Origin: an uncultured Alphaproteobacteria bacterium
GTDB taxonomy: Bacteria; Pseudomonadota; Alphaproteobacteria; RF32; CAG-239
Direction of reading: 5' to 3'
NCBI GenBank assembly: GCA_944391725.1
Contig: CALXUQ010000002.1
Location: forward strand, 3,590-67,589
Length of the DNA: 64,000 bases
The notes under the pieces: generated by a model
What the model saw: only the letters and a program-made list of their open reading frames with translations
Databases searched by the model: none
Told to the model about the DNA's origin: nothing
Shown: positions 1 through 64,000 of the stretch, piece after piece
Numbering within the stretch: position 1 is the first letter of the stretch
How the letters are laid out: every line of letters begins with the position of its first letter
Position numbers and translations under genes: made by a program

Positions 1-461
1 GCTTCTACCACTTCGCGGCCGCAGTCAGGGCATTTGCCGTCGATGAGCTGAGAATCGGTCCAGAAACTTTCGCAGGGTTTGCAATATTTGCCGCTGTATT
101 CGCCTTTGTAAATGTAACCCTTGTCATACAGAGTTTTGAAAACATCTTGCACGGTTTTAATATGGTAGTCGTCGGTCGTGCGAACAAAGCGGTCGTAAGA
201 AATGTTGATGTAGCTCCAGAGTTTTTTGAACTCGGCGACGACTTTGTCGGTATATTCTTTAGGAGTGAGGCCGGCGGATTTGGCTTTGTCTTCAATTTTT
301 TGGCCGTGCTCGTCGGTTCCGGTCAGAAACATAACATCAAAACCGCGGGCACGTTTGTAGCGAGCCATGGCATCGCAGGCAACAGTAGTATAGCAGTGTC
401 CGATATGCGGAGAACCGGAGGGATAATAAATCGGGGTTGTGATATAAAATTTTTCTGACAT
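1..461 (-). CDS. metG: methionyl-tRNA synthetase, N-terminal part (gene continues beyond the window edge)
   Basis: The reverse-strand reading from the ATG at 461 gives MSEKFYITTPIYYPSGSPHIGHCYTTVACDAMARYKRARGFDVMFLTGTDEHGQKI..., which carries the class I HIGH motif and a MetRS-type N-terminus. No stop codon occurs before position 1. The listed ORFs 5..295(-) and 147..458(+) are other frames of this gene. Confidence 0.85.
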   Translation of the reverse strand, partial: MSEKFYITTPIYYPSGSPHIGHCYTTVACDAMARYKRARGFDVMFLTGTDEHGQKIEDKAKSAGLTPKEYTDKVVAEFKKLWSYINISYDRFVRTTDDYHIKTVQDVFKTLYDKGYIYKGEYSGKYCKPCESFWTDSQLIDGKCPDCGREVVE

Positions 462-785
462 GATTTTTCTCTTTTAATTAATTAGCTAACAATTTGCCTT
501 TATTTTTATTATTTTTATTTGGCTTTGGCAAGAAAAAAAGAAGAAAGATTTTTTGCTTGCATTTAATTTTTTTAGGTTAAATCACTATTGTTACCTATTG
601 GGTGGGTGACGGCAAATAAGGTATGACCAAATAAAACGAGCTGTTTTTATCTATGGCAGTTTTGAACGCCCACCCATCTTGGATATAAATTTTAGTATAA
701 TGTATTGAAATAAATTAAATATTTGTAGAATTATAAGCAAAATATAGCAATATTAAATATAAAAATAAAAAAAATGAAAAAAGTT

Positions 786-814
786 CTTGATTATTTATTT
801 TTGTGAGTGTATAA
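786..814 (+). promoter_or_regulatory. candidate sigma70-like promoter for tRNA-Val (TTGATT, 17 nt spacer, TATAAA)
   Basis: A -35-like and -10-like hexamer pair sits about 20 nt upstream of the mature tRNA 5' end in an AT-rich leader. Confidence 0.3.
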
Positions 815-833
815 AAGCCGATGTAAACGCGAT

Positions 834-909
834 GGGCGCTTAGCTCAGCTGGAAGAGCATCTCGTTTACACCGAGAGGGTCGGGAGTTCGAACCTCTCAG
901 CGCCCACCA
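834..909 (+). tRNA. tRNA-Val (anticodon TAC), CCA encoded
   Basis: The cloverleaf can be drawn by hand. The acceptor is GGGCGCT/AGCGCCC, the D-stem GCTC/GAGC, the anticodon stem TCTCG/CGAGA with loop TTTACAC, the T-arm GGGAG-TTCGAAC-CTCTC, with discriminator A and CCA. Confidence 0.9.
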
Positions 910-913
910 AAAA

Positions 914-941
914 GTCCACCTCAAATGGTGGATTTTTTTTG
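914..941 (+). terminator. rho-independent terminator after tRNA-Val
   Basis: A GTCCACC-tcaaat-GGTGGAT hairpin is followed by T8. Confidence 0.7.
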
Positions 942-954
942 TGCTTGGATTTGG

Positions 955-1186
955 CGAGATGAGGGGTTCGAACTCCCGAGGAAGGGAGTTTGACAACAAA
1001 CTTCGCTTTAGTGAAGTGCAGTTGGAAGGAAGACGTAGTCGACGATCCGAGCAAAGCGAGGACGCGCAGTGCATAGCGCGTGCGCACGACAAGCGAAAGG
1101 CGGACGAGAGTACGCCGGTGAGCCTTGGCTCATGAGCGTCAGTGCAACTCAAGCAGCGCGCAGAGTACACTCTCAGCGCCCACCAA
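955..1186 (+). repeat. tRNA-Val-associated composite repeat: inverted copy of the tRNA-Val T-arm, hairpin, ~100-nt unique segment, 75-nt conserved core, then a 16-nt direct copy of the tRNA-Val 3' end
   Basis: Positions 965-977 (GGTTCGAACTCCC) are the exact reverse complement of tRNA positions 882-894. Positions 984-994 (GGGAGTTTGAC) copy the T-arm 5' strand. Positions 1093-1167 are 95% identical to 58067-58141. Positions 1170-1185 (CTCTCAGCGCCCACCA) repeat the tRNA 3' end (894-909). Confidence 0.75.
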
Positions 1187-1220
1187 AAAGTCCACCTCAA
1201 AGGGTGGATTTTTTTTGTGC
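1187..1220 (+). terminator. second copy of the tRNA-Val terminator hairpin
   Basis: AAAAGTCCACCtcaaagGGTGGATTTTTTTT is a near-identical duplicate of 910-941. Confidence 0.6.
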
Positions 1221-1297
1221 TTGGATTTGGCGAGATGAGAGGTTTGAACTCCCAAGAGGTCGTAGGATTTATTGTGAAAGTTTGGAGTAAATGGGAA

Positions 1298-1545
1298 AAT
1301 TCGAAGATCCCTGGATGTTTTTCTGCGAAAAACGAGGGATGACTTTAAATAATGCTGGTGCAATCGAGAGATGGCCAGCACAGCTGGTGCGCGGCACGAC
1401 AAGTTAAAGGTTGAGAGTTTGTGACCAAGAGCAGAAATGCTACCGATGTGTCGATTGCTTAAATTAATTCGAAGATCCCAGGATGTTTTTCTGCGAAAAA
1501 CGAAGGATGACTTTAAATAATGCTGGCGCAATCGAGGGGTGACCC
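1298..1545 (+). repeat. 168-bp tandem duplication (unit 1 at 1298-1465; unit 2 at 1466-1545, truncated)
   Basis: AATTCGAAGATCCCtGGATGTTTTTCTGCGAAAAACGAgGGATGACTTTAAATAATGCTGGtGCAATCGAG occurs twice with 3 mismatches. Unit 1 continues into a diverged copy of the core (GCGCGGCACGACAAGTTAAAGGTTGAGAGTTTGTGACCAAGAGC). Confidence 0.7.
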
Positions 1546-1554
1546 CTTGATATC

Positions 1555-1586
1555 AAAAAAAACTCCTCAGTTTGAGGAGTTTTTTG
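1555..1586. terminator. bidirectional terminator hairpin (A7-ACTCCTCAgttTGAGGAGT-T6)
   Basis: A perfect 8-bp stem flanked by an A-run and a T-run lies between the repeat region and the convergent gene ending at 1607. Confidence 0.65.
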
Positions 1587-1606
1587 TATCTTGGCTCTAA
1601 TCTAAA

Positions 1607-1912
1607 TTATTTAGATTTTTTAGCGCTGGCTTTAGCAGCAGATTTAGTAGCTACTTTAGCATTGGCTTTAGCAGAAGTTTTCTTCGGAGCAGCAATCTTG
1701 CTGGCAGAAGTTTTGCTGGTGCTCTTCTTTGCAGAAGAAGTGTTTTTCAACATCGAAGATGCAGTTTTCAGCAGAGAAGAATTTTTATTGGCAGAAGTCA
1801 ATTGTTGAATTGCCAAGTTCCAATCTTGCAAGCTGGTGCCAGACGGGCAACCATTGTTTTGCCAAATGTAGTAAGCAGCTTCTCTGATTGCATTTTCGTT
1901 CAAGTTTTTCAT
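1607..1912 (-). CDS. DUF2934-type small basic protein with Lys/Ala-rich histone-H1-like tail
   Basis: The reading MKNLNENAIREAAYYIWQNNGCPSGTSLQDW... is followed by an AKK/SAK-rich tail. The ATG at 1912 is preceded by a GGAG RBS. The longer ORF starting at 1951 has no RBS. Confidence 0.6.
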   Translation of the reverse strand: MKNLNENAIREAAYYIWQNNGCPSGTSLQDWNLAIQQLTSANKNSSLLKTASSMLKNTSSAKKSTSKTSASKIAAPKKTSAKANAKVATKSAAKASAKKSK

Positions 1913-2128
1913 TTTAATTCTCCAAAGTAATAGTTTAAGTTCTGAAATCATTTTCTAAACTAAATCAAAAGTGTTAAAAAATCTTTACCAAAATAAAAAA
2001 TTTTTGTGAATTTTCAAAGATATAGATGGATAAAAATTGCGATAATCGCAGAAATGGACAAACTAATTGCCCTTGACATTATTTTTTTCCTGAAATACTT
2101 CTATATTATTAATTATAAGGAATCTTCT

Positions 2129-4393
2129 ATGACTAAAGAACTTTTGGCTCCGGCCGGCGATATCGAGGCCGGTTATGCGGCTCTTTACTATGGTGCCGAT
2201 GCTGTTTATCTTGGATTGCAGCAGTTTTCGGCACGTGCCACCGCAACAAATTTTGATGAGGCGAATCTGGCAGAGTTTGTGGCTTATGCTCATTCGCTTA
2301 AGCGGAAAGTATATGTGGCGCTCAACACCCTTATTCAGGAATCGGAACTGCAAGATTTAATTAAGAATCTGGAGATTTGTGTTCGTACTCATGTTGATGC
2401 GTTGATTGTGCAAGATTTGGGTGTGATCAGAATCGTGAAAGCCAATTATCCCGAACTGGAACTTCATGCCAGCACGCAAATGGCAGTACATAATAAAGAA
2501 GGGGCTTTAGCTTTGCAAAAAGCCGGATTTAGTCGTGTGGTGTTAGCTCGTGAGCTTACGCTTTCCGAAATTAGGGAAATTGCCGCTATCCCGGGGTTGG
2601 AAACCGAGGCCTTTATTCATGGGGCTTTGTGTTACTCATATAGCGGGTTATGCCTGTTTTCATCACTTGAATATGGCAGAAGTGCCAATCGGGGCAAGTG
2701 TTTATATCCGTGTCGGGCGGAGTTTGGCGGTGAAGACGGCAACAAACACTATTTCTCAATGAAAGATATGGCGCTGGAAGAAAATATTTTAAAAATGCCG
2801 GTGACTTCTCTCAAAATTGAAGGACGTAAAAAAACGGCTCTTTATGTGGCAGCAGTAACCGACTATTATCGCAATATTTTAGACGGGAAGGGGGCTATTC
2901 CAGCAAAAGCCGATAATATTAAGCAGATTTTTGCGCGGCCGTGGTGCGATTTTCATTTTAAGGGGCGCAACAAAAATATTATTGACCGCGAATTTGTGGG
3001 ACATCGTGGGCTTTTGACCGGAAGAATCGAACAAATTGCTAAAAACAAGATTATTTTCAAAACCAAATTTCCAATTGCACGTCATGACGGTATTCAGATT
3101 GATGTGGACGGACAAGAAAAGCCGTTCGGATTTTCCGTTCAGGAAATGCGCATTAATGGTAAAAATGGTTTTGAGGCTAAAGCCGGTGATGTGGTTGAAG
3201 TGCTTATGCCGCCCCAAGCTCCTTTTTTAAGAAAAGGGCAAAATATTTATTTGGCCTCATCCAGCCGTGTGAAGGGTGCATATGACTATACTAAGCCCAA
3301 GCCCGGAGCATTCAAACCACGGCGCAAGGTTGCAGTTGTTGCCGGGGTGGACGAATCTGAGGTATGGGCGCAAGCGGAAGGTCAGAGAGTTTCGTTAAGC
3401 GGAAGTTTTACCACCGCAGATAATCCGCTCAAGACCAAAGAGGCTTTTGAAAAAGCTTTTGCCAAAGGTGGAGATGTCGGAGTTGAACTTATCGACCTTA
3501 CTTTGGAAAATCCGCAAAATTTGTTTGTGCCGGTTTCAATGCTCAATGAACTGCGCCGCCAATTATATGCAAGTTTGCCAGCAGTGCTCTCAACTCCTCG
3601 TGAGTTGCCAGAGGTTACAGCTTGCCGCCGCTCCAGTGCTCCGCAATGGATAGTCAGAACTGACCAAAAAGAAGTTTTGCAAGGTATTAATTGTGATGAG
3701 GTGGCGGAAATTGCCTTTATGTTATCATCAGAATCTACTCCTGATGATTGGAAGCATATTCCTAAAAACAAATTACGTTTTGCTTTGCCGACGGTGGCAC
3801 GAAACCCTAAACTTTGGGCAGAAATTACCGACAAGCTTTTAGCACAAGGTTATCGCAAGTGGGAAATCGGGAACTATTGGGGATTGGAATTTTTGCCGCA
3901 TCAGGGAATTGATTTAAGTTTTGATGCCTCATTATATATGCTAAACTCGCAAGCAATTATGCAGGTCAAAGAAATGGGGGCATCAAGAGTATGCTTATCT
4001 ATAGAAGACAATTTGGAAAACTGGCAAAAATTATCCGCAGTTTCGCCGCTGCCGATAGTCTTTAGCGTATATCAAGATGCGCCGTTATTTACGAGTGCGG
4101 CGTGTATCCGTTCAAATCCTTGCAAGATTTGTCCGCGTGGTACCAAGTGGCTGAAACTTACTCGCGATGGGCAAGAGTATGATGTATTGTCTAAAGACTG
4201 TCAGACAATGTTATTTGCCCGCGAACCATTGTGTTTCGGAGCTCAGATTTCCGAAGTGGCGGCGGATTTTTATCGGGCGGATTTTCTGTATAAGCCCTAT
4301 CAAGCTCAGCAAGTGCGTGAGATTATGTCGGTGCTGAAAAGTGGAAAAGATGTTCCTAACTGTCGTAAAGGCAACTTAAAACGGCGTTTATAA
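2129..4393 (+). CDS. peptidase U32 family protein, long form (YdcP/RlhA-like, with C-terminal extension)
   Basis: MTKELLAPAGDIEAGYAALYYGADAVYLG ... IHGALCYSYSGLCLFS...GRSANRGKCLYPCR matches the U32 signature. An AAGGA RBS precedes the ATG at 2129. Confidence 0.8.
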   Translation: MTKELLAPAGDIEAGYAALYYGADAVYLGLQQFSARATATNFDEANLAEFVAYAHSLKRKVYVALNTLIQESELQDLIKNLEICVRTHVDALIVQDLGVIRIVKANYPELELHASTQMAVHNKEGALALQKAGFSRVVLARELTLSEIREIAAIPGLETEAFIHGALCYSYSGLCLFSSLEYGRSANRGKCLYPCRAEFGGEDGNKHYFSMKDMALEENILKMPVTSLKIEGRKKTALYVAAVTDYYRNILDGKGAIPAKADNIKQIFARPWCDFHFKGRNKNIIDREFVGHRGLLTGRIEQIAKNKIIFKTKFPIARHDGIQIDVDGQEKPFGFSVQEMRINGKNGFEAKAGDVVEVLMPPQAPFLRKGQNIYLASSSRVKGAYDYTKPKPGAFKPRRKVAVVAGVDESEVWAQAEGQRVSLSGSFTTADNPLKTKEAFEKAFAKGGDVGVELIDLTLENPQNLFVPVSMLNELRRQLYASLPAVLSTPRELPEVTACRRSSAPQWIVRTDQKEVLQGINCDEVAEIAFMLSSESTPDDWKHIPKNKLRFALPTVARNPKLWAEITDKLLAQGYRKWEIGNYWGLEFLPHQGIDLSFDASLYMLNSQAIMQVKEMGASRVCLSIEDNLENWQKLSAVSPLPIVFSVYQDAPLFTSAACIRSNPCKICPRGTKWLKLTRDGQEYDVLSKDCQTMLFAREPLCFGAQISEVAADFYRADFLYKPYQAQQVREIMSVLKSGKDVPNCRKGNLKRRL

Positions 4394-4473
4394 GCTCTAA
4401 TTTATTTATACTTGCTATCTTTTTATTTGCAGAGAGGAGATTATATCTTTTTAGCAGATAAAAGGAGTATAAG

Positions 4474-5148
4474 ATGATAGAATTTACAAGCAAGAGCAAA
4501 TATGTTATCGCGGCATTGTGGGATTTTTTGACCAGTAAGACCGGAGCGTTTATTATTGGTGTTTCGGCGATTGCGGTTGGTTGGTATCAATTTTATATCA
4601 GTCGGCCGATTTTGAAATATGATACCGAAACATTGAATTTTATTTCTTCCCAAAACGAAAATGATTATAAAGTTCAGGTCAAGGGCAAAGAATATAAAGA
4701 CTTATATCAAACGCGGGTCTACTTATATAATGTCGGGGCAAGTGCGCTCTCGGGCTCCGATGTATCTAAGCCCGGACATGACCCCATCCGCTTGGTGGTG
4801 CCCAAAGAGGCCGGAATGGTGCATTATACTCTTGATAACACGGCAACAACCGATGCTATTACCGCCAAAATTAATCCGGTTAATGATGAACTGGTGTTGG
4901 ATTTTGATTATCTGAACCCCGATTATCAGATTGCGGTTTCGGTCTTGCACGAGAACCCAAGCGATGATATTAAGATTACCGGTTCGGCGCTTAATGTGAA
5001 CGAAATTACTCGTGAATGGAATGACAAGGATCTCAAATTTTGGGGATTGTGGGGGCTGGGACTGCTATACTTTATTTTGGTCGCGGTTTATATCTTTCAT
5101 CATCGGGACAGAAAGTTTTTTCACTGGTTGGAAAATATGAAAAAGTAA
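4474..5148 (+). CDS. hypothetical membrane protein (one N-terminal and one C-terminal TM helix)
   Basis: An AAAGGAG RBS precedes the start. Hydrophobic segments are FIIGVSAIAVGWYQFYI and WGLWGLGLLYFILVAVYIF. No motif was recognised. Confidence 0.5.
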   Translation: MIEFTSKSKYVIAALWDFLTSKTGAFIIGVSAIAVGWYQFYISRPILKYDTETLNFISSQNENDYKVQVKGKEYKDLYQTRVYLYNVGASALSGSDVSKPGHDPIRLVVPKEAGMVHYTLDNTATTDAITAKINPVNDELVLDFDYLNPDYQIAVSVLHENPSDDIKITGSALNVNEITREWNDKDLKFWGLWGLGLLYFILVAVYIFHHRDRKFFHWLENMKK

Positions 5149-5163
5149 AAAAAAAGGAAGCGT

Positions 5164-5886
5164 TTAGGCTTCCTTTTTGGCCTTCTTAATCAACTCATCA
5201 ACAAAGGGCGGAAAAGTTTCGCCGGCTTTGCCATATATATGCTTATCAAACAAAAAATTATTGGCGGTGGTTTCTAAGGTGAACTCAATGGTATCGGCTC
5301 CGTAATATTTGGCGGTTTGTACAAAGCCTGCGGCCGGATAAACCACTCCCGAAGTGCCAATTGAGATAAACAAGTCGCAGCGGCGCAAAAGCTCCTCAAC
5401 CTTATCCATGCACAGTAAATTCTCACCAAAGAAAACAATGTTGGGTTTCATCATGCCCATAATATGACAGTGCGGGCAGGTGGTTTCGGTATCAACATCT
5501 CCCCAGGTTTCCATAACTTGTCCGCAGTTTAAGCATACCGCCTGATTGATTTGCCCATGGATGTGGTATACATTCTGATTACCGGCTTTTTCGTGCAAGG
5601 TATCGACATTTTGGGTGGCGATGCTGACTTGTCCAGGATATTCTTGTTGCAACTTGGTGATGGCTAAATGCGCCGCATTGGGTTTGGCTTTGGCAACCTC
5701 AATTTTGAGCTCATTATAAAAATCGTGCACTAAGGCCGGATTGCACTCAAAACCTTCGATGGAGGCAACATCTTCAACACGGTGATTGTTCCACAGACCG
5801 TTAGAACTGCGAAAGGTGGAAAGTCCGGATTCTGCAGAAATTCCGGCTCCGGTCAAAATTAAAATGTTTTTGTATGTAGAATTCAT
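5164..5886 (-). CDS. cobB: NAD-dependent protein deacylase, Sir2 family (CobB-type)
   Basis: It carries GAGISAESGLSTFR, HG, and a CxxC...CxxC zinc ribbon (CLNCGQ...CPHC), the canonical sirtuin fold markers. Confidence 0.85.
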   Translation of the reverse strand: MNSTYKNILILTGAGISAESGLSTFRSSNGLWNNHRVEDVASIEGFECNPALVHDFYNELKIEVAKAKPNAAHLAITKLQQEYPGQVSIATQNVDTLHEKAGNQNVYHIHGQINQAVCLNCGQVMETWGDVDTETTCPHCHIMGMMKPNIVFFGENLLCMDKVEELLRRCDLFISIGTSGVVYPAAGFVQTAKYYGADTIEFTLETTANNFLFDKHIYGKAGETFPPFVDELIKKAKKEA

Positions 5887-5976
5887 GGTGATTATCTTTA
5901 CCTTTGATTAATAAATTTGTCGCTATACTGATATAAGATATATAAGGTTAAAGGATAATAAACAAGGATAAAAATA

Positions 5977-6513
5977 GTGACAGTCAGGTTAGTGCAGGCA
6001 GGGTTGCGTTATAAGCCGGAAGTGTTGGAAATGTTGTCGCAAATTCCGAAGGAGGATTCGGCTTTTTTGCGCGGATACGGTAGAATTTCAAAAGTAACCA
6101 TTGTGGGTTTTTTGCAGCGTTTGTATAATTCGGCATTGGGATTATATTTAGAAGAAGGTATGGTGCCGACCACGACTTATTGGGTATATGATGGAACAAA
6201 GTTAATCGGTATTGGGCGTTTGCGTCATAAGCTTAATGAGGCATTAGAGAAAAAAGGCGGAAATTGCGGGTATTATGTGCGGCCGGAGTATCGCGGCAAG
6301 GGCTATGCCAGTGAAATCTTGGAGGCATTAAAAGAGGAAGCTAAGCGACGCGGTATGAAAAAGATTTTGTTGACGGCTAAATATGATAATTTTGCCTCAA
6401 TTGAAGTGATTATGAAAAACGGTGGTGTGGAAGATGAACCAAACGGCGATATCTTGCGTTTTTGGATTGATTTGAACGAAACTGAGAAGGGGCCAAAAGA
6501 TGATTTGGACTAG
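5977..6513 (+). CDS. GNAT family N-acetyltransferase
   Basis: YYVRPEYRGKGYASEILEALKEEAKRRGMKKILL is a GNAT acetyl-CoA binding motif (R/Q-x-x-G-x-G/A). The GTG start has an AAGGA RBS. Confidence 0.7.
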   Translation: MTVRLVQAGLRYKPEVLEMLSQIPKEDSAFLRGYGRISKVTIVGFLQRLYNSALGLYLEEGMVPTTTYWVYDGTKLIGIGRLRHKLNEALEKKGGNCGYYVRPEYRGKGYASEILEALKEEAKRRGMKKILLTAKYDNFASIEVIMKNGGVEDEPNGDILRFWIDLNETEKGPKDDLD

Positions 6514-7435
6514 TTGGTTTGAACCCAAGGCTTTTAACCAAGGATATTTGCCGGAAGTTGATGGGCATAAAGTTTTTTTTCAGGAATTCGGTAATCCGAA
6601 CGGGCGTCCGGTGCTTGTATTTCATGGCGGACCGGGCGGAAGTTTTAAGCCTAAGCACGCTCAAGATTTTGATCTCAAAAAATATCGGGTGATTGGTTTT
6701 GATCAGCGCGGTAGCGGAAAATCTTTGCCGATGGGCCAGTGGAACAATAATACTTCTACCGACATTATTAACGATGCGGCAAGATTGCTCAAATATCTGA
6801 AAATTTTTGATAAGCTGATTGTTAAAGGTCCATCTTGGGGGGCGGCTTTGGCTCTCAAATTTGCCGAAACTTTTCCCAAGCAAGTTAAAGCTTTGATACT
6901 TAACAGCGTATTTTTGGCCGACAAAGATGCCGAAAAATGGGAAGAAGAAGACGCGGCATATTTTTATCCCGATGTGTTGGATAAAATTAAGGAAGGGGTT
7001 TCCGAATGGGAAAATATTCCCTCATTTTATGCGCAGATGATTTGTTCGGGCGAACGAGAAAAACAGCAATATGCCATTAGTCGGTATGGAATGTATGAAC
7101 GGTTGCGCTCGGCACTTAATCCGCAATTTGAGCTCCAAGAGGTGACGGAAGAAAGTTTGGCGCAGAACCGTATCTTTATTATGTATGCGGCCAAAAAGTT
7201 CTACCTCAAGGAAAACGAAATTTTTAAGAATATCAAAAAAATTGCGAAGCTGCCGACTTTAATCGTGCATAATCGGTTGGATTTTGTGTGCCCGCTTAAA
7301 GGGGCTTATCGTTTACACAAAGCAATGCCAAACTCTAAATTGGTGATTGTGCCGGATATGGGACATGGCAGCAAAATGTTGTTTAAGGTTTTGCGCCAAG
7401 AAACTAAAGTTTTTTTGAAACAATATGATTTTTAA
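6500..7435 (+). CDS. pip: proline iminopeptidase (peptidase S33, alpha/beta hydrolase)
   Basis: VLVFHGGPGGS, GFDQRGSGKS and GPSWGAALAL (the GxSxG nucleophile elbow) are present. The start overlaps the preceding gene. Confidence 0.8.
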   Translation: MIWTSWFEPKAFNQGYLPEVDGHKVFFQEFGNPNGRPVLVFHGGPGGSFKPKHAQDFDLKKYRVIGFDQRGSGKSLPMGQWNNNTSTDIINDAARLLKYLKIFDKLIVKGPSWGAALALKFAETFPKQVKALILNSVFLADKDAEKWEEEDAAYFYPDVLDKIKEGVSEWENIPSFYAQMICSGEREKQQYAISRYGMYERLRSALNPQFELQEVTEESLAQNRIFIMYAAKKFYLKENEIFKNIKKIAKLPTLIVHNRLDFVCPLKGAYRLHKAMPNSKLVIVPDMGHGSKMLFKVLRQETKVFLKQYDF

Positions 7436-7444
7436 GAGGGTAAA

Positions 7445-8842
7445 ATGAGCTTGTTAGATAAGGCATTAGTAGGTGATGTTTTAGATGAGGCTTTGTCCTC
7501 GGGTGGCGATTTTGCCGAAGTGTTTGTCGAAAATAAGAAAAGCGAAAACGTTTCAATGTCGGAGCGGCAGGTTAAAAACATTGTTTCTGAAAAGCAGTTT
7601 GGAGTTGGAGTGCGAGTTTTTAGCGGCGAGTTCCAGACTTATGCTTACACTAATGTTTTGACCCGCGATAATCTGCTCAGAACGGCACGAAAAGCGGCGC
7701 AGGCGATTAAACAAAAAAGTGCTCACAATATCATCAATCTTAATAATCCGTTGGAAGTTCATAATCAAAATTCGGTTTTGGTGCATCCGCTTGCAGTAGC
7801 GAAAAAACAAAAAATTGAGCTCTTATCGGAGCTGTCTAATTTGGTTTATGCTCACAGCAATTTAATATGCAAAGCGGCCGGGTGGATTCAAGCGGAAGAC
7901 CGGCAGATTTTGGTGGCTAATTCGGAAAGTATTTGGGCGGAAGACAGCCAAATTCGTTCACGGTTCCGTTTGATGGCAACGGCTTTGCGTGAAGATATTA
8001 AAGAGGAGGCCAGTCTTGGTTTTGCTAAAATGTGTGGGTATGAACTACTAGATGAGTTTCCCGACGGAAAGGCCGCTTTTGCAAGCGAGTTGGCGGAAAA
8101 AGCCATTGCGAGAACTTATGCAAAAAATGCTCCCAGCGGAAAAATACCGGTGATTATTGCCAATGGTTTTGGGGGCACAATTTTTCATGAGGCTTGCGGA
8201 CATAGCTTGGAGGCGATTGCCATTTCACGCGGGATGTCGGAATTTTGCGGCAAAATCGGTCAGCAAGTGGCAAGTGAGTTGGTGAGTGCTTATGATGATG
8301 GGCTTAAACCCGGTCTTTGGGGCTCGGTTAATATTGATGATGAAGGTACGCCGGTTCAAACACGTCTACTAATTGAAAACGGAGTGCTCAAAAATTATTT
8401 GGTTGATAAGTTCTATGGTCGAAAAATCGGTATGTCTTCTAACGCGGCGGCAAGGCGCGAAGACTATACCTATATGCCGGTGCCAAGAATGAGCAATACT
8501 TTTATTGCGCCAGGAAAATCGACGCCGGAAGAAATTGTTGCCAACACCAAATACGGACTTTATGCCAAAGAAATCAGCGGAGGGTCGGTGAACACCACAA
8601 CCGGCGAATTTAACTTTGCGGTTAGTGAGGCTTATATCGTCAGAGACGGTAAAATTGCCGAGCAAGTCAAAGGGGCGCGCCTTATTGGTAAAGGTATAGA
8701 TATTTTGAAGAGAATTGATATGGTGGGTAATGATTTGAAACTCCAAGAAGGCACTTGCGGTGCAAGTTCGGGACATATTCCGGTAACAGTGGGACAACCG
8801 ACTATCAGAGTGAGCGAAATTACGGTAGGAGGACAGGGATAA
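7445..8842 (+). CDS. tldD: metalloprotease TldD
   Basis: The HExxxH-like motif FHEACGHSLEA and a TldD/PmbA-family C-terminus (GKGIDILK) are present. Confidence 0.85.
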   Translation: MSLLDKALVGDVLDEALSSGGDFAEVFVENKKSENVSMSERQVKNIVSEKQFGVGVRVFSGEFQTYAYTNVLTRDNLLRTARKAAQAIKQKSAHNIINLNNPLEVHNQNSVLVHPLAVAKKQKIELLSELSNLVYAHSNLICKAAGWIQAEDRQILVANSESIWAEDSQIRSRFRLMATALREDIKEEASLGFAKMCGYELLDEFPDGKAAFASELAEKAIARTYAKNAPSGKIPVIIANGFGGTIFHEACGHSLEAIAISRGMSEFCGKIGQQVASELVSAYDDGLKPGLWGSVNIDDEGTPVQTRLLIENGVLKNYLVDKFYGRKIGMSSNAAARREDYTYMPVPRMSNTFIAPGKSTPEEIVANTKYGLYAKEISGGSVNTTTGEFNFAVSEAYIVRDGKIAEQVKGARLIGKGIDILKRIDMVGNDLKLQEGTCGASSGHIPVTVGQPTIRVSEITVGGQG

Positions 8843-10164
8843 TGGAAGCAAAAGCTTTTGTTGAGGCCTTATATGCAGCGGCAGAAAATTCCGGAGTAGG
8901 GGAATTCCAAATCTATTGCGGTTATAACGCGGAGGCTGGTTTGTCGTTGTTTGAAGGCAAAATTGAAAAAGCTGAAAACAGCGAAACGCAGACTTTGGTT
9001 TTTAAGGTCAAGAAAGACGGCAAAATAGGTCAATATGTTATCAAATCTCCATTTGAGGAAAAAGATATCCCCGAGATTATATCAAACGCGGTTGAAAACG
9101 CCGAGCTTATTTCTGATGAAGATGAAAATTTCTTTCATGATGGGAGCGGAGAATATCGTCAAGATTTGAAACCATACAAGCCTTTGACTGACAAGTTGAA
9201 AAAGCTTAACAAGGAAGAATTTTTGCAAAAACTGGAAAAAGAAGCCTACAAGCAAAGTAAGCTTGTGAGCAAAGTTCTTAGTTGTCGGTACAGAGAAACA
9301 ATATATCAAGCTATATTGCGAAATTCTTTGGGGCTTGATTTGGAGATAAATTGGGCTCAGGCTAATGCCACGCTTTATCTGGCGGTCAAAGACGGTGATG
9401 AGGTTAAAGATGCTTTTGAATATGTGGTCTTTGCCAAAGATGAAGATTTTAATCCGCAAAGCTTAGCCAAAAAGGTTGTGGATGATGCATTGTCTAAACT
9501 CCACGCCGTCGATTTTACGTCCGGAAAAATGCCGGTGGTGATTAAAAACAGGGCTTTTCGGACTTTGCTTGGAAAGTTGGTCAAAGCTACATTTGCACAA
9601 AATATTATTGATAAAAAATCAAAATTTGAAGGCAAAATCGGTCAAAAGGTGGCTAGTTCTGTGGTGAGTGTGGTGGAAGACCCGTTTATGGAAGGAGGAA
9701 TGCAAACCAGAGCTTTTGATTATGAAGGTTATCCGACCTCTCAAAAAGAAATTATCAAAGACGGGGTATTGCAGACCTATTTACATAATCTCAAAACAGC
9801 ACACCGCTTTAAGACACATTCTACCGGAAACGGGAAAAATCTTATCACAAACTTATATCTTAAAGCTGGGGAAACATCATTTGAACAATTGCTTTGTGAA
9901 ATGAATGAGGGTATACTGGTGTCAGAAATTAAGGGCTTGAACGTGGGTATGGATTTGGTCTCGGGTGATTTCTCGGTAGTGGGAGCCGGTTTCTTGGTCA
10001 AAAATGGCAAAATCGGTCAGCCAGTTACTCAATTCACCATTGCCGGTAATTTTTACGAATTGTTACTGAATATTCGTAAGGTGGGTAGTGATTTGGACTT
10101 TTATCAAACAAGTGTCGGTTCGCCTTCGGTATTGGTTGATGGGCTGACTTTGTCAAACAAATAA
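8842..10164 (+). CDS. pmbA: metalloprotease PmbA/TldE
   Basis: This second TldD/PmbA paralogue lacks HExxH. The ATG at 8842 overlaps the tldD stop and is preceded by AGGAGG. The C-terminal motif is SGDFSVVGAGFLVKNGKIG. Confidence 0.8.
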   Translation: MEAKAFVEALYAAAENSGVGEFQIYCGYNAEAGLSLFEGKIEKAENSETQTLVFKVKKDGKIGQYVIKSPFEEKDIPEIISNAVENAELISDEDENFFHDGSGEYRQDLKPYKPLTDKLKKLNKEEFLQKLEKEAYKQSKLVSKVLSCRYRETIYQAILRNSLGLDLEINWAQANATLYLAVKDGDEVKDAFEYVVFAKDEDFNPQSLAKKVVDDALSKLHAVDFTSGKMPVVIKNRAFRTLLGKLVKATFAQNIIDKKSKFEGKIGQKVASSVVSVVEDPFMEGGMQTRAFDYEGYPTSQKEIIKDGVLQTYLHNLKTAHRFKTHSTGNGKNLITNLYLKAGETSFEQLLCEMNEGILVSEIKGLNVGMDLVSGDFSVVGAGFLVKNGKIGQPVTQFTIAGNFYELLLNIRKVGSDLDFYQTSVGSPSVLVDGLTLSNK

Positions 10165-10178
10165 GATAGGAGCAGATA

Positions 10179-11987
10179 ATGAAAAAATATTTATTGATGA
10201 GTGTGGCGGCCGTAGCAGTTGTGGCTGCAGGCGGTATCGGGTATTACAGCTACTATTATGATAATACGGGAATTACCAATGTGTTTAAGGCGGCTGAAGA
10301 ATCTGCTCCGAGCAAAGTAAAAAAATATTTGCGAATTTATAATCCTGATTTGAAACAAGCCGATGTTAACGGATATACTCTGATTACCTATGCGGCGGCA
10401 AATAAAGACCCCGAAATGGTTAAGGCTGTGCTTGAGGCCGGAGCGCAGGTGAATGTGGAGGCTAAAGACGGTATTACTCCGCTGATGATGGCAATCTTAA
10501 ATCATAATGCAGAGGCGGTGAAGTTGTTGTTGGCAGCCGGAGCCGATGCTAATTTTGTAAATATGAACGGTTGGTCTCCGCTGGCGTTCGCAGTTTCAAA
10601 TTCGGATAATGCCGAAATTGTAAAATTATTATTGCAACGTAAGGCAGATGTCAGGTTTAAGCTGGAGGGAAAAATTGGTTTGGTCAATTTGGCACTCCAG
10701 ACACAAGCTCCCGCTGAGGTGGTGTCCGAATTGATTGAGGCCGGCGCAAATGTGCAAGAAATGGATAAGGATGGGAATACATTGATTGCAAAAGCCGTTA
10801 TGCTTAAGGCAAATCCTGAGGTTATTAAGTTATTAGCCGAAAACGGAAGTGATGTTAACCAGGCAAACTTGCAAGAGATGACGCCGTTGTTGATGGCTTT
10901 GTTCCAGTCGAGCGGTGAAAAAATGGTGCAGACTTTGATCGAAGCCGGAGCTGATTTGAACACTAATCCCAAAGCTATACTGAGAAATGCGGTGACTAAA
11001 AATAAAGATCCGAAGGTGTTGGATGTTTTGGCTAAAGCTAATATGAAGTTGCGTCTTGATGATGATGATTTTTCTTTGGTGGCTGAGACGGTACAAATTC
11101 CCAACCAAGAGCAAATGCTGGCAAAAGTCTTGAAGTATGATGATATTATCAATCGTAAGGATTCAAAAGGACGAACTCCGGTTTTTGCGGCAATGATACC
11201 GGGACAAAGTTTTGATGTGCTCAATATGCTAAACAAAAACGGAGCCAATTTTGATGCCAAGGATAATAATGGCCAAACCGTGTTGATGGCGGCAATCAAA
11301 AATAATGCAGGCAAAGATGTCGTGCAATATTTGTTGGATCGTAAGGTCGATATTTTTGCTACGGATAATGAAGGAAATACGGCTTTGGATTATGCCGCTT
11401 CCAGTATTCATGATCAAGATATGGCTCTCTTGCTGCTAGATGCTTATGTCAAAGACGGAAAACACCAAGCCGAAATTAATCATGCGATGTTGCAGGCAGC
11501 CTTAAATCCGAATAGCAAAATATTGGAATATTTTGCTAATAAAGGCGGCAAAATTGATTTTGCTCAACAGGAAATTCCGCTGTTGGTGATTGCGGCAGGA
11601 AAAAATAATATGGTGGAAAATGTGCGGCAAATGCTAAAACTTGGTGCCGATGTCAATATGATAACGCCGGATAAAATTACTCCGTTACATATGGCGGCAG
11701 CTTCAAATCCAAATCCGGATATGGCTAAAGTTCTGGTAGAGGCTGGAGCAAATGTTAATGCACAAGACCGTTCCGGTCTGACACCGCTGATGTTGACGGT
11801 GTTGTACAATCCCAACGGTGATGCCGTAGCGGAGGTTTTGTTGGAGGCTAAGGCTAATCCTAAATTGAGAGATTCGACCGGGAGGACTTATTTTGAAATG
11901 TTAAAAGAACGGCAGGTCGCTCAAGCTAGAGAACAGACAAAAGTTCCGGAAAACGTGGGTGAGGTAACTCCAATCCCTGAGGACTAA
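10179..11987 (+). CDS. ankyrin-repeat protein with N-terminal signal peptide/TM anchor (~15 ANK repeats)
   Basis: It begins MKKYLLMSVAAVAVVAAGGIGYY. Then ~33-aa units recur through most of the 602 aa, e.g. NGYTLITYAAANKDPEMVKAVLEAGAQVN and DGITPLMMAILNHNAEAVKLLLAAGADAN. Confidence 0.8.
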   Translation: MKKYLLMSVAAVAVVAAGGIGYYSYYYDNTGITNVFKAAEESAPSKVKKYLRIYNPDLKQADVNGYTLITYAAANKDPEMVKAVLEAGAQVNVEAKDGITPLMMAILNHNAEAVKLLLAAGADANFVNMNGWSPLAFAVSNSDNAEIVKLLLQRKADVRFKLEGKIGLVNLALQTQAPAEVVSELIEAGANVQEMDKDGNTLIAKAVMLKANPEVIKLLAENGSDVNQANLQEMTPLLMALFQSSGEKMVQTLIEAGADLNTNPKAILRNAVTKNKDPKVLDVLAKANMKLRLDDDDFSLVAETVQIPNQEQMLAKVLKYDDIINRKDSKGRTPVFAAMIPGQSFDVLNMLNKNGANFDAKDNNGQTVLMAAIKNNAGKDVVQYLLDRKVDIFATDNEGNTALDYAASSIHDQDMALLLLDAYVKDGKHQAEINHAMLQAALNPNSKILEYFANKGGKIDFAQQEIPLLVIAAGKNNMVENVRQMLKLGADVNMITPDKITPLHMAAASNPNPDMAKVLVEAGANVNAQDRSGLTPLMLTVLYNPNGDAVAEVLLEAKANPKLRDSTGRTYFEMLKERQVAQAREQTKVPENVGEVTPIPED

Positions 11988-12061
11988 ATGCAGATGGAGC
12001 TTTTTAGAGCAAAATAATTCCGGAGAAATCCGGAATTATTTTTTTTGTAGGGAAAATCTAT

Positions 12062-12499
12062 TTATAAGGCTAATTCTAAAATGGGGTGAGGTTTGCCGCA
12101 GTCATCCGTGGGGTGGCGCGCAATTTGTTTGAAGCCGAATTTTTGATACACCTTAAGTGCATCGGGGTTTTCTTCATTAACATCAATACGATTGCATTTG
12201 TGTTCATAAATTGCCAATGAGAGTAGGGAAGAACCAAGCTTTTGGCGGAGATATTGAGGGTGGACAAACAACATCTCAATTTTGTTATCCCGAATGGCAA
12301 TAAAGGCAAGTAATTCTTGTTGCTCGTTGCGGATACCATATAAATCTACTTGGGGCAGGGTATATTTGAGAATTAAAGGACGATAGTAATCAATCTCTTC
12401 GGGAGTAAAAAAGTGGTGGGTGGCTTTAACCGAGAGTTCCCAAACATCAAGTATTGCGCTGTAATCATCCGCAGTTAAGCGGCAGATTGGTAAAGACAT
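12062..12499 (-). CDS. GNAT family N-acetyltransferase
   Basis: It carries FVHPQYLRQKLGSSLL and ends ALKVYQKFGF. It is the last gene of a three-gene operon with overlapping junctions. Confidence 0.7.
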   Translation of the reverse strand: MSLPICRLTADDYSAILDVWELSVKATHHFFTPEEIDYYRPLILKYTLPQVDLYGIRNEQQELLAFIAIRDNKIEMLFVHPQYLRQKLGSSLLSLAIYEHKCNRIDVNEENPDALKVYQKFGFKQIARHPTDDCGKPHPILELAL

Positions 12500-12500
12500 T

Positions 12501-13136
12501 TTATGCTGCTGCTTTCGAATTTTCGAGGTATCTCTTGGCGGTGTTTAAGATTTTGAGATAATATTCGGCACTATGCGGTGTAAAGTCGCAAATTCCAAAG
12601 GCACCGGTTTGAAGGCTGAATTGGCCATCCTCACCTAAAACTAATCCTGAGCCGTAGACTTTGCTGACTTTGCGGTTGAACAAATTAATCAAATCGTCAA
12701 TGCAGATTTCATATACGCCGGATACTTCTTCGGGATTTAAGACCAGTTCGGAAAGTTTTTTATCAGTTTCGAGTAAGTATGTGGCCGTAAATTCGCGATT
12801 GATGTAGCTGGGACGTTCGGTGATTTTTTTGCCGGTAAAAAGTTTGGTCAGTTTGTTAAAATCTACGTCAAAGCCCAGTTCTTCTTTAATCTCGCGGATG
12901 CCGTCTTTGGGACGTTCTCCGGCAAGGAGGTGTCCGGCAGAGGAGATGTCTAATTTGTTGGGGTGGGTTTCAACGTGGTCACCGCGACGTTGCAACCAGA
13001 TTTTGTCGGGACGGCTCACTATCCAACAGTGAAAGGTCATGTGCCACAAGCCTTCGTGGTGGGCTTGTGAGCGCGGGGCCGTACCTAAGAGATTCATATG
13101 CTCGTCGTAAATATCAATCAGTTCATCGCGGTTCAT
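12501..13136 (-). CDS. NUDIX hydrolase
   Basis: The Nudix box GERPKDGIREIKEELGF (GX5EX7REUXEEXGU) is present. Confidence 0.8.
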   Translation of the reverse strand: MNRDELIDIYDEHMNLLGTAPRSQAHHEGLWHMTFHCWIVSRPDKIWLQRRGDHVETHPNKLDISSAGHLLAGERPKDGIREIKEELGFDVDFNKLTKLFTGKKITERPSYINREFTATYLLETDKKLSELVLNPEEVSGVYEICIDDLINLFNRKVSKVYGSGLVLGEDGQFSLQTGAFGICDFTPHSAEYYLKILNTAKRYLENSKAAA

Positions 13137-14904
13137 GGGCGTTCTCCTTTACGGTATTGGCGAAAAATATGGCGCCTTGGACATCTTGACCATTTTCGGT
13201 ACGCAAGGTCAAAAGTTTATATTCTATATGATTATATCCGGCGGTGCTTAATAGTTTATTAACATATTCCAAAGAATGTTTATAGCGGCCGCGAGGAGAA
13301 AGTTGCCAGTCGGTTATGTTGGGTGCAAGTTCAACCGAAAAACATAGCGGAGTTGGAAAACATTTGCTTATAACCGGTGCAAGGTCAGAAAAATAGCAAA
13401 ATACATCGGCAGCAGTGATTAAGTTAAACGCAGGATGATGGTTGCTAAGATAGGTTAAAATGTCGCAATTGATTAGCGTTTGGTAGATGTTTTTAGCGTT
13501 AGCTTGTTGGAGCATGGCCTCGGATATATCAACACCAATTATTTGATTGTGCGGGGTTTTTAGTGCTTCTCCCAGCAATCCGGTTCCACAGCCTAAGTCT
13601 AAAATTTGTCCGCTAATGTTACCAAGATGTTGGCTGAAAGCTTGAGGGAGTTGGTAGTTGATTTGATGTAATGTATTATCATAATGCTCAGCGAAATTAT
13701 CAAATAATTTTGCGGCATAAGCTTTGTTGTCGGCTGAAGTGACGGGAATGCCTTTGAGTGCGGCAGCTGTGCGTGCGGCAAAAATATTGTTGGGGGCTTG
13801 ACGGAGCCAGTTTTCGGCAATTTTTACGGCGGTAGAGGCATCTGTTTGGTGATAAAGCATCATGGTTTCGGAAAGATTAACAGAAACTTCTTCAAGCTCT
13901 GGGTTGAGGGCATATGCATTGAAAAACAAGCCCAAAGCTTCTTCATACTCTTGAAGGTCTTTTAAGATGAGTCCCAGATTGTTACTGGCTTCGGCACTCT
14001 TGGGATTGATGATGACGGCGTGGCGAAATTCTTCCAAGGCTTCGCTCAAGCGATGTTCGTGGTAGAGCAAGGTGGCATAATTAAGATGAGCGGCAAAATT
14101 ATTGCGGTCTAGTTCCAAAACGCGGAGATAGTGTTTTTCGGCGGAGTCATATTCTTGTTGTTGGGACTTAATATCTGCCAGATTGAGATGAGCTAAGATA
14201 TTGTTGGCATCAAGTTCCAAAGCATGGCTAAAATGGGTTGCGGCCGGCCCAATTTGACCAACTCCCAGTAAAGCTTGTCCTAAAACGGTTTGCACTTCGG
14301 GGCTGTCAGGATAAACAGCGGCGGCATTTTGGGCATGGAGGAGGGCGTTTTGAAATTCTTGCTTATCCAAAAAGAGACGACTTAACTCAAAGCCTATTTG
14401 AGGTTCGTTAGGAAATTTGGTTTTTAGTTCTTGCAATTTGCTAATGGCATTTTCCGGGGTAAGCATAATCTGCCCAATCAGGGCTTCGCAATACTTATCA
14501 TCAATTTTGAGAGCTTGCTCATAGGCATTTTGGGCTTGGTTGGTTTGTCCTAAGTCGTGACGGATATGTCCGATTTGCAACCAAGCCTCTTTCATCTTGG
14601 GTTCATATCTCAGCGCATTGGAAAAAGCTTCAATCGCTTCATGTGATTTGCCCCAGCAGTTGAGCGAAATGCCTAAATTAAAATAAAAAGGAGCTCTTTT
14701 CCCGTCGGCTTTAATGGCGCGATAGAATAGACCGGCGGCTTCTTCATGGACACCCTTGACCTGTGCAATCAGCCCCAAAAGGTTCAAAATATCGGGGTTT
14801 TCGGGTACGGTTTCCAAAAGTTGGCGGTAAATCTGTTCGGCTTTATCAAATTCTCCTTGTTCGTGCAACTCAATCGCACGCCGAAACATTAAATCATACG
14901 ACAT
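13123..14904 (-). CDS. TPR-repeat protein fused to a class I SAM-dependent methyltransferase
   Basis: The N-terminal ~380 aa are 34-aa TPR units (the AxxxYxxAL pattern repeats). The C-terminus has ILDLGCGTGLLGEAL (SAM motif I) and DVFCYF. Confidence 0.75.
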   Translation of the reverse strand: MSYDLMFRRAIELHEQGEFDKAEQIYRQLLETVPENPDILNLLGLIAQVKGVHEEAAGLFYRAIKADGKRAPFYFNLGISLNCWGKSHEAIEAFSNALRYEPKMKEAWLQIGHIRHDLGQTNQAQNAYEQALKIDDKYCEALIGQIMLTPENAISKLQELKTKFPNEPQIGFELSRLFLDKQEFQNALLHAQNAAAVYPDSPEVQTVLGQALLGVGQIGPAATHFSHALELDANNILAHLNLADIKSQQQEYDSAEKHYLRVLELDRNNFAAHLNYATLLYHEHRLSEALEEFRHAVIINPKSAEASNNLGLILKDLQEYEEALGLFFNAYALNPELEEVSVNLSETMMLYHQTDASTAVKIAENWLRQAPNNIFAARTAAALKGIPVTSADNKAYAAKLFDNFAEHYDNTLHQINYQLPQAFSQHLGNISGQILDLGCGTGLLGEALKTPHNQIIGVDISEAMLQQANAKNIYQTLINCDILTYLSNHHPAFNLITAADVFCYFSDLAPVISKCFPTPLCFSVELAPNITDWQLSPRGRYKHSLEYVNKLLSTAGYNHIEYKLLTLRTENGQDVQGAIFFANTVKENAHEPR

Positions 14905-15009
14905 ATATTTACTCCTTTGAGCTTATATTAATCCGTTGTGGTTTGTTTTCCAGCTTTTTTTTGAAAAATGTACTTGAAATTTGAAAAAAAGTGATGTAAG
15001 TTGTACCCA

Positions 15010-15104
15010 CTTCTGGGAAGGTGGATGAAATTTCCCGTTCGGCAAATTGTGGTGTCGAAACTACCGGAACAACAATGTAAGTGTAACAAAATTAGGATTT
15101 ATCT
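15010..15104 (+). promoter_or_regulatory. possible structured rpsD leader
   Basis: CCCACTTCTGGGAAGGTGGATG forms a stem-loop upstream of rpsD. S4 autoregulates through leader structure in other bacteria, which is the only basis for this call. Confidence 0.25.
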
Positions 15105-15719
15105 ATGAAAAGTATTGAAAACGCTAAGAAAAAAGCTGAACGCCGCTATGGCAAAGCTTTGTGGGGTAATCCCAATAGCTCTTTTGCTAAGAGAGAATAT
15201 GCTCCCGGTCAGCATGGTCAACGCAGAAAAAAACAAACCGACTATGGTGAACAGCTCTATGCTAAACAAAGCCTGAAAACCAGTTATGGTAATATTGGTG
15301 AAAAGCAATTCCGTAAATATTATGAAGAAGCTATCAGAAGAAAAGGTGATACGGCCGAAAATCTGATTGGTTTGCTCGAGTCTCGTTTGGATAACTTGGT
15401 CTATAGATCAAAATTTGTACCGACTGTGTTTGCAGCTCGTCAATTTGTTAACCATGGTCACGTATTGGTTAACGGTAAAAAAGTTAACATCCCTTCTTAT
15501 TTGGTTAAAGCAGGCGATGTGATTGAAGTTCGCGAAAAATCTAAACAGTTGCCGATGGTGATTGCCGCTGTTGAATCTACCAGCCGCGATTTGCCGGGTT
15601 ATCTTGAAGTAGACAGCAAAAAGTTAACCGCAAAATATACCTTTGTGCCGAAATTTGATGATGTTCCTTATGCATCTCAAATGGAACCCAATCTGGTTAT
15701 CGAGTTCTACTCCAGATAG
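15105..15719 (+). CDS. rpsD: 30S ribosomal protein S4
   Basis: It reads ...[30 protein letters not shown]...[11 protein letters not shown]...[18 protein letters not shown] and is a standalone gene. Confidence 0.9.
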
Positions 15720-15744
15720 TAAACTCTTTGCTATTTTTGTTAAA

Positions 15745-15778
15745 AACCTCGAAACTTATGCAAGCTTCGAGGTTTTTG
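15745..15778 (+). terminator. rho-independent terminator after rpsD
   Basis: An AACCTCGAA...CTTCGAGGTT stem is followed by TTTT. Confidence 0.6.
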
Positions 15779-15847
15779 CTTTAAATATCATGAATCTTAT
15801 GCTTATATATTCTGCAGAATGTAAATCTAATCTGTAAGGATAGAGCA

Positions 15848-18800
15848 ATGGAAGACATTATAATTGAAGAAAGACCGGCTACTCCTGTTTCGACCAAAGA
15901 ACCTGCTAAAACAACAGAGACTAAGGTAAAAATTAAAGTCAAAAAACAAGGTCCCGGTGTGTTGAGCTATTTGGCTGATTGGTTTAACAAGTCTTTGATT
16001 GTGTTCTTGCTTGCGGCAATCAATTTGGTTTTGTTTTTGAGCGTGGGAAACTTAAATGCTTTTCGCGGCGCTCCATGGGAATTGGTGCCGGAAGTGTCTT
16101 ATGTCGTGCTCGGACTTTTTGTGCTATCTTGGTTGCTGATGTTTGCCGCATCTTTGGCACGGTTTATTCAAAATTTGGTTGCTGCCGCGTTGGTGGGTTT
16201 TTGGTTTGTGGTGTTGGTGAACCAGTTTGCCTTGTTTGATGCAGATTCTTTTCTGTATAATTTGGCCGTTAGTTGGTTTGGTGAGGCGGCGGCCGTTCCT
16301 TTTGCGAACTATTCACAGTGGATAGCGGCGGCGCTGATATTTTTGGTATCGTGGGTGTTTTTTACTTTTGCAGCACACAGAAAACAATTTTATTTGGTGG
16401 TGATTTTGGCCGCAATTGCCTTGATTTCGGGGGCGAAACTCTATAATCAGCGCAATAATATGTCGGATTTTGAGGAGGTATATGCCGATAAGGTGATTAC
16501 CAATAATAAACAAGGTAATAATTTTGTGTTTATTGCAGTGCCAAATTTGCCTTCTTACCGATATTTGGAAAGTATCAGCCCTAAATATAAAATAGCGAAC
16601 AAGGCTCTTAAAGCAATGTTGGGGTTGTATACAAGAAATGGCTTTGTGTTGTTTCCCAATGCTTATACTTTGGGACAAAACGAGGCGGAAAATTTGGCGC
16701 AGAGCTTAAACCTTTCGATTGATAAAGATTTGCTAAGTCGTCCGGCAAAGTATGCCGAAAATTGGGATTTTGACAGCTTGGCCGCAAAAAGAACAGAACT
16801 GAAGTCAAGCCAGATGTTGGCGACTTTTGAGAAAAACGGATATGTGCGCAAGGTGTTTGAGGATAATAGTGTCGAGCTGTGCTTTGTGGACGCTAAACCG
16901 GTGGCTAATGCTTGCTATCGACGCAAAATGGTGCCTATGGCTCTGGAGGCCGAAAAGTTTTCTTTGCGGCAACGGATTATGTTGTTGGTGGGGCAGTGGC
17001 TCGGAAGTATGGATATGTTTACTCTGAACCGGCCGCTGTATAATGTCTTGAAGTCGTTTAATGTGGCTGATGTTCCGTTTATCGGACAGGATTATGCAGA
17101 GCAGAAAGCTTTGGGCAGTGTGGAAACATTGGACAAAGTGGCGGAAGATATTGCGCAAGGAAAAGGCAATCGGGCATATGTGGTGTGGATGAATTTGCCG
17201 GGGCAAGGCTTTGTATATGATGAATTTTGTCAGCTTAAGCCGGTGGATAAATGGATTGTGAAAGGCGGAACGGAAAAAGACGAAGATAAGCAAATTAATG
17301 CTTATTTTGAACAGACGGCTTGCTTGTTTGGCAAACTCAATGATTTTATGCGGCAACTTAAGGAAAATAAGGTCGATAAAAATACTGTAGTGATTTTGCA
17401 AGGAGTGAGCGGTTTGGAAATTGCCGGATTAAAGCCGGCTGATAAATTTGAGGCCGAGAATATGGTTACAATGGCGGTTCGTGACCCCAAACATACGAAG
17501 TTTACGCTTGATAACCGTTTTTGCAGTGCCCCGAAAATTGTGCGTCAGTATTTGTTCAAGAAAGATGAGTGCCGCGAGCAAGAGGGCTTAAATCTGGATG
17601 AGAATGTTAAAAATGAAATTGTTGAAAACATTAAAAAACAAAATGTTATCTCTAATAATTCATTAAATACATTAACTGATGCCAATGAGTGGTTTAGAAA
17701 CTGGTTGCGGGCTAATTATCCGGATATGGTGATTCCGATTGAAATGCCGGTGATTGAGGAAAAAGAAGTGGCCGACAGCAAACTGCAAAATCCGCAACAA
17801 GCTAAGGAACAATTGGTTAAGCAGGAAACTAAAACAATTGCCGAAGCTGCTAAAGAAGAAGCTGAAAAAGTAAAAGCCATTAAGCTGCGGACCGATGAAA
17901 CCTCAGCTCCGGTTGTGAGTGAGGATAATAAGTCAGTTAGTGATGAAAATGCACTTTCACAACCACAAAATTTGTTGGAAAACGCTGGGATTAAGAAAGT
18001 TCCGGCACCGCAGGAGAAATCGTTAGCAACAGGTAAAACTGCTAATGATATGACCGATAAGTCGGATACTGAAAATCAGCTCGACAACACGACTGAACCT
18101 CAGGTACAAACTGAGCCGGAGGAAAAAACGGTCAAGGGCGATGAACTGGAAACATCAAATGGGGCAGAAGTACAGAATAAGCCCGAAAATGCCGATGTCG
18201 AGATGCAAAAGTCGACTGAAACACAAGCCCAAATTAAAGAGGCATCTCAACCTAACAATCTGGTAATCGGGGAGGGGCAAAAACCATTAGATCAGCAAAA
18301 TGATAAGTCGGCTGAGGAAAATCAACAGGCAGAAACCGAATCTAAGTCAGCTGTGGTTAATCAAGAACCGGAGGTAAGTGAACCCAATCGGGTTGAGGTT
18401 AGTCAGAAGCCAGAAGAAAACACGCAAAATATTGTTGGGAGTGAAGTTGCTCCGAAGGAGGCAAACACTATCACTAATGATAAGCCAGCAAATGTAGAAT
18501 CTAAAACTGCGCCAGCGGAGGAAATTGCAACCGACGAAAAAGTGGTGATTATTCCGCAAGGTGATGATAAGTCTGATAAAATTATTATTAAAATAGGTAC
18601 TGAAGAAGGCAATTTGCCGCAGGAGCAAGAAACAACACCTGCAGCCAAGTTGGAAAATTTGACGGCAGAAATCATTGCCAAAGCAGATGAAACTAAGGAT
18701 AAAGTTCAAAACGAGATCGCGGATTTGTCGGAGATTAAGGCTCCGCAGGTACCGCTTAAACCGGAAAACTTTGTGCCAGAAATTCAACGGCCTAAGCCGG

Positions 18801-18910
18801 AAATGTTAATTCCACAGCCGGTGCCACAACAAGATGAAATTGGTGAAAATGTGCTGTTTGAGCGCAATGATTCTGCACTGCCTGAACCTGATGAAACAAT
18901 ACAAAACTAA
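15848..18910 (+). CDS. large polytopic membrane protein (~5 N-terminal TM helices, a ~450-aa soluble domain, and a ~350-aa acidic E/K/Q/P-rich low-complexity tail)
   Basis: The ORF is 1020 aa. The TM block spans residues ~50-200. The architecture resembles EptA/LtaS-type enzymes (TM plus periplasmic domain), but no sulfatase catalytic motif was recognised. Confidence 0.55.
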   Translation: MEDIIIEERPATPVSTKEPAKTTETKVKIKVKKQGPGVLSYLADWFNKSLIVFLLAAINLVLFLSVGNLNAFRGAPWELVPEVSYVVLGLFVLSWLLMFAASLARFIQNLVAAALVGFWFVVLVNQFALFDADSFLYNLAVSWFGEAAAVPFANYSQWIAAALIFLVSWVFFTFAAHRKQFYLVVILAAIALISGAKLYNQRNNMSDFEEVYADKVITNNKQGNNFVFIAVPNLPSYRYLESISPKYKIANKALKAMLGLYTRNGFVLFPNAYTLGQNEAENLAQSLNLSIDKDLLSRPAKYAENWDFDSLAAKRTELKSSQMLATFEKNGYVRKVFEDNSVELCFVDAKPVANACYRRKMVPMALEAEKFSLRQRIMLLVGQWLGSMDMFTLNRPLYNVLKSFNVADVPFIGQDYAEQKALGSVETLDKVAEDIAQGKGNRAYVVWMNLPGQGFVYDEFCQLKPVDKWIVKGGTEKDEDKQINAYFEQTACLFGKLNDFMRQLKENKVDKNTVVILQGVSGLEIAGLKPADKFEAENMVTMAVRDPKHTKFTLDNRFCSAPKIVRQYLFKKDECREQEGLNLDENVKNEIVENIKKQNVISNNSLNTLTDANEWFRNWLRANYPDMVIPIEMPVIEEKEVADSKLQNPQQAKEQLVKQETKTIAEAAKEEAEKVKAIKLRTDETSAPVVSEDNKSVSDENALSQPQNLLENAGIKKVPAPQEKSLATGKTANDMTDKSDTENQLDNTTEPQVQTEPEEKTVKGDELETSNGAEVQNKPENADVEMQKSTETQAQIKEASQPNNLVIGEGQKPLDQQNDKSAEENQQAETESKSAVVNQEPEVSEPNRVEVSQKPEENTQNIVGSEVAPKEANTITNDKPANVESKTAPAEEIATDEKVVIIPQGDDKSDKIIIKIGTEEGNLPQEQETTPAAKLENLTAEIIAKADETKDKVQNEIADLSEIKAPQVPLKPENFVPEIQRPKPEMLIPQPVPQQDEIGENVLFERNDSALPEPDETIQN

Positions 18911-18922
18911 AGGAAACTGAAA

Positions 18923-19966
18923 TTGTTTCAAAAATGGCTGAAAAGACATATTTCTCCTTTGAACCGGCGGCGAATGGCAGTTTTTGCGGCGAACCGGCGG
19001 GCAGTGGTGTCTTTGGGGATTTTCCTTGTGGTGTTTATTATAAGCTTATTTGCGGAAGTGTGGGCCAATGATAAGCCGCTAATGTTAGCTTATAAAGGGG
19101 ATTTGTATTTTCCGCTATTTAATACATACACCGATGCGGATTTTGGCGGAGACTTCCCGACCCCGGCTGATTATAAAGACAAGCTGATTATTGAAAATAT
19201 TGAAAAAGACGGTTGGGCAATTTGGCCGCCAATCCGCTTTTCTTTTAATACGGTGGACTATGATTTGAACAGTCCAACGCCGTCGGCACCGTCAGCTCGT
19301 CACTGGTTGGGGACAGATGATGAAGGTCGCGATATTTTGGTGAGAATTGTCTATGGTTTGCGCCTCTCAATCGTATTTGCCTTTTTGCTGACGGCTATAT
19401 CTTCCATTATCGGGATTTTTGCCGGAGCAATTCAGGGATATTTTGGCGGCAAGTTAGACATTTTTATGCAGAGGTTTATGGAAATTTGGGAATCTTTGCC
19501 ACAGTTGTTTGTGCTTATCATTATTGCCAGTATTTTTACACCAACATTCTGGACACTCTTGTTAATTCTAATTTTATTCTCGTGGGTGAATTTGACCGGT
19601 GTGGTGAGGGCGGAATTTTTACGGGCGAGAAACCTAGAATTTGTATTGGCGGCAAAGGCGTTGGGGGTTAGCAATGCACGGATTATGTTTCGGCATATCT
19701 TACCTAATGCGGTGATTGCGACTATAACTTTTGTGCCGTTTATTCTCTCAGAGGCGATTGTGTCGCTGACAGCTTTGGACTTCTTGGGTTTTGGATTGCC
19801 TTATGAATATCCGTCGCTCGGGGATTTGGTGCGGCAGGGCAAGGACAATTTGCAAGCTCCGTGGATTGGGCTGAGTATTTTTGTAGTATTAGCCACGTTA
19901 CTGACTTTGCTGATTTTTATTGGGGAAGGGGTGCGTGATGCCTTTGATGCGAGGAAAAATAAATAA
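18923..19966 (+). CDS. yejE: ABC transporter permease, YejE-like (oligopeptide/microcin C family)
   Basis: The N-terminal periplasmic loop WANDKPLMLAYKGDLYFPLF...DFGGDFPTPADYKD is typical of YejE. Six TM segments follow. Confidence 0.75.
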   Translation: MFQKWLKRHISPLNRRRMAVFAANRRAVVSLGIFLVVFIISLFAEVWANDKPLMLAYKGDLYFPLFNTYTDADFGGDFPTPADYKDKLIIENIEKDGWAIWPPIRFSFNTVDYDLNSPTPSAPSARHWLGTDDEGRDILVRIVYGLRLSIVFAFLLTAISSIIGIFAGAIQGYFGGKLDIFMQRFMEIWESLPQLFVLIIIASIFTPTFWTLLLILILFSWVNLTGVVRAEFLRARNLEFVLAAKALGVSNARIMFRHILPNAVIATITFVPFILSEAIVSLTALDFLGFGLPYEYPSLGDLVRQGKDNLQAPWIGLSIFVVLATLLTLLIFIGEGVRDAFDARKNK

Positions 19967-21549
19967 TGGCGCTGCTCGAAGTTAAAAATCTTTCGGTTTT
20001 TTTTAGGAATAGCAATGGTTTGGCCTCGCAAGCGGTGAAAGATGTGTCTTTTGAGGTCGAAAAAGGCGAAATTTTGGGCATTGTGGGAGAATCTGGTTCA
20101 GGAAAATCGGTTACTGCATTGTCTTTGCTTGGTTTATTGCCTTATCCAAAAGCATTTCACAGCTCAAATTCGTCAATTAGATTTGAGGGGCGGGAGCTGA
20201 TTGGCGACAAAAAAATTCAGCAAATTCGCGGCAATAAAATCGCATTTATATTTCAGGAGCCAATGTCATCGCTTAACCCGTTGCATCGCGTGGGAAAACA
20301 AATCAGCGAGGCTCTGACTTTGCACCGTGGATTTAGTTCTAAAGAAGCTAAAAAAGAAGTGTTGCGCTTATTAAAAATGACCGGTATTAAAAATGCGCGG
20401 CAAAAAATGAATGCTTTTCCGTTTGAACTGTCGGGTGGACAACGCCAAAGAGTGATGATTGCTATGGCGATGGCTAACAATCCCGATATTTTGGTGGCAG
20501 ACGAGCCGACAACGGCTCTGGATGTGACGGTGCAAAAGCAGATTGTGGATTTGCTCTTGAAACTGCGTGAAAATACCGGTATGTCAATCATTTTCATTAG
20601 TCATGATTTGCGGTTGGTTCGAAAAATTGCTAATCGGGTGATGGTAATGAAAAATGGGCAGGTTGTGGAGCAAGGCGAGGTGGAACAGGTATTTAATGAG
20701 CCTCAGCATGAGTATACCAGAAGTTTAATATCTTCTTTTTACACTTTGAAAAATAATAATAAAATCAGTAAAGAAATTGTGATGACGGCCAATGACGTGA
20801 CGGTCGAATTTGACCTCAAGAAAAACTTTTGGGGTAAAAGTTTGGACAAATTAAAAGCGGTTAATCAGGTTTCTTTAGTGCTTTATCGTAATGAAACCTT
20901 AGGGATTGTGGGAGAATCCGGCTCGGGGAAAACCACCTTGGGCTTGGCAATTGCAAATCTTATCAAGCATGATGGGTTTGTTAGTTTTGAAAATATTGAA
21001 GAAAAACAAAATATTATTCAATCAAGTAAAAGTTTCCGGAAGTTGGTGCAGATTGTCTTCCAGGACCCGTATAATTCACTTAATCCACGGATGTCGGTGG
21101 AGGAAATTGTCGGTGAAGGGCTGGAAGTGCATTTTCCGGAGCTATCTAAGGCAGAAAAAAGGCGCTGGATTATTCGGGTATTGCGTGAAGTGGGGTTGTC
21201 TGATGACGTGCTCAACAAATATCCGCACGAATTTTCAGGCGGACAGCGGCAGAGAATTGCAATTGCTCGGGCATTAATTCTCAAACCGAAAATTTTGATT
21301 TTAGATGAACCGACATCGGCTTTAGATGCGACAATACAAAAACAAGTTTTGCAGCTGCTAAATCAGATTCAGGAACAGCGAGAAATTTCTTATATTTTTA
21401 TATCGCATGATATGGCTGCCATTCGTGCGGTTGCAGATAGAATTGGTGTGATGAAAGATGGTCAGCTGGTGGAAATTGGTCCGAGCGATGAAATTTTACG
21501 GCGACCTCGGCATGAGTATACACGAGAATTGATATCCGCGGCGTTGTGA
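19966..21549 (+). CDS. yejF: ABC transporter ATP-binding protein with duplicated ATPase domains, YejF-like
   Basis: There are two Walker A motifs (GESGSGKS, GESGSGKT), two LSGGQRQR signatures and two Walker B motifs. The ATG overlaps the yejE stop. Confidence 0.85.
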   Translation: MALLEVKNLSVFFRNSNGLASQAVKDVSFEVEKGEILGIVGESGSGKSVTALSLLGLLPYPKAFHSSNSSIRFEGRELIGDKKIQQIRGNKIAFIFQEPMSSLNPLHRVGKQISEALTLHRGFSSKEAKKEVLRLLKMTGIKNARQKMNAFPFELSGGQRQRVMIAMAMANNPDILVADEPTTALDVTVQKQIVDLLLKLRENTGMSIIFISHDLRLVRKIANRVMVMKNGQVVEQGEVEQVFNEPQHEYTRSLISSFYTLKNNNKISKEIVMTANDVTVEFDLKKNFWGKSLDKLKAVNQVSLVLYRNETLGIVGESGSGKTTLGLAIANLIKHDGFVSFENIEEKQNIIQSSKSFRKLVQIVFQDPYNSLNPRMSVEEIVGEGLEVHFPELSKAEKRRWIIRVLREVGLSDDVLNKYPHEFSGGQRQRIAIARALILKPKILILDEPTSALDATIQKQVLQLLNQIQEQREISYIFISHDMAAIRAVADRIGVMKDGQLVEIGPSDEILRRPRHEYTRELISAAL

Positions 21550-21715
21550 GCGTTCAAAATTGTTTTGATACGGCGATGTGTAATTGCTGTTGTCAAGTAG
21601 CTTTTGTTGCGTATCTCATAATCTTACTATACATAATATATATTATGCGACAAAATGATGTAGGGTAAATAGGAGTCCCCTCATGTATATATGTGCAAAA
21701 ACAATAGCTTAATCT

Positions 21716-21900
21716 GTTTGTCAAAGGTTAACAATGTTTTGTGGACTACAGATATTAAAGAAGTTAAATTACTTCTCAAAAGTTAACGATATTCTGCGGA
21801 GCTACTGGTATTAAAAGAGTTAATTAAATTGTCAAAAGATAATGAGGTTTTATGGGACGGCAGTTATTAAAGAAGTCAAAGTATAGTGGTGCGTTACAGA
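21716..21900. repeat. imperfect tandem repeats (three ~56-bp units plus degenerate partial copies up to ~22110)
   Basis: The units TCAAAAGTTAAC/GATAAT...TTTT(G/A)TGG(G/A)C...CAG(A/T)TATTAAAGAAGT(T/C)AAA start at ~21721, ~21777 and ~21833. GGTGTTTTATGGG and GGTGTTTTATCGG recur at 21914 and 22092. Confidence 0.6.
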
Positions 21901-22124
21901 GCTTTTAGCTAATGGTGTTTTATGGGCTTGTCCCTAAATAAACATATCTCAACTTTGCGTATTTGCGTACAAGTTATCAAGGCGGTAAATCTGTGTGATA
22001 TCTACTCGTTATTTTTATTCGGAAGATTAACCTTGTGCCTATTGAGTGGATTGGCCCGTTATGCCGTTCTAAAGTGCGCATAGAACAATATGGTGTTTTA
22101 TCGGAGAGATTTAATCGCTGCAGT

Positions 22125-23294
22125 CTAAAGCTTGGTCCCTTCTCTGCTCGCGCTGACTTCTTGGCCGTTGATAATTGTTTTATCTAGGCTAAAATCCGAA
22201 TTGAGAATGATGAAATCGGCACAATAGCCAAGCTCAATCTTTCCGGTATTGTTTAGATTTAAGTACTTAGCGATGTTGCATGAGGTGGCCATAATCGCGC
22301 GTTCGAGCGAAATTTTCCAGTGGATGAGATTTTGGAAGCCGTCAAGCATGGAGATGTTGGAGCCGACTAAGGTATGGTCCTCTGCTCTATAGATGTAATC
22401 GTCGGCGCGGTACTCAATATTGTTTTCGCTAAATTTATTAATGCCGGTTTTGCTGTATTTTTGCGCATCGGTCACAATCATTATTTTATCATCTGGTTTG
22501 CATTTGAAGAGTATTTTCACGACGGGTGGCACAACATGATAGCCATCGGCAATCAGCTCGCAGGAAATATCATCATTTTCAAGAGTATAGCCAATGATTC
22601 CAGGATAACGGTGGTGCAGTCCGCTGACGGCATTAAAGGTATGGGTGATATGCTTGAGCCCTAACCTCGCGGCTTGCGCCATTTGCTCGTAGGTGGCGGC
22701 AGAATGTCCGGTTTGGAGTTTGATATCTTTATCCTTACAAAAAGCAACCAGTTCTTCTAGCTTATCTAATTCCGGAGCAACGGTCATGGTGAGGATTTGT
22801 CCTTGAGATGCTTCCCATAATTTTTTCATCAAATTCAAATTGATAGGGGTAATTCCGGCGGCTGACTGCCCTCCTCTCTTTTCTAGGGACAAAAACGGTC
22901 CTTCAAGGTGAATGCCCAAAATTTTGGCGCCGCTTTCTTTGCTCTTTGCGTTGACAATTGCTTGAATATCCCCAATAATTTCTTCATCTTGAGAGCTTGA
23001 ACGCGAGATGGTGGGAATAAATGAGGTTACGCCATAAGAGGCCAGCTTTTGTGAAGCTTCTAAAACATCCTGACTAGACTGATTTTGAAAACTATAGCCG
23101 CCAATGCCGTGGATATGAGAATCTATAAATCCGGGAATCAAATATTTACCGGCTAAATCTGTTTTGTTATCAATATGCTGAAACTTGGTTGCATCAGCTT
23201 CAATGGCCGTAATATTGCCATCTTCTACCAGCAGAGCTCCGAATTGGAGCCGGTTTTGATAAAAAATGTTGGCGTTATAATATAATTGTTTCAT
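22125..23294 (-). CDS. nagA: N-acetylglucosamine-6-phosphate deacetylase
   Basis: FIDSHIHG, LEGPFLS, HSAAT and HTFNAV are metal-dependent amidohydrolase motifs of NagA. Confidence 0.8.
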   Translation of the reverse strand: MKQLYYNANIFYQNRLQFGALLVEDGNITAIEADATKFQHIDNKTDLAGKYLIPGFIDSHIHGIGGYSFQNQSSQDVLEASQKLASYGVTSFIPTISRSSSQDEEIIGDIQAIVNAKSKESGAKILGIHLEGPFLSLEKRGGQSAAGITPINLNLMKKLWEASQGQILTMTVAPELDKLEELVAFCKDKDIKLQTGHSAATYEQMAQAARLGLKHITHTFNAVSGLHHRYPGIIGYTLENDDISCELIADGYHVVPPVVKILFKCKPDDKIMIVTDAQKYSKTGINKFSENNIEYRADDYIYRAEDHTLVGSNISMLDGFQNLIHWKISLERAIMATSCNIAKYLNLNNTGKIELGYCADFIILNSDFSLDKTIINGQEVSASREGTKL

Positions 23295-23926
23295 TTCTTT
23301 TCGTCGGCAGTAGATGTTTTTTCTTTTGCAATATTTGCTTGACTTTGTTCAATAATCATTTGTTTTTTGCGGTTAAGAGTTTGTTTATCCCAACAATAGG
23401 CCCAATAAAAAATAAGTCCGCTAATAAGAAAAAATTTAGTTAATCCCCAAGGGATATACATGCAGACTATGGTGATGATGAAAGTATCTATAATCATCAT
23501 TATTCGCCAAAATTTTTGGCGTTTGATAAAGTCATATCCAATGCGGTATTCGCCAAAGTAAATGCTGAATAGGAAGATAATGAAACCACTGTATATGACG
23601 CCAATTGTTTGATAGTCATCAAGATGATATTTTTTCTGTCCGACGTAGTATGTAATAATCATTATAATGATGATGCTTATAAGCATTTTTATTGTTTGTT
23701 TGCTATTGTATATTTTCTCTTCTTGTTCGGGAGTTAGGATGTTAATTTCTTCCAGCGGAATTTTGCGGAAGGCTTGTTTCATCATTACCGGTATGCTGAC
23801 GAATACAAATAGCAAAAAGCCAATTGCCGTAAAGATTAATGGAGCATGACTTGCTAAACAAGCAAAGAAATATACCGCTCCGATGTTGCCGAGTGCAACC
23901 CACCAGGTGCTTTGTTCGTTTTTCAT
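23291..23926 (-). CDS. hypothetical polytopic membrane protein
   Basis: It has 5-6 hydrophobic helices and overlaps the nagA start by 4 nt. No motif was recognised. Confidence 0.5.
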   Translation of the reverse strand: MKNEQSTWWVALGNIGAVYFFACLASHAPLIFTAIGFLLFVFVSIPVMMKQAFRKIPLEEINILTPEQEEKIYNSKQTIKMLISIIIIMIITYYVGQKKYHLDDYQTIGVIYSGFIIFLFSIYFGEYRIGYDFIKRQKFWRIMMIIDTFIITIVCMYIPWGLTKFFLISGLIFYWAYCWDKQTLNRKKQMIIEQSQANIAKEKTSTADEKK

Positions 23927-23938
23927 GATGGGCTGGTC

Positions 23939-24283
23939 TTATTGCTTGCCGATAATTAGCCGGATGTAGTTTAAGATATATACAATGTACACAAAGGCAG
24001 TGGCGCGAATGAGTATGCTCATCACCCCTAACCCACTCTTGTGCAACAGCAAAACTACAATGGCGGCAATTACGCCACAAGCTATATTAATCAGCCAATA
24101 GTGTTGGTTATTAATAAAGATAAAAGCGCAGGCAGCGGCAGAAATTGCTATCCAGGGGTTGAAGGCGGCGTGAAAAGCACCATGTGCAAAGTGCTTGATG
24201 CTCCCAACCGGAACCAAATATCCAACCAATACAACGGCCAATGTGATAAGTAATATGCTGAAATAGGCTGTGCTTTTTTTCAT
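23939..24283 (-). CDS. hypothetical small membrane protein (3-4 TM)
   Basis: It is hydrophobic throughout and codirectional with its neighbours. Confidence 0.45.
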   Translation of the reverse strand: MKKSTAYFSILLITLAVVLVGYLVPVGSIKHFAHGAFHAAFNPWIAISAAACAFIFINNQHYWLINIACGVIAAIVVLLLHKSGLGVMSILIRATAFVYIVYILNYIRLIIGKQ

Positions 24284-24301
24284 CTTCTCGTCCTTTCTTT
24301 T

Positions 24302-24790
24302 TTATAATGCGACAACTAAAATTACTGTGATGATGGCGCCGCCAATAACCCAAGGCCAGAATGAACTCGTGGTGTTGCCTCCGGTCTTGGCATAAAAGGC
24401 ATTTTGCTCATATTTGAAAAATTCGGGAATGCGTGAGGAGCTCATGAAATCTTCATAATGATCCCGTGGGATGGTTCCGGTGCAATAAGTCTGCGGAGCA
24501 GCTCCGGCTGCCCGAAAAGAATTGTAAGCCCGATAGTCCCAACGGCGGATTGCCATACACAGTCCGGTGTCTCCATCCTCGTTAACCGCATTAATGTCCA
24601 TACCGCGATATACGGCATCTTTCAAAATGCCAATCTTGCCTTGTGAGGCGGCGGCGTACATATCGTTAAACGAGGCCGGTCTCAAACCTTGAGCTTGGCA
24701 GAGCATCGGGAATATAACTCCGCTGACTATAACCAGAATCTTTATTATGTTTTGCATTATAGGTTCCTTGCTAATTGCTTCTTGTGCCAA
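24302..24790 (-). CDS. hypothetical exported protein with a single ankyrin-like repeat and C-terminal TM anchor
   Basis: There is a signal-like N-terminus (IIKILVIVSGVIFPMLCQA), the ANK consensus INAVNEDGDTGLCMAI...AGA, and a C-terminal WPWVIGGAIITVILVVAL. The true start is probably an internal Met near 24757. Confidence 0.5.
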   Translation of the reverse strand: MAQEAISKEPIMQNIIKILVIVSGVIFPMLCQAQGLRPASFNDMYAAASQGKIGILKDAVYRGMDINAVNEDGDTGLCMAIRRWDYRAYNSFRAAGAAPQTYCTGTIPRDHYEDFMSSSRIPEFFKYEQNAFYAKTGGNTTSSFWPWVIGGAIITVILVVAL

Positions 24791-24905
24791 TTATTATACA
24801 GTTTATCTTATCTCGTCAACTTTATCCCGCCCCTGTGGATTGTTTGAGATAAAAAAAACTCCCGAATTGCTTCGGGAGTTCAGTTAGAGGGACGGTGTGT
24901 TAATT

Positions 24906-25463
24906 TTAGAAAGTATATCTGATACCTGCGGTGACTTCTTTCAAGTCTTTCAGGGCTTTAGCACCAAGATAGGTGTAACGACCCATGATACGAGCACCCC
25001 AGTGTTCATCAAAGTTATACTGAGCACCAAGACCTACACGGTAGCCCATTCTATCTTTATCGATTTTGCCGCGTTCAACACCGTTGAATTTGGTTTCCAT
25101 ATTGTAGTTGGCAATACCGATAGAACCTAACAAATCAAACTTTTCATTGCATTCGGGAACCGGCATATAGCCATACAAATCAATACCATAAGCATGGAAT
25201 TTGGATTTGGTGTTTTGGGTGGCACTGATGTCTTTTTTCTCTTCCATAGATTGTTGGAAAAATGCCTCCAAACCCATGTAGTCGCCTACTTTCATACCGG
25301 CATTGATGGCGCCTGAATTGTAGTTTTTCTTGAAGTCATAGTCTTTTTTGACATTGGCGTGACTGTAGACATAATCTAAACCGACATAAGGCTTAATTTC
25401 TTCTGCATTTGCGCCAAATGAAAACAGGCAAGCAACTCCTGCTAACAATAATGTTTTTTTCAT
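24906..25463 (-). CDS. small outer-membrane beta-barrel protein (OmpW/OmpX-like)
   Basis: A signal peptide (MKKTLLLAGVACLFSFGANA) and alternating hydrophobic beta-strands are present, with an aromatic C-terminal residue (...GIRYTF). Confidence 0.65.
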   Translation of the reverse strand: MKKTLLLAGVACLFSFGANAEEIKPYVGLDYVYSHANVKKDYDFKKNYNSGAINAGMKVGDYMGLEAFFQQSMEEKKDISATQNTKSKFHAYGIDLYGYMPVPECNEKFDLLGSIGIANYNMETKFNGVERGKIDKDRMGYRVGLGAQYNFDEHWGARIMGRYTYLGAKALKDLKEVTAGIRYTF

Positions 25464-25703
25464 TTTTTAAACTCCATTTAAATAGGTTTAATCTTATTTA
25501 ATATGCCCTGACGGGCTTCCCTAGTCCGAACAATGAAAAGCGGTAAAAATTATATTGGGCTTGGGGGCTTCCCCTAAAAGACTCAATATTATTTTGCCCA
25601 TGTTTCTCATTGGTTGAACTTGATTTAATACTGGAAAAACGGATTTAAAGGGTGTTTATTATTTTTTTTATGATAAAGTAATAAAAAACGGAGGTTGATG
25701 AGA

Positions 25704-26339
25704 ATGTCTTTTGTGTGTCCTGATAAAAAATGCAATAAATGCAAGCGCTTACTCGAATTTAGAAAAGAAAACGAAAAAAAATTCCCGACTTATTATAACG
25801 GTCCGGTGCCTTCTTTTGGAGATATTAATGCGAAAATCCTTATCTTGGGACTGGCTCCGGGGCTAAATGGGGCCAATCAGACGGCCAGACCGTTTACCAA
25901 TGATTATGCCGGTGATGTCCTCTACCCTATCTTGAAAAAATATGGTTTTGCCAAAGGAAATTATCAAAAACGTAAAGATGACGGTTTTGAACTTATTGAT
26001 GTGAGAGTGACCAATTCGGTGCGTTGTGTGCCGCCGCAAAATAAGGTTACCGGTGAGGAAGTGAAAAACTGCGGCACTTATCTGATTGATGAACTTAATA
26101 ATATGCCTAACCTCAAAGTAGTGTTGACTTTGGGCAGTGTGGCTCACAATGCACTTTTGGGGGTGCTCGGATATAAAAAATCGGCTTTCAAATTTGCGCA
26201 TGGGGCTCTGCACCGTTTAGACAAGCATAATCTATTAATGTTAAACTCTTATCATACGTCAAGGTATAACATTAATACAGGCGTATTAACCTTTGAAATG
26301 TTTGAAAAAATTGTCGAAAAGCTCCGCAGCCTGTGCTGA
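25704..26339 (+). CDS. uracil-DNA glycosylase, family 4/5 type
   Basis: It has the CxxC...C cluster near the N-terminus (FVCPDKKCNKCK), the GLAPG...RPFTND.AGDVL core and HTSRYN near the C-terminus. A GGAGG RBS lies 9 nt before the ATG at 25704. Confidence 0.7.
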   Translation: MSFVCPDKKCNKCKRLLEFRKENEKKFPTYYNGPVPSFGDINAKILILGLAPGLNGANQTARPFTNDYAGDVLYPILKKYGFAKGNYQKRKDDGFELIDVRVTNSVRCVPPQNKVTGEEVKNCGTYLIDELNNMPNLKVVLTLGSVAHNALLGVLGYKKSAFKFAHGALHRLDKHNLLMLNSYHTSRYNINTGVLTFEMFEKIVEKLRSLC

Positions 26340-26430
26340 AATTTTTCTTGACTCACTTGGCGCATTGGTATATTGATATGCTAATTCGTTATTATAAATC
26401 AATTATTGTTTAATCTAAAATTATACTCAA

Positions 26431-26763
26431 ATGAAAAAAATTATTGTTAATGTGTATCATGTTTTATTAAAAAACGGTGGTACGACATCTTTATCTCTTA
26501 GTGTAGATAATGTGATTGCTTTTGGCGTATTTGATATGGAAGAAACTGCCGCGGTGGTGGAAGAAGAATATGCCGTCTTTGAAGATAATACTCATCAAAA
26601 AGTGCCTAAACCTCCTATCTATTATTCTTTGGTCGATTTGGAAACTTTGCAAAACATGGCAAAACAAAAAATATCTGATGAATGCTTTGTGGAAGTGAAT
26701 AATGATTTGTTGTGCCAATGGTGGGTAAAACTGAGCTCTTTTCCGATGTTGAGCAAAACGTAA
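26431..26763 (+). CDS. hypothetical protein (110 aa)
   Basis: The ORF has its own terminator (26781-26811). No motif was recognised. Confidence 0.4.
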   Translation: MKKIIVNVYHVLLKNGGTTSLSLSVDNVIAFGVFDMEETAAVVEEEYAVFEDNTHQKVPKPPIYYSLVDLETLQNMAKQKISDECFVEVNNDLLCQWWVKLSSFPMLSKT

Positions 26764-26780
26764 GTATTTTAGCAAAATAA

Positions 26781-26811
26781 AAAAGCAGGAGAATGTCTCC
26801 TGCTTTTTTAT
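26781..26811. terminator. bidirectional terminator (AAAAAGCAGGAGAatgtCTCCTGCTTTTTT)
   Basis: A perfect 9-bp stem is flanked by A and T runs between convergent genes. Confidence 0.7.
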
Positions 26812-26823
26812 TCATGCTCTACT

Positions 26824-27399
26824 TTAATGTCCGATACCGGTAAAGCCCATGAAAGCCATAGATAAGAGACCGGCCGTAATCAAAGCTATCGGGGCACCTT
26901 TGACGGCGTTGGGCAATGCAGCGTTATCCAAACGCTCTCTTAAGCCGGCAAACAAGATAATGGCTAAGGTGAACCCCATGGCATTGGCTAATGCAAAACA
27001 TACTGAGTTGATGAGGTTATAATCTTTTTGGGCGGCTAAGATGGCGATACCCAAAACCGCGCAATTGGTGGTGATGAGCGGTAAGAAAATTCCTAACGCC
27101 TGATATAAGTCCGGCGAAACCTTTTTTAATATAATTTCAACCATTTGCACCAACGAAGCGATGATTAAGATGAAGACTACCGTAATCATAAATTCTAACT
27201 GATTGGGAACAAGCAATAGGTGATATGCCAGATAGGTGGCAATGGTGGAAAGCGTCATCACAAACATAACCGCTACACCCATGCCAGCGGCAGTGCTCAT
27301 CTTTTTGGATACGCCCAAAAACGGACATATGCCTAAAAACTGTGACAATACAATGTTGTTAACAAAGATGGCGGCAATAAATATCATTAAGTAACTCAT
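26824..27399 (-). CDS. rnfA: Rnf electron transport complex subunit A
   Basis: The RnfA/NqrE-type sequence MSYLMIFIAAIFVNNIVLSQFLGICPFLGVSKK is present. Confidence 0.85.
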   Translation of the reverse strand: MSYLMIFIAAIFVNNIVLSQFLGICPFLGVSKKMSTAAGMGVAVMFVMTLSTIATYLAYHLLLVPNQLEFMITVVFILIIASLVQMVEIILKKVSPDLYQALGIFLPLITTNCAVLGIAILAAQKDYNLINSVCFALANAMGFTLAIILFAGLRERLDNAALPNAVKGAPIALITAGLLSMAFMGFTGIGH

Positions 27400-28010
27400 T
27401 TGGCAACTCCGCGAATTTTGTTAAAAATCATAATTAATCCGGCTAAGGCTAGGAAAGCTCCGGGCGGCATAATGAACAGTAACATTGTGTCGGCCCCCTC
27501 CCCGACAAAACTCCAACCAAAGAGTGAGCCACTACCTAAAATCTCGCGGACAATACCAAGACTGGTTAGTCCAAGAGTAAATCCCAGTCCCATACCTATT
27601 GCATCAAATAATGACTGTAAGATATTGTTTTTAGATGCAAAAGCTTCGGCGCGTCCTAAAATGATGCAGTTGACCACAATCAGCGGAATGAAGATACCTA
27701 ATTTGGCATGTAAGCCTGGCAGATAGGCCGCCATTAACAGTTCAACTACCGTTACAAATGAGGCTATAATTACAATATAACACGGAATGCGAACCATGTC
27801 GGGAATGAGGCTCTTGACGCTTGAGATGGCTAAGTTTGACAGCATGAGCACAAATAAAGTGGCTAGCCCCATGCCCAAGCCGTTGGCCGCTGAAGTGGTG
27901 ACACCTAAGGTGGGGCACATACCTAACAGCATTACAAAAGTGGGGTTTTCTTTGATAATACCACGAGTAAGATTGTTTAAGCTTTGATTATCCATTATCT
28001 TTCTCCTCAT
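27396..28010 (-). CDS. rnfE: Rnf complex subunit E
   Basis: The RnfE/NqrD-type sequence NPTFVMLLGMCPTLGVTTSAANGLGMG is present. Confidence 0.85.
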   Translation of the reverse strand: MRRKIMDNQSLNNLTRGIIKENPTFVMLLGMCPTLGVTTSAANGLGMGLATLFVLMLSNLAISSVKSLIPDMVRIPCYIVIIASFVTVVELLMAAYLPGLHAKLGIFIPLIVVNCIILGRAEAFASKNNILQSLFDAIGMGLGFTLGLTSLGIVREILGSGSLFGWSFVGEGADTMLLFIMPPGAFLALAGLIMIFNKIRGVAK

Positions 28011-28599
28011 CGTCAGTCATGGTGCTGAAGCGGGTATAGTTTTTGTAGGCACGTTTGATGGCATCAATTACGGCACGAGAACTGATGGTGGCAGAGGTTA
28101 CCGCATCTATCTCGCCGCCGTCTTGTTTGACCTTGAAACCATGGCTACGCGGATTCATGCCCTTGAACTGGTTGGAAAATTTGCTCTCGGTGACCTTGGT
28201 GCCAAGACCGGGAGTTTCTTTTTGCTCAATGACCGTATAGCCGGTTATGGTGCCGTCTAACAAAAAGCCGACTATCAACTCAATTCGGCCGCTAAAACCA
28301 TTATTGCTATAGCTCTTTACGGCAATGGAGGTGATTTTTGAGCCTTGGCGTGCGGGGTATAACTCAATGCCTTTGTGACCAATGGGGATGCGGTCTTGGA
28401 ACGGATTGTTATCAAATTCTCCGGGGACAACTTCCAATACGGCTTCGGCTTGACGAGCGTTTTTGGCCTCTTCTATCGGGGCTTTGGTGATTTGGTAGCT
28501 GAACCCTAATATGGCGCCGGAAAAAGCGGCCACGCAGACCATGGCAATTATCATGTGGCCAAGGGTTGATGATAAGACTTTGCGATTTGTGTTACTCAT
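27988..28599 (-). CDS. rnfG: Rnf complex subunit G (FMN-binding)
   Basis: The FMN-binding domain has the conserved ...DAVTSATISSRA flavinylation site (Thr in TSAT). Confidence 0.8.
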   Translation of the reverse strand: MSNTNRKVLSSTLGHMIIAMVCVAAFSGAILGFSYQITKAPIEEAKNARQAEAVLEVVPGEFDNNPFQDRIPIGHKGIELYPARQGSKITSIAVKSYSNNGFSGRIELIVGFLLDGTITGYTVIEQKETPGLGTKVTESKFSNQFKGMNPRSHGFKVKQDGGEIDAVTSATISSRAVIDAIKRAYKNYTRFSTMTDDEEKDNG

Positions 28600-29601
28600 T
28601 TATTTTCTCCTCGTTCCAAATATTCGAGGTGCGGCAAAACGGTCAATCAGCGGCACAAAAGCATTCATAATCAGAATGGCAAAGGATACTCCTTCCGGAT
28701 AGGCGCCGCAGAGGCGGATAATGACTGTGAGAACGCCGCAACCGATGGCAAAGATAATCTTGCCGTTGGTGCTCATGGGCGAGGTTACATAATCGGTGGC
28801 CATAAAGATTGCACCTAACATCAGTCCACCCGAAAGCAAGTGAGTGACCGGGTCATAAACCGGAGAACCTTTGGTCAGCCAAAGTATTGATGTAAGAATA
28901 AATACGGTACTGAGATAATAGAACGGAATGTGCCAGCTTATTACCCTGCTCCACAGCATATAGGCCAAACCAAGCAGCAAAGCTGCGGCCGAAACTTCGC
29001 CGAGGCAGCCACCGGTGTAGCCGATAAACATTTGCCAGTAGTTCGGTAAATCATCTAAATTGGGACCGTATTTACTTAATGCAGTAGCTGAAGTTGATGC
29101 ATCTAACTGCTTGAGAATCCCTAAAGTTGTGGCACCGGTTTGTGCGTCTGCACCCCAGAAGTCAAGAAAATGCGGTTTGGGCCAGGTGGTCATTTGAAGC
29201 GGAAATGATACAAACAAAAACACTCTGCCTACCAAGGCCGGATTAAATATGTTCTTGCCTAAACCGCCAAAGGCCATCTTGCTGATGACAATGGCTACAA
29301 AAGCGCCGATGAGTATCATCCAGACCGGAAAACCGGCCGGAAGATTGTAGGCCAGCAAAAGTCCGGTGATGATAGCAGAATAGTCATGAAGAGTGCTTTT
29401 TTTGTGGAGAAGCCAACGGCAAACGGCATATTCGCACAGCATACAGGCGGCAACCGAACTGATGATTACGACTATTGCCGCTAAACCGAAAAACAAAACC
29501 GAAACGATGGCGGCCGGCATTAGGGCAATGACCACATCTCTCATGAGAATGGGGGTATCAACTGGGGAGCTCATATGGGGAGCAGTAGAAATTTTTAACA
29601 T
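28600..29601 (-). CDS. rnfD: Rnf complex subunit D
   Basis: It is a polytopic protein of the NqrB/RnfD family with ...FMATDYVTSP... (the flavinylated Thr region). Confidence 0.8.
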   Translation of the reverse strand: MLKISTAPHMSSPVDTPILMRDVVIALMPAAIVSVLFFGLAAIVVIISSVAACMLCEYAVCRWLLHKKSTLHDYSAIITGLLLAYNLPAGFPVWMILIGAFVAIVISKMAFGGLGKNIFNPALVGRVFLFVSFPLQMTTWPKPHFLDFWGADAQTGATTLGILKQLDASTSATALSKYGPNLDDLPNYWQMFIGYTGGCLGEVSAAALLLGLAYMLWSRVISWHIPFYYLSTVFILTSILWLTKGSPVYDPVTHLLSGGLMLGAIFMATDYVTSPMSTNGKIIFAIGCGVLTVIIRLCGAYPEGVSFAILIMNAFVPLIDRFAAPRIFGTRRK

Positions 29602-29616
29602 AGTCTTTTTCCGTGT

Positions 29617-30942
29617 TTATTTCTTGTTTTGGTGTTGGCGTACTTCGATTTTGCCCAGTTTGCAACAATCTAACAACGGCAATCTGGCCGGACAAATGTA
29701 TGCGCAAGAGCCACACTCAATGCAATCTAAAACGTGAAGTTCTAACAGGGCATCCATGTTGTGACTGCGAACAGCCCGAGCTATGGCATTGGGCTGCAAG
29801 CCCATGGGGCAACCATCAACACAACGACCGCAACGAATGCAGGGAGTTTCCGGTTTTTTATCTGACATTTGGCTGGAAAGAAGCAAAATGCCGGAGGTGA
29901 GTTTGGTAATCGGGGCATTGGGGTTGACGGCTGAAGTGCCCATCATCGGGCCACCGAAAACAATTTGACCAAGATCAGAGGAGATCTTTCCGCATTGCTC
30001 AATCAGAAAAGAGGCCGGGGTCCCTACTCTGGTCATAAAATTGGCCGATTTTTCAATAGCATCGCCGCTTACGGTTACAACGCGTTCAAACAAGGGTTTG
30101 TTTTTCATTACGGCTTCATAAATGGCAAAGACCGTGCCGACATTTTGGACGATGCAACCGACATCAACCGGCAATTTGCCGGAAGGTACTTCGCGTCCGG
30201 TGATGGCGGCAATTAGCTGTTTTTCACCACCTTGCGGATATTTGCTTTCACAGACGCGTACATTGACGCCGACATAAGTTTTGGTCAATTTGGTCATTAT
30301 CTCAATGGCACGCGGTTTGTTCTCGTCAATGGCAATAATGGCCTTTTGAATGCCGAGGAGTTTGTTCAAGATTTTGGCACCGACGATGATTTGTTCGCCT
30401 TTTTCTTGCATGAGGCGGTCGTCTGCGGCCAGAAACGGTTCGCACTCAATGCCGTTTAGAATTAAGCAATCGACTTTTTTACCCTCGGGGATAGTGGTTT
30501 TGATGGGGGTTGGATAGCCGGCTCCGCCCATGCCGACAATGCCGGCAGAACGAATCTTGGCAATGATTTCTTCGGTATTTTCCGGAATGGTCCGCACAAT
30601 TGCGTCACTGCGGTCAATGCTGTCTTCCCATTCATCGCCTTCAACTTTGATACAGATCATCGGTTCATAATAGCCAAACTCACCGATAACATCTTCTATT
30701 TTGATAACCTCTCCGGATACGGAAGAGTGGATGGGAGCAGATACGATACCGTCGGCAGCAGCCAGCAAGGTTCCAACTTTGACTTTGTCACCTTGTTTGA
30801 CCATAATTTTGGCCGGAGCGCCAATGTGCTGTTTGGTGGGAATGTAGACAATTTCGGGTAGTCCGGGATTGCTGATGGCTATATCTCCGGCAATTTTGTG
30901 CTTGTCGGGATGAATTCCGCCCATCGGAAAGGTTTTAGTCAT
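29617..30942 (-). CDS. rnfC: Rnf complex subunit C (NADH-binding, 2x[4Fe-4S])
   Basis: Two ferredoxin-type cysteine motifs are present: CIRCGRCVDGCP and CIECGSCAYICP. Confidence 0.85.
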   Translation of the reverse strand: MTKTFPMGGIHPDKHKIAGDIAISNPGLPEIVYIPTKQHIGAPAKIMVKQGDKVKVGTLLAAADGIVSAPIHSSVSGEVIKIEDVIGEFGYYEPMICIKVEGDEWEDSIDRSDAIVRTIPENTEEIIAKIRSAGIVGMGGAGYPTPIKTTIPEGKKVDCLILNGIECEPFLAADDRLMQEKGEQIIVGAKILNKLLGIQKAIIAIDENKPRAIEIMTKLTKTYVGVNVRVCESKYPQGGEKQLIAAITGREVPSGKLPVDVGCIVQNVGTVFAIYEAVMKNKPLFERVVTVSGDAIEKSANFMTRVGTPASFLIEQCGKISSDLGQIVFGGPMMGTSAVNPNAPITKLTSGILLLSSQMSDKKPETPCIRCGRCVDGCPMGLQPNAIARAVRSHNMDALLELHVLDCIECGSCAYICPARLPLLDCCKLGKIEVRQHQNKK

Positions 30943-31786
30943 GTTTGACCTCCTCTTCTTTATTTTTATTGCCGATATAGACGATGGCTTTGGTGGGACA
31001 GTTGGCCGCTAATTCGGCTCCGAACTTATCTGCCGGAACAGTTGTCGGAATGTAAGAAAGGTTATTCTCAATTTTGATGTCGGGGCAGATTTTGGCGCAT
31101 TTTTGGCAGGCAATGCAGGCGGTTTTGCAGTTTTTGCGAGCAATGCCCCCTTTTTGTTTGTTGTTGCAGGCAACGTATACACGTCCAGTTTGGGCGCCTT
31201 TGGGACGAATTTCGTATATGCCGCGCGGACAAATGGCCACACAAGTGCCGCAAGAGGTGCATTTGTCTTCATCAACAACCGGAAGTCCGGTCTCTTTGTT
31301 CATACTGATGGCGCCAAACGGACAAGCACGAACGCAATCGCCCAAGCGCAGACAGCCATTGGGGCAACCGCTTCGGCCACTGGAAATTTTGTTGGCAATG
31401 CGGCAAAAGGCTATCCCGCTATATTCAACTTTGTCGGGAGCATTTTGGCAACTGCCCTGACAACGCAGGACGGCAACGGTTTCTTCTTTGATGATATCTG
31501 GGTGGCCCAAAAGATGAGCAATTTGACACATCACGGCATTGCCGCCGACCGGACAATAGAGTTTTTTGAAATCTTCGGCCGCAGTGTTGACGCAGGCACG
31601 GGCAAAATCGTGACAACCGGCTTTGCCGCAAGCTCCGCAATTGGCGTGCGGAAGGCAATTTTCGACTTCTGCAATGAGCGGGTTTTCCGTGACTTTGAAT
31701 TTTTGGGAGACAAAGTACAAGACTGCGGCTGCAATCAGGGCAATGCTGACCAAGATGATAATATTTATCAATATGAGATTATCCAT
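30935..31786 (-). CDS. rnfB: Rnf complex subunit B (membrane-anchored polyferredoxin)
   Basis: It has an N-terminal TM helix (MDNLILINIIILVSIALIAAAVLYF) and several CxxCxxCxxxCP clusters. The start is placed at the internal Met (31786) so it does not overlap rseC. Confidence 0.75.
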   Translation of the reverse strand: MDNLILINIIILVSIALIAAAVLYFVSQKFKVTENPLIAEVENCLPHANCGACGKAGCHDFARACVNTAAEDFKKLYCPVGGNAVMCQIAHLLGHPDIIKEETVAVLRCQGSCQNAPDKVEYSGIAFCRIANKISSGRSGCPNGCLRLGDCVRACPFGAISMNKETGLPVVDEDKCTSCGTCVAICPRGIYEIRPKGAQTGRVYVACNNKQKGGIARKNCKTACIACQKCAKICPDIKIENNLSYIPTTVPADKFGAELAANCPTKAIVYIGNKNKEEEVKHD

Positions 31787-31826
31787 TATAAATTCCGTAT
31801 TTGCTGAGTTTTTTCCTAATTCTGTG

Positions 31827-32240
31827 CTATTTTTCAATAATTTTAAAGTTAAATTTTTTCTGAAAGTATTTTTGGTTCAAAAACAGCCCTATATAATAAG
31901 GAATTAAAATAATAATACTGCAAATTCCGCCGGTTATCTCGTTTCCGCTAATGGCAGTGCTCAAAACTAATGTGGATAACATTAAGATTAAGGGCAATAA
32001 ATAGGCCCAGAAAATGGCCCAGGCGCCATCTTTGGGGCTGATTTCAATTTCGATGGATTGTCCGGGGTGGAATTGGTTAGGGTTTGCATGAGGCAAGCGG
32101 TATATTTGCCCGCGTCCGCTTTTGAGGCCGCAAGCAGTGTTGGCCGGACAACTTTGGCAGGCACTCTCGCGGCAAAGCCTTATCCAGATTTCGTTGGAGC
32201 CGGTGTTGACTACTTCGGCCAGGTGTTTGATGACTGCCAC
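31827..32240 (-). CDS. RseC/MucC family protein (SoxR-reducing system component), commonly encoded with rnf
   Basis: A Cys-rich N-terminus (CRESACQSCPANTACG) is followed by two TM helices. Confidence 0.65.
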   Translation of the reverse strand: MAVIKHLAEVVNTGSNEIWIRLCRESACQSCPANTACGLKSGRGQIYRLPHANPNQFHPGQSIEIEISPKDGAWAIFWAYLLPLILMLSTLVLSTAISGNEITGGICSIIILIPYYIGLFLNQKYFQKKFNFKIIEK

Positions 32241-33341
32241 CTATTTTTTCTCCTGAGTTGAGGTTGCATCTTCTGACACGATTTGATATTTATCCAGCAA
32301 TTTTTGAGCCTCGTTGGAGCTTATCATTTTGGTTTCGTTATATTCATTGCGAGTGAAGAAAATAACCGGGATTTTGTTTTTGTTGGCGAACTTTAAGCCC
32401 TTCTCTTCTCCCATGGCCATGAATGCGGTGGCTAAGGCGTCGGCTCGCATACAGTTGCTATCAAAAACCGTGGCCGAGGCCAGATTGTGCTCTACGGGAT
32501 ATCCGGTTTGCGGCGAGATGGTGTGAGAATAGCGCTTGTTGTTTTTGTAATAGTAGTTGCGATAATCTCCGGAGGTGGCTACAGCCATATTGTGTAGGCG
32601 GATAACCGCGGCGTTTTCCTCCGGTGCATTGTCAAGATTGGGGGCGGCAATGCCTATATTCCAGCCGTTTACACCTTCTTCGCGGGCTCCGGAGGCATAA
32701 ATCTCACCACCGATATCGACAATGTAGTCTTTGTAACCGGCGTTTTTGAGAATGGCAGAAACTCGGTCAACCGCGTGTCCTTTGGCGATGGCTGAGAGGT
32801 TGATGAGTGTATCGGCATTGCTTTTTTGCATAATTTTATAGTTGTTGGCAAAGCTTAATTTGTTAAAGCCGGTGCTTTTTAGGGTATCTTTGATTTGTTG
32901 GTCGGTGGGAATGTCGGAGTGTTGGCCGGCGCCGAATCCCCACAAGTCCACCAACTGTCCGACCGTGGGGTCAAAATTTCCGTCGGTCAGACGATATATT
33001 TCATCGGCACTGCGCATTAGTTTAGCCATATTGTCAGAGAGGTTGAGGGCCTGATGGGCGCCGGTTTCGTTAATGGTATTAATTTCGGAGCCGGGTTCAA
33101 ATACCGACATTTCAGAGTTTATCTTGTCTAGCTCTTCTTTGATACGATTGGTGAGAAGCCGGTTCTTGTGCTCGGTCTTGATTTTGATATTATAATAAGT
33201 GCCAAAAGTACGTCCACTTATCTCTTGGTATGGATTTTCGCGGAAAAAAAGTAGATATGTACCTAATGATATTACTACTAATATTGAAATATACTTAAAT
33301 AATCTCATATTATTAATACTCCGAATTGCCTCTTTTACCAT
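32241..33341 (-). CDS. apbE: FAD:protein FMN transferase ApbE (lipoprotein)
   Basis: It carries VATSGDYRNYY... and the ApbE-family core. An N-terminal signal/TM is present. It sits directly upstream of rnf, consistent with flavinylation of RnfG/RnfD. Confidence 0.8.
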   Translation of the reverse strand: MVKEAIRSINNMRLFKYISILVVISLGTYLLFFRENPYQEISGRTFGTYYNIKIKTEHKNRLLTNRIKEELDKINSEMSVFEPGSEINTINETGAHQALNLSDNMAKLMRSADEIYRLTDGNFDPTVGQLVDLWGFGAGQHSDIPTDQQIKDTLKSTGFNKLSFANNYKIMQKSNADTLINLSAIAKGHAVDRVSAILKNAGYKDYIVDIGGEIYASGAREEGVNGWNIGIAAPNLDNAPEENAAVIRLHNMAVATSGDYRNYYYKNNKRYSHTISPQTGYPVEHNLASATVFDSNCMRADALATAFMAMGEEKGLKFANKNKIPVIFFTRNEYNETKMISSNEAQKLLDKYQIVSEDATSTQEKK

Positions 33342-33387
33342 AAATTAAATAAATTCATTTATAGTTGCTTTAATCTGTTCTTATACT

Positions 33388-34134
33388 ATGAAAGGTCATG
33401 TTAATATGCAAGTTAAATTAAAACCAATCTTGAATAAGGTTAATAAAAAAGTGAATTTGGAAAAGATTAAGGTCTATTCGGACAAAACAGTCAGCCTTGT
33501 TACCAAGTTTTCGGATCTAATGCGGAAATATATGGACATCTTGGCCGCTAAAATGGTTAAAATCGGAGTGCCGGCAAACGTGGTTTCGATTTTGGGATTT
33601 TTAATCGGGTTGCTCGCCATTAATTTTATCTCGATGCAGATGTATATGTGGGGGCTGGTGCTGATTGTGGTGAACCGCTTGTTTGATGGTTTGGACGGTG
33701 CAATTGCCAGAAAAACTAAAATTACCGATTATGGTGTTTTTCTTGATGCTGTGCTCGATTATGTCTTTTATGCCGGCGTGATTTTTGCTTTTGCCTTGGC
33801 TAATCCGGCTCAAAACGCCGTGGCGGCGGCTTTCTTGCTGTTTGCGTTTATGTCTTCGGCTTGTGCGTTGCTGGCTTATGGTGTGGTGGCTCACAAAAGC
33901 AGCCAAAATTATGAGCTATTGAACAACTCTCCTTTCTATCTTGGTGGTTTTGCCCAGGGTTTTGAAACACTTTTGGCTTTGGTGTTAATGTGCCTCCTAC
34001 CCTGGTGGTTTTTGCCGATTGCCATTATCTTTGGGGTGTTGGGGCTGGTTAAAGCTCTAACGATAGTTATTGCCGCTTATTACAATTTTGTGATTGCTAA
34101 TAAAAAATCAGGAACAACAGATATTAATGAATAA
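33388..34134 (+). CDS. CDP-alcohol phosphatidyltransferase family protein
   Basis: The DGLDGAIARKTKITDYGVFLDAVLD motif (D-G-x2-A-R-x8-G-x3-D-x3-D) is present. The protein is polytopic. Confidence 0.75.
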   Translation: MKGHVNMQVKLKPILNKVNKKVNLEKIKVYSDKTVSLVTKFSDLMRKYMDILAAKMVKIGVPANVVSILGFLIGLLAINFISMQMYMWGLVLIVVNRLFDGLDGAIARKTKITDYGVFLDAVLDYVFYAGVIFAFALANPAQNAVAAAFLLFAFMSSACALLAYGVVAHKSSQNYELLNNSPFYLGGFAQGFETLLALVLMCLLPWWFLPIAIIFGVLGLVKALTIVIAAYYNFVIANKKSGTTDINE

Positions 34135-35740
34135 GAATTTGGGCAGATTTTTTCTAATCCTAATCATGGCTCTTGTCTTTGCCGGCAAGAGCCATGCTTG
34201 GCAGAATAACTTTGAAAATGATAAATTGCGGCTGGAGGTGTGGACGGAAAATTCACAGCTCCATTCCTCTCAACCGCTTGATGTTATTTTGAAGTTTGAA
34301 ATGAAAAACGGTTGGCATATTCTTGCGGAGAACCCCGGAGATATCGGACGACCGACCGTGGTGAAACTGGATTTGCCGGAAGGATATCAACTTAAAAACA
34401 AACGCTGGTCAGCTCCTAAACACTTTGAAACTGACGGAATTGTGCAATTTGGGTATGATGATACGGCATATTATCGGGTCAGTGTTGTGCCGATTTATCG
34501 TCCGGAACGGCAAATCAGAATCCCTCTTAATGTTTCGTGGCTGTCATGTCGGGAAGAATGTATCCCCGGAAAATTTGCCACGACCATGGATTTTGAGGTG
34601 ACAGAGTGGAATGTCTTTCCGAGCAATGATTTTAAGAAAATTGCCGCTGAGGCTGAACAAAGCTTTACGGCAGAAGCGGCTCAAACTAATACATCAAATT
34701 CCGCAAATTCTTCTTTGCTGTTGGTTTTATTAATGGCTTTTGTCGGTGGAATTATTCTGAACTTTATGCCGTGTATTTTCCCTATTCTTACGCTTAAGGC
34801 AATTTCGCTTATTCAGGGGCGATTTAATCATCGGGAAATGAGGATTGATGCACTTTTGTATATGCTGGGCGTGGTGGTTTCTTTTCTGCTGGTGGCCGGT
34901 ATATTGGCGGTTCTGCGGGCTCAAGGTGAAGCCGTGGGTTGGGGTTTCCAACTCCAAAATCCGTATTTTGTGGTGTTGATGTTGCTGATTTTTGTGGTGG
35001 TATTGTTGTTGCTTTTGGATTTAATTGCGCTGAAAAATCCGTTGGCAGACAAGCTTGGTCGTCTCTCAATGAGCGATAAACGCATCGGAGCTTTTGCAAC
35101 CGGATTTTTTGCGGTGTTAATTGCAAGTCCTTGCACGGCTCCGTTTATGGGGATTGCTATCGGGTATACTTTGAGCCAGGCGGCTTATGTTTATGTGCCG
35201 GTATTCTTGTTTTTGGGGTTAGGATATGCCCTGCCCTTTACCTTGGTGGGTTTCTTTCCGAAAGTGCTGCACAAAATCTTGCCTAAACCCGGGCGCTGGA
35301 TGGAAATTTTGAAAAAAATATTTGCCATACCGGTGTTTTTGACCTGTGTGTGGTTGGGGTGGGTGTTGTATAATCAACTTGCCGTGACACAAACTGCGAG
35401 CCAATCGGCGGAAATGTGGCAGGAATATGATGCCAACAAAGTAAAACAGTTGGTGGCAAATGGAGAACCGATACTGCTTAATTTTACGGCCAAGTGGTGT
35501 ATTACGTGTTTAGCCAATGAGCGCTTGGCATTCAGGGCTCCGGAGTTTGAAAAATTGGTACAACAAAAAAAGATTCATCTTTTTAAGGGAGATTGGACCA
35601 ATGAGAATCCGGAAATTACCAAAGCATTAGCGAGTTATGGGCGCAACAGCATTCCTCTTTATGTATATTATGACGGTAAACAATATCATATTTTGCCGCA
35701 GTTGCTTACGTCTTCCATCTTATGTGACCACTTGAAGTAA
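34127..35740 (+). CDS. dsbD: thiol:disulfide interchange protein DsbD
   Basis: An N-terminal periplasmic domain, a central TM domain with the CIFPILTLKA (Cys) motif and a C-terminal thioredoxin fold WCITC are present. The start overlaps the upstream gene. Confidence 0.8.
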   Translation: MNKNLGRFFLILIMALVFAGKSHAWQNNFENDKLRLEVWTENSQLHSSQPLDVILKFEMKNGWHILAENPGDIGRPTVVKLDLPEGYQLKNKRWSAPKHFETDGIVQFGYDDTAYYRVSVVPIYRPERQIRIPLNVSWLSCREECIPGKFATTMDFEVTEWNVFPSNDFKKIAAEAEQSFTAEAAQTNTSNSANSSLLLVLLMAFVGGIILNFMPCIFPILTLKAISLIQGRFNHREMRIDALLYMLGVVVSFLLVAGILAVLRAQGEAVGWGFQLQNPYFVVLMLLIFVVVLLLLLDLIALKNPLADKLGRLSMSDKRIGAFATGFFAVLIASPCTAPFMGIAIGYTLSQAAYVYVPVFLFLGLGYALPFTLVGFFPKVLHKILPKPGRWMEILKKIFAIPVFLTCVWLGWVLYNQLAVTQTASQSAEMWQEYDANKVKQLVANGEPILLNFTAKWCITCLANERLAFRAPEFEKLVQQKKIHLFKGDWTNENPEITKALASYGRNSIPLYVYYDGKQYHILPQLLTSSILCDHLK

Positions 35741-35776
35741 AAAAAATCCCCGAGTTGCCTCGGGGATTTTTTTTAT
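35741..35776. terminator. bidirectional terminator (A8-TCCCCGAGttgcCTCGGGGA-T8)
   Basis: A perfect stem with flanking A and T runs lies between convergent genes. Confidence 0.7.
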
Positions 35777-35789
35777 TTAACTCAATGGC

Positions 35790-36563
35790 TTACTTGCCAA
35801 AAATGCCCAAGTTTTTAACCCGGTCTTTGACCCCGCCGACTACGTTGTCCAAGTTCTTTTCGGCAATGTCTTTGAGATCACCGATTTTAACAGTTGCAAC
35901 AGCTTTGGAAGCGGTACTCAAAATCTGGTTTAAGACTTTGCTGATGATTTCGGGAATGTCATTGCCGTTTTGACCGCCGCCGATGTTAGTCATATTGATA
36001 TCCGGCAGAGGAACGGTAATGTTGCCGCTGGCTAAATCACCGGCAGAAGCAGCTGCATTAATCTCTCCGCTGTTAATTTGCAGCTTTTTGATGATGACTT
36101 TTTTAGAAGATCCGCTTTCTTCTTTGGTCGGAGCAGCTTCTTTAGTCTTGTCAGAAGATGCAGATTTGGCGGTGAATTTGTTGATGTTGTTTTGAATTTC
36201 TTTAATGTTGTTTTGAGTCAAAGACAAAATCTCATAGCTGATTACCGGTTTGTCAATGATAATACTGTCAATGATGATGGTATCTGTGGTCAGACTTTTG
36301 ATATCGACCTTAACGGTGATACCGTCTAAGCTCAAAAAGTTAGCGTTCTGATAGCCTTTGGGGTTGGCAACGACAATTTTCTTAATCTGCCCTTCGCCAT
36401 TGGTGAGTGAAATTTTGAAACCTTCCAAGCTGACGTTGGTGCCGGTGATTTCGCTACCGTATTTGTGGACCAGATTTTTAACAATGCTTTCGTATGAATT
36501 GGCAACATAAAAAATTCCGCCGCCAATGATTAAAAGTATTGCGAGAAAAATATATTTCTTCAT
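35790..36563 (-). CDS. hypothetical exported/anchored protein
   Basis: An N-terminal TM/signal (MKKYIFLAILLIIGGGIFYVA) is followed by a Ser/Lys-rich linker. No catalytic motif was recognised. Confidence 0.5.
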   Translation of the reverse strand: MKKYIFLAILLIIGGGIFYVANSYESIVKNLVHKYGSEITGTNVSLEGFKISLTNGEGQIKKIVVANPKGYQNANFLSLDGITVKVDIKSLTTDTIIIDSIIIDKPVISYEILSLTQNNIKEIQNNINKFTAKSASSDKTKEAAPTKEESGSSKKVIIKKLQINSGEINAAASAGDLASGNITVPLPDINMTNIGGGQNGNDIPEIISKVLNQILSTASKAVATVKIGDLKDIAEKNLDNVVGGVKDRVKNLGIFGK

Positions 36564-36577
36564 GCCTTTTCCTTCCG

Positions 36578-37432
36578 TTAGTTTGATGAGAGTTGTGTAT
36601 ATCGTTTATTTATATATGATTTTAGTTTTTTTTCAACGTCCTTCTGCATTTTAGCATCGGGATTATATGTTTTTAAGATATTGAGCATGTTGTCAAAGCA
36701 GTTGAGTTTGTCGCAAAAAACAAATGAGGGCAAATAGTTGAGGTCGTAAACCCAGCTTAGCAGATTGAGTATGCGGTCGCAGGCGGTTTTGACTTTTTGT
36801 AAATCTATGGCTTTTTCGGCCATGAAATCTGCAAGAATGGCGGGCTGTATCCTCATATCTTTTGTTTCATCGGCTTCGGGACAAAAAAGCTTTTTCATGC
36901 GCTCGGTTTGGGTGGTAATAAGATAAAAATTAGCAATTTTGTCGGCATCGCGCACCAGTTTTAAGATTTCGGTAACCGAATCTTTAATGTTTCCTAACTT
37001 TTGATAGTCCTCAGAGCTATAATAATCTTCAATCAATTTGTTGTGATATTTTACCGGAATGACAATAAAGGGGGTGTTATATTCCGGATTTTTCTCAAGA
37101 TATTGGGCGCCAAATTGCCCATGGTCAAACTTGGAGCCGACAAAATGTCCTTGCTTTTGCTGATATAATTCGCAGATTTCGCGAAACCGGCCGATGTCAT
37201 GAAATAAGTAAGCTAATTTGGCATAACGCAAATATGCCTGCGGCTGATGCTGGTAATATATTTCGTGTTTCATTATGTAATTGCCGGCGCCGAGAACCTG
37301 CAGTGAATGTTTTATTTTTTCTTCGGCCATCAATTTATGAAAAGGCGATGATTGTACTTTTTTAATGCAGTTTTCATATTCTTGATATAAAAGTTTCTCT
37401 TCGTGTTGACAATCCAGCATTGTTTTCTCCAT
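36578..37432 (-). CDS. HD-domain phosphohydrolase
   Basis: It has H...LFHDIGR (HD motif) and a downstream D. The start is placed at MEKTMLDCQ (ATG 37432) with a GGAG RBS. Confidence 0.6.
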   Translation of the reverse strand: MEKTMLDCQHEEKLLYQEYENCIKKVQSSPFHKLMAEEKIKHSLQVLGAGNYIMKHEIYYQHQPQAYLRYAKLAYLFHDIGRFREICELYQQKQGHFVGSKFDHGQFGAQYLEKNPEYNTPFIVIPVKYHNKLIEDYYSSEDYQKLGNIKDSVTEILKLVRDADKIANFYLITTQTERMKKLFCPEADETKDMRIQPAILADFMAEKAIDLQKVKTACDRILNLLSWVYDLNYLPSFVFCDKLNCFDNMLNILKTYNPDAKMQKDVEKKLKSYINKRYTQLSSN

Positions 37433-37853
37433 TAGCTTTATCAAAGCAGATTTTCGGCTTGATGGATAGTGTTGATTGCGCTTTGTGCACAAAAAAAGCT
37501 TTCTCGTTTCACAACGAAAAAGCTTTTAATCACTACACAGAATAGAGACATGAACTTATACCGCTTTTTCCCAAAGGGGCAATCAGTTGTGTGTTAACAA
37601 ATGCTCGAAACAACGATAAACTAAGTTACAATCGTATGGATAAAATGTATAAAAGACATGAATTGTTAACACTATTCTCTATTAAGCTTAGCTACGCATA
37701 ATAAGTATAAATACAAAAACACAAATCGTATTAAACTGCTTGCTATATAAGTCTATTTTTTCTATTTGTCAATTAAAATTCTAAAAATTTTGGTAAAAAA
37801 TTAAGGATTGGATGATATAAATGCACTAATATTGTGTAAGTCTGAGGTGTATT

Positions 37854-38252
37854 ATGCTTAATCATCAGGAAAATCTGCAAAAAGCTATTAAACTAAGTGA
37901 TGAATCGGTGGATAACGGCAGCTCACCTTTTGGTTGTGTTATCGTTAACCCACAGGGAGAAGTGATTGGTGAAGGCTATAATCATGTGGTGTTGGATAAT
38001 GACCCTACTGCTCATGGCGAAATTGTGGCAATTCGTAATGCTTGCGCCAATATCAAAAGTTTTGATTTGTCCGGCTGTGTATTGTATACCTCTTGTGAGC
38101 CCTGCCCGATGTGCCTGAATGCGGCTAAATGGGCTAATATTAAGGAAATTTATTATGCTGCTGACCGCTATGATGCCGAACATATCGGTTTTCGCGACCG
38201 AATCTTTTATGAGGATGATGTCTTGAAAGTTATTCAACTTAAAAATGAATAA
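37854..38252 (+). CDS. CMP/dCMP-type zinc deaminase (TadA/guanine-deaminase-like nucleoside deaminase)
   Basis: The zinc ligands are HGEIVAI ... CEPCPMC (H-A-E and PC-x2-C). Confidence 0.75.
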   Translation: MLNHQENLQKAIKLSDESVDNGSSPFGCVIVNPQGEVIGEGYNHVVLDNDPTAHGEIVAIRNACANIKSFDLSGCVLYTSCEPCPMCLNAAKWANIKEIYYAADRYDAEHIGFRDRIFYEDDVLKVIQLKNE

Positions 38253-38377
38253 GTGGCTGAATAAAAAAGATAAAATTCCTTATTAATTTTTTTTGGATTT
38301 TTGTGCAAAATTCTGTTGCAAAAAAAAATTATGCGGTTTATATTGCCCTTGTTGTTCGACAACAATATGTTTGTTGT

Positions 38378-38453
38378 GGGTGCATAGCTCAGTTGGTAGA
38401 GCAACTGACTCTTAATCAGTGGGTCTGGGGTTCGAACCCCCATGCGCCTACCA
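38378..38453 (+). tRNA. tRNA-Lys (anticodon CTT), CCA encoded
   Basis: The acceptor is GGGTGCA/TGCGCCT (with G:U pairs), the D-arm GCTC-AGTTGGTA-GAGC, the anticodon stem ACTGA/TCAGT with loop CTCTTAA, and the T-arm TGGGG-TTCGAAC-CCCCA. Confidence 0.85.
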
Positions 38454-38458
38454 TTCGT

Positions 38459-38492
38459 AAAAATCGTCTTAATTTGTTAAGGCGATTTTTTT
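38459..38492 (+). terminator. terminator hairpin after tRNA-Lys
   Basis: AATCGTCTTAAtttgTTAAGGCGATTTTTTT is a hairpin followed by a T-run. Confidence 0.6.
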
Positions 38493-38699
38493 ATATCCAT
38501 ATTAAGGGGTTCTCACCCTAAAGGGTTCTTCTGGCTCGTAAGTGTTTTTACAAACACTAACTCGCTGCGGTCACTTGGTTTGTAACATTCGTTTCGCGTC
38601 GCAGGCAGCGCCTGAGGCATCAGTTAGTTGCTTTACGTATATGCCTTGTATCCGCGATGCTTTCTATGTGCCGGTTGCTTGAATTAATTTGTAGCTTCC

Positions 38700-38760
38700 T
38701 TCACGATTGCTCCACAATCGTGTGATGACTTTAAATAAGACTAAAGCAATCGAGAACAGC
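38700..38760 (+). repeat. third copy of the GATGACTTTAAATAA...GCAATCGAGA motif, preceded by the hairpin CACGATTGctccaCAATCGTG
   Basis: GATGACTTTAAATAA (38723-38737) and GCAATCGAGA (38745-38754) are shared with 1338-1366 and 1506-1534. Confidence 0.6.
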
Positions 38761-38797
38761 AATTATTTAAACAATATGTGGAATAGGTTGCAAATTC

Positions 38798-40213
38798 CTA
38801 AAATTTCAAAAGCGGCAGTAAGAACGAAAAGCAACTCCCTCGCCCCGGAATGCTGGAAATTTCGATTTTGGTATCAATCACGGCGGCAATTTTGCTCACG
38901 ATGGTTAATCCCAGCCCTGCTCCTTGTTTACGGTTATCAATAATTTGCGGACTTTGGTAAAATTCTTCAAAAATCTTGTTTCTTTCTTGTTCCGAGATGC
39001 CAGGACCATTGTCTAAAATCATAATCCGGATATGGTCTTGCTCTCTTTTGCAACCCAAAACAATTTTGCTTTGGGTATACTTAAACGCATTGCTCAACAG
39101 ATTGCGAATGATACGCTCAATGAGTATGGGGTCGCTATAAACCTCTCCGTTATGCACCAAAGTATGAAATTTGATGTGTTTGCATGAGGCTAGCTCAGCA
39201 TATTCTTTAGCAATATTCCTGATTAAGCTACCAATGTTGAACTCTTGTGGCTCATATTTAATTCCGCCGGAATCTAATTTGGAAATATCCAGCAAGTTAT
39301 TGAGCAAATTGTTTAAATTATGCGCCGAGGCTTCAATTTTTTCTAAAATTTCTTGTTGTTTCTTGCTCAATCCTTCATCAAACATAGCGGCTATAAAGAT
39401 ATTTAGGGCCTGCATGGGTTGGCGCAAATCATGGCTGGCTTGAGCTAAAAAGTATGATTTATCGCGGTTGGCTTTCTCGGCCATAAATTTGGCTTTTTCA
39501 AGCGCTTGCTGAGTTAGGATAAATTTGCTGACATCTTGAAATGTGCCGGCAATCTTGCTTTGCGCGCCTTCTTGGATGACGGAGGCTTTGTAAACACAAT
39601 AAATTACCTGATTATCCGCGCGGCGTATTCTTAGTTGCCCCTCAACCGGGTGGCGATGTTTTATCAGCTCTTGGAGTTGAGCCCAATATTGTGGCAAGTC
39701 ATCGGGGTAGACATAATCCTTAAAAATATTGCGCTTATATCTCACTTCTTGCGGGTTTACGCCAAATATTTTATACATTTGTGCGGACCAATAAATCCGT
39801 TTATGGTGCCAATCAAATTCCCAATAGCCAAGCTGAGCAATGTTTTCGGCAAAGTTTAGCCGAGAGCTTAATTGTTTTAGCTCGGCGGAGAGTTCGGTCT
39901 TTTCGGTGATATCATGAAAACAGACGGCACAATGATTAGCGTGGGGATAAAAACTGGTTTGATACAGCCTATCGCGAACCATCAAATGGCTCATTTGCGG
40001 GGCTTGACGACGCATACTCTCTTGATATGTTTGGTAAAAATCGGAAAATTCGCCCTGAGGCAATTGAGCTCCTAAGTCGCCTTGAGGGGTGGCCACTTCT
40101 AAAATTTGCGCATTTTGGTTGGCAAGGCAAATCTTACCTTGTTTATCCATCATGACCAAAATATCGGTGGCGGCGTCGGCCAGTTGGCGGAAAGCAAATC
40201 CTTGGTTGTTCAT
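38798..40213 (-). CDS. sensor histidine kinase, cytoplasmic PAS-PAS-HisKA-HATPase type (no TM, no adjacent response regulator)
   Basis: It has the H-box ASHDLRQPMQALNIF, the N-box LLSNAFKYT, G1 DNGPGI and G2 GAGLGL. Two PAS-like regions are upstream. Confidence 0.8.
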   Translation of the reverse strand: MNNQGFAFRQLADAATDILVMMDKQGKICLANQNAQILEVATPQGDLGAQLPQGEFSDFYQTYQESMRRQAPQMSHLMVRDRLYQTSFYPHANHCAVCFHDITEKTELSAELKQLSSRLNFAENIAQLGYWEFDWHHKRIYWSAQMYKIFGVNPQEVRYKRNIFKDYVYPDDLPQYWAQLQELIKHRHPVEGQLRIRRADNQVIYCVYKASVIQEGAQSKIAGTFQDVSKFILTQQALEKAKFMAEKANRDKSYFLAQASHDLRQPMQALNIFIAAMFDEGLSKKQQEILEKIEASAHNLNNLLNNLLDISKLDSGGIKYEPQEFNIGSLIRNIAKEYAELASCKHIKFHTLVHNGEVYSDPILIERIIRNLLSNAFKYTQSKIVLGCKREQDHIRIMILDNGPGISEQERNKIFEEFYQSPQIIDNRKQGAGLGLTIVSKIAAVIDTKIEISSIPGRGSCFSFLLPLLKF

Positions 40214-41208
40214 TGTTCCTTCTTGGCTAATGTATTAAATAAAATGTATCCAGTTTCCGGAGCCAGCTTGAACAGCCAGCCATCATAGTAGAAACTGTTA
40301 TTTTTTATATAATCATTAACGCCAAGAGTTGGAAGACGGTTGGTCGAGATTTTTATTTGAGCCCAGAAAGTTTTTTGCTCGGAGTTGCTAAATAAACTGA
40401 TATCGGTGACCAGACCATTAAACAAAGTGATTTCTAAATCGGTTCGGAGCGGAAAATCGGCCTCCTTAAACTCGTTTTCGGGGATTACTTCTTGAAAAGT
40501 GAGAAAGGAGAAGACATCGGCAAACAAGGTTAAGGTGGCTTGTTCGCCTCGTTGGTTAGTGAACGGTTCACGCGGGGTTAAGCGAGTATATTCAATGTCT
40601 TTATCGTCGATTTCGGCAGATATGGTCCGAATCTGCTCGGGGGCATAGTTTAGCAACGGTTGCTGAAACCATGAATATAGCTTTTGCGGCAGGGTGAAAT
40701 CGTTGTTGACCAACCAGACGTGGTTGTCATTTTTTTTGCGGACGTAGGTATAGAGATTGTCGGCGGTGTTTTTGCCAACCACAATCTCGTCTAAAAGCTT
40801 GTCTTGGGCAAAAGTTTGAATCAATGTACCGGTGGCGGCGGCCTCCCCCTCGCCCGGTAACAATAATTTTAACTCACTTAAAGATTGTTGCTTAAGGTCT
40901 GCCTCGATGAAATATCTACTCTGATTCATATTTATAAACAAGGCGTTTGCTAAAGCAAAGTTGGCATAATAGCCGTGAGCCTCGCGGATTCTCCAAAAAC
41001 CGTCTTTGAGTTCTATGGTGGCCGTTGTATCTGCGTTGGTGATGACGGCACGGTCAAAGTCGGCTCCTTGGTCGGCCGTGTGCTCGAAGAGCAGTTTGCC
41101 CGAAAGGTTGCTTTGCTCTTCCATAGTGGTCAGCCAGATACCGCAGAATGCAAATATCATGGAGGCAAACATCAGGACTAAGCCGATGATGAGGCTTTTT
41201 TTAGTCAT
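40210..41208 (-). CDS. DUF4340-like exported protein associated with the GldG-type ABC system
   Basis: It has an N-terminal TM (MTKKSLIIGLVLMFASMIFAFCGIWL) and is translationally coupled to the upstream gldG-like gene. Confidence 0.5.
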   Translation of the reverse strand: MTKKSLIIGLVLMFASMIFAFCGIWLTTMEEQSNLSGKLLFEHTADQGADFDRAVITNADTTATIELKDGFWRIREAHGYYANFALANALFINMNQSRYFIEADLKQQSLSELKLLLPGEGEAAATGTLIQTFAQDKLLDEIVVGKNTADNLYTYVRKKNDNHVWLVNNDFTLPQKLYSWFQQPLLNYAPEQIRTISAEIDDKDIEYTRLTPREPFTNQRGEQATLTLFADVFSFLTFQEVIPENEFKEADFPLRTDLEITLFNGLVTDISLFSNSEQKTFWAQIKISTNRLPTLGVNDYIKNNSFYYDGWLFKLAPETGYILFNTLAKKEQ

Positions 41209-43105
41209 GGAGCAACCTTTCAGCCCGGCGGGCATAGTGACGGTGAATGATGATGTCTAGTATCCAGGCCACCAAAAGTGCTAAAAGCGGGAAGATTAAG
41301 ACATTGAGGGTGACAATGCCGTTGATGGCATTTTCGCTCTCTTGTTTGATTCTATACTCCATCCGGCGCATTTCTTCTTCTTTTTTCTGCAGGTTGCGCT
41401 GCATTTCCTGGATTTCGCTATATACCTTGACTGAGGCGGCGATTTCTTGATTCTTAATCATCTGCAAAGTGGTGTTAAGAGTGAGTTTTTGTTGCTCAAA
41501 GTCTTGGCGCAGTTCTTCATAGCGGTCGGCAAATTCGGCGGCGGTGAGTTGTTCTAGGCGGCTCCGAATGGTGTCGTCGCGGTTGGCCATTTCTTTACTG
41601 CCGATGGCCATGAAATTGGCATTGCCGCTTAAATAGTCAACCGAGCGCAACAAAAAGTCATAATTGTTGTTGTAGGGCACAATTTCATCAATCTTGCTGC
41701 CGGTGCGAAAACCAGTAGACACCCAGTTTTGTTGATATATCCAGTCAGAATCGGCAACAACTATGATTTGAGCCGGAGTGACACTGCTGCTTAGATAAGG
41801 CAATAAATTTTGCGATATATTACTTTCGGCAAAGGGATCGCTCTCAAAAATGCTATGATAATTGCCTTGGCTCAGAGCGGCAAGGATAATCGGGGCGGAA
41901 CTTTCTTTCATGAATTTAACAACTTCGAGCTTGTCGCCATATTTGGCAATTTTAGCATCTATCGTCATGGCATCGGCCGAGGTTTGCAGCAAAACAGAGG
42001 TTTTGGCGCCTTCTATCGGCTCTAAAAGCAAACTCCCCGGGGTTTTGAAACTCATGGTGGTCAGATTTTTGGTGAGGGGACTTTCCGCATTGAGATACCC
42101 TGCCGATAAGTTAAACCAAGGATAATATTTGCGGACGGAGCCGTCGGCAAAGGTGATTTCGGAGGAGAGTTGTCTGTCGCCGATGACTTTGCCGCTTTGG
42201 TAATCAATTCCATAGCTCTTGAGCAATAAATTGATGTCGGAGCCTTCTTGTTCGGTGACACCTTTGAGGGCATCTTCATATTCGGAGAACGGATCTACCA
42301 ACACCAGCAGGTTGCCTCCCCGCATGACAAACTGGTCGATGGCATACATACCAACAGCGGAAAGTTGGCGGGTGCTGACCACTATAAGAGTATTGATATC
42401 TAAGGGAATTTGCGGAGAACCGGCGGATACCTCAACCACATTATAGTCTTGTCTTAGGAGTTTGACAAAAGTCCAGTCTTTGTCGGCTTTGCGACCGCGG
42501 TAAGTGGTATCGAGAATCGGTAAGTCAGGTGACATTATACCAATGTTCTGGCGCTTAAATCCGCTTAAGGCCTCAATGCCGCGGGTTAAGTCATTTTCCA
42601 GATAGTTTTGGCGCAGACTCTGAAAATAAGGTATAACATAACTTTTGCCTTGGGCGTTGGTCATGACGGCTCCAAAATAGTAGCCGTTTTCGCTTTCAGA
42701 GGTAGAAAACTTTCTTAAGCCGTAGCGTTTGGCGTCTTCTTCCACACTGCTATAGGGCTCTGGATTGAAAATGTTTATTTTGATTTGGTTATGTGATTCA
42801 TTACGATAGCGATCCAGCATACGCATCACAATTTGGGCATATTGCGCATAGAGCGGATAGTCTTTGTATATCTCGGACGAATAATATATATTTATGTTTA
42901 TCGGCTGAGAGAGATTTTTGAGCGCCTTTTGAGTCTCGGGGCGGAAGCTGTAGCGTTGGTCACGAGTGAGGTCAAGTTTGTGGTCGGCAAACAATAAGCC
43001 AGAGGCCATATTCAGCAACACAAAACAAGTCAATAAAATCAGTATAAACAAAACTACCGAACCATGCTTTTTAAGGCTGCGGATTTTGGCTGATGAAATG
43101 TTCAT
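41201..43105 (-). CDS. GldG-like ABC-transporter auxiliary component
   Basis: It is a large periplasmic protein with N- and C-terminal TM helices, following an ABC-2 permease and an ATPase in the gldA-gldF-gldG order. Confidence 0.65.
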   Translation of the reverse strand: MNISSAKIRSLKKHGSVVLFILILLTCFVLLNMASGLLFADHKLDLTRDQRYSFRPETQKALKNLSQPININIYYSSEIYKDYPLYAQYAQIVMRMLDRYRNESHNQIKINIFNPEPYSSVEEDAKRYGLRKFSTSESENGYYFGAVMTNAQGKSYVIPYFQSLRQNYLENDLTRGIEALSGFKRQNIGIMSPDLPILDTTYRGRKADKDWTFVKLLRQDYNVVEVSAGSPQIPLDINTLIVVSTRQLSAVGMYAIDQFVMRGGNLLVLVDPFSEYEDALKGVTEQEGSDINLLLKSYGIDYQSGKVIGDRQLSSEITFADGSVRKYYPWFNLSAGYLNAESPLTKNLTTMSFKTPGSLLLEPIEGAKTSVLLQTSADAMTIDAKIAKYGDKLEVVKFMKESSAPIILAALSQGNYHSIFESDPFAESNISQNLLPYLSSSVTPAQIIVVADSDWIYQQNWVSTGFRTGSKIDEIVPYNNNYDFLLRSVDYLSGNANFMAIGSKEMANRDDTIRSRLEQLTAAEFADRYEELRQDFEQQKLTLNTTLQMIKNQEIAASVKVYSEIQEMQRNLQKKEEEMRRMEYRIKQESENAINGIVTLNVLIFPLLALLVAWILDIIIHRHYARRAERLLHD

Positions 43106-43119
43106 GTCCCTCTCCTTTC

Positions 43120-43860
43120 CTAACTCTTTTTATATTCTACCGTGATGACATTGAGCCATAAAGGCAAAATCATCATGCTGAGATAGTAAATAATGTTGTC
43201 AAGCCCAAGCTGACCGCCGCTTAAGTCCTGAAAATGTTTGGAGAAGTTGAGCGACTGAATGGTGCGTATCATAATGTTGCTTGAGAAGCCAAATTCGCTT
43301 ATCAAAAAGTCAAAATTGCCGGTGCTGATGATGAGTGATAATATCAGTGTGGCAATGTAGGCAATGACCGGACTTTTGTTGAAAGCCGAAACGCAACAGC
43401 CAACAGCGCAAAAAGTGCCGGAAATAAACCAACAAGCAAGATATGAACACAAAATGTTTAGATAGTCTATCGGATAGATACTGCCAACCGAAAATAAAAA
43501 CGGCATGGTTACAACCAATAATACCGTGCAGAACATCCAGGCGGAGAAAAATTTGCCCAAAACTACCCCCGTGTAACTCACAGGCTGGGTCAGTAAAACT
43601 TCCATGGTGCCGGAGCGACGTTCTTCGGCCCACAAGCGCATGGTGATGGCCGGTACCAAAAGCGCAAAAATATCTCCCTGAAAGTAGAAAAATGAAAAAA
43701 GTTCCATGTTGTTGAGGTCAAAAAATCCGCCCATGTAAAAAGCGGCAAACATGGAGATAAAGGCATAGGCTCCGAGCAAAAAATAAGCCAGACGGCTGCG
43801 GAAATATCCGCCAAACTCTTTGGCAAAAATGATATAGGTTTGATACATCATTATACTCAC
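43120..43860 (-). CDS. ABC-2 type transporter permease (GldF-like)
   Basis: It is a 6-TM ABC-2 family permease. Confidence 0.7.
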   Translation of the reverse strand: MSIMMYQTYIIFAKEFGGYFRSRLAYFLLGAYAFISMFAAFYMGGFFDLNNMELFSFFYFQGDIFALLVPAITMRLWAEERRSGTMEVLLTQPVSYTGVVLGKFFSAWMFCTVLLVVTMPFLFSVGSIYPIDYLNILCSYLACWFISGTFCAVGCCVSAFNKSPVIAYIATLILSLIISTGNFDFLISEFGFSSNIMIRTIQSLNFSKHFQDLSGGQLGLDNIIYYLSMMILPLWLNVITVEYKKS

Positions 43861-43862
43861 TC

Positions 43863-44576
43863 CTATTGGTTGATGATTTGGCGGAAGGCGTCTTCCAGAT
43901 TTTGGCTCTTGGCAAAGCTTTTGAGGTCAACGGCGGTTGAATCTTTAATTATGCGGCCTTTGTTCATCATAATTACGCGGGTGGCTAAAGCCTCTACTTC
44001 TTCCATGATGTGGGTGGAAACCACGACTAAATTTCTTTGTCCGTAGCTTTTGATAAACTGGCGAAAAACGTGTTTTTGGTTGGGGTCTAGGCCCTCGGTG
44101 GGCTCATCTAAAATCAGGACTTGGGGTTTGGTAAGCAAAGCGCCGGCGATGGCGGTGCGATGTCTAAACCCTTTGGAAAGTGTTTCAATTCGTTGGTTTA
44201 TCACCGTTTTTAGTTCAAAATTATTTACAATCTCGTTATAGCGCTCCTGAAAGGCAGAATCGTCCATGCGGCGGAGTTTGGCTATAAATAAAAAATATTC
44301 AAAAACGGTCATGTCACCGTACAGCGGGCTGTTTTCTGGAACGTAGCCGATGTTTTTGAGAGCTTCTTGTCGGGCGGTAGTGATGTCGTGGCCCAAAATG
44401 CTGACACTGCCGGAACTGGGCTCAAGATATCCGCTGAGCAGGCGCATCAGTGTGGTCTTTCCGGCGCCGTTGGGACCCAATAAGGTGACGATTTCTCCGC
44501 GCTTTAGCGCAAAATTAACATTGTTGACGGCGCGGATGCGGCCGAAATTTTTGGAGAGTTTTTTGACTACCAGCAT
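43863..44576 (-). CDS. ABC transporter ATP-binding protein (GldA-like)
   Basis: It has Walker A GPNGAGKTT, the signature LSKGFRHR and Walker B VLILDEPT. Confidence 0.8.
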   Translation of the reverse strand: MLVVKKLSKNFGRIRAVNNVNFALKRGEIVTLLGPNGAGKTTLMRLLSGYLEPSSGSVSILGHDITTARQEALKNIGYVPENSPLYGDMTVFEYFLFIAKLRRMDDSAFQERYNEIVNNFELKTVINQRIETLSKGFRHRTAIAGALLTKPQVLILDEPTEGLDPNQKHVFRQFIKSYGQRNLVVVSTHIMEEVEALATRVIMMNKGRIIKDSTAVDLKSFAKSQNLEDAFRQIINQ

Positions 44577-44764
44577 GAAGTTCCTCCTGCCATATGTTTT
44601 TATCTATTTTAACAAATTTATTTTAAAGTGTAAGAATTATTTTTGCATTTTGAGCAATTTTGCAACGGTCGTGCAAAAAGGTTGCTGACAAATTGGTTAT
44701 TTTGGTTTATTTCTATGTAAAAATTGGTATGATAAGTCAATTTTTGATATTTATGGAGCTAAAA

Positions 44765-45307
44765 ATGGCAGTGGAAATGTATTCTCGCGAGGAAAGCAAA
44801 TTCTTGAAAGTGGGGCTTTATATCAGCCTTATTTTGCTGGTGTTGCTGGCTTATTTTGTGAGTAATCATAAAAAAGTGGAACTCGATAACGGTAAGTATT
44901 ATTCGGTAACGGCGCGCTTTAACCGTACGGACGGTCTGTTGGTCGGAGATTGGGTCAGAATGGCCGGGATGAATGTCGGTAAAGTGGTGGATGCTAAGTT
45001 AGATGACCATTTTAAGGCAATTTTGACGATGGAAATTAAAGACGGAATCAATATCCCCGATGATAGCAGCGCCTCTATCGTGAGCGGAGGTTTGGTCGGG
45101 TCCAAATATATTGAAATTGAACCCGGCGGGTCGGAAGATATGATCGCTCCGGGCGGAGAATTTGCTTATACTCAAGATGCAATGGTGATTGAGGAGTTGT
45201 TGGATAGAATTGTGAGTATCGGCAAGGCTAATCGTGAGCAGTTGGTGGAAGATGCCGCTAAGTGCAAAGCTCAAAGCAATGAAAAAAATTCTAGTAAACA
45301 AAATTAA
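44765..45307 (+). CDS. MlaD/MCE-domain protein
   Basis: An N-terminal TM helix is followed by an MCE domain (GLLVGDWVRMAGMNVGKV). The start is at the RBS-preceded Met (GGAG). Confidence 0.7.
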   Translation: MAVEMYSREESKFLKVGLYISLILLVLLAYFVSNHKKVELDNGKYYSVTARFNRTDGLLVGDWVRMAGMNVGKVVDAKLDDHFKAILTMEIKDGINIPDDSSASIVSGGLVGSKYIEIEPGGSEDMIAPGGEFAYTQDAMVIEELLDRIVSIGKANREQLVEDAAKCKAQSNEKNSSKQN

Positions 45308-45328
45308 TGTAGCAGGCAAGGAGATTTT

Positions 45329-45784
45329 TTGATGAATAAGAGACCAGTTGAAACAATTATGGGGTTAGTCGTGGTGTTTGTGGCGGCTTTCTTCCTCTAT
45401 TTTGCTTATAATGTTTCGGATTTGCAGGTGGTGAAAGGTTATAATGTTACGGCACGTTTCCTGAAAGTCGGTGGTTTGAACGTCGGTTCTGATGTGCGAA
45501 TCAACGGAATTAAGGTCGGTACCGTGGTTGGTCAACAGCTTGATGCTGATAATTATGAAGCCGAAATTAAGATGAGCTTGGCCTCAAATATTAAACTGCC
45601 GAAAGACAGCACGGCCGTGATTGCAAGTTCGGGTTTGGTGGGTGATAAGTTTATTAAAATTGAACCGGGTAAAGCTTCGGAATTCTTGCAAGACGGCGAT
45701 GTTATCTCTAATACCAAAGATTTTAAGACTTTGGAAGATATGGTGGGCGAAATCATTTTTATGGTGACAGATAATGGCAATTAA
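45329..45784 (+). CDS. MlaD/MCE-domain protein, second tandem paralogue
   Basis: It has the same architecture (TM plus MCE: GGLNVGSDVRINGIKVGTV). Confidence 0.7.
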   Translation: MMNKRPVETIMGLVVVFVAAFFLYFAYNVSDLQVVKGYNVTARFLKVGGLNVGSDVRINGIKVGTVVGQQLDADNYEAEIKMSLASNIKLPKDSTAVIASSGLVGDKFIKIEPGKASEFLQDGDVISNTKDFKTLEDMVGEIIFMVTDNGN

Positions 45785-46838
45785 AATCAAATTATTGGCT
45801 TCTATCCCTGCTCTGGCGCTTGCGCTTGGCGGAAGTTTGGCTCAGGCCAAAGAAATTGACACCAATATTGCAAGAATGCAAGCTATGGACAAGATTACCG
45901 GTATGGTGCGGGTAATTAATGTGCCGGTTAACAGTGAGGTGAAGTATGGCAGTTTTTCGATTGTGGTACGTGCCTGCAAAACTCGTCCGCCCGAAGAAAC
46001 ACCGGAAAATTTTGCCTTTGTTGACGTGGTGGATAATTATAAAAGCGAAAATCCGGTTAATATCTTTCGGGGGTGGATGATTTCTTCTTCTCCGTCGCTT
46101 AATCCGGTGGAACATCCAATTTATGATATTTGGCTGTTGAGCTGTGAAAACGGTGCAATTAATCCGAATTTGAAAATTATGACAGCCGAGGAACTTAAAG
46201 CACGTGAACAAATCCCTCAGGTGAATACTCAAGCTAAAAATGAGCCGATTGATGTGGAAAACGTGCCGGCTAATTTGCTGAATGGCGGAAAAGAACCGGT
46301 AGATGCTACTTTGGCTAATGAAGCTCCTGCACCAACAACCGAAACAGTTGCAACTCCCAATATGGTTAAAGCTGTGGCTGATGGGGCTGTTAATTTGCAA
46401 GCTAGTGATGTTCAAACAGAAGAAGCCCAAATTCCGGCTCAGTCTGAAAATACACAAGGCGACGGGGTGCCGCAAGCTTTGGTTAATATAAATACCGGAG
46501 CGGCTGCAGAACCAGCTGCGCCAACGGATGCTCCGCAACGGCCGGAAAATGTTTCGGCAGATAATGTGCAGTCTGATATGCTGACATCAGCAGAGAGTGT
46601 GACGACGGAACCGACAGAAATTAATCCGGAGAGTGCGGAAAATACCGCTCCGGCAAACTTGCCCGAGATGCCGCTTATTCCGGAAGATATTCCGACCGCA
46701 TTGCCGGCTGATAACAATGCTCAGACAGCTCCGATGACAGCTGAAGATATTGAGCTTCCGGAAGATAATATGCTTCCGGCGGAGGAGTTTGAAGAAAACG
46801 GTATGTTAGATGATCAATTGATTGATTTTTCCGAATAG
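45774..46838 (+). CDS. DUF2155-domain periplasmic protein with an acidic Pro/Ala/Glu/Thr-rich C-terminal tail
   Basis: A signal peptide (LLASIPALALALGGSLAQA) and a ~130-aa conserved N-domain (KYGSFSIVVRACKTRPPEE...NIFRGWM...IYDIWLLSCE) are followed by a ~200-aa low-complexity tail. Confidence 0.6.
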   Translation: MAIKIKLLASIPALALALGGSLAQAKEIDTNIARMQAMDKITGMVRVINVPVNSEVKYGSFSIVVRACKTRPPEETPENFAFVDVVDNYKSENPVNIFRGWMISSSPSLNPVEHPIYDIWLLSCENGAINPNLKIMTAEELKAREQIPQVNTQAKNEPIDVENVPANLLNGGKEPVDATLANEAPAPTTETVATPNMVKAVADGAVNLQASDVQTEEAQIPAQSENTQGDGVPQALVNINTGAAAEPAAPTDAPQRPENVSADNVQSDMLTSAESVTTEPTEINPESAENTAPANLPEMPLIPEDIPTALPADNNAQTAPMTAEDIELPEDNMLPAEEFEENGMLDDQLIDFSE

Positions 46839-46890
46839 TCTTTCAAACTGCATGAAAAAGCGCCTTAGGGCGCTTTTTTTATGTGGGTAT

Positions 46891-47451
46891 CTATATGTGA
46901 TATACGTAAACTTTGAGAGGAAGAAAACCGTAGGTGGGGGCGGAAATTTCTTTTAGTGGTGTCAGTTCCTTGATGGCAAAGGCGGATGAAATGATGATGC
47001 TGCCTTGTTTTAGCTCATGTTTGAATTTGTTTGACAGGTCTTGCGACAATTCATTACTCAAAAAGCACATAACTAAGTCGACATCACTCAAATCGGCTTG
47101 CATAAAATTTTGTTTGATAAAGCGGAGGTTATCCAGCCCCTGCCCTCGCCAAGCGGAAATGCGCCAGAGGGTCCATGACCACTCATAGCCGCAAAAGTGG
47201 TGCTGTGGAAAAGCTTGAGCCAAGGGCAAGAGCATGCGTCCGTCACCGCTGCCCAAATCGACAATTTTAAGCGGTTTGTTACTGCTCGGCAAAATTTTTC
47301 GGGCTTCTTGGAGGCTGATGTTTTTCATGGCTCCGAAAGTGGGCACAAAAGGTGGATATTTCCCGTGTTCGGATTTGAGATATGCTGATATGATGTATAT
47401 AGACACATAAATTGAGATAAAAGTTAAGACTATGGTTAGGGCCAATAGCAT
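46891..47451 (-). CDS. class I SAM-dependent methyltransferase with N-terminal TM helix
   Basis: It has IVDLGSGDGRMLL (motif I) and DLVMCF (motif II/III). Confidence 0.65.
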   Translation of the reverse strand: MLLALTIVLTFISIYVSIYIISAYLKSEHGKYPPFVPTFGAMKNISLQEARKILPSSNKPLKIVDLGSGDGRMLLPLAQAFPQHHFCGYEWSWTLWRISAWRGQGLDNLRFIKQNFMQADLSDVDLVMCFLSNELSQDLSNKFKHELKQGSIIISSAFAIKELTPLKEISAPTYGFLPLKVYVYHI

Positions 47452-48893
47452 TATTTTCTCCAGAAACTGCGAGTAAAGATAACCAGAACAGTGAGAATAT
47501 CTAAACGTCCTAACAACATGGCAAAAGAAAGAATATATTTGCAGTAGGCACTCAAGCCGTAATAATTACCGTCGGGGCCGGTGATGGGACTAATGGAGGG
47601 GCCGGAGTTGGTTATGCAGGCAATGACCGAGCCGACGGCCGTTGGGAAGTCTAGTCCGGTGATGGCGATGAGAACACTTAGTATTAATAAACTAAATATA
47701 TAGGCGGAAAAAAACACAAATACCGAAATGACTAAGTTGTTGTCGCTGGATAAACGTCCGATTTTTATGGGAACAACTCGGTTGGGTTCAATGGCGGTTA
47801 TAAGCGATTTTTTTAGAAAAGCAATTACTACCTGCCAGCGGAAGACTTTGACGGAACCGGAGGTGGACCCCGTACAGCCGCCGGTTAGCGCAAAAATAAT
47901 GAAGATGGTAGAGGCAAATGCTCCCCATTTAAGATAGTCGGTAGTGACAAAGCCGGTCGAAGTGGTGATGGAAACAACATTAAATGAGGCATAGCGCAAA
48001 GCATCTACAAAATCGTATTTGCCGGTATAGACAAGCCAAAGGGCAGTTAAACCAACATAAAAGACCAAAAGTTTGAGGAAAAACCTGACTTGCTCAACTC
48101 GCAAAGAATTGGTGCTCTTGTTAATCAAAATGGTATGGTACAATGTGAGCGGAACAGCGCCTAAAATCATGAAAATCGTGATGGTGTAGTCGATTGCCGC
48201 ATTATCAAAGTAGCCAACGGAGGCGTCTTTGGTCGACATACCGCCGGTGGCAACCGTGGCCAAAGCATGGCAGAGGGCATCAAACCAACCCATGCCCGCT
48301 AAATATAAGCACAAAAGGCAACCAATGTTTAAGGCAATATAGATATAAATTATGCGCTTGGCTATATAACTGATTTTGGGCATGAGTTTGTCGTTGAAGT
48401 CGGAATTTTCGTGCTGGAATATCTGCATGCCGCCAATGCCTAAAAACGGCAGCATGGCGATGGCAAAGATGACTATCCCTATCCCTCCCAAGCCATTTAG
48501 AATTGCGCGCCAAAGCAAAATGGCCCGCGGGGTTTCATCAAGATTGGTAATGATGGTGGCGCCGGTGGTGCTGATCCCCGAAGATGCCTCAAAAATGGCA
48601 TCGGCCCAGTTATCTACCGTGCCATACATCATAAAAGGAATGGCGGCAATGAGGGTGACAGAAAACCAACTGACCACGGTTAATAAATAGCCTTGCTGAA
48701 GACTGACCCTGTCAATGCGGGTTTTGTTGGCTAAAAACATGGACATACCAAGGAAAAGGGCAATGATGGCCGAGGATAAAAACGGAGACCACGAAGTGTG
48801 GTTGTCATAGATATCTAAGGCCGCAGGGAAAAGCATGGCTAAGCCCAAAACGCTGATGAAATATCCACTTATCATTAAAACCGGTTGCCACAT
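47451..48893 (-). CDS. trkH: potassium transporter TrkH/KtrB family
   Basis: It is a polytopic protein with repeated M-P-M pore-like segments (GxSTTGAT, GGCTGSTSGS). Confidence 0.8.
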   Translation of the reverse strand: MWQPVLMISGYFISVLGLAMLFPAALDIYDNHTSWSPFLSSAIIALFLGMSMFLANKTRIDRVSLQQGYLLTVVSWFSVTLIAAIPFMMYGTVDNWADAIFEASSGISTTGATIITNLDETPRAILLWRAILNGLGGIGIVIFAIAMLPFLGIGGMQIFQHENSDFNDKLMPKISYIAKRIIYIYIALNIGCLLCLYLAGMGWFDALCHALATVATGGMSTKDASVGYFDNAAIDYTITIFMILGAVPLTLYHTILINKSTNSLRVEQVRFFLKLLVFYVGLTALWLVYTGKYDFVDALRYASFNVVSITTSTGFVTTDYLKWGAFASTIFIIFALTGGCTGSTSGSVKVFRWQVVIAFLKKSLITAIEPNRVVPIKIGRLSSDNNLVISVFVFFSAYIFSLLILSVLIAITGLDFPTAVGSVIACITNSGPSISPITGPDGNYYGLSAYCKYILSFAMLLGRLDILTVLVIFTRSFWRK

Positions 48894-48923
48894 ATCTTTT
48901 CCCCTAAATTGGAGTGAGGTTAG

Positions 48924-49817
48924 TTACAGCGCAACATTTTGCGAGATGCCATTGTTGACCAGAGTGTGGTTGATGCTGATTTTGCGAACATAGCACATTC
49001 CGGTGGCAATTCCTTGTTTGGTATAGGCTTCAATGGTACAATTGACGGGGTCATTGCCGATAAAGTTTTGCAAAAATTCTTTGCCTACAGTCCCTTCTCT
49101 GCTGTTGGGATTGACATATATGCCAAACAAGAAGATGTCGTTGCCGTTGATGATGATTTCGTTGGCGCTGACGACATAGGCTTCCCCACTGATTTCTTGC
49201 GGAGTGTTGAGGTAGATTAAATCTAGATTACGTTGTTTGGCTTTGGCAACGGTGGATGAGGTTTCGGCTTGCTCGGGTTGAGATGTTTCAGACGTGGCCT
49301 CGGTTTCAACGGTCGGTGCCAGATGGTCAGCAAGCGGTTCGGCCGCAAATTTCGGAGCTTGTGGTTGGTTTTGTTGCGACATAATATCTATGCTGAGCGG
49401 AGCTTCGGAATTTTTGGCTTTTTCGAAAATTTGACGGCGAATTTCTTGCTCTTTGGTATAGTCGTCGGAGAGTTGCTCTTGTGGTGCGGAGTCAGATGAG
49501 GGCATAATCTTGTTTTTGAGCTCGCTCATATCGGGAATTGTGAAGTTTGCGCTTTGCACCAATTCTTTGCTCTTGCTGACAATTTGCTCACTAACCGGAT
49601 TAAACCAGCCTTTTATCTTGTTCCAATACCAAATATGCACTTCGGTGGGACGAGCGCCGATAAAAGTGGGAATTAAATACATCAAAATCAAAAGCGGAAT
49701 GGCAATGTAGGGTTTGCGCAACGGCCAGAGCACAAACATTACGGTCTTGTGCAGAAAGCCTAGCAGTCCTTTGCTGGTTGTGATGTCGTCTTGGCGTGAT
49801 TTGCTTTGTTTTCTCAT
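48924..49817 (-). CDS. hypothetical membrane-anchored protein with acidic linker and C-terminal SNase-like/OB-fold region
   Basis: It has an N-terminal TM, an E/Q/P/T-rich linker and a C-terminal ~110 aa (EAYVVSANEIIINGNDIFLFGIYVNP...) reminiscent of thermonuclease-fold proteins. Catalytic residues are not verifiable by eye. Confidence 0.45.
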   Translation of the reverse strand: MRKQSKSRQDDITTSKGLLGFLHKTVMFVLWPLRKPYIAIPLLILMYLIPTFIGARPTEVHIWYWNKIKGWFNPVSEQIVSKSKELVQSANFTIPDMSELKNKIMPSSDSAPQEQLSDDYTKEQEIRRQIFEKAKNSEAPLSIDIMSQQNQPQAPKFAAEPLADHLAPTVETEATSETSQPEQAETSSTVAKAKQRNLDLIYLNTPQEISGEAYVVSANEIIINGNDIFLFGIYVNPNSREGTVGKEFLQNFIGNDPVNCTIEAYTKQGIATGMCYVRKISINHTLVNNGISQNVAL

Positions 49818-50130
49818 CGGTGTATTCCGTATTTTTGATGTATCTTAAATATGGTTTAGTTTTGAAAATTCTATTGCTTTTACTCCAATTTCTCAAGAGA
49901 AAAATTTTTTGGCAAAATTTTGTTGACATTATGACAAAGTAGTGTTAACAAAGAGTTATCTTTTGTACAATTATTGAAATTATGATGTGGAAACTAAAAA
50001 TTTATATGCTGAGGCATTTTTTTACTTTCCATGATAAGATATTTTCTTTTGTCATACTTAATTATGAAAAATTATAATCGCTAATGTAGTCAATCATACT
50101 GTAAGTTTTAATTTTTTCATAGCGTTAGAA

Positions 50131-50168
50131 AAGTCAGTGTTGTGAAACACTGGCTTTTCGCCTTTTAA
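50131..50168 (-). terminator. terminator hairpin downstream of the DHH gene (AGTCAGTGTTgtgaAACACTGGCT)
   Basis: A stem-loop is flanked by A and T runs immediately 3' of the gene ending at 50183. Confidence 0.55.
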
Positions 50169-50182
50169 AGCGTGGGTTTATT

Positions 50183-51067
50183 TTAAGATTGTCGGTCTGC
50201 AAAACTCCAAGGTTTGCCATGTTGTAAAAAGTCGGGAAGTTCTTTTAAGTTAGAGGCTCCGGCGGCTCCTTTATGTCCGCCTCCCCCAAAGGTGGCGGCG
50301 ATTTTGGAGGCATCGGCATCGGGGTGGTTGGAATAAAAGGTTAGATTCCATCCGCCTTTGCGGTTCTTGTAGAAATTGACCAAAATTTGATAATCAGACA
50401 AATTCTCCAGCGAATCGAAAAATTCGGAGTAACCTTGGGCCATATTTGAGCAGACGCATTTATACCCCATTACCTCACTCTCAAAAGCCATGGAACGCAC
50501 CAAGCGGTAGTTGCGAATCTTTATCCAAGACAATATAGCCTCACCTTTCTCAACCATGGCGGGGATATCAATCTCGTTATTAAACAATTTTTTCCAATTT
50601 TCATCTTCAGGACGGTTAACACCCAGTGACTGAAAGGCATATTCAAAAGGTCGGACCCGCTCGTCGCGCAAGTCAAAAATATCGTTTAAGCCTAAAAGTT
50701 TAACGCCTAGCGGTGCTTCTTTCTCGGGATGAAAATACTCCCAGGTCAGCATGATGGCGGCAGTGCCGGAACGTCTCAAGCCTTTGATTGGTTTATATTT
50801 TCCGGTTGCCATATGTTCATCATATTCCTTAATCACAGAAATGTGGTGGTCAATCCAGGTGAAGTCTTTGGTGGCACTTAGTTCAAACATTAAATCAATC
50901 GGAAGAGCAATGTCACAGACAATGATCTTATCGTGTTTTGTTATCTCTTCCAAGGGAAGTTCCATGTCATGATTAAGACCTAAGCACTTAATTTCGGGAT
51001 AAATGCTTTTGACAATTGCTGCCGAGCCTTTACCATCGTGGTCGGCAATGTGGTATATGCATAACAT
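50183..51067 (-). CDS. DHH/DHHA1 family phosphoesterase (NrnA-like nanoRNase/pAp phosphatase)
   Basis: It has the DHH motif HIADHDG near the N-terminus, DHH (WIDHH) and the DHHA1 GGGH motif (FGGGGHKGAAGA). Confidence 0.7.
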   Translation of the reverse strand: MLCIYHIADHDGKGSAAIVKSIYPEIKCLGLNHDMELPLEEITKHDKIIVCDIALPIDLMFELSATKDFTWIDHHISVIKEYDEHMATGKYKPIKGLRRSGTAAIMLTWEYFHPEKEAPLGVKLLGLNDIFDLRDERVRPFEYAFQSLGVNRPEDENWKKLFNNEIDIPAMVEKGEAILSWIKIRNYRLVRSMAFESEVMGYKCVCSNMAQGYSEFFDSLENLSDYQILVNFYKNRKGGWNLTFYSNHPDADASKIAATFGGGGHKGAAGASNLKELPDFLQHGKPWSFADRQS

Positions 51068-51087
51068 TGATTTCTTCTCCTTACTCT

Positions 51088-51873
51088 CTAAAACTCGACA
51101 ATCAGATTATCATAAGCCGGACGAACATAGTCCGGAGTTAATTGGTTGACATTATCATAGTCACATTCGTTTGTCATGTGATTAATCAAAACTTTTTGCG
51201 GTTTAATTTGCTCAATCACGGCCATTATCTCATCTAATCCGGCGTGTTGGACCTCGCCTTTAATGGTGGTGAGAGGAATGGTCATCAGTTTGGGCTGTTT
51301 TGGTATCATTTTGTAGGCACTGCCGGCTAAAGACTTGAAATCGGCAATATGTACATACTCACCATCATCAAAAACATAGCCCAAGCACTCGGGGCAATGG
51401 TCCTTGAGTTTTATCGGCGTAATCTTAACCCCTTTGATGTAAAACGGGTGGTTGGGTTTGACAATATTGGGCACTAAACTCGGACGGCGCATGACATTGT
51501 TGGTCTTTTTGACGGTGGCAATCAGATATTCAAATCTTCTTTTAATGGCCTTATAGGTTAGTTTTCCGGCGTAAAAGTTGAGGCTTTGGCGGCTGATGCG
51601 GTTAATTTCACGCAGGTCATCAATGCCGTGCAAATGGTCGGCATGAGAATGAGTATACAAAACACCGTCAATGTTGCGAATGTTTTGATTAATCAACTGC
51701 GTACGCAAATCCGGACTGGTGTCTATCAGCAGTTTTACTCCGTTATACTCTAAGTAAGTTGTAGTTCTTAATCTATTATTTTTTAAGTTTTCGGGATTGC
51801 AGTCGCCCCAGCCGCGGCCTAAAGACGGAACGCCCATGGCTGCTCCGCAACCCAAAATAATCAGTCGGTTCAT
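51088..51873 (-). CDS. MBL-fold metallo-hydrolase (PhnP/ElaC-like)
   Basis: The HxHxDH motif YTHSHADHLHGID is present. Confidence 0.7.
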   Translation of the reverse strand: MNRLIILGCGAAMGVPSLGRGWGDCNPENLKNNRLRTTTYLEYNGVKLLIDTSPDLRTQLINQNIRNIDGVLYTHSHADHLHGIDDLREINRISRQSLNFYAGKLTYKAIKRRFEYLIATVKKTNNVMRRPSLVPNIVKPNHPFYIKGVKITPIKLKDHCPECLGYVFDDGEYVHIADFKSLAGSAYKMIPKQPKLMTIPLTTIKGEVQHAGLDEIMAVIEQIKPQKVLINHMTNECDYDNVNQLTPDYVRPAYDNLIVEF

Positions 51874-52667
51874 TTATAATCGTACCTCCCCTTGTCGCTG
51901 GCTTTGCGAAACAGATTGTGAAAATTGTCAGAGGTGATTTGCGCCAGCTTTTCAAACGGAATTTCCTTGAGCTGGGCTAATCTCTCGGCCGTGTAGCGCA
52001 CGTAAGACGGTTCGTTGCGGCGGCCACGCATCGGAATTGGAGCCAAAAACGGAGAATCGGTTTCGACCAATAATCTATCCAGCGGAATATCCTTAAAAAT
52101 TTCTCTTAATTCGCCGGATTTGTTAAAGGTAATTATACCCGATGCCGAAATATAAAAACCTATCGACAAAGCAAATTCGGCTAATTTGCGCGAGGTGCTA
52201 AAACAATGTATCTCGCCGGTGAAGGGTTTTTGGTTATAGTGCTCTTTTAGAATGGCAATTGTATCATCGTCGGCATCTCTGGTATGAATAATCAGAGGCA
52301 AGCCGGTTTCTTGAGCGGCAATAATCTGCTCGACAAAAACTCGGTGCTGAACATCTTTGGGGGAGTAGTCATAGTAGTAGTCGAGCCCACATTCGCCAAT
52401 CCCGACGACCTTCTTGTGCTTTGATTTTTCGATAAAGTCTTGAGCCTTAATGTCAGGATATTCGGCGGCATTATGCGGGTGAACGCCAACAGCGGTATAG
52501 ATAAACGGGTAAGTTTCGGACAACTCTAACTGCCCTTCAAGCTCGTTGATATTGTTGCCGGCATTGAGCATGGCCGTGACGCCGGCCTCTCGGGCGCGGG
52601 TGAGAATGTCTTCAAAATCTTCGTCAAAATCATTAAAATCTAAGTGACAATGGCTGTCAATTAACAT
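51870..52667 (-). CDS. tatD: TatD family metal-dependent deoxyribonuclease
   Basis: It has MLIDSHCHLDFNDF and the conserved His/Glu/Asp set (IHTRDA..., FSTSRK, VETDSPF). Confidence 0.8.
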   Translation of the reverse strand: MLIDSHCHLDFNDFDEDFEDILTRAREAGVTAMLNAGNNINELEGQLELSETYPFIYTAVGVHPHNAAEYPDIKAQDFIEKSKHKKVVGIGECGLDYYYDYSPKDVQHRVFVEQIIAAQETGLPLIIHTRDADDDTIAILKEHYNQKPFTGEIHCFSTSRKLAEFALSIGFYISASGIITFNKSGELREIFKDIPLDRLLVETDSPFLAPIPMRGRRNEPSYVRYTAERLAQLKEIPFEKLAQITSDNFHNLFRKASDKGRYDYK

Positions 52668-53724
52668 TACTTATCCTTTTATTAAAATTAGTGATGATGC
52701 TTAATAGGGCTTGTTTTTTATCGAGGTTGAGACTATCGGTTTCGCTAAAAATTTTGATGCTGTCTTCCCAACTTTGGGCCAGAGCTTCAACATCTCCTAC
52801 CTCGTGCATAAGTTGGCGATATAGTTTCAAAATCAGACTTTCGACCAGATAGTAGGTGTCTTCATCTTGAACGGCAGAATCGCAAAAACTCAATAGTTCG
52901 CTGAGTTTGAATTTGCTCCCGGAGGTGACTAGTTTTTTGAGCTTTTCATACTGTTCAACGGCATTGTTATCGGCATAGTTTAAGGCTTGGCCGATGCTGC
53001 CGGAGCTAATGCCAATCAGGCTTTTAACTGCGGCTTCGGAAAGTGTGGGACGATAGCGCCGCAACAAACTGCCCAGGTTGGAATCGCTCAAGGGTTTGAG
53101 GAGAATTTTGGCACAACGCGACTTGATGGTCGGCAAAAGACGGTTGGGGTTGTGCGAAATTAGTATCATCACCGTTTTATACGGCGGCTCTTCCAAAATC
53201 TTTAAGATGGCGTTGGCGCTGGCGGTGTTCATGTCATCAATACTATCAATTATCACTACGCGCCAGCCGTCTTGTGAGGAGCGCTTGGATAAAAACTCGT
53301 TGATGGTTCTGACATCATCAACCCTGATGAAGGCTGAGCGTTTCAGCCCTTGGAGTTCCTCTTGAGAAAGCGCCTCCCCGTCTTTGATGGCTTTCAAAAT
53401 CTTGCGGCGGTCGGTGTCGGTGTAATCGCGTTCAATGATTTTTAAGTCGGGATGCGAATTTTGTGAAACCAGCTTAAAAATTTGATTATCCTTACCAATA
53501 TTCAAACTAGTATATTCATCGGCTTTACCAGCATCGGCAGATAGTAAAAAACGGGCAAAGCGGTAGGCTAATGTGGCTTTGCCAATTCCCTCAATGCCTG
53601 AGAACAGCAAAGAATTGTGCAAGGAGTTGTGCTTCCAAGCATCTAGCAAAAACTGCTCGGCTTCTTCGTGTCCTAAAAGATAGTCGTTATCGCGCGGGGA
53701 TATATTAACGGCGTCTTCGGGCAT
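52657..53724 (-). CDS. holB: DNA polymerase III subunit delta'
   Basis: It has the AAA+ P-loop-like GIEGIGKATLA and a clamp-loader C-terminus. Its position upstream of tmk is conserved in proteobacteria. Confidence 0.75.
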   Translation of the reverse strand: MPEDAVNISPRDNDYLLGHEEAEQFLLDAWKHNSLHNSLLFSGIEGIGKATLAYRFARFLLSADAGKADEYTSLNIGKDNQIFKLVSQNSHPDLKIIERDYTDTDRRKILKAIKDGEALSQEELQGLKRSAFIRVDDVRTINEFLSKRSSQDGWRVVIIDSIDDMNTASANAILKILEEPPYKTVMILISHNPNRLLPTIKSRCAKILLKPLSDSNLGSLLRRYRPTLSEAAVKSLIGISSGSIGQALNYADNNAVEQYEKLKKLVTSGSKFKLSELLSFCDSAVQDEDTYYLVESLILKLYRQLMHEVGDVEALAQSWEDSIKIFSETDSLNLDKKQALLSIITNFNKRISNVN

Positions 53725-54380
53725 TAGCTTAGCTTAAACCTTTCGTTGATGGCGTTGACTACGTCTTGATGCAGTTCTTCGATGCTTTTGTCGGCATTTA
53801 ACACTACAAAGCGTTCCGGCGCGGCGGCGGCCATTTCAAGATAGCCGGCCCTCATATGATTATGAAAATTGAGTTCGCGGCTTTCAAAACGTGTTTCTTT
53901 GACAGTCATACCGGAGGCTTTTTGCAGAGAACGTGCCAGACCAATTTGGGGGTCAATATCCAACAAAATTGTTAAATCGGGCTTAAAATGGCCGACAGTT
54001 AAGTTATATAACTGTTCCAGCACGCTTTTATCGACTCTTTTTTCGTAGCCGTAATACTGATAAGCCATGGTCGAATCGGCAAAGCGGTCGCTTAAAACCC
54101 ACTCGCCGTTTTCTAAGGCCGGCCAAATTTTGTTAACCAGATGCACACGACGGTCGGCATAATATAGCAGAGCCTCGGCAATGGGGTCAAATTTGTTCTT
54201 GTCGCCGCAGACTAGGAGTTTTCTTAGCTCTAAGCCAACCGGAGTGCCTCCGGGTTCTTTGGTTTGGATGTTGCGAATATGCTTGGAACTCAGATAGTCG
54301 GCCAGCAACTTTAGCTGTGTGGATTTTCCGGTCCCCTCGCCGCCTTCAAAGGTGATGAAATATCCGAGTTTCTTGCTCAT
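53724..54380 (-). CDS. tmk: thymidylate kinase
   Basis: FITFEGGEGTGKST (P-loop) and the DR(F/Y) lid are present. The start is at the RBS-preceded Met (54380). Confidence 0.85.
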   Translation of the reverse strand: MSKKLGYFITFEGGEGTGKSTQLKLLADYLSSKHIRNIQTKEPGGTPVGLELRKLLVCGDKNKFDPIAEALLYYADRRVHLVNKIWPALENGEWVLSDRFADSTMAYQYYGYEKRVDKSVLEQLYNLTVGHFKPDLTILLDIDPQIGLARSLQKASGMTVKETRFESRELNFHNHMRAGYLEMAAAAPERFVVLNADKSIEELHQDVVNAINERFKLS

Positions 54381-54381
54381 C

Positions 54382-55539
54382 TTAGATTTCTCCAAACAAC
54401 AGATAGCGCAAGTTTGCCATAAGGCGGCCAAAGAAACCGAGTTTTTCCACATTACGGTCGGAGGTCAGCGGAATTTCAAAATTGCCTTGTCCGGGAATGT
54501 CGACTTTAATTACGCCCAGTTTATCGCCCTTTTTGATGGGAGCAGATACCGGTTTGTCATAGACGGCAGTCATTTTGATTTTATTGACACTACTTTTCTT
54601 TAAAGTACGACGGATGTCATGGTCGACAATAAGCTTTATGTTATTCTCATCGCCCTGCCAAACCGGAATTTCGGCAATGACTTGGTCTTTTTTGAACAAG
54701 GTGTAGTTAGAAAACTCTCTAAAGCCCCAGTTTATCAGCTTTTCGGCTTCTTCGGAGCGTTCTTTGTTACTCTTTAGTCCGGCCATAACACTAATCAAAC
54801 GGCGATTATCTTTTTTGGCTGAAGCAACCAGGCAAAAACCGGCTTCTGCGGTGTGTCCGGTTTTTAGGCCGTCGGCGTTGGGCATACTATACAAAAGCGG
54901 ATTGCGGTTGCCTTGTTTGATGTTGTTGTGGGTGAAGTTTTGCTCTGAGAATATGTGATAATATTCGGGGAATTGTGAGATGATAATGCGAGCCAGCTTG
55001 GCTAAGTCTTCTACCGACATGAGCTGGTCGGGGTGCGGCCAACCGGTGGAGTTGGCAAAGGAACTGTGGGTTAGTCCCAACTGACGGGCTTTTTTCTGCA
55101 TATCGGCGGCAAAATCTTCCTCGCTTCCGGACAAGTTTTCGGCAGCAACGATGCAGGCATCGTTACCGGACTGGACAATGATACCTTGGATTAAGTCGCG
55201 GACGGGAACTTTTTCGCCAATTTTTAGGAACATGGTCGAACTACCGCTGGCGGCGCCGCCTTTTCTCCAGGCATTTTCGCTGACCGTGAAAGTGTCATCA
55301 AGCGACAAAGAGCCATCTTTTAATTTTTCAAAAATCATATAAATGGTCATCAGCTTGCTCATGGAAGCCGGCGGAATCATTTTCTGGTGGTCTTTGGTAT
55401 AGAGGTACTGACCGGTTTCATAATCCATCACCAAAACATTTTTGGCCGTGGTTTCAATGGCGTTGGCGGCGCGGATTCCGGCAAATAAAACTCCGGAAGC
55501 TAACAATGTGCTCAAGTATAATTTTTTGTTTAGTATCAT
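54382..55539 (-). CDS. D-alanyl-D-alanine carboxypeptidase (PBP5/6 family, peptidase S11)
   Basis: It has a signal peptide, SMSKLMT (SxxK), SGN and KTG motifs. Confidence 0.8.
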   Translation of the reverse strand: MILNKKLYLSTLLASGVLFAGIRAANAIETTAKNVLVMDYETGQYLYTKDHQKMIPPASMSKLMTIYMIFEKLKDGSLSLDDTFTVSENAWRKGGAASGSSTMFLKIGEKVPVRDLIQGIIVQSGNDACIVAAENLSGSEEDFAADMQKKARQLGLTHSSFANSTGWPHPDQLMSVEDLAKLARIIISQFPEYYHIFSEQNFTHNNIKQGNRNPLLYSMPNADGLKTGHTAEAGFCLVASAKKDNRRLISVMAGLKSNKERSEEAEKLINWGFREFSNYTLFKKDQVIAEIPVWQGDENNIKLIVDHDIRRTLKKSSVNKIKMTAVYDKPVSAPIKKGDKLGVIKVDIPGQGNFEIPLTSDRNVEKLGFFGRLMANLRYLLFGEI

Positions 55540-55556
55540 TTTTCCCTCTTTATTTT

Positions 55557-56390
55557 TTAGTCCTTGATTACGGCAGCTCCGGCAACGCCGAAGTTTTCAA
55601 TTTGAGCCAGTGCTTTCTTGGCATCGGCCTCGCAAGTGTAGGGCCCCATACGTACGCGATAGTAACGATTGCCGTTGACATCGGCGGGTGTGGTGCTGAT
55701 GGTGCCAAAGCGGGTGAGCTTGTTGGTCAAATTGTCGGCCACTTCACGACTGCTGAAAGCTCCGGCTTGCACAAAATATTGCCCCGAGTTGCCGGTGCTG
55801 GTTTTGCGCAATGGAATGGTATTGTTGGTTCTAACCGGCTCTTGAAGTGCTAATTTGGTTTCGGTTTTGTTTAAGATTGCTTCTTTGAGTTCTTTGCTCT
55901 CATCTTCCATTATCTCAACTCTGACTTTGGCGGTTCCTTGGTTTTGGAAGCCTAAAAGCTGGGCGCCGCGTTTGGAAATATCAATAATGCGGTTTTTGGC
56001 AAAGGGGCCGCGGTCGTTAACTCTTAAAACCAGGGAACGTCCGTTTTCAAGATTGGTTACACGCACGATTGACGGTAATGGTAATGTGCGGTGCGCGGCG
56101 GTCAGGGTGTTCATATTATAGACTTCACCATTGGCGGTGTATTTGGCGTGAAAATCTTCGCCATACCAAGAGGCGGTACCGACTTCGCTATAATCATAGT
56201 CTTCGGCAGGATAATACCACTGGCCGTTTATCTTGTAGGGTTTGCCAACTTTATAGCTGCTGCCTTTGGCACTGAAAATGGAGCGTTGTGACTGCTCGCC
56301 CAGATTCAATCTATCTGAGACACAACCTGAAAGCAAAAGCAAACCGACAGCTATCAGCGGTGTGAACAAGTGTTGTTTGGTTAAGTTCAT
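55557..56390 (-). CDS. rlpA: septal ring lytic transglycosylase RlpA family lipoprotein (DPBB plus C-terminal SPOR domain)
   Basis: It has a lipobox (LLSGC), the DPBB core (GTASWYGEDFHAKYTANGEVYNMNTLTAAHRTLPLPS...VNDRGPF) and a SPOR-like C-terminus (YFVQAGAFSSREVADNL...YRVRMGPY). Confidence 0.8.
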   Translation of the reverse strand: MNLTKQHLFTPLIAVGLLLLSGCVSDRLNLGEQSQRSIFSAKGSSYKVGKPYKINGQWYYPAEDYDYSEVGTASWYGEDFHAKYTANGEVYNMNTLTAAHRTLPLPSIVRVTNLENGRSLVLRVNDRGPFAKNRIIDISKRGAQLLGFQNQGTAKVRVEIMEDESKELKEAILNKTETKLALQEPVRTNNTIPLRKTSTGNSGQYFVQAGAFSSREVADNLTNKLTRFGTISTTPADVNGNRYYRVRMGPYTCEADAKKALAQIENFGVAGAAVIKD

Positions 56391-56459
56391 TTATGATATT
56401 CCATATTTATCTTTAATTTGTTTGTTAATTTATACTCTTTTTACTCATTCGTAAAGAGA

Positions 56460-57740
56460 TTATCTTTTCTTGTGTAATTTTCGGTCAGGAACCGGAACGG
56501 CAAAGCCAATTTCGGGATTATAATTATTGATTTTGTTTAATAAATTATAATCGGGATAGCCATCGGCCGGAAGTTTGGCCAAGGCTTGAACCTTCTTAAT
56601 TTCTTCCCTGGTTTGATGACCGAGTTTGCCATCTTCGGCAATGTTGCTGCCAATCAATCGATTGATAAAGGCCTGAACTTTGGTGATGTCATCAGTTTTG
56701 AGCCGGGTGGCGGGAGCTTGTTGGATGGCCTGCCATTTTTTGCCGGTCTTTATATAGTCGGCCAAAAGCCCAATGGCCAGAGCATAATTCTCGGAGCGAT
56801 TCCATTTCATTATCAGCCAGAAATTATCCAGCACCAAGTAAGCGCGACCTTTGCGGCCGTCGGGAAGTAAAATGGTGGCTTGCCAGTCCGAATTGAGCGG
56901 AAGTTTCTTGTTGCCTAGGGTTCTTACTCCGATTTTTTGCCATTCTTTAACGGTTTTCTTATGTCCCTTCCCGCTTTGGGCAAAATCAAAATTCCAGGGC
57001 AAGCTTACTTCCATACCCCAAGGTTGATCTTTATTCCAACCTATGGAATGTAGATAATTGGCGGCGGAGGCAGCGGCGTCTTCAAATGAGTGCCAGATAT
57101 CAATTTTGCCATCGCCGTTATAGTCAACCGCATAGGCATTGAAGGTGGAAGGAATAAACTGGTAGTGTCCCATGGCGCCGGCCCAAGAGCCAACCATACG
57201 TTCGGGCTCAATTTGAGTCTGATCCAAGATCTTGAAGGCGTTGTACAACTGTTCCCGGAAAAATTTGGCGCGGCGTTTATCATAGCTTAACTGCGTGAGA
57301 GAGCCAATAACCGAAAAATTGCCATAATTACTGCCGTAGTTGGTTTCGGCACCCCAAAAGGCGACCAAATATTCCGGCTGGACTCCGTATTTGTCCTCAA
57401 TGTTTTTGAACAGAGGATATAATTTTTGATAGTTCTCGCGTCCCTTTTTGATACGCAGTGGGTGGACCATGCGGTTTAGGTATTCGGGTGAGGTCAAAAC
57501 AAACTCGGCTTGTTTGCGGTCAATGCGTACGACTTCCGGTGCGGGATGATAATAGTCGGTTTTTTCATAGGCTTTATCGATGGTGGTTTGAGAAATGCCG
57601 CGAGAGACCATATCGGCTTTCAAATCATTGAGCCAGAGGGTATAAGTATGGTGTTCCGGATCTTGCAATACGCTTGATGAGGCGCAACAAGATACCATCA
57701 GTGCAAATGAAAATGTGGTAAGTGTCAGTTTTATCTTCAT
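56460..57740 (-). CDS. mltB: lytic murein transglycosylase (MltB/Slt35 family) with C-terminal peptidoglycan-binding domain
   Basis: It has a lipobox and the MltB core (AFWGAETNYG...; catalytic Glu in ETN). The C-terminal PG-binding repeat is ...GKLGHQTREEIKKVQ. The start is set at the internal Met (57740). Confidence 0.75.
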   Translation of the reverse strand: MKIKLTLTTFSFALMVSCCASSSVLQDPEHHTYTLWLNDLKADMVSRGISQTTIDKAYEKTDYYHPAPEVVRIDRKQAEFVLTSPEYLNRMVHPLRIKKGRENYQKLYPLFKNIEDKYGVQPEYLVAFWGAETNYGSNYGNFSVIGSLTQLSYDKRRAKFFREQLYNAFKILDQTQIEPERMVGSWAGAMGHYQFIPSTFNAYAVDYNGDGKIDIWHSFEDAAASAANYLHSIGWNKDQPWGMEVSLPWNFDFAQSGKGHKKTVKEWQKIGVRTLGNKKLPLNSDWQATILLPDGRKGRAYLVLDNFWLIMKWNRSENYALAIGLLADYIKTGKKWQAIQQAPATRLKTDDITKVQAFINRLIGSNIAEDGKLGHQTREEIKKVQALAKLPADGYPDYNLLNKINNYNPEIGFAVPVPDRKLHKKR

Positions 57741-57889
57741 TCTCAAACCCCGTAATTTGAGTATATTATATTTGATAATGGTAAACAAATTTATAAAATT
57801 GCACTAATATTGATAAAATATAAAAATAGTTCTTGACCTTTTATTTGCTTTTGGGTAAAAAGGCGAAGTAAACCACACATACTAAGAGT

Positions 57890-57979
57890 GGAGAGGTGGC
57901 AGAGTGGTTTAATGCAGCGGTCTTGAAAACCGTCGAGGGGGCGACCCCTCCCAGAGTTCGAATCTCTGCCTCTCCGCCA
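57890..57979 (+). tRNA. tRNA-Ser (anticodon TGA), long variable arm, CCA encoded
   Basis: The acceptor is GGAGAGG/CCTCTCC, the anticodon loop CTTGAAA, the long extra arm CGAGGGGGCGACCCCTC and the T-arm CAGAG-TTCGAAT-CTCTG. Confidence 0.85.
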
Positions 57980-57983
57980 TTAT

Positions 57984-58017
57984 AAAAAAGACGACCTTTA
58001 GGGTCGTTTTTTTTATA
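57984..58017 (+). terminator. terminator after tRNA-Ser (AAAAAAGACGACCtttaGGGTCGTTTTTTTT)
   Basis: A perfect hairpin is followed by T8. Confidence 0.7.
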
Positions 58018-58027
58018 ATTAGAGATA

Positions 58028-58152
58028 TGGATTGATTCGAACTCTGGGAGAAGAGTTCGACTACCAGCGAAAGGCGGACGAGAGTACGCCGGTGAGCTTT
58101 AAGCTCATGAGCGCCAGTGCAACTCAAGCAGCGCGCAGAGTAATCTCTGCCT
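58028..58152 (+). repeat. tRNA-Ser-associated composite repeat: inverted T-arm copy, hairpin, 75-nt core, then an 11-nt direct copy of the tRNA-Ser T-loop/acceptor strand
   Basis: Positions 58036-58049 (ATTCGAACTCTGGG) are the exact reverse complement of tRNA-Ser CCCAGAGTTCGAAT. Positions 58067-58141 are 95% identical to 1093-1167. Positions 58142-58152 (ATCTCTGCCTC) copy tRNA positions 57961-57971. Confidence 0.75.
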
Positions 58153-58175
58153 CAACTATAATGCAAATTGCTCAC

Positions 58176-58892
58176 TTATCTTAGGTGTTCTATGCCGGTC
58201 TTGACCACTTTGGCCGGATTGCCCGCAATTATGGTGTTTTCTTCTTTGAATTTTCTGCTCACTACACTTCCCATCGCAACGATTGTTTGATTGGGAATGG
58301 AAGCATTCTTGGTAAATTGACTGTTTTGGCAGATCCAACAGTTATCACCTATCATTACTTCGTATTTTTGATTGTTGATAATTTTATTGCTAGCTTTGTC
58401 TATAATTGTATGTCCATCAGCGGTCCAAATAGTGATGTTTTTGGAAAAAAGTGCCCGATTACCAATCCAACACGAGGTTTCATTTCTTATAACTAATTCT
58501 AATCCCCAAATACTTGCTTCTTCCCCTATATGACAATGTTGGTTTTGTCCGTCGCAACATTTAATTAATGTATTGCGAATTTTTCCGTTGCGACCAATAT
58601 CTATTTGGCAATTATTGCCGGTGCATTTTATGATTGAATTTTCAAATATACACGGAAATCCAATCTTGATGAGGTTGTTTGTTCCCCTTAAGATTATTTT
58701 TAGTCCTTTTATACGGCCAAATCGCAGCCTTTTTTCTCCTTTGGAGCTTACTAAAAAAATTTGGTTGTGAGAACCGCTAATAAGGTACATGCCGGGAATG
58801 AGTGAAGTTAAGTGTTTTAGTTTGTGTCGAAAATTGCGACGTTGTGCTTGGGGAATGAATATACTCAATAAATTGAAAATCAGTTTAAGCAT
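58176..58892 (-). CDS. hexapeptide-repeat (left-handed beta-helix) acyltransferase
   Basis: Imperfect hexad repeats run through the C-terminal half (IGDNCWICQNSQFTKNASIPNQTIVAMGSVV). The gene is AT-rich relative to flanking core genes. Confidence 0.6.
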   Translation of the reverse strand: MLKLIFNLLSIFIPQAQRRNFRHKLKHLTSLIPGMYLISGSHNQIFLVSSKGEKRLRFGRIKGLKIILRGTNNLIKIGFPCIFENSIIKCTGNNCQIDIGRNGKIRNTLIKCCDGQNQHCHIGEEASIWGLELVIRNETSCWIGNRALFSKNITIWTADGHTIIDKASNKIINNQKYEVMIGDNCWICQNSQFTKNASIPNQTIVAMGSVVSRKFKEENTIIAGNPAKVVKTGIEHLR

Positions 58893-58949
58893 TGGTTTCC
58901 TCCATCCAAAATAAAATGAAACCCACCAATTTTTGGTGGGCGGATGTTC

Positions 58950-59085
58950 AGAAACCGTAATACAATTAGAACGGCTCGACCTATTTGGCTCGTAGCCTTA
59001 TTCAGCCGACATCCGTCCGTGACAGAAATCGGCATGATTGTTTAAAGTCGGCATGCTCTGCGACTAATTGTATTAAGGGTTCTGA
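58950..59085. repeat. imperfect inverted repeat pair (~22 bp arms) enclosing ~85 bp
   Basis: TCAGAAACCGTAATACAATTAG (58950-58971) matches CTAATTGTATTAAGGGTTCTGA (59064-59085); the 12-nt core TAATACAATTAG is a perfect palindromic match. Confidence 0.55.
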
Positions 59086-59344
59086 CGCCCTGAACTTAAT
59101 ATTTTTAAGTCTGATTTGAACTTATTCTAAAAATTTTATCAATTCAAGTGATTTTTAATTGTGACATTAATTAATTGTTTGGAAAAATTATAACTCAGGT
59201 GTGTTCTTGTATAATATAAAGTTTTTTGTTGTATAAAACTTAATTATATTCTGGAAATTTGTGTGGTTAGTTGTTATAACCAAGTTAGTGTTTGGCTTTT
59301 TTTGTATAAAATTAGCTATGCTCTGGACTAATTGAGGATTATAT

Positions 59345-60199
59345 ATGACTAAAATTTCTGTACTTATGCCGGTGTATAAAACTCCTGAAACTTATTTGCG
59401 GGAGGCGATTGAAAGTATCTTAAATCAATCCTATAGTGATTTTGAACTGGTAATTTTAGATGATTGTCCTGATGATAATCGGGAACAAATCGTCAAATCT
59501 TATCGTGATAAACGTATAAAATATTTGCAAAATGAAAAAAATCTCGGAATTACGCCTAGTCGGAACAAATTGATTGCTCTTGCAAAAGGAGAATATTTGG
59601 CCATATTTGACCATGATGATATCTCTTTGCCGGACAGGCTTGCCAAACAAGCGGCCGTACTAGATGCTAACCCTGATATCGGGGTGGTCGGTTGCCAAGT
59701 GGAATTTTTTCAGAATCAATCTAGAATTAGTAAGTATCCTCAAAATGACCAAGATATCAAAGTTGCTTTGATGGCAACTTGCGCGCTTATTCATCCGGGG
59801 GCAATGCTCCGAAAAAAAGTGCTGACCGATAATCATATTGGCTATGAACAAGAGTTTTCTCCGTCTGAAGATTATCGCTTGTGGTGTAGGTTGATTCCAT
59901 TTACCAAATTTTACAATATTCCCGAAGTGTTACTGCGTTATCGGGACCATGATTGTAATACTTCTAAAATTCAAAAAGCTAAAATGGCAGCGGCAACTCG
60001 GGCAATTTTTGCACAGGTGCGTTCTGAAAATCCGGTTTTATACAATCGTTTCTTGATGGAGGCAACCAAAGTTTATCAATTTAATCTATTTGGGATTATC
60101 CCGATTGTGACAATTAAAATTCAGTTGATGCGTGCAAAAGTTTATTTATTCGGTGCTTTGTTGATTGCTTCTTGTAAGTGGTCGTGTAAAATCAGGTAA
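59345..60199 (+). CDS. family 2 glycosyltransferase
   Basis: ISVLMPVYKTPETYLREAIESILNQSYSDFELVILDDCPDD is the GT2 N-terminal signature with the DxD region. Confidence 0.8.
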   Translation: MTKISVLMPVYKTPETYLREAIESILNQSYSDFELVILDDCPDDNREQIVKSYRDKRIKYLQNEKNLGITPSRNKLIALAKGEYLAIFDHDDISLPDRLAKQAAVLDANPDIGVVGCQVEFFQNQSRISKYPQNDQDIKVALMATCALIHPGAMLRKKVLTDNHIGYEQEFSPSEDYRLWCRLIPFTKFYNIPEVLLRYRDHDCNTSKIQKAKMAAATRAIFAQVRSENPVLYNRFLMEATKVYQFNLFGIIPIVTIKIQLMRAKVYLFGALLIASCKWSCKIR

Positions 60200-60275
60200 G
60201 CATCATGATTGAAATTTTTACTATCAGACCTTGTGATAAAAAAAGGCTTCCTTCAAGGAAGCCTTTTTCTTATGC

Positions 60276-61670
60276 TTAGAACTTGCGAGCCGGTACACGG
60301 TTGCGCCAGTTGGCCTCAATTTTTTCGAGCGAAATACCTTTGGTTTCGGGAACGTAAAAGAAGACAAACAACAGGCACAAGACCGAAATCACTCCGAAAA
60401 TCCAGAATGTGTACCCCTCGCCTATCTTGGCTGTTAGTATCGGGAATGAGGATACCACAATCAGGTTGAAAGTGAAATTGGCAACCGTACAAACTCCCAT
60501 GGCAAAGCCGCGAATCTTTAAGGGCAGTACTTCTGAAACCATAATCCAACCAATCGGCCCTAAGCTGAAGGCAAAGCAAGCAATGTACACAACTACACTA
60601 CCAACAGCCACCCAGCGCAGGCTCTCGCCTAAAACATCGCCATAGCGGAAAGCAGTGCCTAAGCAGATGAGCGCAATCAGCATACCCCACAAGCCGGCAT
60701 AGAGCAAAGGTTTGCGTCCCCAGCGGTCGGCAAAGAAAATGGCCACCAAGGTCATCACAAAATTGACGGCACCGACACCGATGGTGGCATAGATTGCGCT
60801 GGTATTGGAGGCAAAACCGGCATTTTGGAAAATGGTGGCGGTGTAATATATAATCGTATTAATACCGGTGCAAATCTGGGAAAACATCATCCCGACGCCG
60901 ACAAAAATCGGCATCAACATCCAGCTTTGAAAGCTAATCTTGTTATTGCTACTGCTTTTTTCGGCAGCCAGATTTTCTTTAATTTCTTTTATGTGTTTGG
61001 TTACGCTTTGGTCAGGTTCAATTTTCTTAAACACGGCTTTGGCTTCGTCTTCGCGTTGTTTGCTCAACAGCCAGCGAGGAGTGTCTTCCAAGAAAATAAT
61101 ACCAACTAACAAGACCAAGGCCGGCAAAACCCCTGCTCCCATCATCCAGCGCCAGTTATACAAGGCTTCGGCAAAAGCGCCGTTGACCAAGTATGAGAAC
61201 AATATTCCGGCGGTAATTGCCAGTTGGAATAGTGATACCAACATACCGCGAATGCGCTGCGGGGCAATTTCTGATAAGTAAACCGGTACGACAAAGTTTA
61301 CCATACCAACGGCTACACCTATTAACATTCGAGAAATGACCAGCCAGGTGATATCGGGTGAAAATGCGCACATAAATGATGCAATAATAAATATTAATGC
61401 CGTGGCGACAATCACCTTCTTGCGGCCGTATAAGTCGGCTAAAAATCCGTTTCCGGCGGCTCCGATGATAGCACCGACAATGGCGGCGCTTACCAATAAG
61501 CTTTGCTGATTTTCGGCCAAGTTCCAATCGGATTTGATAAAGAGCATGGCGCCTGAAATTACACCCATATCGAATCCGGATAATAATCCGCCCAATGAGG
61601 CAACTATGGTGATGACATATAGCCAAAAGTGCTTCTTTAGCGTTGGGGTTGAGGAAGTGCGTATTTCCAT
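60276..61670 (-). CDS. MFS transporter, sugar porter family
   Basis: It has 12 TM helices, GRKKVIVATALIF (the G-R-[KR] loop), the PETKG motif and the ...DTPRWL... motif (PESPRWL-like). Confidence 0.8.
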   Translation of the reverse strand: MEIRTSSTPTLKKHFWLYVITIVASLGGLLSGFDMGVISGAMLFIKSDWNLAENQQSLLVSAAIVGAIIGAAGNGFLADLYGRKKVIVATALIFIIASFMCAFSPDITWLVISRMLIGVAVGMVNFVVPVYLSEIAPQRIRGMLVSLFQLAITAGILFSYLVNGAFAEALYNWRWMMGAGVLPALVLLVGIIFLEDTPRWLLSKQREDEAKAVFKKIEPDQSVTKHIKEIKENLAAEKSSSNNKISFQSWMLMPIFVGVGMMFSQICTGINTIIYYTATIFQNAGFASNTSAIYATIGVGAVNFVMTLVAIFFADRWGRKPLLYAGLWGMLIALICLGTAFRYGDVLGESLRWVAVGSVVVYIACFAFSLGPIGWIMVSEVLPLKIRGFAMGVCTVANFTFNLIVVSSFPILTAKIGEGYTFWIFGVISVLCLLFVFFYVPETKGISLEKIEANWRNRVPARKF

Positions 61671-61800
61671 GATCTAACCTTTCTATAATTGTTTGGATAG
61701 CATATATTATACTTATTCATTTAATGTTCTTCAACCCATAATGTATATAATAATAAGGCAAAGAGTAATATATCACCCTTTGCCTTGTGAGTAATTATTG

Positions 61801-62310
61801 TTAGTCCCAGACAATGTTGTCCAATTCTTCTACAGTTGTGGCTGCTTCAACCTGAGTTTTGAGTGTGGTTGCTTTTTCGTGGCAGCGGTTAGACCATTCT
61901 GCTAAGGCCACGACTAAGCCCATCAGTTCTTGCGCGGTCAAGTCAATCGTTGAGTTATCCTGACAAGTCCAGGTAATGGTTGGTGTTTCTTCGCTCATGA
62001 CAGATAGTTGCATGGCTTGAGCCGCACAGGTCATGCGGATACAAGATATTTCATCACTGTCAAATACCTTGCCCATATACTCAAAACCACCCTGCTCTGC
62101 CGCATCGCGCGCCTTGTTAATCTCGGCTCGTTTAGCAAGTTTTAGTTCCTCAAGCGGTTGCGTGGGACAAGTACTTTCAAAATAGTACCTGCCGTCATAG
62201 CCTTGCACGATTTTTTCTTCGGCTTGAAGAGCATTTTCATCATACTTATATCCGGCAAAGCTTGAAATTGTGCCATCATCATTAGCTATATAATAAATTT
62301 CTTCATTCAT
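61801..62310 (-). CDS. phage tail-fibre assembly/chaperone-like protein (DUF4376-type)
   Basis: It lies immediately downstream of a tail-fibre gene. Its central region KLAKRAEINKARDAAEQGGFEYMGKVFDSD matches the pattern I associate with DUF4376/Tfa proteins. Confidence 0.5.
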   Translation of the reverse strand: MNEEIYYIANDDGTISSFAGYKYDENALQAEEKIVQGYDGRYYFESTCPTQPLEELKLAKRAEINKARDAAEQGGFEYMGKVFDSDEISCIRMTCAAQAMQLSVMSEETPTITWTCQDNSTIDLTAQELMGLVVALAEWSNRCHEKATTLKTQVEAATTVEELDNIVWD

Positions 62311-62322
62311 GTGTTTAACTCC

Positions 62323-64000
62323 TTATACATAGGGATATAAAATGACGGTTGAAACGCTGGTAAACTCTATTTTATCGCCAGATTTTACAGGATAAGCCTC
62401 GGATGACTTTGTACCATCGAGCCCAGTCCATGTAGCTACCGTGACGGAATTAATTTTCAAATTGCCATTGTGAAAACCGCCGCCAGTGTTTTCATTTATC
62501 ACCAGCAATCCGTTTGTTGATGCGGTTGCCCCAGAGCTTATGGTTATTCCGGCAGAATAATTTACTTGTGCACCATAGTTTCTGACCCATTGGGTGGTAG
62601 CAATCTGAGTAGATTTATCTGTAGCAACCGGCGGTTTGATGCTATATGCATAACCGCTATTATCAATTCTTATTCCTCCAATGGTGGAACCGTTCTGCAC
62701 ATTTGCAAATGATGCAGAATTATCCCCATTATAATATTGTATTTTCGCATTGTTGTTTGTGTTTGCAGGGTCAACACATTGCATAATACTTACACCGTTA
62801 GGATTGCCAACAGTAATATTGCTAGTAAAAATCTTTTCGCCTTCAATGGTTTCATTGCCTGTTTTGTGGACTACCTCTTGGTCATCAGCAAGTTTAACCG
62901 GTAATTTAGGATTAAACGAAGTCACTCGACCGGTTGAGTCTGCGTTTAATGTACCAAATAACAAAAATTGTGCTGTTTTTATTCCGTTAAAATAGTTGTA
63001 ATTTTCTTGATTATTATGATAATAATTTTGACTATAAGTTAATGTTAATACGCTAGTTCCAGTAAAGTAAGCCAAGATTCCGTTATCTAAAGATACACCA
63101 TTGTTTATGGTTGTTACTTTCGTTGTCATAAACTTAGCATTATTTAAACTACCATCAGTATTTCTGCCGCTTGGTATAAGCCCTTCGACACCTGGTAATG
63201 AAAATATTGTTCTGCCGATATAGCCAAAGCCATTGAAGACTTGGTCGATTGAGGAAAATCCCGTGCCATTGGTGCTGAAAAGACCTAAGGGAAATGAAAT
63301 ATTACCACTTGTCCAATTTGAACCACCATCAGTAGTCCTTTTAATTAGATTATTTTTGGTATCATACCAGTACAAAAAGTTAGTACCAGATGGAGCGTCT
63401 GTACCTGAAAATACTTGAGTGGATAAAATTCTTTCCAATCTACCATCAATGTAAAATACAAATAAATTATTGTAATTTGTTGTATCTGTTAAGGATATAT
63501 CTGAATTAACTAAGATTTCCTTGAACACACCTGCACCATTTGGTATATACACCTTACTTCCTGCTTTTAACGTCAGCGTACCATCAACAAGCTCCAACAT
63601 AATGTCTTGAGGTATCTTAGTGATACAGTTGGTGATTTGGGTTTCGTTTAATGTGCCGTCAGTCACCGCTTTAGCATTTTCGGCCCAATATTTAGCACTT
63701 CCACTGGGCTGTTCTTGGATTGTACCAACCGCCCACTTGTGGGCTTCTTCTTTGCTAGTGGTAGCATTTTGTTCATGATTTTGAACTAAATTTTCTTTGT
63801 TGATTACATTTTGCTCAGCAGCCAAAACGGTTGTTTGGGTGTCTATCATCAGCTGTTCTAAATCGTCATACGCCAAATTTGAGTTGCGCAGAGAGATGCC
63901 GTTCTCGGCCCAGACAATGGCTTTGCCGATTTCGGGCTCGGGAAGGTTAACGCTTTGAGCGCTGCCTGAATATGGCGGAAAACTTACACTACGTCCGATT
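62323..64000 (-). CDS. phage-type tail fibre protein, 5'-truncated by the window edge (the listed ORF starts at an in-frame TTG, and the reading frame stays open to position 64000)
   Basis: The N-terminal region ...NATTSKEEAHKWAVGTIQEQPSGSAKYWAENAKA resembles the conserved fibre-shaft start of P2/Mu-type fibres. A Gly/Ser/Thr/Asn-rich beta-rich C-terminus follows. There is no in-frame stop between 63876 and 64000. Confidence 0.6.
   Translation of the reverse strand, partial: IGRSVSFPPYSGSAQSVNLPEPEIGKAIVWAENGISLRNSNLAYDDLEQLMIDTQTTVLAAEQNVINKENLVQNHEQNATTSKEEAHKWAVGTIQEQPSGSAKYWAENAKAVTDGTLNETQITNCITKIPQDIMLELVDGTLTLKAGSKVYIPNGAGVFKEILVNSDISLTDTTNYNNLFVFYIDGRLERILSTQVFSGTDAPSGTNFLYWYDTKNNLIKRTTDGGSNWTSGNISFPLGLFSTNGTGFSSIDQVFNGFGYIGRTIFSLPGVEGLIPSGRNTDGSLNNAKFMTTKVTTINNGVSLDNGILAYFTGTSVLTLTYSQNYYHNNQENYNYFNGIKTAQFLLFGTLNADSTGRVTSFNPKLPVKLADDQEVVHKTGNETIEGEKIFTSNITVGNPNGVSIMQCVDPANTNNNAKIQYYNGDNSASFANVQNGSTIGGIRIDNSGYAYSIKPPVATDKSTQIATTQWVRNYGAQVNYSAGITISSGATASTNGLLVINENTGGGFHNGNLKINSVTVATWTGLDGTKSSEAYPVKSGDKIEFTSVSTVILYPYV

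What the first reader, a model, noticed from the sequence alone, without database searches (positions are those of the whole stretch)
834..1186. tRNA-Val 3' half is copied downstream, split by a 75-nt conserved core and preceded by an exact inverted copy of the tRNA T-arm
Seen directly in the sequence: 70 nt after tRNA-Val, positions 965-977 (GGTTCGAACTCCC) are the perfect reverse complement of tRNA positions 882-894 (T-stem plus T-loop). This segment immediately hairpins with 984-994 (GGGAGTTTGAC), which is a direct copy of the T-arm 5' strand. After ~175 nt of inserted sequence the tRNA resumes exactly at CTCTCAGCGCCCACCA (1170-1185, T-stem 3' strand, acceptor and CCA). The tRNA's own terminator hairpin is then duplicated (1187-1220). 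The result looks like an attR-style partial tRNA copy whose T-loop is interrupted by an insertion. The same architecture recurs at tRNA-Ser (see the finding at 57890-58152), so it is not a one-off scar. Possible explanations are a small T-loop-targeting mobile element, decayed integrase att sites that were later colonised by a palindromic repeat, or a structured trailer RNA that folds back on the tRNA.
Basis: seen in the sequence. Interest (0 to 1): 0.75.

Follow-up and report, generated by a model that had tools for sequence, protein, structure and literature searches.

The report
Structured module splitting tRNA-tail hairpin copies
Just after tRNA-Val (and tRNA-Ser), this gut alphaproteobacterium carries a hairpin copy of the tRNA's own T-arm and 3' end, split exactly at T-loop position 58/59 by a conserved ~82-nt folded module; this is one copy of an apparently undescribed, gene-less element family found next to at least 15 tRNA species in related gut bacteria.

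Summary
Each unit reads: tRNA, terminator, degenerate inverted copy of tRNA 61-76, arm A (reverse complement of 47-60), a 4-6-nt loop, arm A' (49-58), an ~82-nt module "E" (CTACC...GCGCAGAGTA), then B (59-76 with CCA) and a terminator.

About 110 units were found, all in uncultured gut Alphaproteobacteria. Of 89 with enough upstream sequence, 79 had the tRNA within 750 nt. E folds as a three-way junction, and every pair of its three helices shows double-sided changes. Wobble pairs fit only the tRNA-sense strand.

There is no Rfam family, no phage or plasmid copy, and no conserved neighbouring gene. The window encodes no recombinase, transposase or reverse transcriptase.

Near-identical strains lack the unit or carry one to three tandem copies. 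In one genome, E at tRNA-Lys and tRNA-Met differs by one base, with identity ending exactly at E's ends.

The ~175-nt "insert" at tRNA-Val is composite: an intact E core plus a decayed E fragment.

Best reading (about 45%): a new kind of non-autonomous, structure-dependent repeat or mobile element specialised on tRNA T-loops. A tRNA-mimicking RNA or a small intron-like RNA is not excluded.

The parts
834..909 (+). tRNA-Val(TAC), intact; parent of the arms
   Evidence: ARAGORN; Rfam tRNA 64.9 bits
909..940 (+). Terminator t1 (A-tract, 12-bp stem, T-tract); first part of the 87-bp direct repeat 894-980
941..962 (+). Xb': degenerate inverted copy of tRNA 61-76
   Evidence: read from sequence; family comparison
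963..977 (+). Arm A: reverse complement of the tRNA T-arm (47-60)
978..983 (+). Hairpin loop (GAGGAA)
984..993 (+). Arm A': direct copy of tRNA 49-58 (one C-to-T change, giving U.G with arm A)
994..1091 (+). Extra segment replacing the CTACC start of E; contains a decayed partial E copy. Absent from the simple 182-bp units of related strains.
1092..1167 (+). E core: closing helix P1, hairpin hp1 with a GNRA-type loop, hairpin hp2, and the conserved tail GTGCAACTCAAGC..GCGCAGAGTA
   Evidence: (91.8 bits)
1170..1185 (+). B: direct copy of tRNA 61-76 including CCA
1185..1256 (+). Terminator t2 plus a second inverted T-arm copy (1236-1253); second copy of the 87-bp direct repeat (1170-1256)
1257..1560 (+). 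Older or other modules in the same tRNA tail: 168-bp tandem repeat (1298-1376 / 1466-1544) and a degenerate E-like start at 1391-1420
57890..57979 (+). tRNA-Ser(TGA), parent of the second unit
58036..58060 (+). Ser unit hairpin: arm A 58036-58047, loop, arm A' 58052-58060
58061..58142 (+). Ser unit E module, complete (CTACC...GAGTA, 82 nt)
   Evidence: (120.9 bits)
58143..58153 (+). Ser unit B, cut to 11 nt (tRNA 59-69); no CCA and no terminator

Best explanation
The locus holds one copy (a second sits at tRNA-Ser) of a gene-less, structure-defined repeat element that lives in the 3' flank of tRNA genes. A unit is a long imperfect hairpin built from an inverted and a direct copy of the neighbouring tRNA's last ~30 nt. 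A conserved ~82-nt three-way-junction module (E) sits exactly between tRNA positions 58 and 59 of the direct copy, that is, 3' of the T-loop pentanucleotide TTCGA. There is no target duplication and there are no terminal inverted repeats.

I propose that it is a selfish, non-autonomous element whose active form is the folded tRNA-sense single strand, DNA or RNA. A factor encoded elsewhere in the genome would recognise that fold.

Shown:
- the architecture, and its link to at least 15 tRNA species;
- the strand-specific, covarying fold;
- gain, loss and amplification of whole units across their 60-90-bp direct repeats;
- near-identity of E between different tRNA loci of one genome, with sharp borders at E's ends;
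- absence of any enzyme encoded alongside.

Inferred:
- E is copied into T-loop-like sites, by IS200/IS605-like or attC/CTX-like single-strand chemistry or through an RNA intermediate.
- Only insertions in dispensable tRNA 3' copies survive.
- Arms are kept matched to the local tRNA by gene conversion.
For: - Family and context: 48 genome and 70 metagenome loci hit the E tail pattern, all true hits from gut Alphaproteobacteria. Of 89 units with enough upstream sequence, 70 have the tRNA directly upstream and 9 a little further upstream (within 750 nt: tandem units or an insertion between). At least five of the other 10 show an island inserted between tRNA and unit.
- Arm matching: A' matches tRNA 49-58 at 9-10 of 10 positions in 66 of 70 units. 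B matches 59-76 at 18 of 18 in 46 of 70.
- tRNAs in the same loci that carry no E have no inverted T-arm copy nearby.
- Fold: 87% of cells pair, against 29-38% when partners are slid. All 18 pairs of P1, hp1 and hp2 change on both sides.
- Strand: wobble pairs occur only on the + strand (U.G 28 and G.U 15; 28 G.U against 2 A.C).
- Dispensable and unstable: strains about 99% identical in this intergenic region (97% in the flanking U32 peptidase) lack the unit (L051, L058), carry a 182-bp unit (L057, L059, L029) or the 276-bp unit (window). One to three tandem units occur at tRNA-Pro. Decayed, truncated and nested copies exist.
- E at tRNA-Lys and tRNA-Met in one genome differs by 1 of 83 nt, while the flanks are unrelated.
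- Some arms still carry another tRNA's sequence (L043, L045).
- No conserved neighbouring ORF. No recombinase, transposase or reverse transcriptase in the 64-kb window.
- No promoter is predicted between the two terminators.
- The + strand has positive GC skew, so it is the lagging-strand template.
Against: - No mobilising enzyme has been identified, and no E-bearing autonomous element was seen.
- No excised-circle junction and no precisely E-less hairpin was found. The searches were E-based, so E-less hairpins could have been missed.
- Near-identity of E between loci could come from gene conversion limited to the 82-nt homology, rather than from transposition.
- Unit gain and loss is explained by ordinary recombination between the direct repeats.
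- GNRA-type loops, tandem G.A pairs and a 30-nt invariant tail look more like a functional RNA than a transposon end.
- How arms specific for a new tRNA first arise is unexplained.
- Some chimeric units may be assembly artefacts.
Confidence: 0.45

Rival explanations
1. Host-used structured RNA. Read-through transcripts from the tRNA gene yield a ~150-nt RNA in which the Xb' segment and B form an acceptor-plus-T-stem minihelix ending in NCCA. RNase P and the tRNA 3'-end enzymes would process it. The E domain replaces T-loop nucleotides 59/60, a position where T-loop motifs tolerate insertions. It would act as a tRNA-specific mimic, decoy or regulator.
For: - Strong covariation, GNRA-type loops and tandem G.A pairs in E.
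- Wobble pairs fit only the tRNA-sense strand.
- B keeps CCA and is followed by a tRNA-like terminator in most units.
- In minimum-free-energy folds, arm A pairs with A' in 43 of 51 units, and B pairs with the 5' segment in 19 of 51.
- In the best-kept cases (Pro, Arg, Val, Ser), Xb' keeps acceptor complementarity, with G.U pairs and a recurrent 1-nt deletion that disfavours the competing T-arm-like fold.
Against: - The unit sits behind a strong intrinsic terminator with no predicted promoter.
- It is absent from near-identical strains and varies from 0 to 3 copies.
- B is truncated or mismatched in about a third of units, including the window's Ser unit.
- The Xb'-B helix is lost in Met and other units without compensation.
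Confidence: 0.25
2. Small intron-like or ribozyme-like mobile RNA. E is excised from A'-E-B and reinserts into T-loops at the RNA level. Arm A would act as a guide holding the 5' exon, comparable to the hairpin 5' exons used by group IIC introns. DNA copies would arise by reverse transcription and recombination.
For: - Exact borders at a universally conserved RNA site, with no target duplication.
- An RNA-like conserved fold.
- A hairpin sits directly 5' of the insertion point in nearly all units.
- A wobble pair lies next to the junction (U.G at tRNA position 57 in 28 of 46 units).
Against: - At 82 nt it is far smaller than any known self-splicing intron.
- No match to any Rfam ribozyme or intron, even at E-value up to 10.
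- E is never seen inside a complete, functional tRNA gene. The only case without the hairpin is a 5'-truncated tRNA-Lys fragment (L041, L092).
- No reverse transcriptase in the window.
Confidence: 0.1
3. Relics of integrase-mediated island integration at the tRNA 3' end (attL/attR), later colonised by a palindromic repeat.
For: - The direct repeat of the tRNA 3' end is what an attL/attR pair looks like.
- T-loop and 3'-end integration of real islands does occur in this clade (L004, L048, L067, L086, L108).
Against: - No integrase at any of more than 100 loci.
- The DNA between the repeats is a constant ~130-nt structured unit, not decayed cargo.
- The same covarying module occurs at at least 15 tRNA species.
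- Genuine islands sit between the tRNA and the unit, so the unit is a separate entity.
Confidence: 0.07
4. Stand-alone guide RNA for an RNA-guided enzyme encoded elsewhere (omega-RNA-like or bridge-RNA-like). E would be the scaffold, B an 18-nt 3' guide to the tRNA gene next to a TTCGA motif, and arm A a second guide to the opposite strand.
For: The layout is a conserved scaffold followed by a variable 16-18-nt segment that matches a genomic site beside a fixed pentanucleotide. Arm A and B are complementary to opposite DNA strands on either side of position 58/59.
Against: - The variable segments are contiguous flanks of an insertion into a tRNA copy, not embedded guides.
- No TnpB, IscB, IS110 or Cas gene lies near any unit or in the window.
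- An active nuclease with this guide would cut the essential tRNA gene next door.
Confidence: 0.05

Closest known systems
IS200/IS605-family elements and their ORF-less derivatives (PATEs)
   Same: Insertion immediately 3' of a fixed 4-5-nt sequence (here TTCGA). No target duplication and no terminal inverted repeats. Strand-specific hairpins, with the active strand being the lagging-strand template.
   Different: E is only ~82 nt and folds as a single three-way junction, not as two similar subterminal hairpins. No tnpA- or tnpB-bearing partner with these ends was found. The target always lies inside a hairpin made of tRNA-derived arms.
REP/BIME arrays and REPIN doublets
   Same: Gene-less palindromic units after terminators. 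Copies alternate in orientation (tRNA 3' end, inverted copy, direct copy). Tandem amplification and clade-specific families.
   Different: The repeated palindrome is the neighbouring tRNA's own 3' end, so it differs at every locus. A constant structured module is embedded in it. No GTAG motif, and no RAYT gene could be linked.
Folded single-strand recombination sites (integron attC, CTX-phage attP)
   Same: An imperfect hairpin mimics the double-stranded target. Structure is conserved more than arm sequence, with strand-specific mismatches. The junction topology is inverted arm, loop, direct arm, then target right half. Arrays have the newest unit next to the entry site.
   Different: No R''/R' core motifs, no integron integrase and no dif-like site. 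An 82-nt module sits at the junction. The cargo is only a replacement tRNA 3' end and terminator.
tRNA-integrating genomic islands (T-loop and 3'-end sublocations)
   Same: Intact tRNA followed by a displaced partial 3' copy. The boundary lies in the T-loop.
   Different: No integrase and no cargo. The inverted arm and the covarying module have no counterpart in island att sites.
Group IIC introns and archaeal T-loop tRNA introns
   Same: An insertion at a precise point just after a hairpin, or within the T-loop (58/59, 59/60), of a tRNA sequence, with exact borders.
   Different: No group II domains and no bulge-helix-bulge motif could be established. The interrupted sequence is a partial pseudo-copy, not the working tRNA gene.

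Membership tests
tRNA-island att site (attL/attR relic) | Direct repeat of the tRNA 3' segment flanking the inserted DNA | tested here: met
   87-bp repeat 894-980 / 1170-1256
tRNA-island att site (attL/attR relic) | Tyrosine or serine integrase gene, or island cargo, between or beside the repeats | tested here: not met
   Only 100-190 bp of conserved non-coding unit lies between the repeats. No integrase in the window or in neighbours of more than 100 loci.
MITE | Terminal inverted repeats and target-site duplication | tested here: not met
   E runs CTACC...GAGTA, sharing at most 3 nt between ends. Its flanks are tRNA positions 58 and 59 with nothing duplicated.
IS200/IS605 PATE | Insertion 3' of a fixed tetra- or pentanucleotide without duplication | tested here: met
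   E follows T(T/C)GA in nearly all units; variants are TCCGA, GTCGA and TGCGA.
IS200/IS605 PATE | Two similar subterminal hairpins recognised by TnpA | tested here: inconclusive
   Hairpins lie 13 nt from the left end and 12 nt from the right end, but they are dissimilar and are enclosed by a common closing helix.
IS200/IS605 PATE | Autonomous partner with the same ends carrying tnpA or tnpB | tested here: not met
   In every hit where the CTAC start is present it lies within about 95 nt of the E tail; hits lacking it are chance matches, contig-end cuts or 5'-truncated copies, none showing an ORF-bearing E. No Y1 transposase or TnpB in the window. Whole genomes could not be searched.
REP/BIME/REPIN | Inverted doublets forming a hairpin, in alternating arrays after terminators | tested here: met
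   Order is tRNA 47-76, terminator, inverted copy, loop, direct copy, terminator, inverted copy.
REP/BIME/REPIN | Family-wide conserved REP sequence with GTAG and a cognate RAYT gene | tested here: not met
   Arms differ with each tRNA. No RAYT in the window. Genome-wide presence was not testable.
Integron attC / CALIN | R''-L''...L'-R' hairpin with RYYYAAC / GTTRRRY cores | tested here: not met
   The arms are T-arm sequence (GGTTCGA), and the C at the first R position violates GTTRRRY (read).
Integron attC / CALIN | Structure conserved more than sequence, with strand-specific unpaired bases | tested here: met
   (recurrent 1-nt deletion at the complement of position 65 in Pro, Arg and Val units).
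Group I / group II intron or known small ribozyme | Match to the catalytic-core consensus | tested here: not met
   No Rfam 15 hit at gathering score or at E-value up to 10. The transient CUGAUGAG plus CGAAA resemblance to hammerheads is not conserved across units.
Group I / group II intron or known small ribozyme | Interrupts the functional copy of the host gene | tested here: not met
   E is always in a partial 3' copy, and the full tRNA upstream is uninterrupted.
Retron ncRNA | Adjacent reverse transcriptase; msr-msd order with flanking inverted repeats | tested here: not met
   No reverse transcriptase. The retron-like order exists only on the minus strand, where the helices would carry A.C mismatches.
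TnpB/IscB omega-RNA or IS110 bridge RNA | Encoded next to its effector gene | tested here: not met
   No conserved neighbouring ORF.
Any described RNA family (Rfam 15) | Covariance-model match | tested here: not met
   Only the three tRNAs reach threshold in the 64-kb window.

The most novel reading that the evidence does not exclude
E is a new class of very small catalytic or protein-assisted mobile RNA: an ~82-nt three-way-junction element that excises from and reinserts into the tRNA T-loop at 58/59, using a tRNA-complementary hairpin arm as its guide. Equally novel would be a tRNA-specific minihelix mimic that bacteria keep beside individual tRNA genes to sense or protect that tRNA.
Probability: 0.15. 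Interest if true: 0.92.

Novelty: categorically new. Interest (0 to 1): 0.72.

Why it matters
tRNA genes are classic landing sites for large islands that carry their own integrase. Here a tiny, gene-less, strongly structured module occupies one exact phosphodiester of the T-loop, inside hairpins built from the neighbouring tRNA's own sequence, at at least 15 tRNA species across a poorly known order of gut bacteria.

If it is a mobile element, it defines a new way of targeting and safely parasitising tRNA genes, because the working gene is always left intact. It would also point to an unknown trans-acting enzyme that reads a folded single strand.

If it is an RNA, it is a new tRNA-mimic class or a minimal intron-like element.

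Either way, it explains recurrent assembly breaks, copy-number variation and chimeric contigs at tRNA loci in these metagenome-assembled genomes. It also gives a compact, well-defined fold that can be tested directly.

Tried and rejected
- **Rfam:** gathering-score scan of the whole window, and permissive scans of all three tRNA tails. Only tRNAs and spurious long-hairpin miRNA-type hits appeared.
- **Phage and plasmid collections, IMG/VR:** the only hit, MT837473 ("Bacteriophage sp.", unverified), is another bacterial-type tRNA-Met unit. One IMG/VR 18-mer hit lies in a coding region and is chance. A second IMG/VR pattern gave nothing.
- **Conserved neighbouring proteins:** ORFs of at least 120 aa over 8 kb, and of at least 35 aa within 1.5 kb. 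Only synteny-level sharing and the spurious translation of E itself were found.
- **Pfam on 56 window ORFs plus three L004 island ORFs:** housekeeping genes only, apart from phage-tail-like proteins at the far end of the window.
- **Hammerhead idea** (CUGAUGAG with CGAAA in some units): dropped, because the motifs are by-products of hp2 and Ser/Arg arm sequences and are not conserved.
- **tmRNA, T-box, retron and a short ORF ending at the E/B junction:** each considered, and each fails on missing parts or inconsistency between units.
- **L007 against L031 (tRNA-Gly) as an empty/filled pair:** flanks are not homologous, so the comparison is uninformative.
- **Head-to-tail E junction** (GCGCAGAGTACTAC) in all held loci: none found.
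- **Five literature searches:** none found a description of such an element. The library is incomplete.
- **Within-genome against between-genome E identity:** mixed result. Several E subfamilies coexist per genome, so no simple concerted-evolution signal emerges.
Full report
**1. The observation**

ARAGORN and Rfam find three tRNAs in the window: Val 834-909, Lys 38378-38453 and Ser 57890-57979.
- 965-977 is the exact reverse complement of 882-894. The inverted repeat runs to 20 nt at 95%.
- 984-993 repeats tRNA positions 49-58 with one C-to-T change.
- CTCTCAGCGCCCACCA recurs at 1170-1185.
- The duplicated block is an 87-nt direct repeat (894-980 / 1170-1256, 95%) that includes the terminator and a second inverted T-arm copy.
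- The 75-nt core recurs after tRNA-Ser with 72 of 76 aligned positions identical. A 25-mer from it occurs twice, against zero matches in 100 shuffles.

**2. Anatomy**

I compared the two window copies with about 110 further copies. In tRNA numbering, a unit reads as follows:
- the tRNA, then a terminator (t);
- a degenerate inverted copy of 61-76 (Xb');
- arm A, the reverse complement of 47-60;
- a 4-6-nt loop;
- arm A', a direct copy of 49-58 ending TTCGA or TTTGA;
- module E, about 82 nt, running CTACC/CTACA...GTGCAACTCAAGCnnnGCGCAGAGTA;
- B, a direct copy of 59-76 with CCA;
- a second terminator, often nearly identical to the first.

So E sits exactly between T-loop positions 58 and 59 of a partial tRNA copy. 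Nothing is duplicated at its borders.

In the window's Ser unit E is complete (58061-58142), but B is cut to 11 nt. In the Val unit the CTACC start is replaced by ~97 nt (994-1091) that aligns to the 5' and middle part of E. This segment is therefore a decayed second copy. Related strains carry the simple 182-bp form of the unit.

**3. Distribution**

- A tail pattern scanned over one genome per species gave 48 loci. Apart from three chance or doubtful hits, all come from uncultured gut Alphaproteobacteria (CAG:495, Candidatus Scatocola and relatives), with several copies per genome.
- A slightly looser pattern found 70 metagenome loci. The true hits are again gut-derived.
- Nothing was found in IMG/VR or among plasmids. 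The single "phage" record (MT837473, unverified) is an ordinary tRNA-Met unit on a bacterial-type contig.
- Of 89 units with enough upstream sequence, 70 have the parent tRNA directly upstream and 9 have it further upstream within 750 nt (tandem units or an insertion between). The other 10 have no intact tRNA within 750 nt. In at least five of these (L004, L048, L067, L086, L108) an island has inserted between tRNA and unit.
- The parent tRNAs are Ser(CGA, TGA, GGA), Arg(CCG, TCT, CCT), Pro(GGG, CGG, TGG), Lys, Met, Val, Gly, Thr and Gln.
- A' equals tRNA 49-58 at 9-10 of 10 positions in 66 of 70 units. B equals 59-76 at 18 of 18 in 46 of 70.
- Thirteen tRNAs without E in the same loci show no inverted T-arm copy downstream. 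The inverted arm therefore belongs to the unit, not to tRNA terminators in general.
- A covariance model built from 46 units finds the two window copies (120.9 and 91.8 bits). It also finds divergent subfamilies at further tRNAs, and a few truncated or displaced copies.

**4. Structure**

On a 46-sequence alignment I tested a three-way junction consisting of:
- a closing helix P1;
- hairpin hp1, 7-8 bp with a GNRA-type loop;
- hairpin hp2, 5-7 bp.

With this fold, 87% of cells are paired, against 29-38% when the partners are slid by 1-3 columns. All 18 pairs of these three helices change on both sides. Examples are GGCGG/ACGCC, GCGAT/ATCGC and GGCAC/GTGCC in hp1, and TGAGC/GCTCA, TCAGC/GCTGA, TCGGC/GCCGA and TTTTGCC/GGCAAAA in hp2.

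P1 alternates between Watson-Crick versions (GCAAU/AUUGC, GGACU/AGUCC) and a version with tandem G.A pairs (GCGAA/UGAGC). Among near-identical strains the hp1 loop varies only within GNRA (GAGA, GGAA, GUAA).

Wobble pairs occur only in the tRNA-sense orientation:
- U.G at 28 units and G.U at 15 units in the A/A' helix;
- 28 G.U against 2 A.C across arm A.

The folded strand is therefore the + strand, as RNA or as single-stranded DNA.

In minimum-free-energy folds, A/A' forms in 43 of 51 units, and B pairs with the Xb' segment in 19 of 51. Where Xb' is well preserved (Pro, Arg(TCT), Val, Ser(CGA)), it keeps the acceptor complement but carries a recurrent 1-nt deletion and mismatch opposite positions 64-65. 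In Met and some other units Xb' is degenerate.

The invariant 3' tail cannot be judged for covariation, because the search patterns fixed it.

**5. Dynamics**

The window's strain has close relatives, about 99% identical in this intergenic region and 97% in the flanking U32 peptidase. They differ precisely by the unit.
- L051 and L058 have tRNA-Val, the terminator and the inverted arm, but no A'-E-B.
- L057, L059 and L029 have one simple unit.
- The window (and L056) has the 276-bp version.

The indel is bounded by the 87-bp direct repeat. Ordinary recombination can therefore delete or add units, and the "empty" alleles are most simply deletions.

Other observations on dynamics:
- tRNA-Pro(GGG) carries one, two or three tandem units in different samples.
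- In genome CAKQKH, E at tRNA-Lys (L011) and at tRNA-Met (L026) differs at 1 of 83 positions, while everything outside CTACC...GAGTA is unrelated. Several E subfamilies can coexist in one genome.
- Some arms still match a different tRNA from the one next door: L043 arm A is of the Ser(CGA) type beside tRNA-Ser(GGA), and B in L045 and L027 is foreign.
- The Pro(GGG) and Arg(TCT) units share loop and arm details.
- Together these suggest that units move between tRNAs with similar T-arms and are then partly converted to the local sequence.
- Chimeric units (L028 unit 2, L091) may be real rearrangements or assembly artefacts.

**6. What is absent**

- No protein is shared by the neighbourhoods beyond local synteny.
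- Pfam annotation of 56 ORFs of the 64-kb window shows housekeeping genes (Rnf complex, ABC transporters, cell-wall enzymes and the like). There is no integrase, transposase, reverse transcriptase, TnpB or Cas protein.
- No sigma-70-like promoter is predicted between the tRNA terminator and the unit. The unit is enclosed by two strong bidirectional terminators.
- The + strand has positive GC skew throughout (+0.11). The folded strand is therefore the lagging-strand template. This is expected anyway for a tRNA-co-oriented element.

**7. Interpretation**

The unit is dispensable and copy-number-variable. It decays, nests and is rearranged, and it lies in a transcriptionally sheltered pocket. These are the marks of a selfish repeat rather than a housekeeping RNA. 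Its conserved, strand-specific fold shows that a folded single strand is what selection sees.

My best explanation (about 45%) is a non-autonomous element specialised on tRNA T-loops and mobilised or copied by a factor encoded elsewhere.
- For E alone, the chemistry that fits best is that of IS200/IS605-type elements: insertion 3' of a fixed pentanucleotide, no duplication, no inverted ends, hairpins on one strand.
- For the whole unit, the topology (inverted arm, loop, direct arm, junction, displaced target half, newest unit next to the tRNA) is what folded single-strand recombination at integron attC or CTX-phage sites produces.
- Neither membership can be claimed, because defining features fail: no partner IS and dissimilar hairpins in the first case, no core motifs and no integrase in the second.

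Three points are unexplained or ambiguous:
- how arms for a new tRNA arise in the first place;
- E's near-identity between loci, which gene conversion confined to the 82-nt homology would also produce;
- unit gain and loss, which needs only homologous recombination.

Rivals:
- A host RNA that mimics the acceptor/T minihelix with E in the T-loop (about 25%). This is favoured by the RNA-like motifs and the retained CCA. It is disfavoured by the lack of a promoter, the unit's dispensability and frequent damage to B.
- A miniature intron-like RNA (about 10%).
- Integrase att relics (about 7%).
- A stand-alone guide RNA (about 5%).

**8. Novelty**

Rfam 15 has no matching family, five literature searches found nothing comparable, and every membership test against known element classes fails on at least one defining feature. 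I therefore rate it as a new kind of element. Once its enzyme is known, it may turn out to be a distant functional analogue of hairpin-dependent single-strand elements.

Noticed in passing
window 38500-38760; also window 1254-1560; L008 about 4000-4350 (minus strand): A second conserved tRNA-tail module. About 95 nt (CGCAGGCAGCGCCTGAGGCATCAGTTAGTTGCTTT...GTGCCGGTT) after tRNA-Lys is nearly identical to sequence after tRNA-Gly in a related genome. A 3' motif GATGACTTTAAATAA..GCAATCGAG occurs three times in the window (1338, 1506, 38724). It has no Rfam hit and shows a weak resemblance to the E tail.
   Followed up: partly
window 1298-1376 / 1466-1544: A 168-bp tandem duplication (92% identical copies) in the tRNA-Val tail is single-copy in the near-identical strain L051. 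This is a second indel polymorphism in the same intergenic region.
   Followed up: partly
L048 3857-3876, L067 404-423, L086 801-820; L108 about 10000; L004 530-4130: Genuine genomic islands sit between a tRNA and its E unit. One is a conserved island end (TTTCGTATGCTCAATACCGT...ACACCGCCA) at the extreme 3' end of tRNA-Ser in three genomes. Another has a right junction that keeps tRNA 59-76. A third is a 3.5-kb island at tRNA-Gln encoding an SF1 helicase-like protein.
   Followed up: partly
window 61801-63849 (minus strand): Two ORFs with phage tail or baseplate-type domains (DUF4376, BppL_N) lie about 4 kb downstream of tRNA-Ser, whose unit has a truncated B. This may be the edge of a prophage or island running off the window.
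   Followed up: no
L020 2700-2950 and the second tandem unit: A further ~235-nt insertion lies inside B (after ATCCC) and is repeated in both tandem units. The tRNA 3' copies seem to attract several kinds of small insertion.
   Followed up: no
L041 7104-7239, L092 about 2900: E sits inside a 5'-truncated tRNA-Lys fragment (positions 27-58 | E | 59-72) without the hairpin arm, at the end of a methyltransferase-like ORF. This could arise by deletion between the tRNA's own 49-58 and A'.
   Followed up: partly
window 1-64000: The + strand has GC skew of +0.02 to +0.19 in every 8-kb block, although 61% of coding bases are on the minus strand. The window also holds a 602-aa ankyrin-repeat protein (10179-11987) and a 1020-aa ORF with no Pfam match (15848-18910).
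   Followed up: no
MT837473.1 (L002): The GenBank record labelled "Bacteriophage sp." (unverified, 6.8 kb) carries a tRNA-Met with a complete E unit like those of bacterial MAGs. It is probably a bacterial contig.
   Followed up: partly

What the first reader, a model, noticed from the sequence alone, without database searches (positions are those of the whole stretch)
1093..1167. 75-nt core element shared between two tRNA loci, with a compensatory base-pair change in its hairpin
Positions 1093-1167 and 58067-58141 are ~95% identical across 75 nt (GCGAAAGGCGGACGAGAGTACGCCGGTGAGC..GCTCATGAGCG.CAGTGCAACTCAAGCAGCGCGCAGAGTA). The only internal differences are GAGCCttGGCTC versus GAGCTttaAGCTC. This is a C:G to T:A double change that preserves a 6-bp stem, plus one T/C transition. 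A paired compensatory change in two copies 57 kb apart argues that the hairpin is under selection at the RNA or DNA-structure level, rather than being neutral repeat debris.
Basis: seen in the sequence. Interest (0 to 1): 0.7.

Follow-up and report, generated by a model that had tools for sequence, protein, structure and literature searches.

The report
Structured RNA cassette inside tRNA-gene duplicates
The 75-base repeat is the conserved core of an undescribed family of small, gene-less elements that sit just behind tRNA genes in uncultured gut Alphaproteobacteria, always inserted in the T-loop of a partial second copy of that tRNA, and whose hairpins are kept intact by compensating mutations.

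Summary
Positions 1093-1167 and 58067-58142 are near-identical, and all their differences preserve base pairing on the + strand. The repeat is the core of a 110-230 nt element family with about 21 distinct copies in gut alphaproteobacterial MAGs and metagenomes. Rfam 15 has no match.

Every copy lies downstream of an intact tRNA gene and its terminator, on the tRNA's strand. Nine tRNA species are used. The layout is constant:
- an inverted copy of that tRNA's T arm;
- a purine-rich loop;
- the T-stem 5' strand plus TTYGA;
- the core;
- AAT, the T-stem 3' strand, the acceptor 3' strand and CCA, often followed by a second terminator.

The core therefore sits at T-loop position 58/59 of a partial tRNA copy.

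Hairpins hp1 (GNRA loop) and hp2 (the finding's hairpin) covary strongly. G.U pairs occur only on the + strand. Strain variants of locus 2 carry the U.G intermediate between the C:G and U:A forms.

Units form arrays and decay away from the tRNA. Unit-sized stretches beside them come and go between strains. No integrase or transposase lies nearby.

Best reading: a non-autonomous, tRNA-T-loop-specific cassette carrying a structured RNA. The insertion mechanism and the RNA's function are unresolved.

The parts
834..909 (+). Intact tRNA-Val(TAC). Its T arm and 3' end (882-909) are the source of the flanks of element 1.
   Evidence: ARAGORN; Rfam tRNA 64.9 bits
909..940 (+). Intrinsic terminator of tRNA-Val. 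It is the first copy of the part of the 87-nt direct repeat (894-980) that is repeated at 1170-1256.
   Evidence: Terminator scan; direct repeat D1, 95% identity
953..977 (+). Inverted copy of the tRNA-Val 3' end. The inner 17 nt (961-977) match the reverse complement of the T arm at 16 of 17 positions. 965-977 forms the 5' arm of hairpin P1.
   Evidence: Sequence; rc(5' arm) = GGGAGTTCGAACC = tRNA
978..993 (+). P1 loop GAGGAA (978-983) and P1 3' arm GGGAGTTTGA (984-993). The 3' arm is the T-stem 5' strand plus T-loop bases 54-58 of tRNA-Val, with C56 changed to T.
994..1085 (+). A 92-nt expansion with two extra hairpins, present in element 1 but absent from element 2.
   Evidence: Sequence comparison; fold
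1086..1169 (+). Conserved core, copy 1: junction ACGACAAGCGAAA (1086-1098); hp1 1099-1116 (GGCG-G-AC-GAGA-GU-A-CGCC); hp2 1117-1133 (the finding's hairpin); hp3 1136-1159; tail 1160-1169.
   Evidence: (73.7 bits)
1170..1216 (+). Second copy of the tRNA-Val 3' end (T-stem 3' strand, acceptor 3' strand and CCA; 1170-1185) and of its terminator (1185-1216).
   Evidence: Direct repeat D1; (16-mer window 1167-1182, 2 mismatches, both in the 3 bases before 1170); terminator scan
1229..1560 (+). Distal, decayed unit. It holds a second inverted T-arm copy (1229-1253), a degenerate type-1 core (1389-1426) and two copies of a different 79-nt module (1298-1376, 1466-1544).
   Evidence: D2; 11.9 bits at 1350-1399
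57890..57979 (+). Intact tRNA-Ser(TGA). Its T arm and 3' end lie at 57952-57979.
   Evidence: ARAGORN; Rfam
57984..58014 (+). A-run / hairpin / T-run terminator after tRNA-Ser.
   Evidence: Sequence. The scan reported this hairpin only in its minus-strand reading.
58034..58060 (+). Hairpin P1 of element 2. The 5' arm GATTCGAACTCTG matches the reverse complement of the tRNA-Ser T-stem 5' strand plus T-loop at 13 of 13 positions. The loop is GGAGA. The 3' arm is AGAGTTCGA.
58061..58142 (+). Conserved core, copy 2: junction 58061-58072; hp1 58073-58090; hp2 58091-58108; hp3 58111-58134; tail 58135-58142.
   Evidence: (79.5 bits)
58143..58153 (+). Truncated copy of the tRNA-Ser T-loop end, T-stem 3' strand and first acceptor bases (ATCTCTGCCTC). 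No CCA and no terminator follow.

Best explanation
The repeat is the conserved core of a family of small, protein-less elements that occur only directly downstream of tRNA genes in a clade of uncultured gut Alphaproteobacteria.

Each unit lies on the tRNA's strand, after the tRNA's terminator. It is built in this order:
1. an inverted copy of that tRNA's T arm;
2. a 4-7 nt purine-rich loop;
3. a direct copy of the T-stem 5' strand plus T-loop bases 54-58 (TTYGA);
4. the core;
5. the rest of the T-loop (AAT), the T-stem 3' strand, the acceptor 3' strand and CCA, usually followed by another copy of the terminator.

The core therefore sits exactly at position 58/59 of the T-loop of a partial second copy of the tRNA's 3' end. 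The inverted and direct T-arm pieces form a roughly 10-bp hairpin (P1) just upstream of it. All of this is shown directly by the sequences.

Also shown: on the + strand the core folds into hp1 (7 pairs including a G.A, with a GNRA loop), hp2 (the finding's hairpin) and hp3. These hairpins and P1 are maintained by compensatory and G.U-type changes.

Inferred: the core is a structured RNA made in the tRNA's orientation. The unit is a non-autonomous, tRNA-T-loop-specific integrative cassette. It enters by site-specific recombination at the T-loop / 3' part of a tRNA gene, catalysed by a recombinase encoded elsewhere. It brings a replacement tRNA 3' end and terminator, so the tRNA stays intact and the old 3' end is displaced downstream (Campbell-type). 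Arrays then grow and shrink by recombination between the repeated tRNA ends.

What the RNA does, and how the tRNA-specific arms of P1 arise, are not known.
For: Anatomy:
- The same layout appears at both window loci and at every type-1 copy recovered elsewhere whose flanks are available. The tRNAs used are Val(TAC), Ser(TGA), Pro(GGG), Pro(TGG), His, Val(GAC), Lys, Gly and Met(CAT).
- In 9 of 13 tabulated units the right flank matches the local tRNA 3' end at 17-19 of 19 positions, or 16 of 18.
- The reverse complement of the P1 5' arm reproduces each tRNA's own T-stem and T-loop, including tRNA-specific loop variants TTCAAAT, TTCGAG and TCCGA.

Structure:
- Consensus folding and pair counting support hp1 and hp2.
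- G.U pairs are + strand specific: the basal G.U of hp2 is present in 16 of 19 sequences, and P1 has 5 G.U pairs.
- In the pseudo T-loops only C-to-T changes occur, never G-to-A.
- Strains carry the U.G intermediate.
- The L036 tandem units differ in three base-pair swaps in the stems, plus changes in the hairpin loops and the first three core bases.

Mobility or duplication:
- Two cores in one genome are 95% identical next to different tRNAs, while the flanks are tRNA-specific.
- Arrays occur in L003, L036 and window 941-1560.
- The unit distal to the tRNA is decayed and the proximal one is intact.
- A different 215-nt unit is present in or absent from strains and is flanked by an 18-nt repeat of the tRNA 3' end.
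- A tRNA in the same clade has no unit.
- Phage genes lie between tRNA-His fragments at one such site.

Non-autonomy: there is no integrase or transposase among the best Pfam or PHROG families for 62 neighbouring ORFs, nor among 10 window ORFs.

Not a known RNA: Rfam found nothing.
Against: - No promoter is predicted between the tRNA terminator and either unit. Transcription is therefore unproven and would need read-through. A folded + strand DNA would explain the same covariation.
- A plain Campbell model needs each element to carry sequences matching its own tRNA. The two window cores are 95% identical only within the core, which fits movement or gene conversion of the core alone better.
- The model does not explain why an inverted T-arm copy with a family-typical purine loop precedes every core.
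- It does not explain why the core lies in the middle of what would be the crossover site.
- No recombinase has been identified, and no excised circle or empty site for a type-1 unit was seen.
- All copies were found with patterns taken from hp1, so the invariance of the hp1 loop is partly due to how copies were found.
Confidence: 0.5

Rival explanations
1. It is a single-strand DNA transposon relic: a non-autonomous IS200/IS605-type (PATE-like) element. The hairpins are DNA hairpins recognised by an HUH (Y1) transposase. The element inserts 3' of the pentanucleotide TTCGA exposed in the T-loop of a DNA hairpin. Its right end could also supply a guide RNA matching the tRNA 3' end.
For: - Insertion is always immediately 3' of TTYGA, with no clear target duplication and no terminal inverted repeats.
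- There are subterminal hairpins about 12 nt from the left end (hp1) and about 8 nt from the right end (hp3).
- CGAA just 5' of hp1 is complementary to TTCG. In L016, CAAA accompanies TTTG.
- Pairing constraints are strand-specific, and no promoter was found.
Against: - All of the roughly 21 copies are in tRNA T-loops, far more specific than a 5-nt target would give.
- hp1 and hp3 are unlike each other, whereas IS200/IS605 end hairpins resemble each other (from knowledge of the family).
- This mechanism makes no duplications, so it explains neither the intact tRNA, the second tRNA 3' end, nor the inverted T arm.
- No TnpA or TnpB was found near any copy.
- The GNRA loop, tandem G.A pairs and conserved G.U pairs are more typical of RNA.
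- A guide matching the intact tRNA next door would be self-destructive.
Confidence: 0.13
2. It is a resident host gene family, not a mobile element. These are small stable RNAs placed behind tRNA genes that borrow a tRNA-like acceptor/T-stem end for processing and stability (RNase P, 3' trimming). Gene conversion keeps them similar to the neighbouring tRNA and to each other.
For: - The structure has been conserved over a long time, with covariation across divergent hosts.
- Minimum-energy folds of most units close the molecule by pairing the 5' inverted copy with the tRNA-like 3' end, leaving an NCCA overhang.
- T-loop bases 54-58 are retained at the left junction.
- Units are always on the tRNA's strand.
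Against: - The tRNA-like 3' end decays or is truncated in several copies (window 58143-58153, L036, L040, L015) while the core stays intact. It is therefore not needed.
- Units vary in number between strains and species, and some tRNAs lack them.
- Several unrelated cores occupy the same kind of site.
- No promoter was found.
Confidence: 0.15
3. It is neutral debris: leftover attachment-site arms of phages or islands that integrated into tRNA genes and were later deleted. The apparent compensatory changes arise from hairpin-templated mutation in palindromic DNA.
For: - tRNA 3' fragments, arrays and phage genes at tRNA-His in L005 are typical of integrase activity.
- In L046 the junctions fall at the three classic tRNA integration sublocations: T-loop, acceptor 3' end and anticodon loop.
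Against: - The core is conserved, with structure-preserving substitutions, across many species and nine tRNA species, while its flanks decay.
- The same short architecture recurs everywhere. Independent deletions would give varied remnants.
- Five pattern scans of the viral contig collection found no copy. The only phage-collection blastn hit is a mislabelled bacterial contig.
- Templated mutation does not produce G.U intermediates or tandem G.A alternatives.
Confidence: 0.07

Closest known systems
Integrative elements at tRNA genes and their gene-less derivatives (for example cis-mobilizable elements, CIMEs); T-loop sublocation of tyrosine integrases (own knowledge: Williams 2002)
   Same: Sits at the 3' side of a tRNA gene. 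The tRNA stays intact. A displaced copy of the tRNA 3' end, starting in the T-loop, marks the far side. Tandem arrays form, and the older, distal units decay.
   Different: Only 110-280 bp long with no integrase. The conserved part is a folded RNA-like core rather than protein-binding arm sites. The core interrupts the T-loop of the displaced copy. An inverted T-arm copy precedes it. The same core occurs at different tRNAs.
IS200/IS605-derived palindrome-associated elements (PATEs) and REP/REPIN elements
   Same: Short, gene-less and hairpin-rich, with no inverted terminal repeats or target duplication. Inserted 3' of a fixed short sequence. Pairing constraints are strand-specific.
   Different: Strictly confined to tRNA T-loops inside partial tRNA duplicates. 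The end hairpins are dissimilar. No Y1 transposase, RAYT or TnpB was seen near any copy.
tRNA-like RNAs built on an acceptor/T-arm 'top half' (tmRNA tRNA-like domain, bacterial Y-RNA YrlA)
   Same: The predicted fold of most units pairs a 5' segment with a tRNA acceptor 3' strand ending in NCCA. A large structured domain is attached to a T-stem.
   Different: ARAGORN and Rfam do not recognise it as tRNA, tmRNA or Y RNA. The tRNA-like part copies whichever tRNA is next door and is dispensable (it decays). The extra domain emerges from the T-loop, not from the anticodon-stem position.
Integron gene cassettes with folded attC sites
   Same: Arrays of short units, some non-coding, each with an imperfect palindrome next to the insertion point. 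Pairing constraints are strand-specific.
   Different: There are no R/L core sites and no integron integrase or attI. The palindromes are made of the neighbouring tRNA's own sequence. The predicted integron-type product (cassette inside the proximal site) is the reverse of what is seen.

Membership tests
tRNA-gene integrative element (tyrosine-integrase type) | Element flanked by a direct repeat of the tRNA 3' segment, with an intact tRNA on one side | tested here: met
   894-909 = 1170-1185; 57962-57972 = 58143-58153. The same holds at most other loci; in L036 the copy is more diverged (15 of 19).
tRNA-gene integrative element (tyrosine-integrase type) | Integrase gene carried by the element | tested here: not met
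   Units are 110-280 nt with no ORF. No integrase family is among the best Pfam or PHROG hits for 62 ORFs within about 4 kb in 12 loci. Only the top 25 families were listed, so weak hits are not excluded.
tRNA-gene integrative element (tyrosine-integrase type) | Presence/absence polymorphism with junctions inside the repeated tRNA segment | tested here: inconclusive
   Seen for a different 215-nt unit in L046, flanked by the 18-nt repeat CCTCTCCGCCATTATAAA. Every strain examined carries the two type-1 units.
IS200/IS605-type non-autonomous element (PATE) | Insertion 3' of a fixed tetra- or pentanucleotide, with no target duplication and no terminal inverted repeats | tested here: met
   The left junction follows TTYGA in most copies (after TTCA in L040, after TTYGAA or TTCGG in the His, L028 and L015 units). 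At most one A is repeated.
IS200/IS605-type non-autonomous element (PATE) | Copies spread over many genomic contexts that share only the short target | tested here: not met
   All copies with readable flanks are in tRNA T-loop copies.
IS200/IS605-type non-autonomous element (PATE) | Y1 (HUH) transposase and/or TnpB present in the genome | not testable with these tools
   Only 64 kb of this genome and loci of at most about 14 kb from related genomes were available. None was seen there.
MITE | Terminal inverted repeats and a fixed-length target-site duplication | tested here: not met
   The core ends (CTAC... / ...AGAGTA) pair only partly, and only in some copies. The flanking repeats range from 11 to about 115 nt and are tRNA sequence.
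tRNA / tmRNA / any Rfam 15 family | Match to the family model | tested here: not met
   ARAGORN reports only the three tRNAs. Rfam at gathering threshold gives only tRNAs. The permissive E-value searches return only hits far below each family's curated gathering score, to unrelated families.
Structured non-coding RNA (generic) | Helices supported by compensatory changes, with G.U pairs on one strand only | tested here: met
Structured non-coding RNA (generic) | Evidence of transcription (promoter, RNA-seq) | tested here: inconclusive
   No sigma-70-like promoter lies between the terminator and the unit. Expression data cannot be obtained with these tools.
Integron cassette / attC | R''/L''-L'/R' core sites (RYYYAAC ... 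GTTRRRY) and an integron integrase | tested here: not met
   By inspection of the sequences, the palindromes consist of tRNA T-arm and terminator sequence. GTTCGAA does not fit GTTRRRY.

The most novel reading that the evidence does not exclude
This is a new class of mobile genetic element: a protein-less cassette encoding a structured RNA that targets position 58/59 of tRNA T-loops in any tRNA. During insertion it rebuilds the tRNA and copies the target's T arm in both orientations. The RNA itself (GNRA hairpin, hypervariable but compensated stems) would act in targeting or recombination, as a guide or bridge-like RNA or a ribozyme for an unidentified enzyme. It would not be mere cargo.
Probability: 0.15. 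Interest if true: 0.9.

Novelty: new variant of a known kind. Interest (0 to 1): 0.68.

Why it matters
tRNA genes are the classic landing sites for phages and genomic islands. Here the same sites hold tiny, gene-less units whose conserved part behaves like a folded RNA and sits precisely in the T-loop of a duplicated tRNA end.

If confirmed, this adds:
- a new structured-RNA family, absent from Rfam 15;
- a new, very small form of tRNA-targeted element in small-genome gut Alphaproteobacteria;
- a concrete system for asking how T-loop-specific recombination works without a linked recombinase;
- a test of whether an RNA takes part in its own insertion.

It also has a practical use. Partial tRNA copies and hairpins behind tRNA genes in these MAGs are not assembly noise.

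Tried and rejected
- **Known RNA family.** Rfam gathering search on the window and permissive searches on 780-1620, 38440-38810 and 57980-59350 gave only tRNAs and hits far below gathering score. ARAGORN found no tmRNA.
- **Hammerhead, other small ribozymes, group I/II intron ends.** Considered by eye. The core motifs (CUGAUGA/GAAA, GUGYG...AY, terminal G) are not met, and Rfam agrees.
- **Protein coding.** Only short overlapping ORFs on both strands are present. Indels in the hairpin loops are not multiples of three.
- **Thermodynamic test on the 75-nt core.** Not significant. The two strands of the whole unit fold about equally well, so energy does not identify the strand.
- **Phage or plasmid origin.** Five exact-pattern scans of viral contigs gave 0 hits or coding-region chance hits. 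There was no plasmid match. The single 'phage' match is a mislabelled bacterial contig.
- **Extra copies in the window or the fetched loci.** The covariance model found none beyond those already known.
- **Own promoter.** None found.
- **Linked integrase or transposase.** None found.
- **Literature.** Five full-text searches for tRNA T-loop insertion, partial tRNA, miniature integrative elements and structured RNAs downstream of tRNA genes returned nothing that describes this.
- **Mechanistic models rejected on the predicted order of parts.**
  - An integron-like or CTX-like exchange at the left (TTCGA) junction would interrupt the proximal tRNA, not the distal copy.
  - Bottom-strand exchange of a folded single-stranded circle would invert the core.
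  - Insertion of whole cassettes at a distal docking hairpin would bring in flanks from a foreign tRNA.
Full report
**1.

The two stretches are real. GCGAAAGGCGGACGAGAGTACGCCGGTGAGC and CAGTGCAACTCAAGCAGCGCGCAGAGTA each occur exactly twice in the window, at 1093/58067 and 1140/58115. None is expected by chance even with three mismatches allowed, and the repeat finder reports the same pairs (D5 and D7). The second copy is 76 nt long (58067-58142).

The copies differ at four positions:
- C1124 versus T, an extra A, and G1127 versus A, all at the tip of one hairpin;
- T1139 versus C58114.

In the predicted folds the last difference lies in the outer stem of a third hairpin. It changes U.G to C:G. 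Every difference is therefore pairing-neutral on the + strand.

**2. Anatomy in the window**

Both copies lie behind tRNA genes on the tRNA's strand. These are tRNA-Val(TAC) at 834-909 and tRNA-Ser(TGA) at 57890-57979.

At locus 1 the order of parts is:
- tRNA-Val;
- terminator (909-940);
- an inverted copy of the tRNA's 3' end (953-977), whose inner 17 nt match the reverse complement of the T arm at 16 of 17 positions;
- loop GAGGAA;
- GGGAGTTTGA, which is the T-stem 5' strand plus T-loop bases 54-58;
- a 92-nt expansion (994-1085);
- the conserved core (1086-1169);
- CTCTCAGCGCCCACCA (1170-1185), which is the T-stem 3' strand, acceptor 3' strand and CCA of tRNA-Val;
- a second copy of the terminator and of the inverted piece. 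The direct repeat 894-980 / 1170-1256 is 87 nt at 95% identity.

Locus 2 has the same plan without the expansion:
- terminator;
- hairpin P1 (58034-58060), whose 5' arm matches the reverse complement of the tRNA-Ser T-stem and T-loop at 13 of 13 positions;
- the core (58061-58142);
- ATCTCTGCCTC (58143-58153), a truncated tRNA-Ser 3' end.

In both loci the core sits between T-loop nucleotides 58 and 59 of a partial second copy of the neighbouring tRNA. High identity between the two loci is confined to the core. The flanks are tRNA-specific.

**3. It is a family, and the tRNA link is systematic**

I ran two pattern scans. The genome collection was scanned with the 18-mer of hp1. The metagenome collection was scanned with a pattern that left the inner two base pairs (four stem bases) of the hp1 stem free. 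Besides chance hits in GC-rich genomes, these returned copies in uncultured gut and rumen alphaproteobacterial MAGs and metagenome contigs. A blastn search added one more copy, in a bacterial contig mislabelled as phage. About 21 distinct sequences result.

Wherever the flank is available, the unit follows an intact tRNA and its terminator at about 50-75 nt. The tRNAs are Pro(GGG), Pro(TGG), His, Val(GAC), Lys, Gly and Met(CAT). Each unit ends in the 3' part of that same tRNA, beginning at AAT of the T-loop. In 9 of 13 tabulated units this flank matches at 17-19 of 19 positions, or 16 of 18.

The 5' arm of P1 reproduces each tRNA's own T-stem and T-loop in reverse complement, including loop variants such as TTCAAAT, TTCGAG and TCCGA. 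The P1 loop is purine-rich almost everywhere: 9 of 13 loops are purine-only, for example GAGGAA, GAAGAA and GAGAAA.

Other points:
- Not every tRNA has a unit. tRNA-Ser(CGA) in L016 is followed only by a terminator and a gene.
- Other, unrelated cores occupy equivalent positions. A 'type 2' core alternates with type 1 in tRNA-His arrays.
- A third module lies behind tRNA-Lys and in the distal part of locus 1.

**4. Structure**

RNAalifold on 12 trimmed units predicts P1, hp1 and hp2. Ten of 19 pairs show double changes.

On a 19-sequence alignment I tested the helices I had named:
- 85% of cells are paired, against 15-44% when partners are slid.
- The covariation score is 0.237, against 0.097 +/- 0.016 in shuffles (0 of 500 reach it).
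- 7 of 13 pairs have changes on both sides.

hp1 reads GGCG-G-AC-GAGA-GU-A-CGCC, that is four pairs, a G.A, two more pairs and a GNRA loop. Its fourth pair is G:C in 12 sequences, A:U in 6 and G.U in 1. One copy has GCGA/UCGC instead.

hp2 is the finding's hairpin. It has a conserved basal G.U (16 of 19) and U-A, followed by a variable stem. That stem is either Watson-Crick (CGGC/GCCG, CGCC/GGCG, GAGCC/GGCUC) or carries tandem G.A pairs (UGAGC..GCGAA).

The G.U pairs fall on the + strand:
- P1 has 5 G.U pairs.
- In the pseudo T-loops the CpG cytosine has repeatedly become T on the + strand, which gives G.U in P1. The opposite G-to-A change was never seen.

Two further observations bear directly on the finding:
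- Strain variants of the window's own locus 2, recovered by looking up contigs that encode the neighbouring protein, read GAGCT-TTA-GGCTC. This is the U.G intermediate between locus 1 (C:G) and the window's locus 2 (U:A).
- Two tandem units in L036 are identical over most of their length, including P1, hp3 and the decayed tRNA fragment. They differ by three base-pair swaps in hp1 and hp2, by the hairpin loops, by the first three core bases and by a few terminator bases.

Folding energies alone are weak evidence. The core is no more stable than shuffles. The whole units give z of about -2.2 to -2.8, on either strand.

**5. What it is not**

- There is no Rfam 15 match at gathering threshold or at permissive E-values, and no tmRNA or extra tRNA.
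- There is no plausible ORF.
- No sigma-70-like promoter lies between the terminator and the unit, so transcription is not shown.
- No integrase or transposase appears among the best Pfam or PHROG families for 62 ORFs around 12 loci, or among 10 small window ORFs.
- Viral-contig and plasmid searches found no copies.
- Five literature searches found no description of such elements.

**6. Evidence for gain, loss and duplication**

- Arrays exist. Types 1 and 2 alternate in L003. L036 has two type-1 units, with a decayed tRNA fragment that is identical in both, so that array grew by tandem duplication. In the window an intact proximal unit is followed by a decayed distal one.
- In strain L046 a different 215-nt unit lies between tRNA-Ser and the type-1 unit, bounded by the 18-nt repeat CCTCTCCGCCATTATAAA. 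A partial 5' half of tRNA-Ser lies upstream of the intact gene.
- Other strains lack one 168-nt period in the distal part of locus 1.
- In L005, phage portal and endolysin genes lie between tRNA-His fragments next to the units.

These are the hallmarks of recombination at tRNA attachment sites, with newer material nearest the tRNA.

**7. Mechanism**

Only one simple exchange reproduces the observed order: intact tRNA, terminator, inverted arm, loop, T-stem 5' strand plus TTYGA, core, then AAT and the old 3' end. It is a crossover just 3' of the core, in the block that runs from A59 to CCA. One partner is the chromosomal tRNA gene. The other is a circular unit that carries a replacement 3' end and terminator. 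This is Campbell-type integration by an enzyme acting in trans.

Exchanges at the left junction, bottom-strand exchange of a folded single-stranded circle, or cassette insertion at a distal hairpin each predict a different order or foreign flanks. I rejected them.

This model leaves three things unexplained:
- why an inverted T-arm copy with a family-typical loop always precedes the core;
- why the core occupies the centre of the T-arm copy;
- how one core comes to sit at two different tRNAs with locally matching flanks, which needs movement or gene conversion of the core alone.

An IS200/IS605-like single-strand mechanism explains the junctions (insertion 3' of TTYGA, subterminal hairpins, CGAA complementary to TTCG). 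It does not explain the duplications or the strict tRNA context.

I therefore hold the anatomy and the structural selection with high confidence. I hold the 'non-autonomous tRNA-T-loop cassette carrying a structured RNA' reading at about 0.5. The specific recombination chemistry remains open.

**8. Comparison with known systems, and novelty**

The element works most like a miniature integrative element at a tRNA gene. It fails the membership test for an integrase-bearing element. It also fails the tests for PATEs (context), MITEs (ends and duplications), integron cassettes (sites) and all Rfam families. The tRNA-like closing stem recalls tmRNA or Y-RNA 'top-half' mimics, but it copies the local tRNA and decays, so it is probably a by-product.

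I rate it a new variant of a known kind. There is a modest chance (about 0.15) that it is a new class in which the RNA takes part in targeting.

**Caveats**
- All external copies were found through hp1-based patterns.
- Only 64 kb of the host genome was available.
- Expression is untested.

Noticed in passing
window 1298-1376, 1466-1544, 38716-38755: A second repeat family: TTGCTTRAATTAATT, a long hairpin, then GATGACTTTAAATAA..GCAATCGAG. It also occurs only behind tRNA genes (distal part of the tRNA-Val array and behind tRNA-Lys). There is no Rfam match. Several strains lack one 168-nt period at locus 1.
   Followed up: partly
window 1389-1426: A decayed copy of the type-1 core (GCGCGGCACGACAAGTTAAAGGTTGAGAGTTTGTGACC) lies in the distal unit of the tRNA-Val array. 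The covariance model gives only 11.9 bits nearby (1350-1399).
   Followed up: partly
window 38454-38800: tRNA-Lys(CTT) is followed by a terminator, a T-arm-like inverted repeat (GGGGTTCTCACCCTAAAGGGTTC, about 38506-38528) and about 270 nt of non-coding sequence. No copy of the tRNA-Lys 3' end was found. It may be an older unit of another type.
   Followed up: partly
L046 (strain variant of window 57700-58200), reverse-complement coordinates 470-930: An extra 215-nt gene-less unit lies between tRNA-Ser and the type-1 unit, flanked by the 18-nt repeat CCTCTCCGCCATTATAAA. A partial tRNA-Ser 5' half (up to the anticodon loop) plus 118 nt lies upstream of the intact tRNA. The upstream gene also differs (a cold-shock protein).
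   Followed up: partly
L003, L005, L013, L014 (tRNA-His loci): A 'type 2' core (..GAGTGGTGAGCAGCACCG..AAGCGAACAATACGAAG-hairpin-CGCAGG) has the same kind of tRNA-His flanks and alternates with type-1 units. In L005, podovirus-like portal and endolysin genes lie between tRNA-His fragments.
   Followed up: partly
P1 hairpins of window 984-993 and 1240, and of L008, L013, L015, L016, L020: The CpG cytosine of the pseudo T-loop TTCGA(A) has repeatedly changed to T on the + strand. The opposite G-to-A change was never seen. This fits selection for G.U pairing in P1, or strand-biased deamination.
   Followed up: partly
L036 (two tandem units): The units are identical over most of their length. They differ by three G:C/C:G base-pair swaps in hp1 and hp2, by the loops (the hp1 loop is GAGA versus GGUA), by the first three core bases and by a few terminator bases. 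The hairpins look like hypervariable, possibly specificity-determining, parts.
   Followed up: partly
window 994-1085; L023 (between GCGAAAC and GGAAAGG): Two family members carry roughly 90-100 nt hairpin expansions at slightly different points between P1 and hp1.
   Followed up: no
window 58893-59344: A long non-coding stretch upstream of a glycosyltransferase-like gene contains several inverted repeats. The only Rfam signal is a weak sub-threshold sRNA-Xcc1 hit at 58930-59018 (-) with E = 0.037.
   Followed up: no
L044 = GenBank MT837473.1: This record, deposited as 'Bacteriophage sp.', encodes ordinary bacterial genes (one ORF looks MnmA-like and another DsbD-like by inspection of the translations) and a tRNA-Met with a type-1 unit. 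It looks like a bacterial chromosomal fragment.
   Followed up: partly

What the first reader, a model, noticed from the sequence alone, without database searches (positions are those of the whole stretch)
1233..1545. 168-bp tandem duplication plus a dispersed GATGACTTTAAATAA...GCAATCGAGA motif that also occurs beside tRNA-Lys
Unit 1 (1298-1465) and the truncated unit 2 (1466-1545) are near-identical. Unit 1 ends in a diverged version of the core (GCGCGGCACGACAAGTTAAAGGTTGAGAGTTTGTGACC...). The 35-nt motif GATGACTTTAAATAA(N7-8)GCAATCGAGA recurs a third time at 38723-38754, about 270 nt downstream of tRNA-Lys and next to the hairpin CACGATTGctccaCAATCGTG. A third hairpin of the GAGAGGTTTGAACTCCCAAGAGG type, a tRNA-Val T-arm look-alike, sits at 1237-1259. 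Together with the two core copies, this means all three solitary tRNA genes in the window are followed by members of one repeat family. That suggests tRNA-linked proliferation, or a shared trailer-processing or regulatory function.
Basis: seen in the sequence. Interest (0 to 1): 0.55.

Follow-up and report, generated by a model that had tools for sequence, protein, structure and literature searches.

The report
tRNA-distal RtT-like repeats plus hairpin repeat
The flagged stretch is the decaying far end of a repeat array behind a tRNA gene, of the kind known from the E. coli tyrT operon (RtT), mixed with an unrelated small hairpin repeat whose copy number varies between strains; it is an unusual variant of a known but poorly understood thing, not a new system.

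Summary
Two 79-nt copies lie 168 nt apart at 92% identity, the 15-mer GATGACTTTAAATAA occurs three times, and there is a T-arm look-alike.

The reading "one tRNA-linked family" merges two things.

(1) tRNA-Val and tRNA-Ser are followed by units with the architecture of the E. coli RtT/tyrT repeat. Each unit has an inverted T arm, then T-stem-5'+TTCGA, then a structured ~82-nt core placed where the T loop would be, then tRNA nt 59-76 (CCA). I found this family in 48 gut-metagenome contigs, and wherever the upstream sequence was held it lay behind Val, Ser, Met, Pro, Arg or Lys tRNA genes. It always carries cognate tRNA ends, and it is sometimes in tandem (x2-3). It falls below Rfam's RtT threshold. 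The look-alike at 1236-1256 starts a second such unit.

(2) The GATGAC...GCAATCGAG element ("U") is a separate, lineage-specific modular hairpin repeat. It also lies between flagellin and metG. In a related species it lies upstream of an EF-hand gene, 10 kb from the only tRNA gene found on that contig.

The 168-bp unit is present in 2 of 8 strain sequences. One exchange between U copies relates the two alleles. No function is shown for U.

The parts
834..909 (+). tRNA-Val(TAC). Its 3' part (T arm to CCA) is the source of all tRNA-derived pieces downstream.
   Evidence: ARAGORN; Rfam tRNA 64.9 bits
909..938 (+). Intrinsic terminator of tRNA-Val. A terminator-like site was also called on the minus strand over the same hairpin.
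   Evidence: Terminator scan
960..993 (+). Start of RtT-like unit 1. It holds the inverted T arm (960-979, the reverse complement of 880-899), a GAGGAA loop, and a direct GGGAGTTTGA (T-stem 5' strand + T-loop nt 54-58).
   Evidence: I1 (20 nt, 95% complementary); sequence; the same hairpin occurs in 19 related units
993..1085 (+). 'X', a 93-nt insertion at the junction between the hairpin and the core. It is absent from the sister lineage. It shares CAAACTTCGCTT with a second ('type-2') kind of tRNA-distal unit.
   Evidence: Alignment A6; L091 unit
1086..1169 (+). RtT-like structured core (CGACAAGCGAAAGG...GTGCAACTCAAGC...GCGCAGAGTA)
   Evidence: 91% identical to 58060-58148; R2 88.1 bits; R1 95.3 bits over 1042-1187
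1170..1256 (+). Second copy of the tRNA-Val 3' end (1170-1185, CTCTCAGCGCCCACCA), plus its terminator (1185-1214), plus the inverted T arm (1236-1256, the 'T-arm look-alike' of the finding). This is the end of unit 1 and the start of a truncated unit 2.
   Evidence: D1 and I2
1257..1297 (+). 'Y' spacer, conserved in all strains and in the sister lineage
   Evidence: Alignments A1 and A6
1298..1376 (+). U1, copy 1 of the GATGAC hairpin repeat. It has the hairpin GTTTTTC-tgc-GAAAAAC, then GAGGGATGACTTTAAATAA, N7, GCAATCGAG.
1377..1465 (+). 'D', a single-copy spacer. Its 5' part is a decayed copy of an X/core junction. Its 3' part (about 1437-1465) is the 5' block of the U unit (ATGCTnnCnATGTGnCGATTGCTTAAATT).
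   Evidence: 1 of 1000 shuffles; homology with 38657 onward
1466..1545 (+). U2, copy 2 of the GATGAC repeat. It ends in AGGGGTGAC, 10 nt before a bidirectional terminator (1557-1585).
   Evidence: D2 and I7
38657..38754 (+). U3, the GATGAC repeat copy in the tRNA-Lys trailer. It has a different inner hairpin (CACGATTG / CAATCGTG) at the same position.
   Evidence: fold z-score -2.9
58015..58162 (+). RtT-like unit behind tRNA-Ser(TGA). It reads TCGAACTCT-GGGAGA-AGAGTTCGA | core | ATCTCTGCCTC. The tRNA 3' copy is truncated to 11 nt.
   Evidence: R1 135.6 bits; R2 101.2 bits

Best explanation
Positions 1233-1545 are the distal, decaying end of an RtT-type repeat array behind tRNA-Val, interleaved with an unrelated hairpin repeat.

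**The RtT-type unit (shown).** A unit reads, on the tRNA strand:
- an inverted copy of the tRNA's T arm (and more loosely its acceptor);
- a 4-6-nt loop;
- a direct T-stem-5' + TTCGA;
- a structured ~82-nt core;
- tRNA nt 59-76 (...CCA);
- a terminator.

Removing the core rejoins a cognate T arm, exactly in the Ser, Pro and Met units. So the core sits at T-loop position 58/59 of a partial tRNA copy. The 'T-arm look-alike' at 1236-1256 is the first piece of a truncated second unit.

**The U element (shown).** The GATGAC...GCAATCGAG element ('U') is a separate, lineage-specific, modular hairpin repeat. It also occurs away from tRNA genes.

**The 168-bp 'duplication' (shown).** It is U1-D-U2, where D holds a decayed RtT-junction fragment. 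It is present in 2 of 8 strain sequences. The short allele is a U1/U2 hybrid.

**Inferred.**
- One homologous exchange between U copies, either unequal crossing-over or ectopic conversion, interconverts the two alleles.
- The repeated tRNA 3' ends and U copies make tRNA trailers recombination-prone 'graveyards'. This is why U is found there.
- RtT-like units are transcribed by read-through and trimmed at their CCA ends, as E. coli rtT RNA is.
- U itself has no demonstrated function.
For: **Architecture and cognate tRNA ends.**
- Searches show the architecture. 48 of the 49 metagenome loci that matched carry the unit (the 49th is a chance match). Wherever enough upstream sequence is held, with one exception (L126), an intact tRNA gene (Val, Ser x3, Met, Pro, Arg x2, Lys) lies 126-145 nt upstream. 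The rejoined flanks equal the tRNA 3' end.
- Tandem copies x2-3 occur in L118, L127 and L143.

**Structure of the unit.**
- 94% of cells are paired. The covariation score is 0.364 against 0.152 in shuffles (0 of 500 reach it) and at most 0.06 when partners are slid.
- G-U pairs fall on the tRNA-sense strand.

**RtT relationship.**
- RF00391 aligns unit-to-unit at 19.2 bits.
- My model, built without E. coli sequences, hits all four tyrT RtT units at E about 1e-7.
- The E. coli locus has the same parts in the same order.

**U is distinct and not tRNA-bound.**

**Polymorphism and the hybrid allele.**

**Sister lineage.** It has a canonical unit and only a minimal U module.

**D fragment.**
Against: - The core alone does not match the E. 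coli RtT core significantly (R2 10.1 bits, E 0.41). The cross-hit of the full model leans on tRNA-derived segments. The RtT relationship therefore rests mainly on identical architecture and similar core termini (CTnC.AGCG... / ...GCGCnGAGTA).
- The window copies are below Rfam's gathering score.
- Each unit is preceded by a strong intrinsic terminator, which argues against efficient co-transcription.
- Two of the three U loci in about 70 kb are tRNA trailers. Some real affinity of U for tRNA trailers is therefore not excluded.
- The direction of the 168-bp change cannot be polarised.
- There are no expression data.
Confidence: 0.62

Rival explanations
1. U is a non-autonomous transposable element (MITE-like). 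Its full form has GTCAYCCCTCRA...TYGAGGGRTGAC termini, and the tRNA-trailer copies are partial insertions. The 168-bp unit would then be a fresh insertion rather than a recombination product.
For: - The flagellin-metG copy is bounded by inverted GTCACCCCTCGA / TTGAGGGATGAC modules.
- The same left and right arrangement is seen in L120.
- Copies are dispersed and lie in the same orientation relative to convergent gene ends.
- The units form long imperfect hairpins (fold z-scores -2 to -3).
Against: - No target-site duplication is seen.
- The Val and Lys copies lack the left arm.
- Module order and number differ in every copy. That fits recombination among short repeats better than cut-and-paste.
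- No transposase is linked. The only IS seen (IS110 family, L097/L098) has unrelated ends.
- There are few copies: 3 loci in about 70 kb.
Confidence: 0.2
2. The whole region, RtT-like units included, is a set of relics or miniature derivatives of integrase-mobilised elements. These would integrate at the tRNA 3' end, with attB = nt 59-76. The direct copies of the tRNA end would be attL/attR, and arrays would arise by repeated integration.
For: - In L137 a 6.5-kb island with a tyrosine integrase sits between tRNA-Ser and an RtT-like unit. It is bounded by the very same 18 nt, ATCCCTATCTCTCCGCCA.
- In several loci the unit carries its own terminator that differs from the locus terminator (L103, L109, L119).
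- Nearly identical units sit behind two different tRNA-Ser genes, each with a cognate 3' copy.
Against: - No integrase lies in or next to the window arrays.
- The units are only about 180 nt.
- The conserved core with covariation and G-U strand bias points to a folded single strand, not to att arms.
- The island in L137 carries no core.
- Viral contig scans were empty.
Confidence: 0.12
3. One reading: U and the core are one family with a shared tRNA-trailer processing or regulatory role.
For: - Two of the three tRNA trailers carry U, and two carry the core.
- D links a core fragment to U physically.
- AGGGATGAC resembles a T-stem-5'/TTCGA/C junction (AGGGTTCGAC). This is my inspection only.
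Against: - The model does not find U.
- U copies occur away from tRNAs.
- The sister lineage keeps the RtT-like unit but has only a 45-nt minimal U and lacks the 15-mer.
- 6 of 8 strains lack the second U.
Confidence: 0.06

Closest known systems
RtT RNA / the 178-bp distal repeats of the E. coli tyrT operon (Rfam RF00391; gene rttR)
   Same: - Both lie directly behind a tRNA gene on the same strand.
- Units of about 130-180 nt are often in tandem (E. coli: 1 + 3 units; here x1-3).
- Each unit has an inverted tRNA 3' part, then T-stem-5'+TTCGA, then a core, then tRNA nt 59-76 with CCA. E. coli reads GGGGAAGGATGAGAAGCTT-CGACC-AAGGTTCGA | CTCGAGCG...GCGCTGAGTA | ATCCTTCCCCCACCACCA.
- The core termini are similar.
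- Cross-detection works in both directions.
- RtT members are reported beside other tRNA operons and in Pasteurellaceae (PMC4986893). The function is still called unknown (bioRxiv 10.1101/2024.07.17.603846).
   Different: - The core is longer (75-90 nt here, about 68 nt in E. coli) and has a different interior, including an invariant GTGCAACTCAAGC hairpin.
- The core alone is not significantly similar.
- The window copies are below the Rfam threshold.
- Most of these units are preceded by an intrinsic terminator, which the E. coli repeats lack.
- The hosts are uncultured gut bacteria. The closest named MetRS homologue of the window organism is 76% identical and labelled Alphaproteobacteria.
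Modular intergenic hairpin repeats (REP/BIME, pneumococcal BOX, MITEs); comparison from my own knowledge
   Same: U is short, built from shuffled modules, forms hairpins, sits at convergent gene ends, and varies in copy number between strains.
   Different: - No REP-type conserved palindrome is present. The inner stem differs in sequence between copies.
- No target-site duplication is seen.
- No RAYT or transposase is seen.
- There are very few copies.
att-site relics and cis-mobilisable elements at tRNA 3' ends; comparison from my own knowledge
   Same: The tRNA 3' end is repeated directly. The repeat has the same extent (nt 59-76) as that used by a real integrase-bearing island in L137.
   Different: No recombinase is present. 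The size is tiny. The conserved structured core is inserted at T-loop position 58/59, next to an inverted T arm.

Membership tests
RtT (RF00391), tested on the tRNA-linked units 1042-1187 and 58015-58162 | Lies immediately distal to a tRNA gene, on the same strand | tested here: met
RtT (RF00391), tested on the tRNA-linked units | The unit ends in a copy of the upstream tRNA's last 18-19 nt including CCA | tested here: met
   Val: 1170-1185 is identical to 894-909. Ser: only 11 nt and no CCA. The full 18 nt is present in nearly all related loci.
RtT (RF00391), tested on the tRNA-linked units | Inverted tRNA 3' part plus direct T-stem-5'/TTCGA hairpin ahead of the core, as in the tyrT repeats | tested here: met
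   E. coli comparison
RtT (RF00391), tested on the tRNA-linked units | Scores at or above the Rfam gathering threshold (45 bits) | tested here: not met
   No RtT hit in the window. The related unit in L127 reaches 19.2 bits. The core-only model against E. coli gives 10.1 bits.
RtT (RF00391), tested on the tRNA-linked units | Tandem repetition of the unit | tested here: inconclusive
   The window has one full unit plus the first 87 nt of a second. True x2-3 arrays occur in L118, L127 and L143.
RtT (RF00391), tested on the tRNA-linked units | Released as a discrete RNA from the tRNA primary transcript | not testable with these tools
   There are no expression data. Terminators precede each unit.
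RtT-like family, tested on the finding's own GATGAC/U element | Matches the family model, or ends in the upstream tRNA's 3' end | tested here: not met
   At most 2.4 bits with filters off. No tRNA 3' copy follows U1, U2 or U3.
MITE, tested on U | Terminal inverted repeats | tested here: inconclusive
   GTCAYCCCTCRA arms are present in the flagellin-metG copy and in L120. They are absent from the Val and Lys copies.
MITE, tested on U | Target-site duplication | tested here: not met
   None at any copy. The sister-lineage comparison shows module replacement, not a bounded insertion.
Integrase att relic / cis-mobilisable element | Recombinase gene in or beside the element, or arm-type sites | tested here: not met
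   No ORF longer than 161 aa lies in 910-1600, and none was tested for recombinase similarity. A tyrosine integrase is present only in the unrelated island of L137.

The most novel reading that the evidence does not exclude
RtT-type units are not passive duplications. They would be a widespread class of tRNA-gene-specific elements in gut bacteria: a conserved folded core that inserts, or is copied, at T-loop position 58/59 or at the CCA end of whichever tRNA it lands behind. It would acquire cognate tRNA ends in the process. Its RNA would mimic an acceptor/T minihelix with a CCA tail, making it a possible substrate for RNase P, the CCA-adding enzyme or synthetases. The U modules (hairpin + AGGGATGAC, which resembles T-stem-5'/TTCGA/C) would be miniaturised relatives.
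Probability: 0.15. Interest if true: 0.75.

Novelty: new variant of a known kind. Interest (0 to 1): 0.4.

Why it matters
The RtT repeats behind E. coli tyrT were sequenced decades ago, by my recollection in 1978. Their RNA was described in 1991 (Bosl and Kersten, cited in PMC3318445), and a 2024 preprint still calls its mode of action unknown.

This work adds comparative material that the enterobacterial copies could not give:
- The same architecture exists, with a different core, behind at least nine tRNA species in uncultured gut bacteria.
- The core sits exactly at T-loop position 58/59 of a partial, cognate tRNA copy.
- The tRNA-sense strand is the one that folds.
- Copy number changes between strains.

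These points make concrete tests possible, such as whether the units mimic a minihelix and whether they are mobile or arise by recombination.

For annotation, three practical points follow:
- Rfam's RtT model misses this branch.
- Spurious ORFs are called across these arrays (for example a 161-aa ORF at 715-1200).
- The arrays can seed chimeric joins, as in L125.

The GATGAC element that prompted the finding is, on present evidence, an ordinary lineage-specific repeat.

Tried and rejected
- **Rfam.** A gathering-threshold scan of the window and E-value scans of 800-1650 and 57980-58180 gave nothing but tRNAs and noise.
- **U motif in public collections.** An exact scan of 185,579 species genomes and of viral contigs gave 0 hits. 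The source lineage is therefore not among the representatives.
- **Synteny through MetRS in genome contigs.** The best hit was 70% identical, in Clostridia MAGs, and was not informative. Relatives at 81% and 91% have different neighbours and no U.
- **Phage and plasmid similarity.** There was no plasmid hit. The one 'phage' hit (MT837473.1, UNVERIFIED) contains a tRNA-Met with the same unit. The core scan of viral contigs was empty.
- **IS110 bridge-RNA idea.** The left end of the IS in L097 resembles the Lys trailer only at E 0.26, so I dropped this.
- **Small-peptide reading of U (MTLNNAGAIEG*).** The frame is broken in L120, where the spacing is 17 nt instead of 7, so I rejected it.
- **U as a degenerate RtT unit.** The model does not support it.
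- **Core-only homology to E. coli RtT.** Not significant. I kept this as a caveat.
- **Polarising the 168-bp change.** D is about 20% diverged from the local junction, while X is absent from a 98%-identical sister lineage. D may therefore come from another locus. Unresolved.

Full report

Yes. The region holds two 79-nt copies (1298-1376 and 1466-1544) at 92% identity, start-to-start 168 nt (D2; blastn E 1e-22). The 89 nt between them (1377-1465, 'D') occur once, so the arrangement is A-B-A rather than a plain duplication.

The 15-mer GATGACTTTAAATAA has three exact + strand hits (1338, 1506, 38724), against 0.39 expected even with two mismatches allowed. Each is followed by N7 and GCAATCGAG. 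Val-to-Lys homology runs over about 100 nt (1437-1536 against 38657-38754, 71%, E 3e-10).

The 'T-arm look-alike' at 1236-1253 is the reverse complement of the tRNA-Val T arm (I2). It is part of an 87-nt direct repeat (894-980 / 1170-1256, 95%) that also contains the last 16 nt of the tRNA and its terminator (D1).

**2. What follows the tRNAs**

Reading the three trailers side by side shows that tRNA-Val and tRNA-Ser are followed by the same parts in the same order:
- a terminator;
- an inverted copy of the tRNA's own T arm;
- a short loop;
- a direct copy of T-stem-5' + TTCGA;
- a conserved core (1086-1173 against 58060-58148, 91%);
- the last two T-loop bases + T-stem-3' + acceptor-3' (+CCA in Val; truncated to 11 nt in Ser).

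Deleting the core rejoins the tRNA's T arm. For Ser this is exact: AGAGTTCGA|ATCTCTGCCTC. The rejoined Val arm differs at three positions.

A 'distant' search of phage records hit one UNVERIFIED 6.8-kb record that carries a tRNA-Met followed by the same arrangement with Met-specific flanks.

A pattern from the three cores (GTGCAACTCAAGCNNNGCGCAGAG) found nothing in viral contigs. It found 49 metagenome loci, mostly human gut. One of them, L147, is a chance match. In the loci with enough upstream sequence, all but one (L126) have the core 126-145 nt behind an intact tRNA gene. The tRNAs are Val-tac, Ser-tga/gga/cga, Met-cat, Pro-ggg, Arg-tct/cct and Lys-ctt. The rejoined flanks equal that tRNA's 3' end. 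Three loci hold 2-3 tandem units of about 180 nt.

**3. Structure of the unit**

An alignment of 17 distinct units gives:
- a 9-bp hairpin made of the inverted and direct T-arm pieces;
- two hairpins with compensatory changes (GGCG/CGCC against GCGA/TCGC; several pair types in the second);
- an invariant GCGC...GCGC stem around GTGCAACTCAAGC.

94% of cells are paired. The covariation score is 0.364 against 0.152 in shuffles (0 of 500 reach it) and at most 0.06 when partners are slid.

G-U pairs are frequent and lie on the tRNA-sense strand, where the opposite strand would have A-C. The sense strand, as RNA or single-stranded DNA, is therefore the folded form. In single-sequence folds the 5' inverted piece often pairs with the 3' tRNA copy. 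That gives a 10-12-bp helix with a free ACCA tail.

**4. What it is**

In E-value mode Rfam aligns a unit of L127 to RtT (RF00391) over the whole model and exactly unit-to-unit. The score is only 19.2 bits against a threshold of 45.

The E. coli K-12 tyrT-tyrV locus has four RtT units above 130 bits. It shows the same anatomy: GGGGAAGGATGAGAAGCTT - CGACC - AAGGTTCGA | CTCGAGCG...GCGCTGAGTA | ATCCTTCCCCCACCACCA. The annotated rttR RNA ends at a unit's CCA.

A model built only from the gut sequences (R1) finds all four E. coli units at E about 1e-7. A core-only model (R2) reaches just 10.1 bits, E 0.41.

I therefore file these as a divergent variant with RtT architecture, not as demonstrated members of RF00391.

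The literature describes rtT RNA as released from the tyrT transcript (Bosl and Kersten 1991, as cited in PMC3318445). PMC4986893 extends this to other tRNA operons and reports RtT members beside Asn- and Lys-tRNA genes in Pasteurellaceae. A 2024 preprint still calls the mode of action unknown (10.1101/2024.07.17.603846).

**5. The GATGAC element ('U') is something else**

R1 gives at most 2.4 bits anywhere in 1186-1600 or 38454-38800 with filters off.

U has conserved blocks (alignment A4): AATTAATTYGnAGnTYCC, a hairpin whose sequence differs between copies, RGRATGACTYTA, a variable stretch, and GCAATYGAGRRRTGRC.

A fourth locus lies between the 3' ends of flagellin and metG, just outside the window. 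No tRNA lies in that interval. Three 'hairpin + AGGGATGAC' modules lie there, preceded by inverted GTCACCCCT modules.

A homologue (E 1e-9 to 1e-12) lies in a related species upstream of an EF-hand protein gene. It is about 10 kb from the only tRNA on that contig and sits inside an array of about nine RTGACAG sites.

A peptide reading (MTLNNAGAIEG*) is not preserved there.

U folds as a long imperfect hairpin with z-scores of only -2 to -3.

**6. Strain comparison**

Contigs that carry the identical neighbouring DUF2934 gene show the 168-bp unit in the window and in L001 only. Six others have one U. That copy carries U1's first SNP and U2's remaining SNPs, so it is a hybrid. A single exchange between the copies relates the two alleles.

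A sister lineage (MetRS 98% identical) has:
- a canonical unit (GGGAGTTTGACTACCAGCG...), so the 93 nt at 993-1085 are an insertion;
- the same second tRNA-end + terminator + inverted-arm copy;
- the same Y spacer;
- only a minimal U (CCCATGA-CGATTGCtaacGCAATCG-AGGGATGAC) without the 15-mer.

D aligns to the local junction upstream of the core (1 of 1000 shuffles reaches the score). It is about 20% diverged, so it may have come from another locus. The direction of the 168-bp change is therefore open.

The Lys and Ser loci show the same kind of A-B-A variation between strains:
- a 124-nt extra unit at the Lys locus in L093, L096 and L102;
- a 215-nt 'type-2' unit ending in CCTCTCCGCCA at the Ser locus in L091;
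- a copy of the tRNA-Lys 3' end in L097.

**7. How it most likely works**

Shown: anatomy, covariation, cognate tRNA ends, tandem arrays, and strain polymorphism.

Inferred, from the E. coli precedent: unit RNAs arise by read-through and are trimmed at their tRNA-like CCA ends. The terminator before each unit argues that this is inefficient here.

Inferred, from the A-B-A patterns and the hybrid allele: direct repeats of the tRNA end and of U drive unequal or ectopic recombination. tRNA trailers therefore expand, contract and accumulate fragments, and this is why U is found there.

How a core comes to sit behind a new tRNA is unresolved. Three observations bear on it:
- Near-identical units (2 differences in about 125 nt) sit behind tRNA-Ser-cga and tRNA-Ser-gga. 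They have different downstream terminators and cognate nt 59-76.
- L125 is a Ser/Pro chimera.
- L137 has an integrase island that uses the same 18-nt repeat.

These keep integration, ectopic conversion and insertion with target duplication all open.

**8. Verdict**

The tRNA-linked component is a new variant of a known kind (RtT). The GATGAC element is an uncharacterised, probably ordinary, lineage-specific repeat.

Noticed in passing
L097:4727-5902 (also L098): In two strains a 1.17-kb IS110-family IS (309-aa DEDD transposase, 219-nt non-coding left end) is inserted inside the terminator after a tRNA-Lys 3' fragment, at GGGGGTC^TTTTTTT. A TT may be duplicated.
   Followed up: partly
L091:3878-4092; window 993-1085 and 38503-38601; L097:5940-6092: A second ('type-2') kind of tRNA-distal unit exists. 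It also ends in a copy of the tRNA 3' end (CCTCTCCGCCA in L091; CCCCCATGCGCCTACCA in L097). It shares CAAACTTCGCTT with the Val 'X' insertion and CTAAnCTCnCTGCGGT with the Lys trailer. It is present or absent between strains.
   Followed up: partly
window 38454-38495 against L093/L096:4840-4882: The terminator hairpin after tRNA-Lys is replaced by a different hairpin sequence in otherwise near-identical strains (a cassette-like swap).
   Followed up: no
L126 (oriented 2830-2975): The same core sits in the T loop of a tRNA-Lys-like sequence. That sequence keeps the anticodon arm (TTGACTCTTAATCAG) but lacks the D arm, the inverted arm and CCA. It looks like a core inserted in a tRNA pseudogene.
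   Followed up: no
L125:5674-5848: A chimeric unit has Ser-type hairpin and terminator on the 5' side and Pro-type tRNA end and terminator on the 3' side. Either recombination occurred through the shared core or this is an assembly chimera.
   Followed up: no
L137:3371-10165: A 6.5-kb island (tyrosine integrase, two resolvases, an OMP) is integrated in tRNA-Ser-cga upstream of an RtT-like unit. Its att repeat is the same 18 nt (tRNA nt 59-76) that ends the unit.
   Followed up: partly
L120 (reverse strand), about 100-690 of the oriented locus; L141:1-300: A dense array of about nine RTGACAG sites, including three 24-nt tandem repeats (GGCCGGAATGACAGATAAAAAAACA), lies upstream of an EF-hand secreted-protein gene. 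The U homologue is embedded in it.
   Followed up: no
L103 = MT837473.1: This GenBank record, labelled 'UNVERIFIED: Bacteriophage sp.', carries a tRNA-Met followed by an RtT-like unit, the same arrangement as in the bacterial metagenome contigs. I did not check the rest of the record for viral genes.
   Followed up: partly
window 598-680: An inverted repeat, GGGTGGGTGAC...GCCCACCCA, lies in the metG / tRNA-Val divergent intergenic region (a possible metG leader structure). There is no Rfam hit.
   Followed up: no
window 21721-21842: A 56-nt tandem repeat, 2.2 copies, 77% matches (TRF).
   Followed up: no
window 715-1200 (-), 1139-1531 (-), 1291-1407 (+); L001:9493-9948: Long ORFs run across the repeat array. 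One of them was called as a 151-aa gene in the metagenome annotations. They are probably spurious, like the 'protamine-like' tpr ORF inside E. coli RtT.
   Followed up: no
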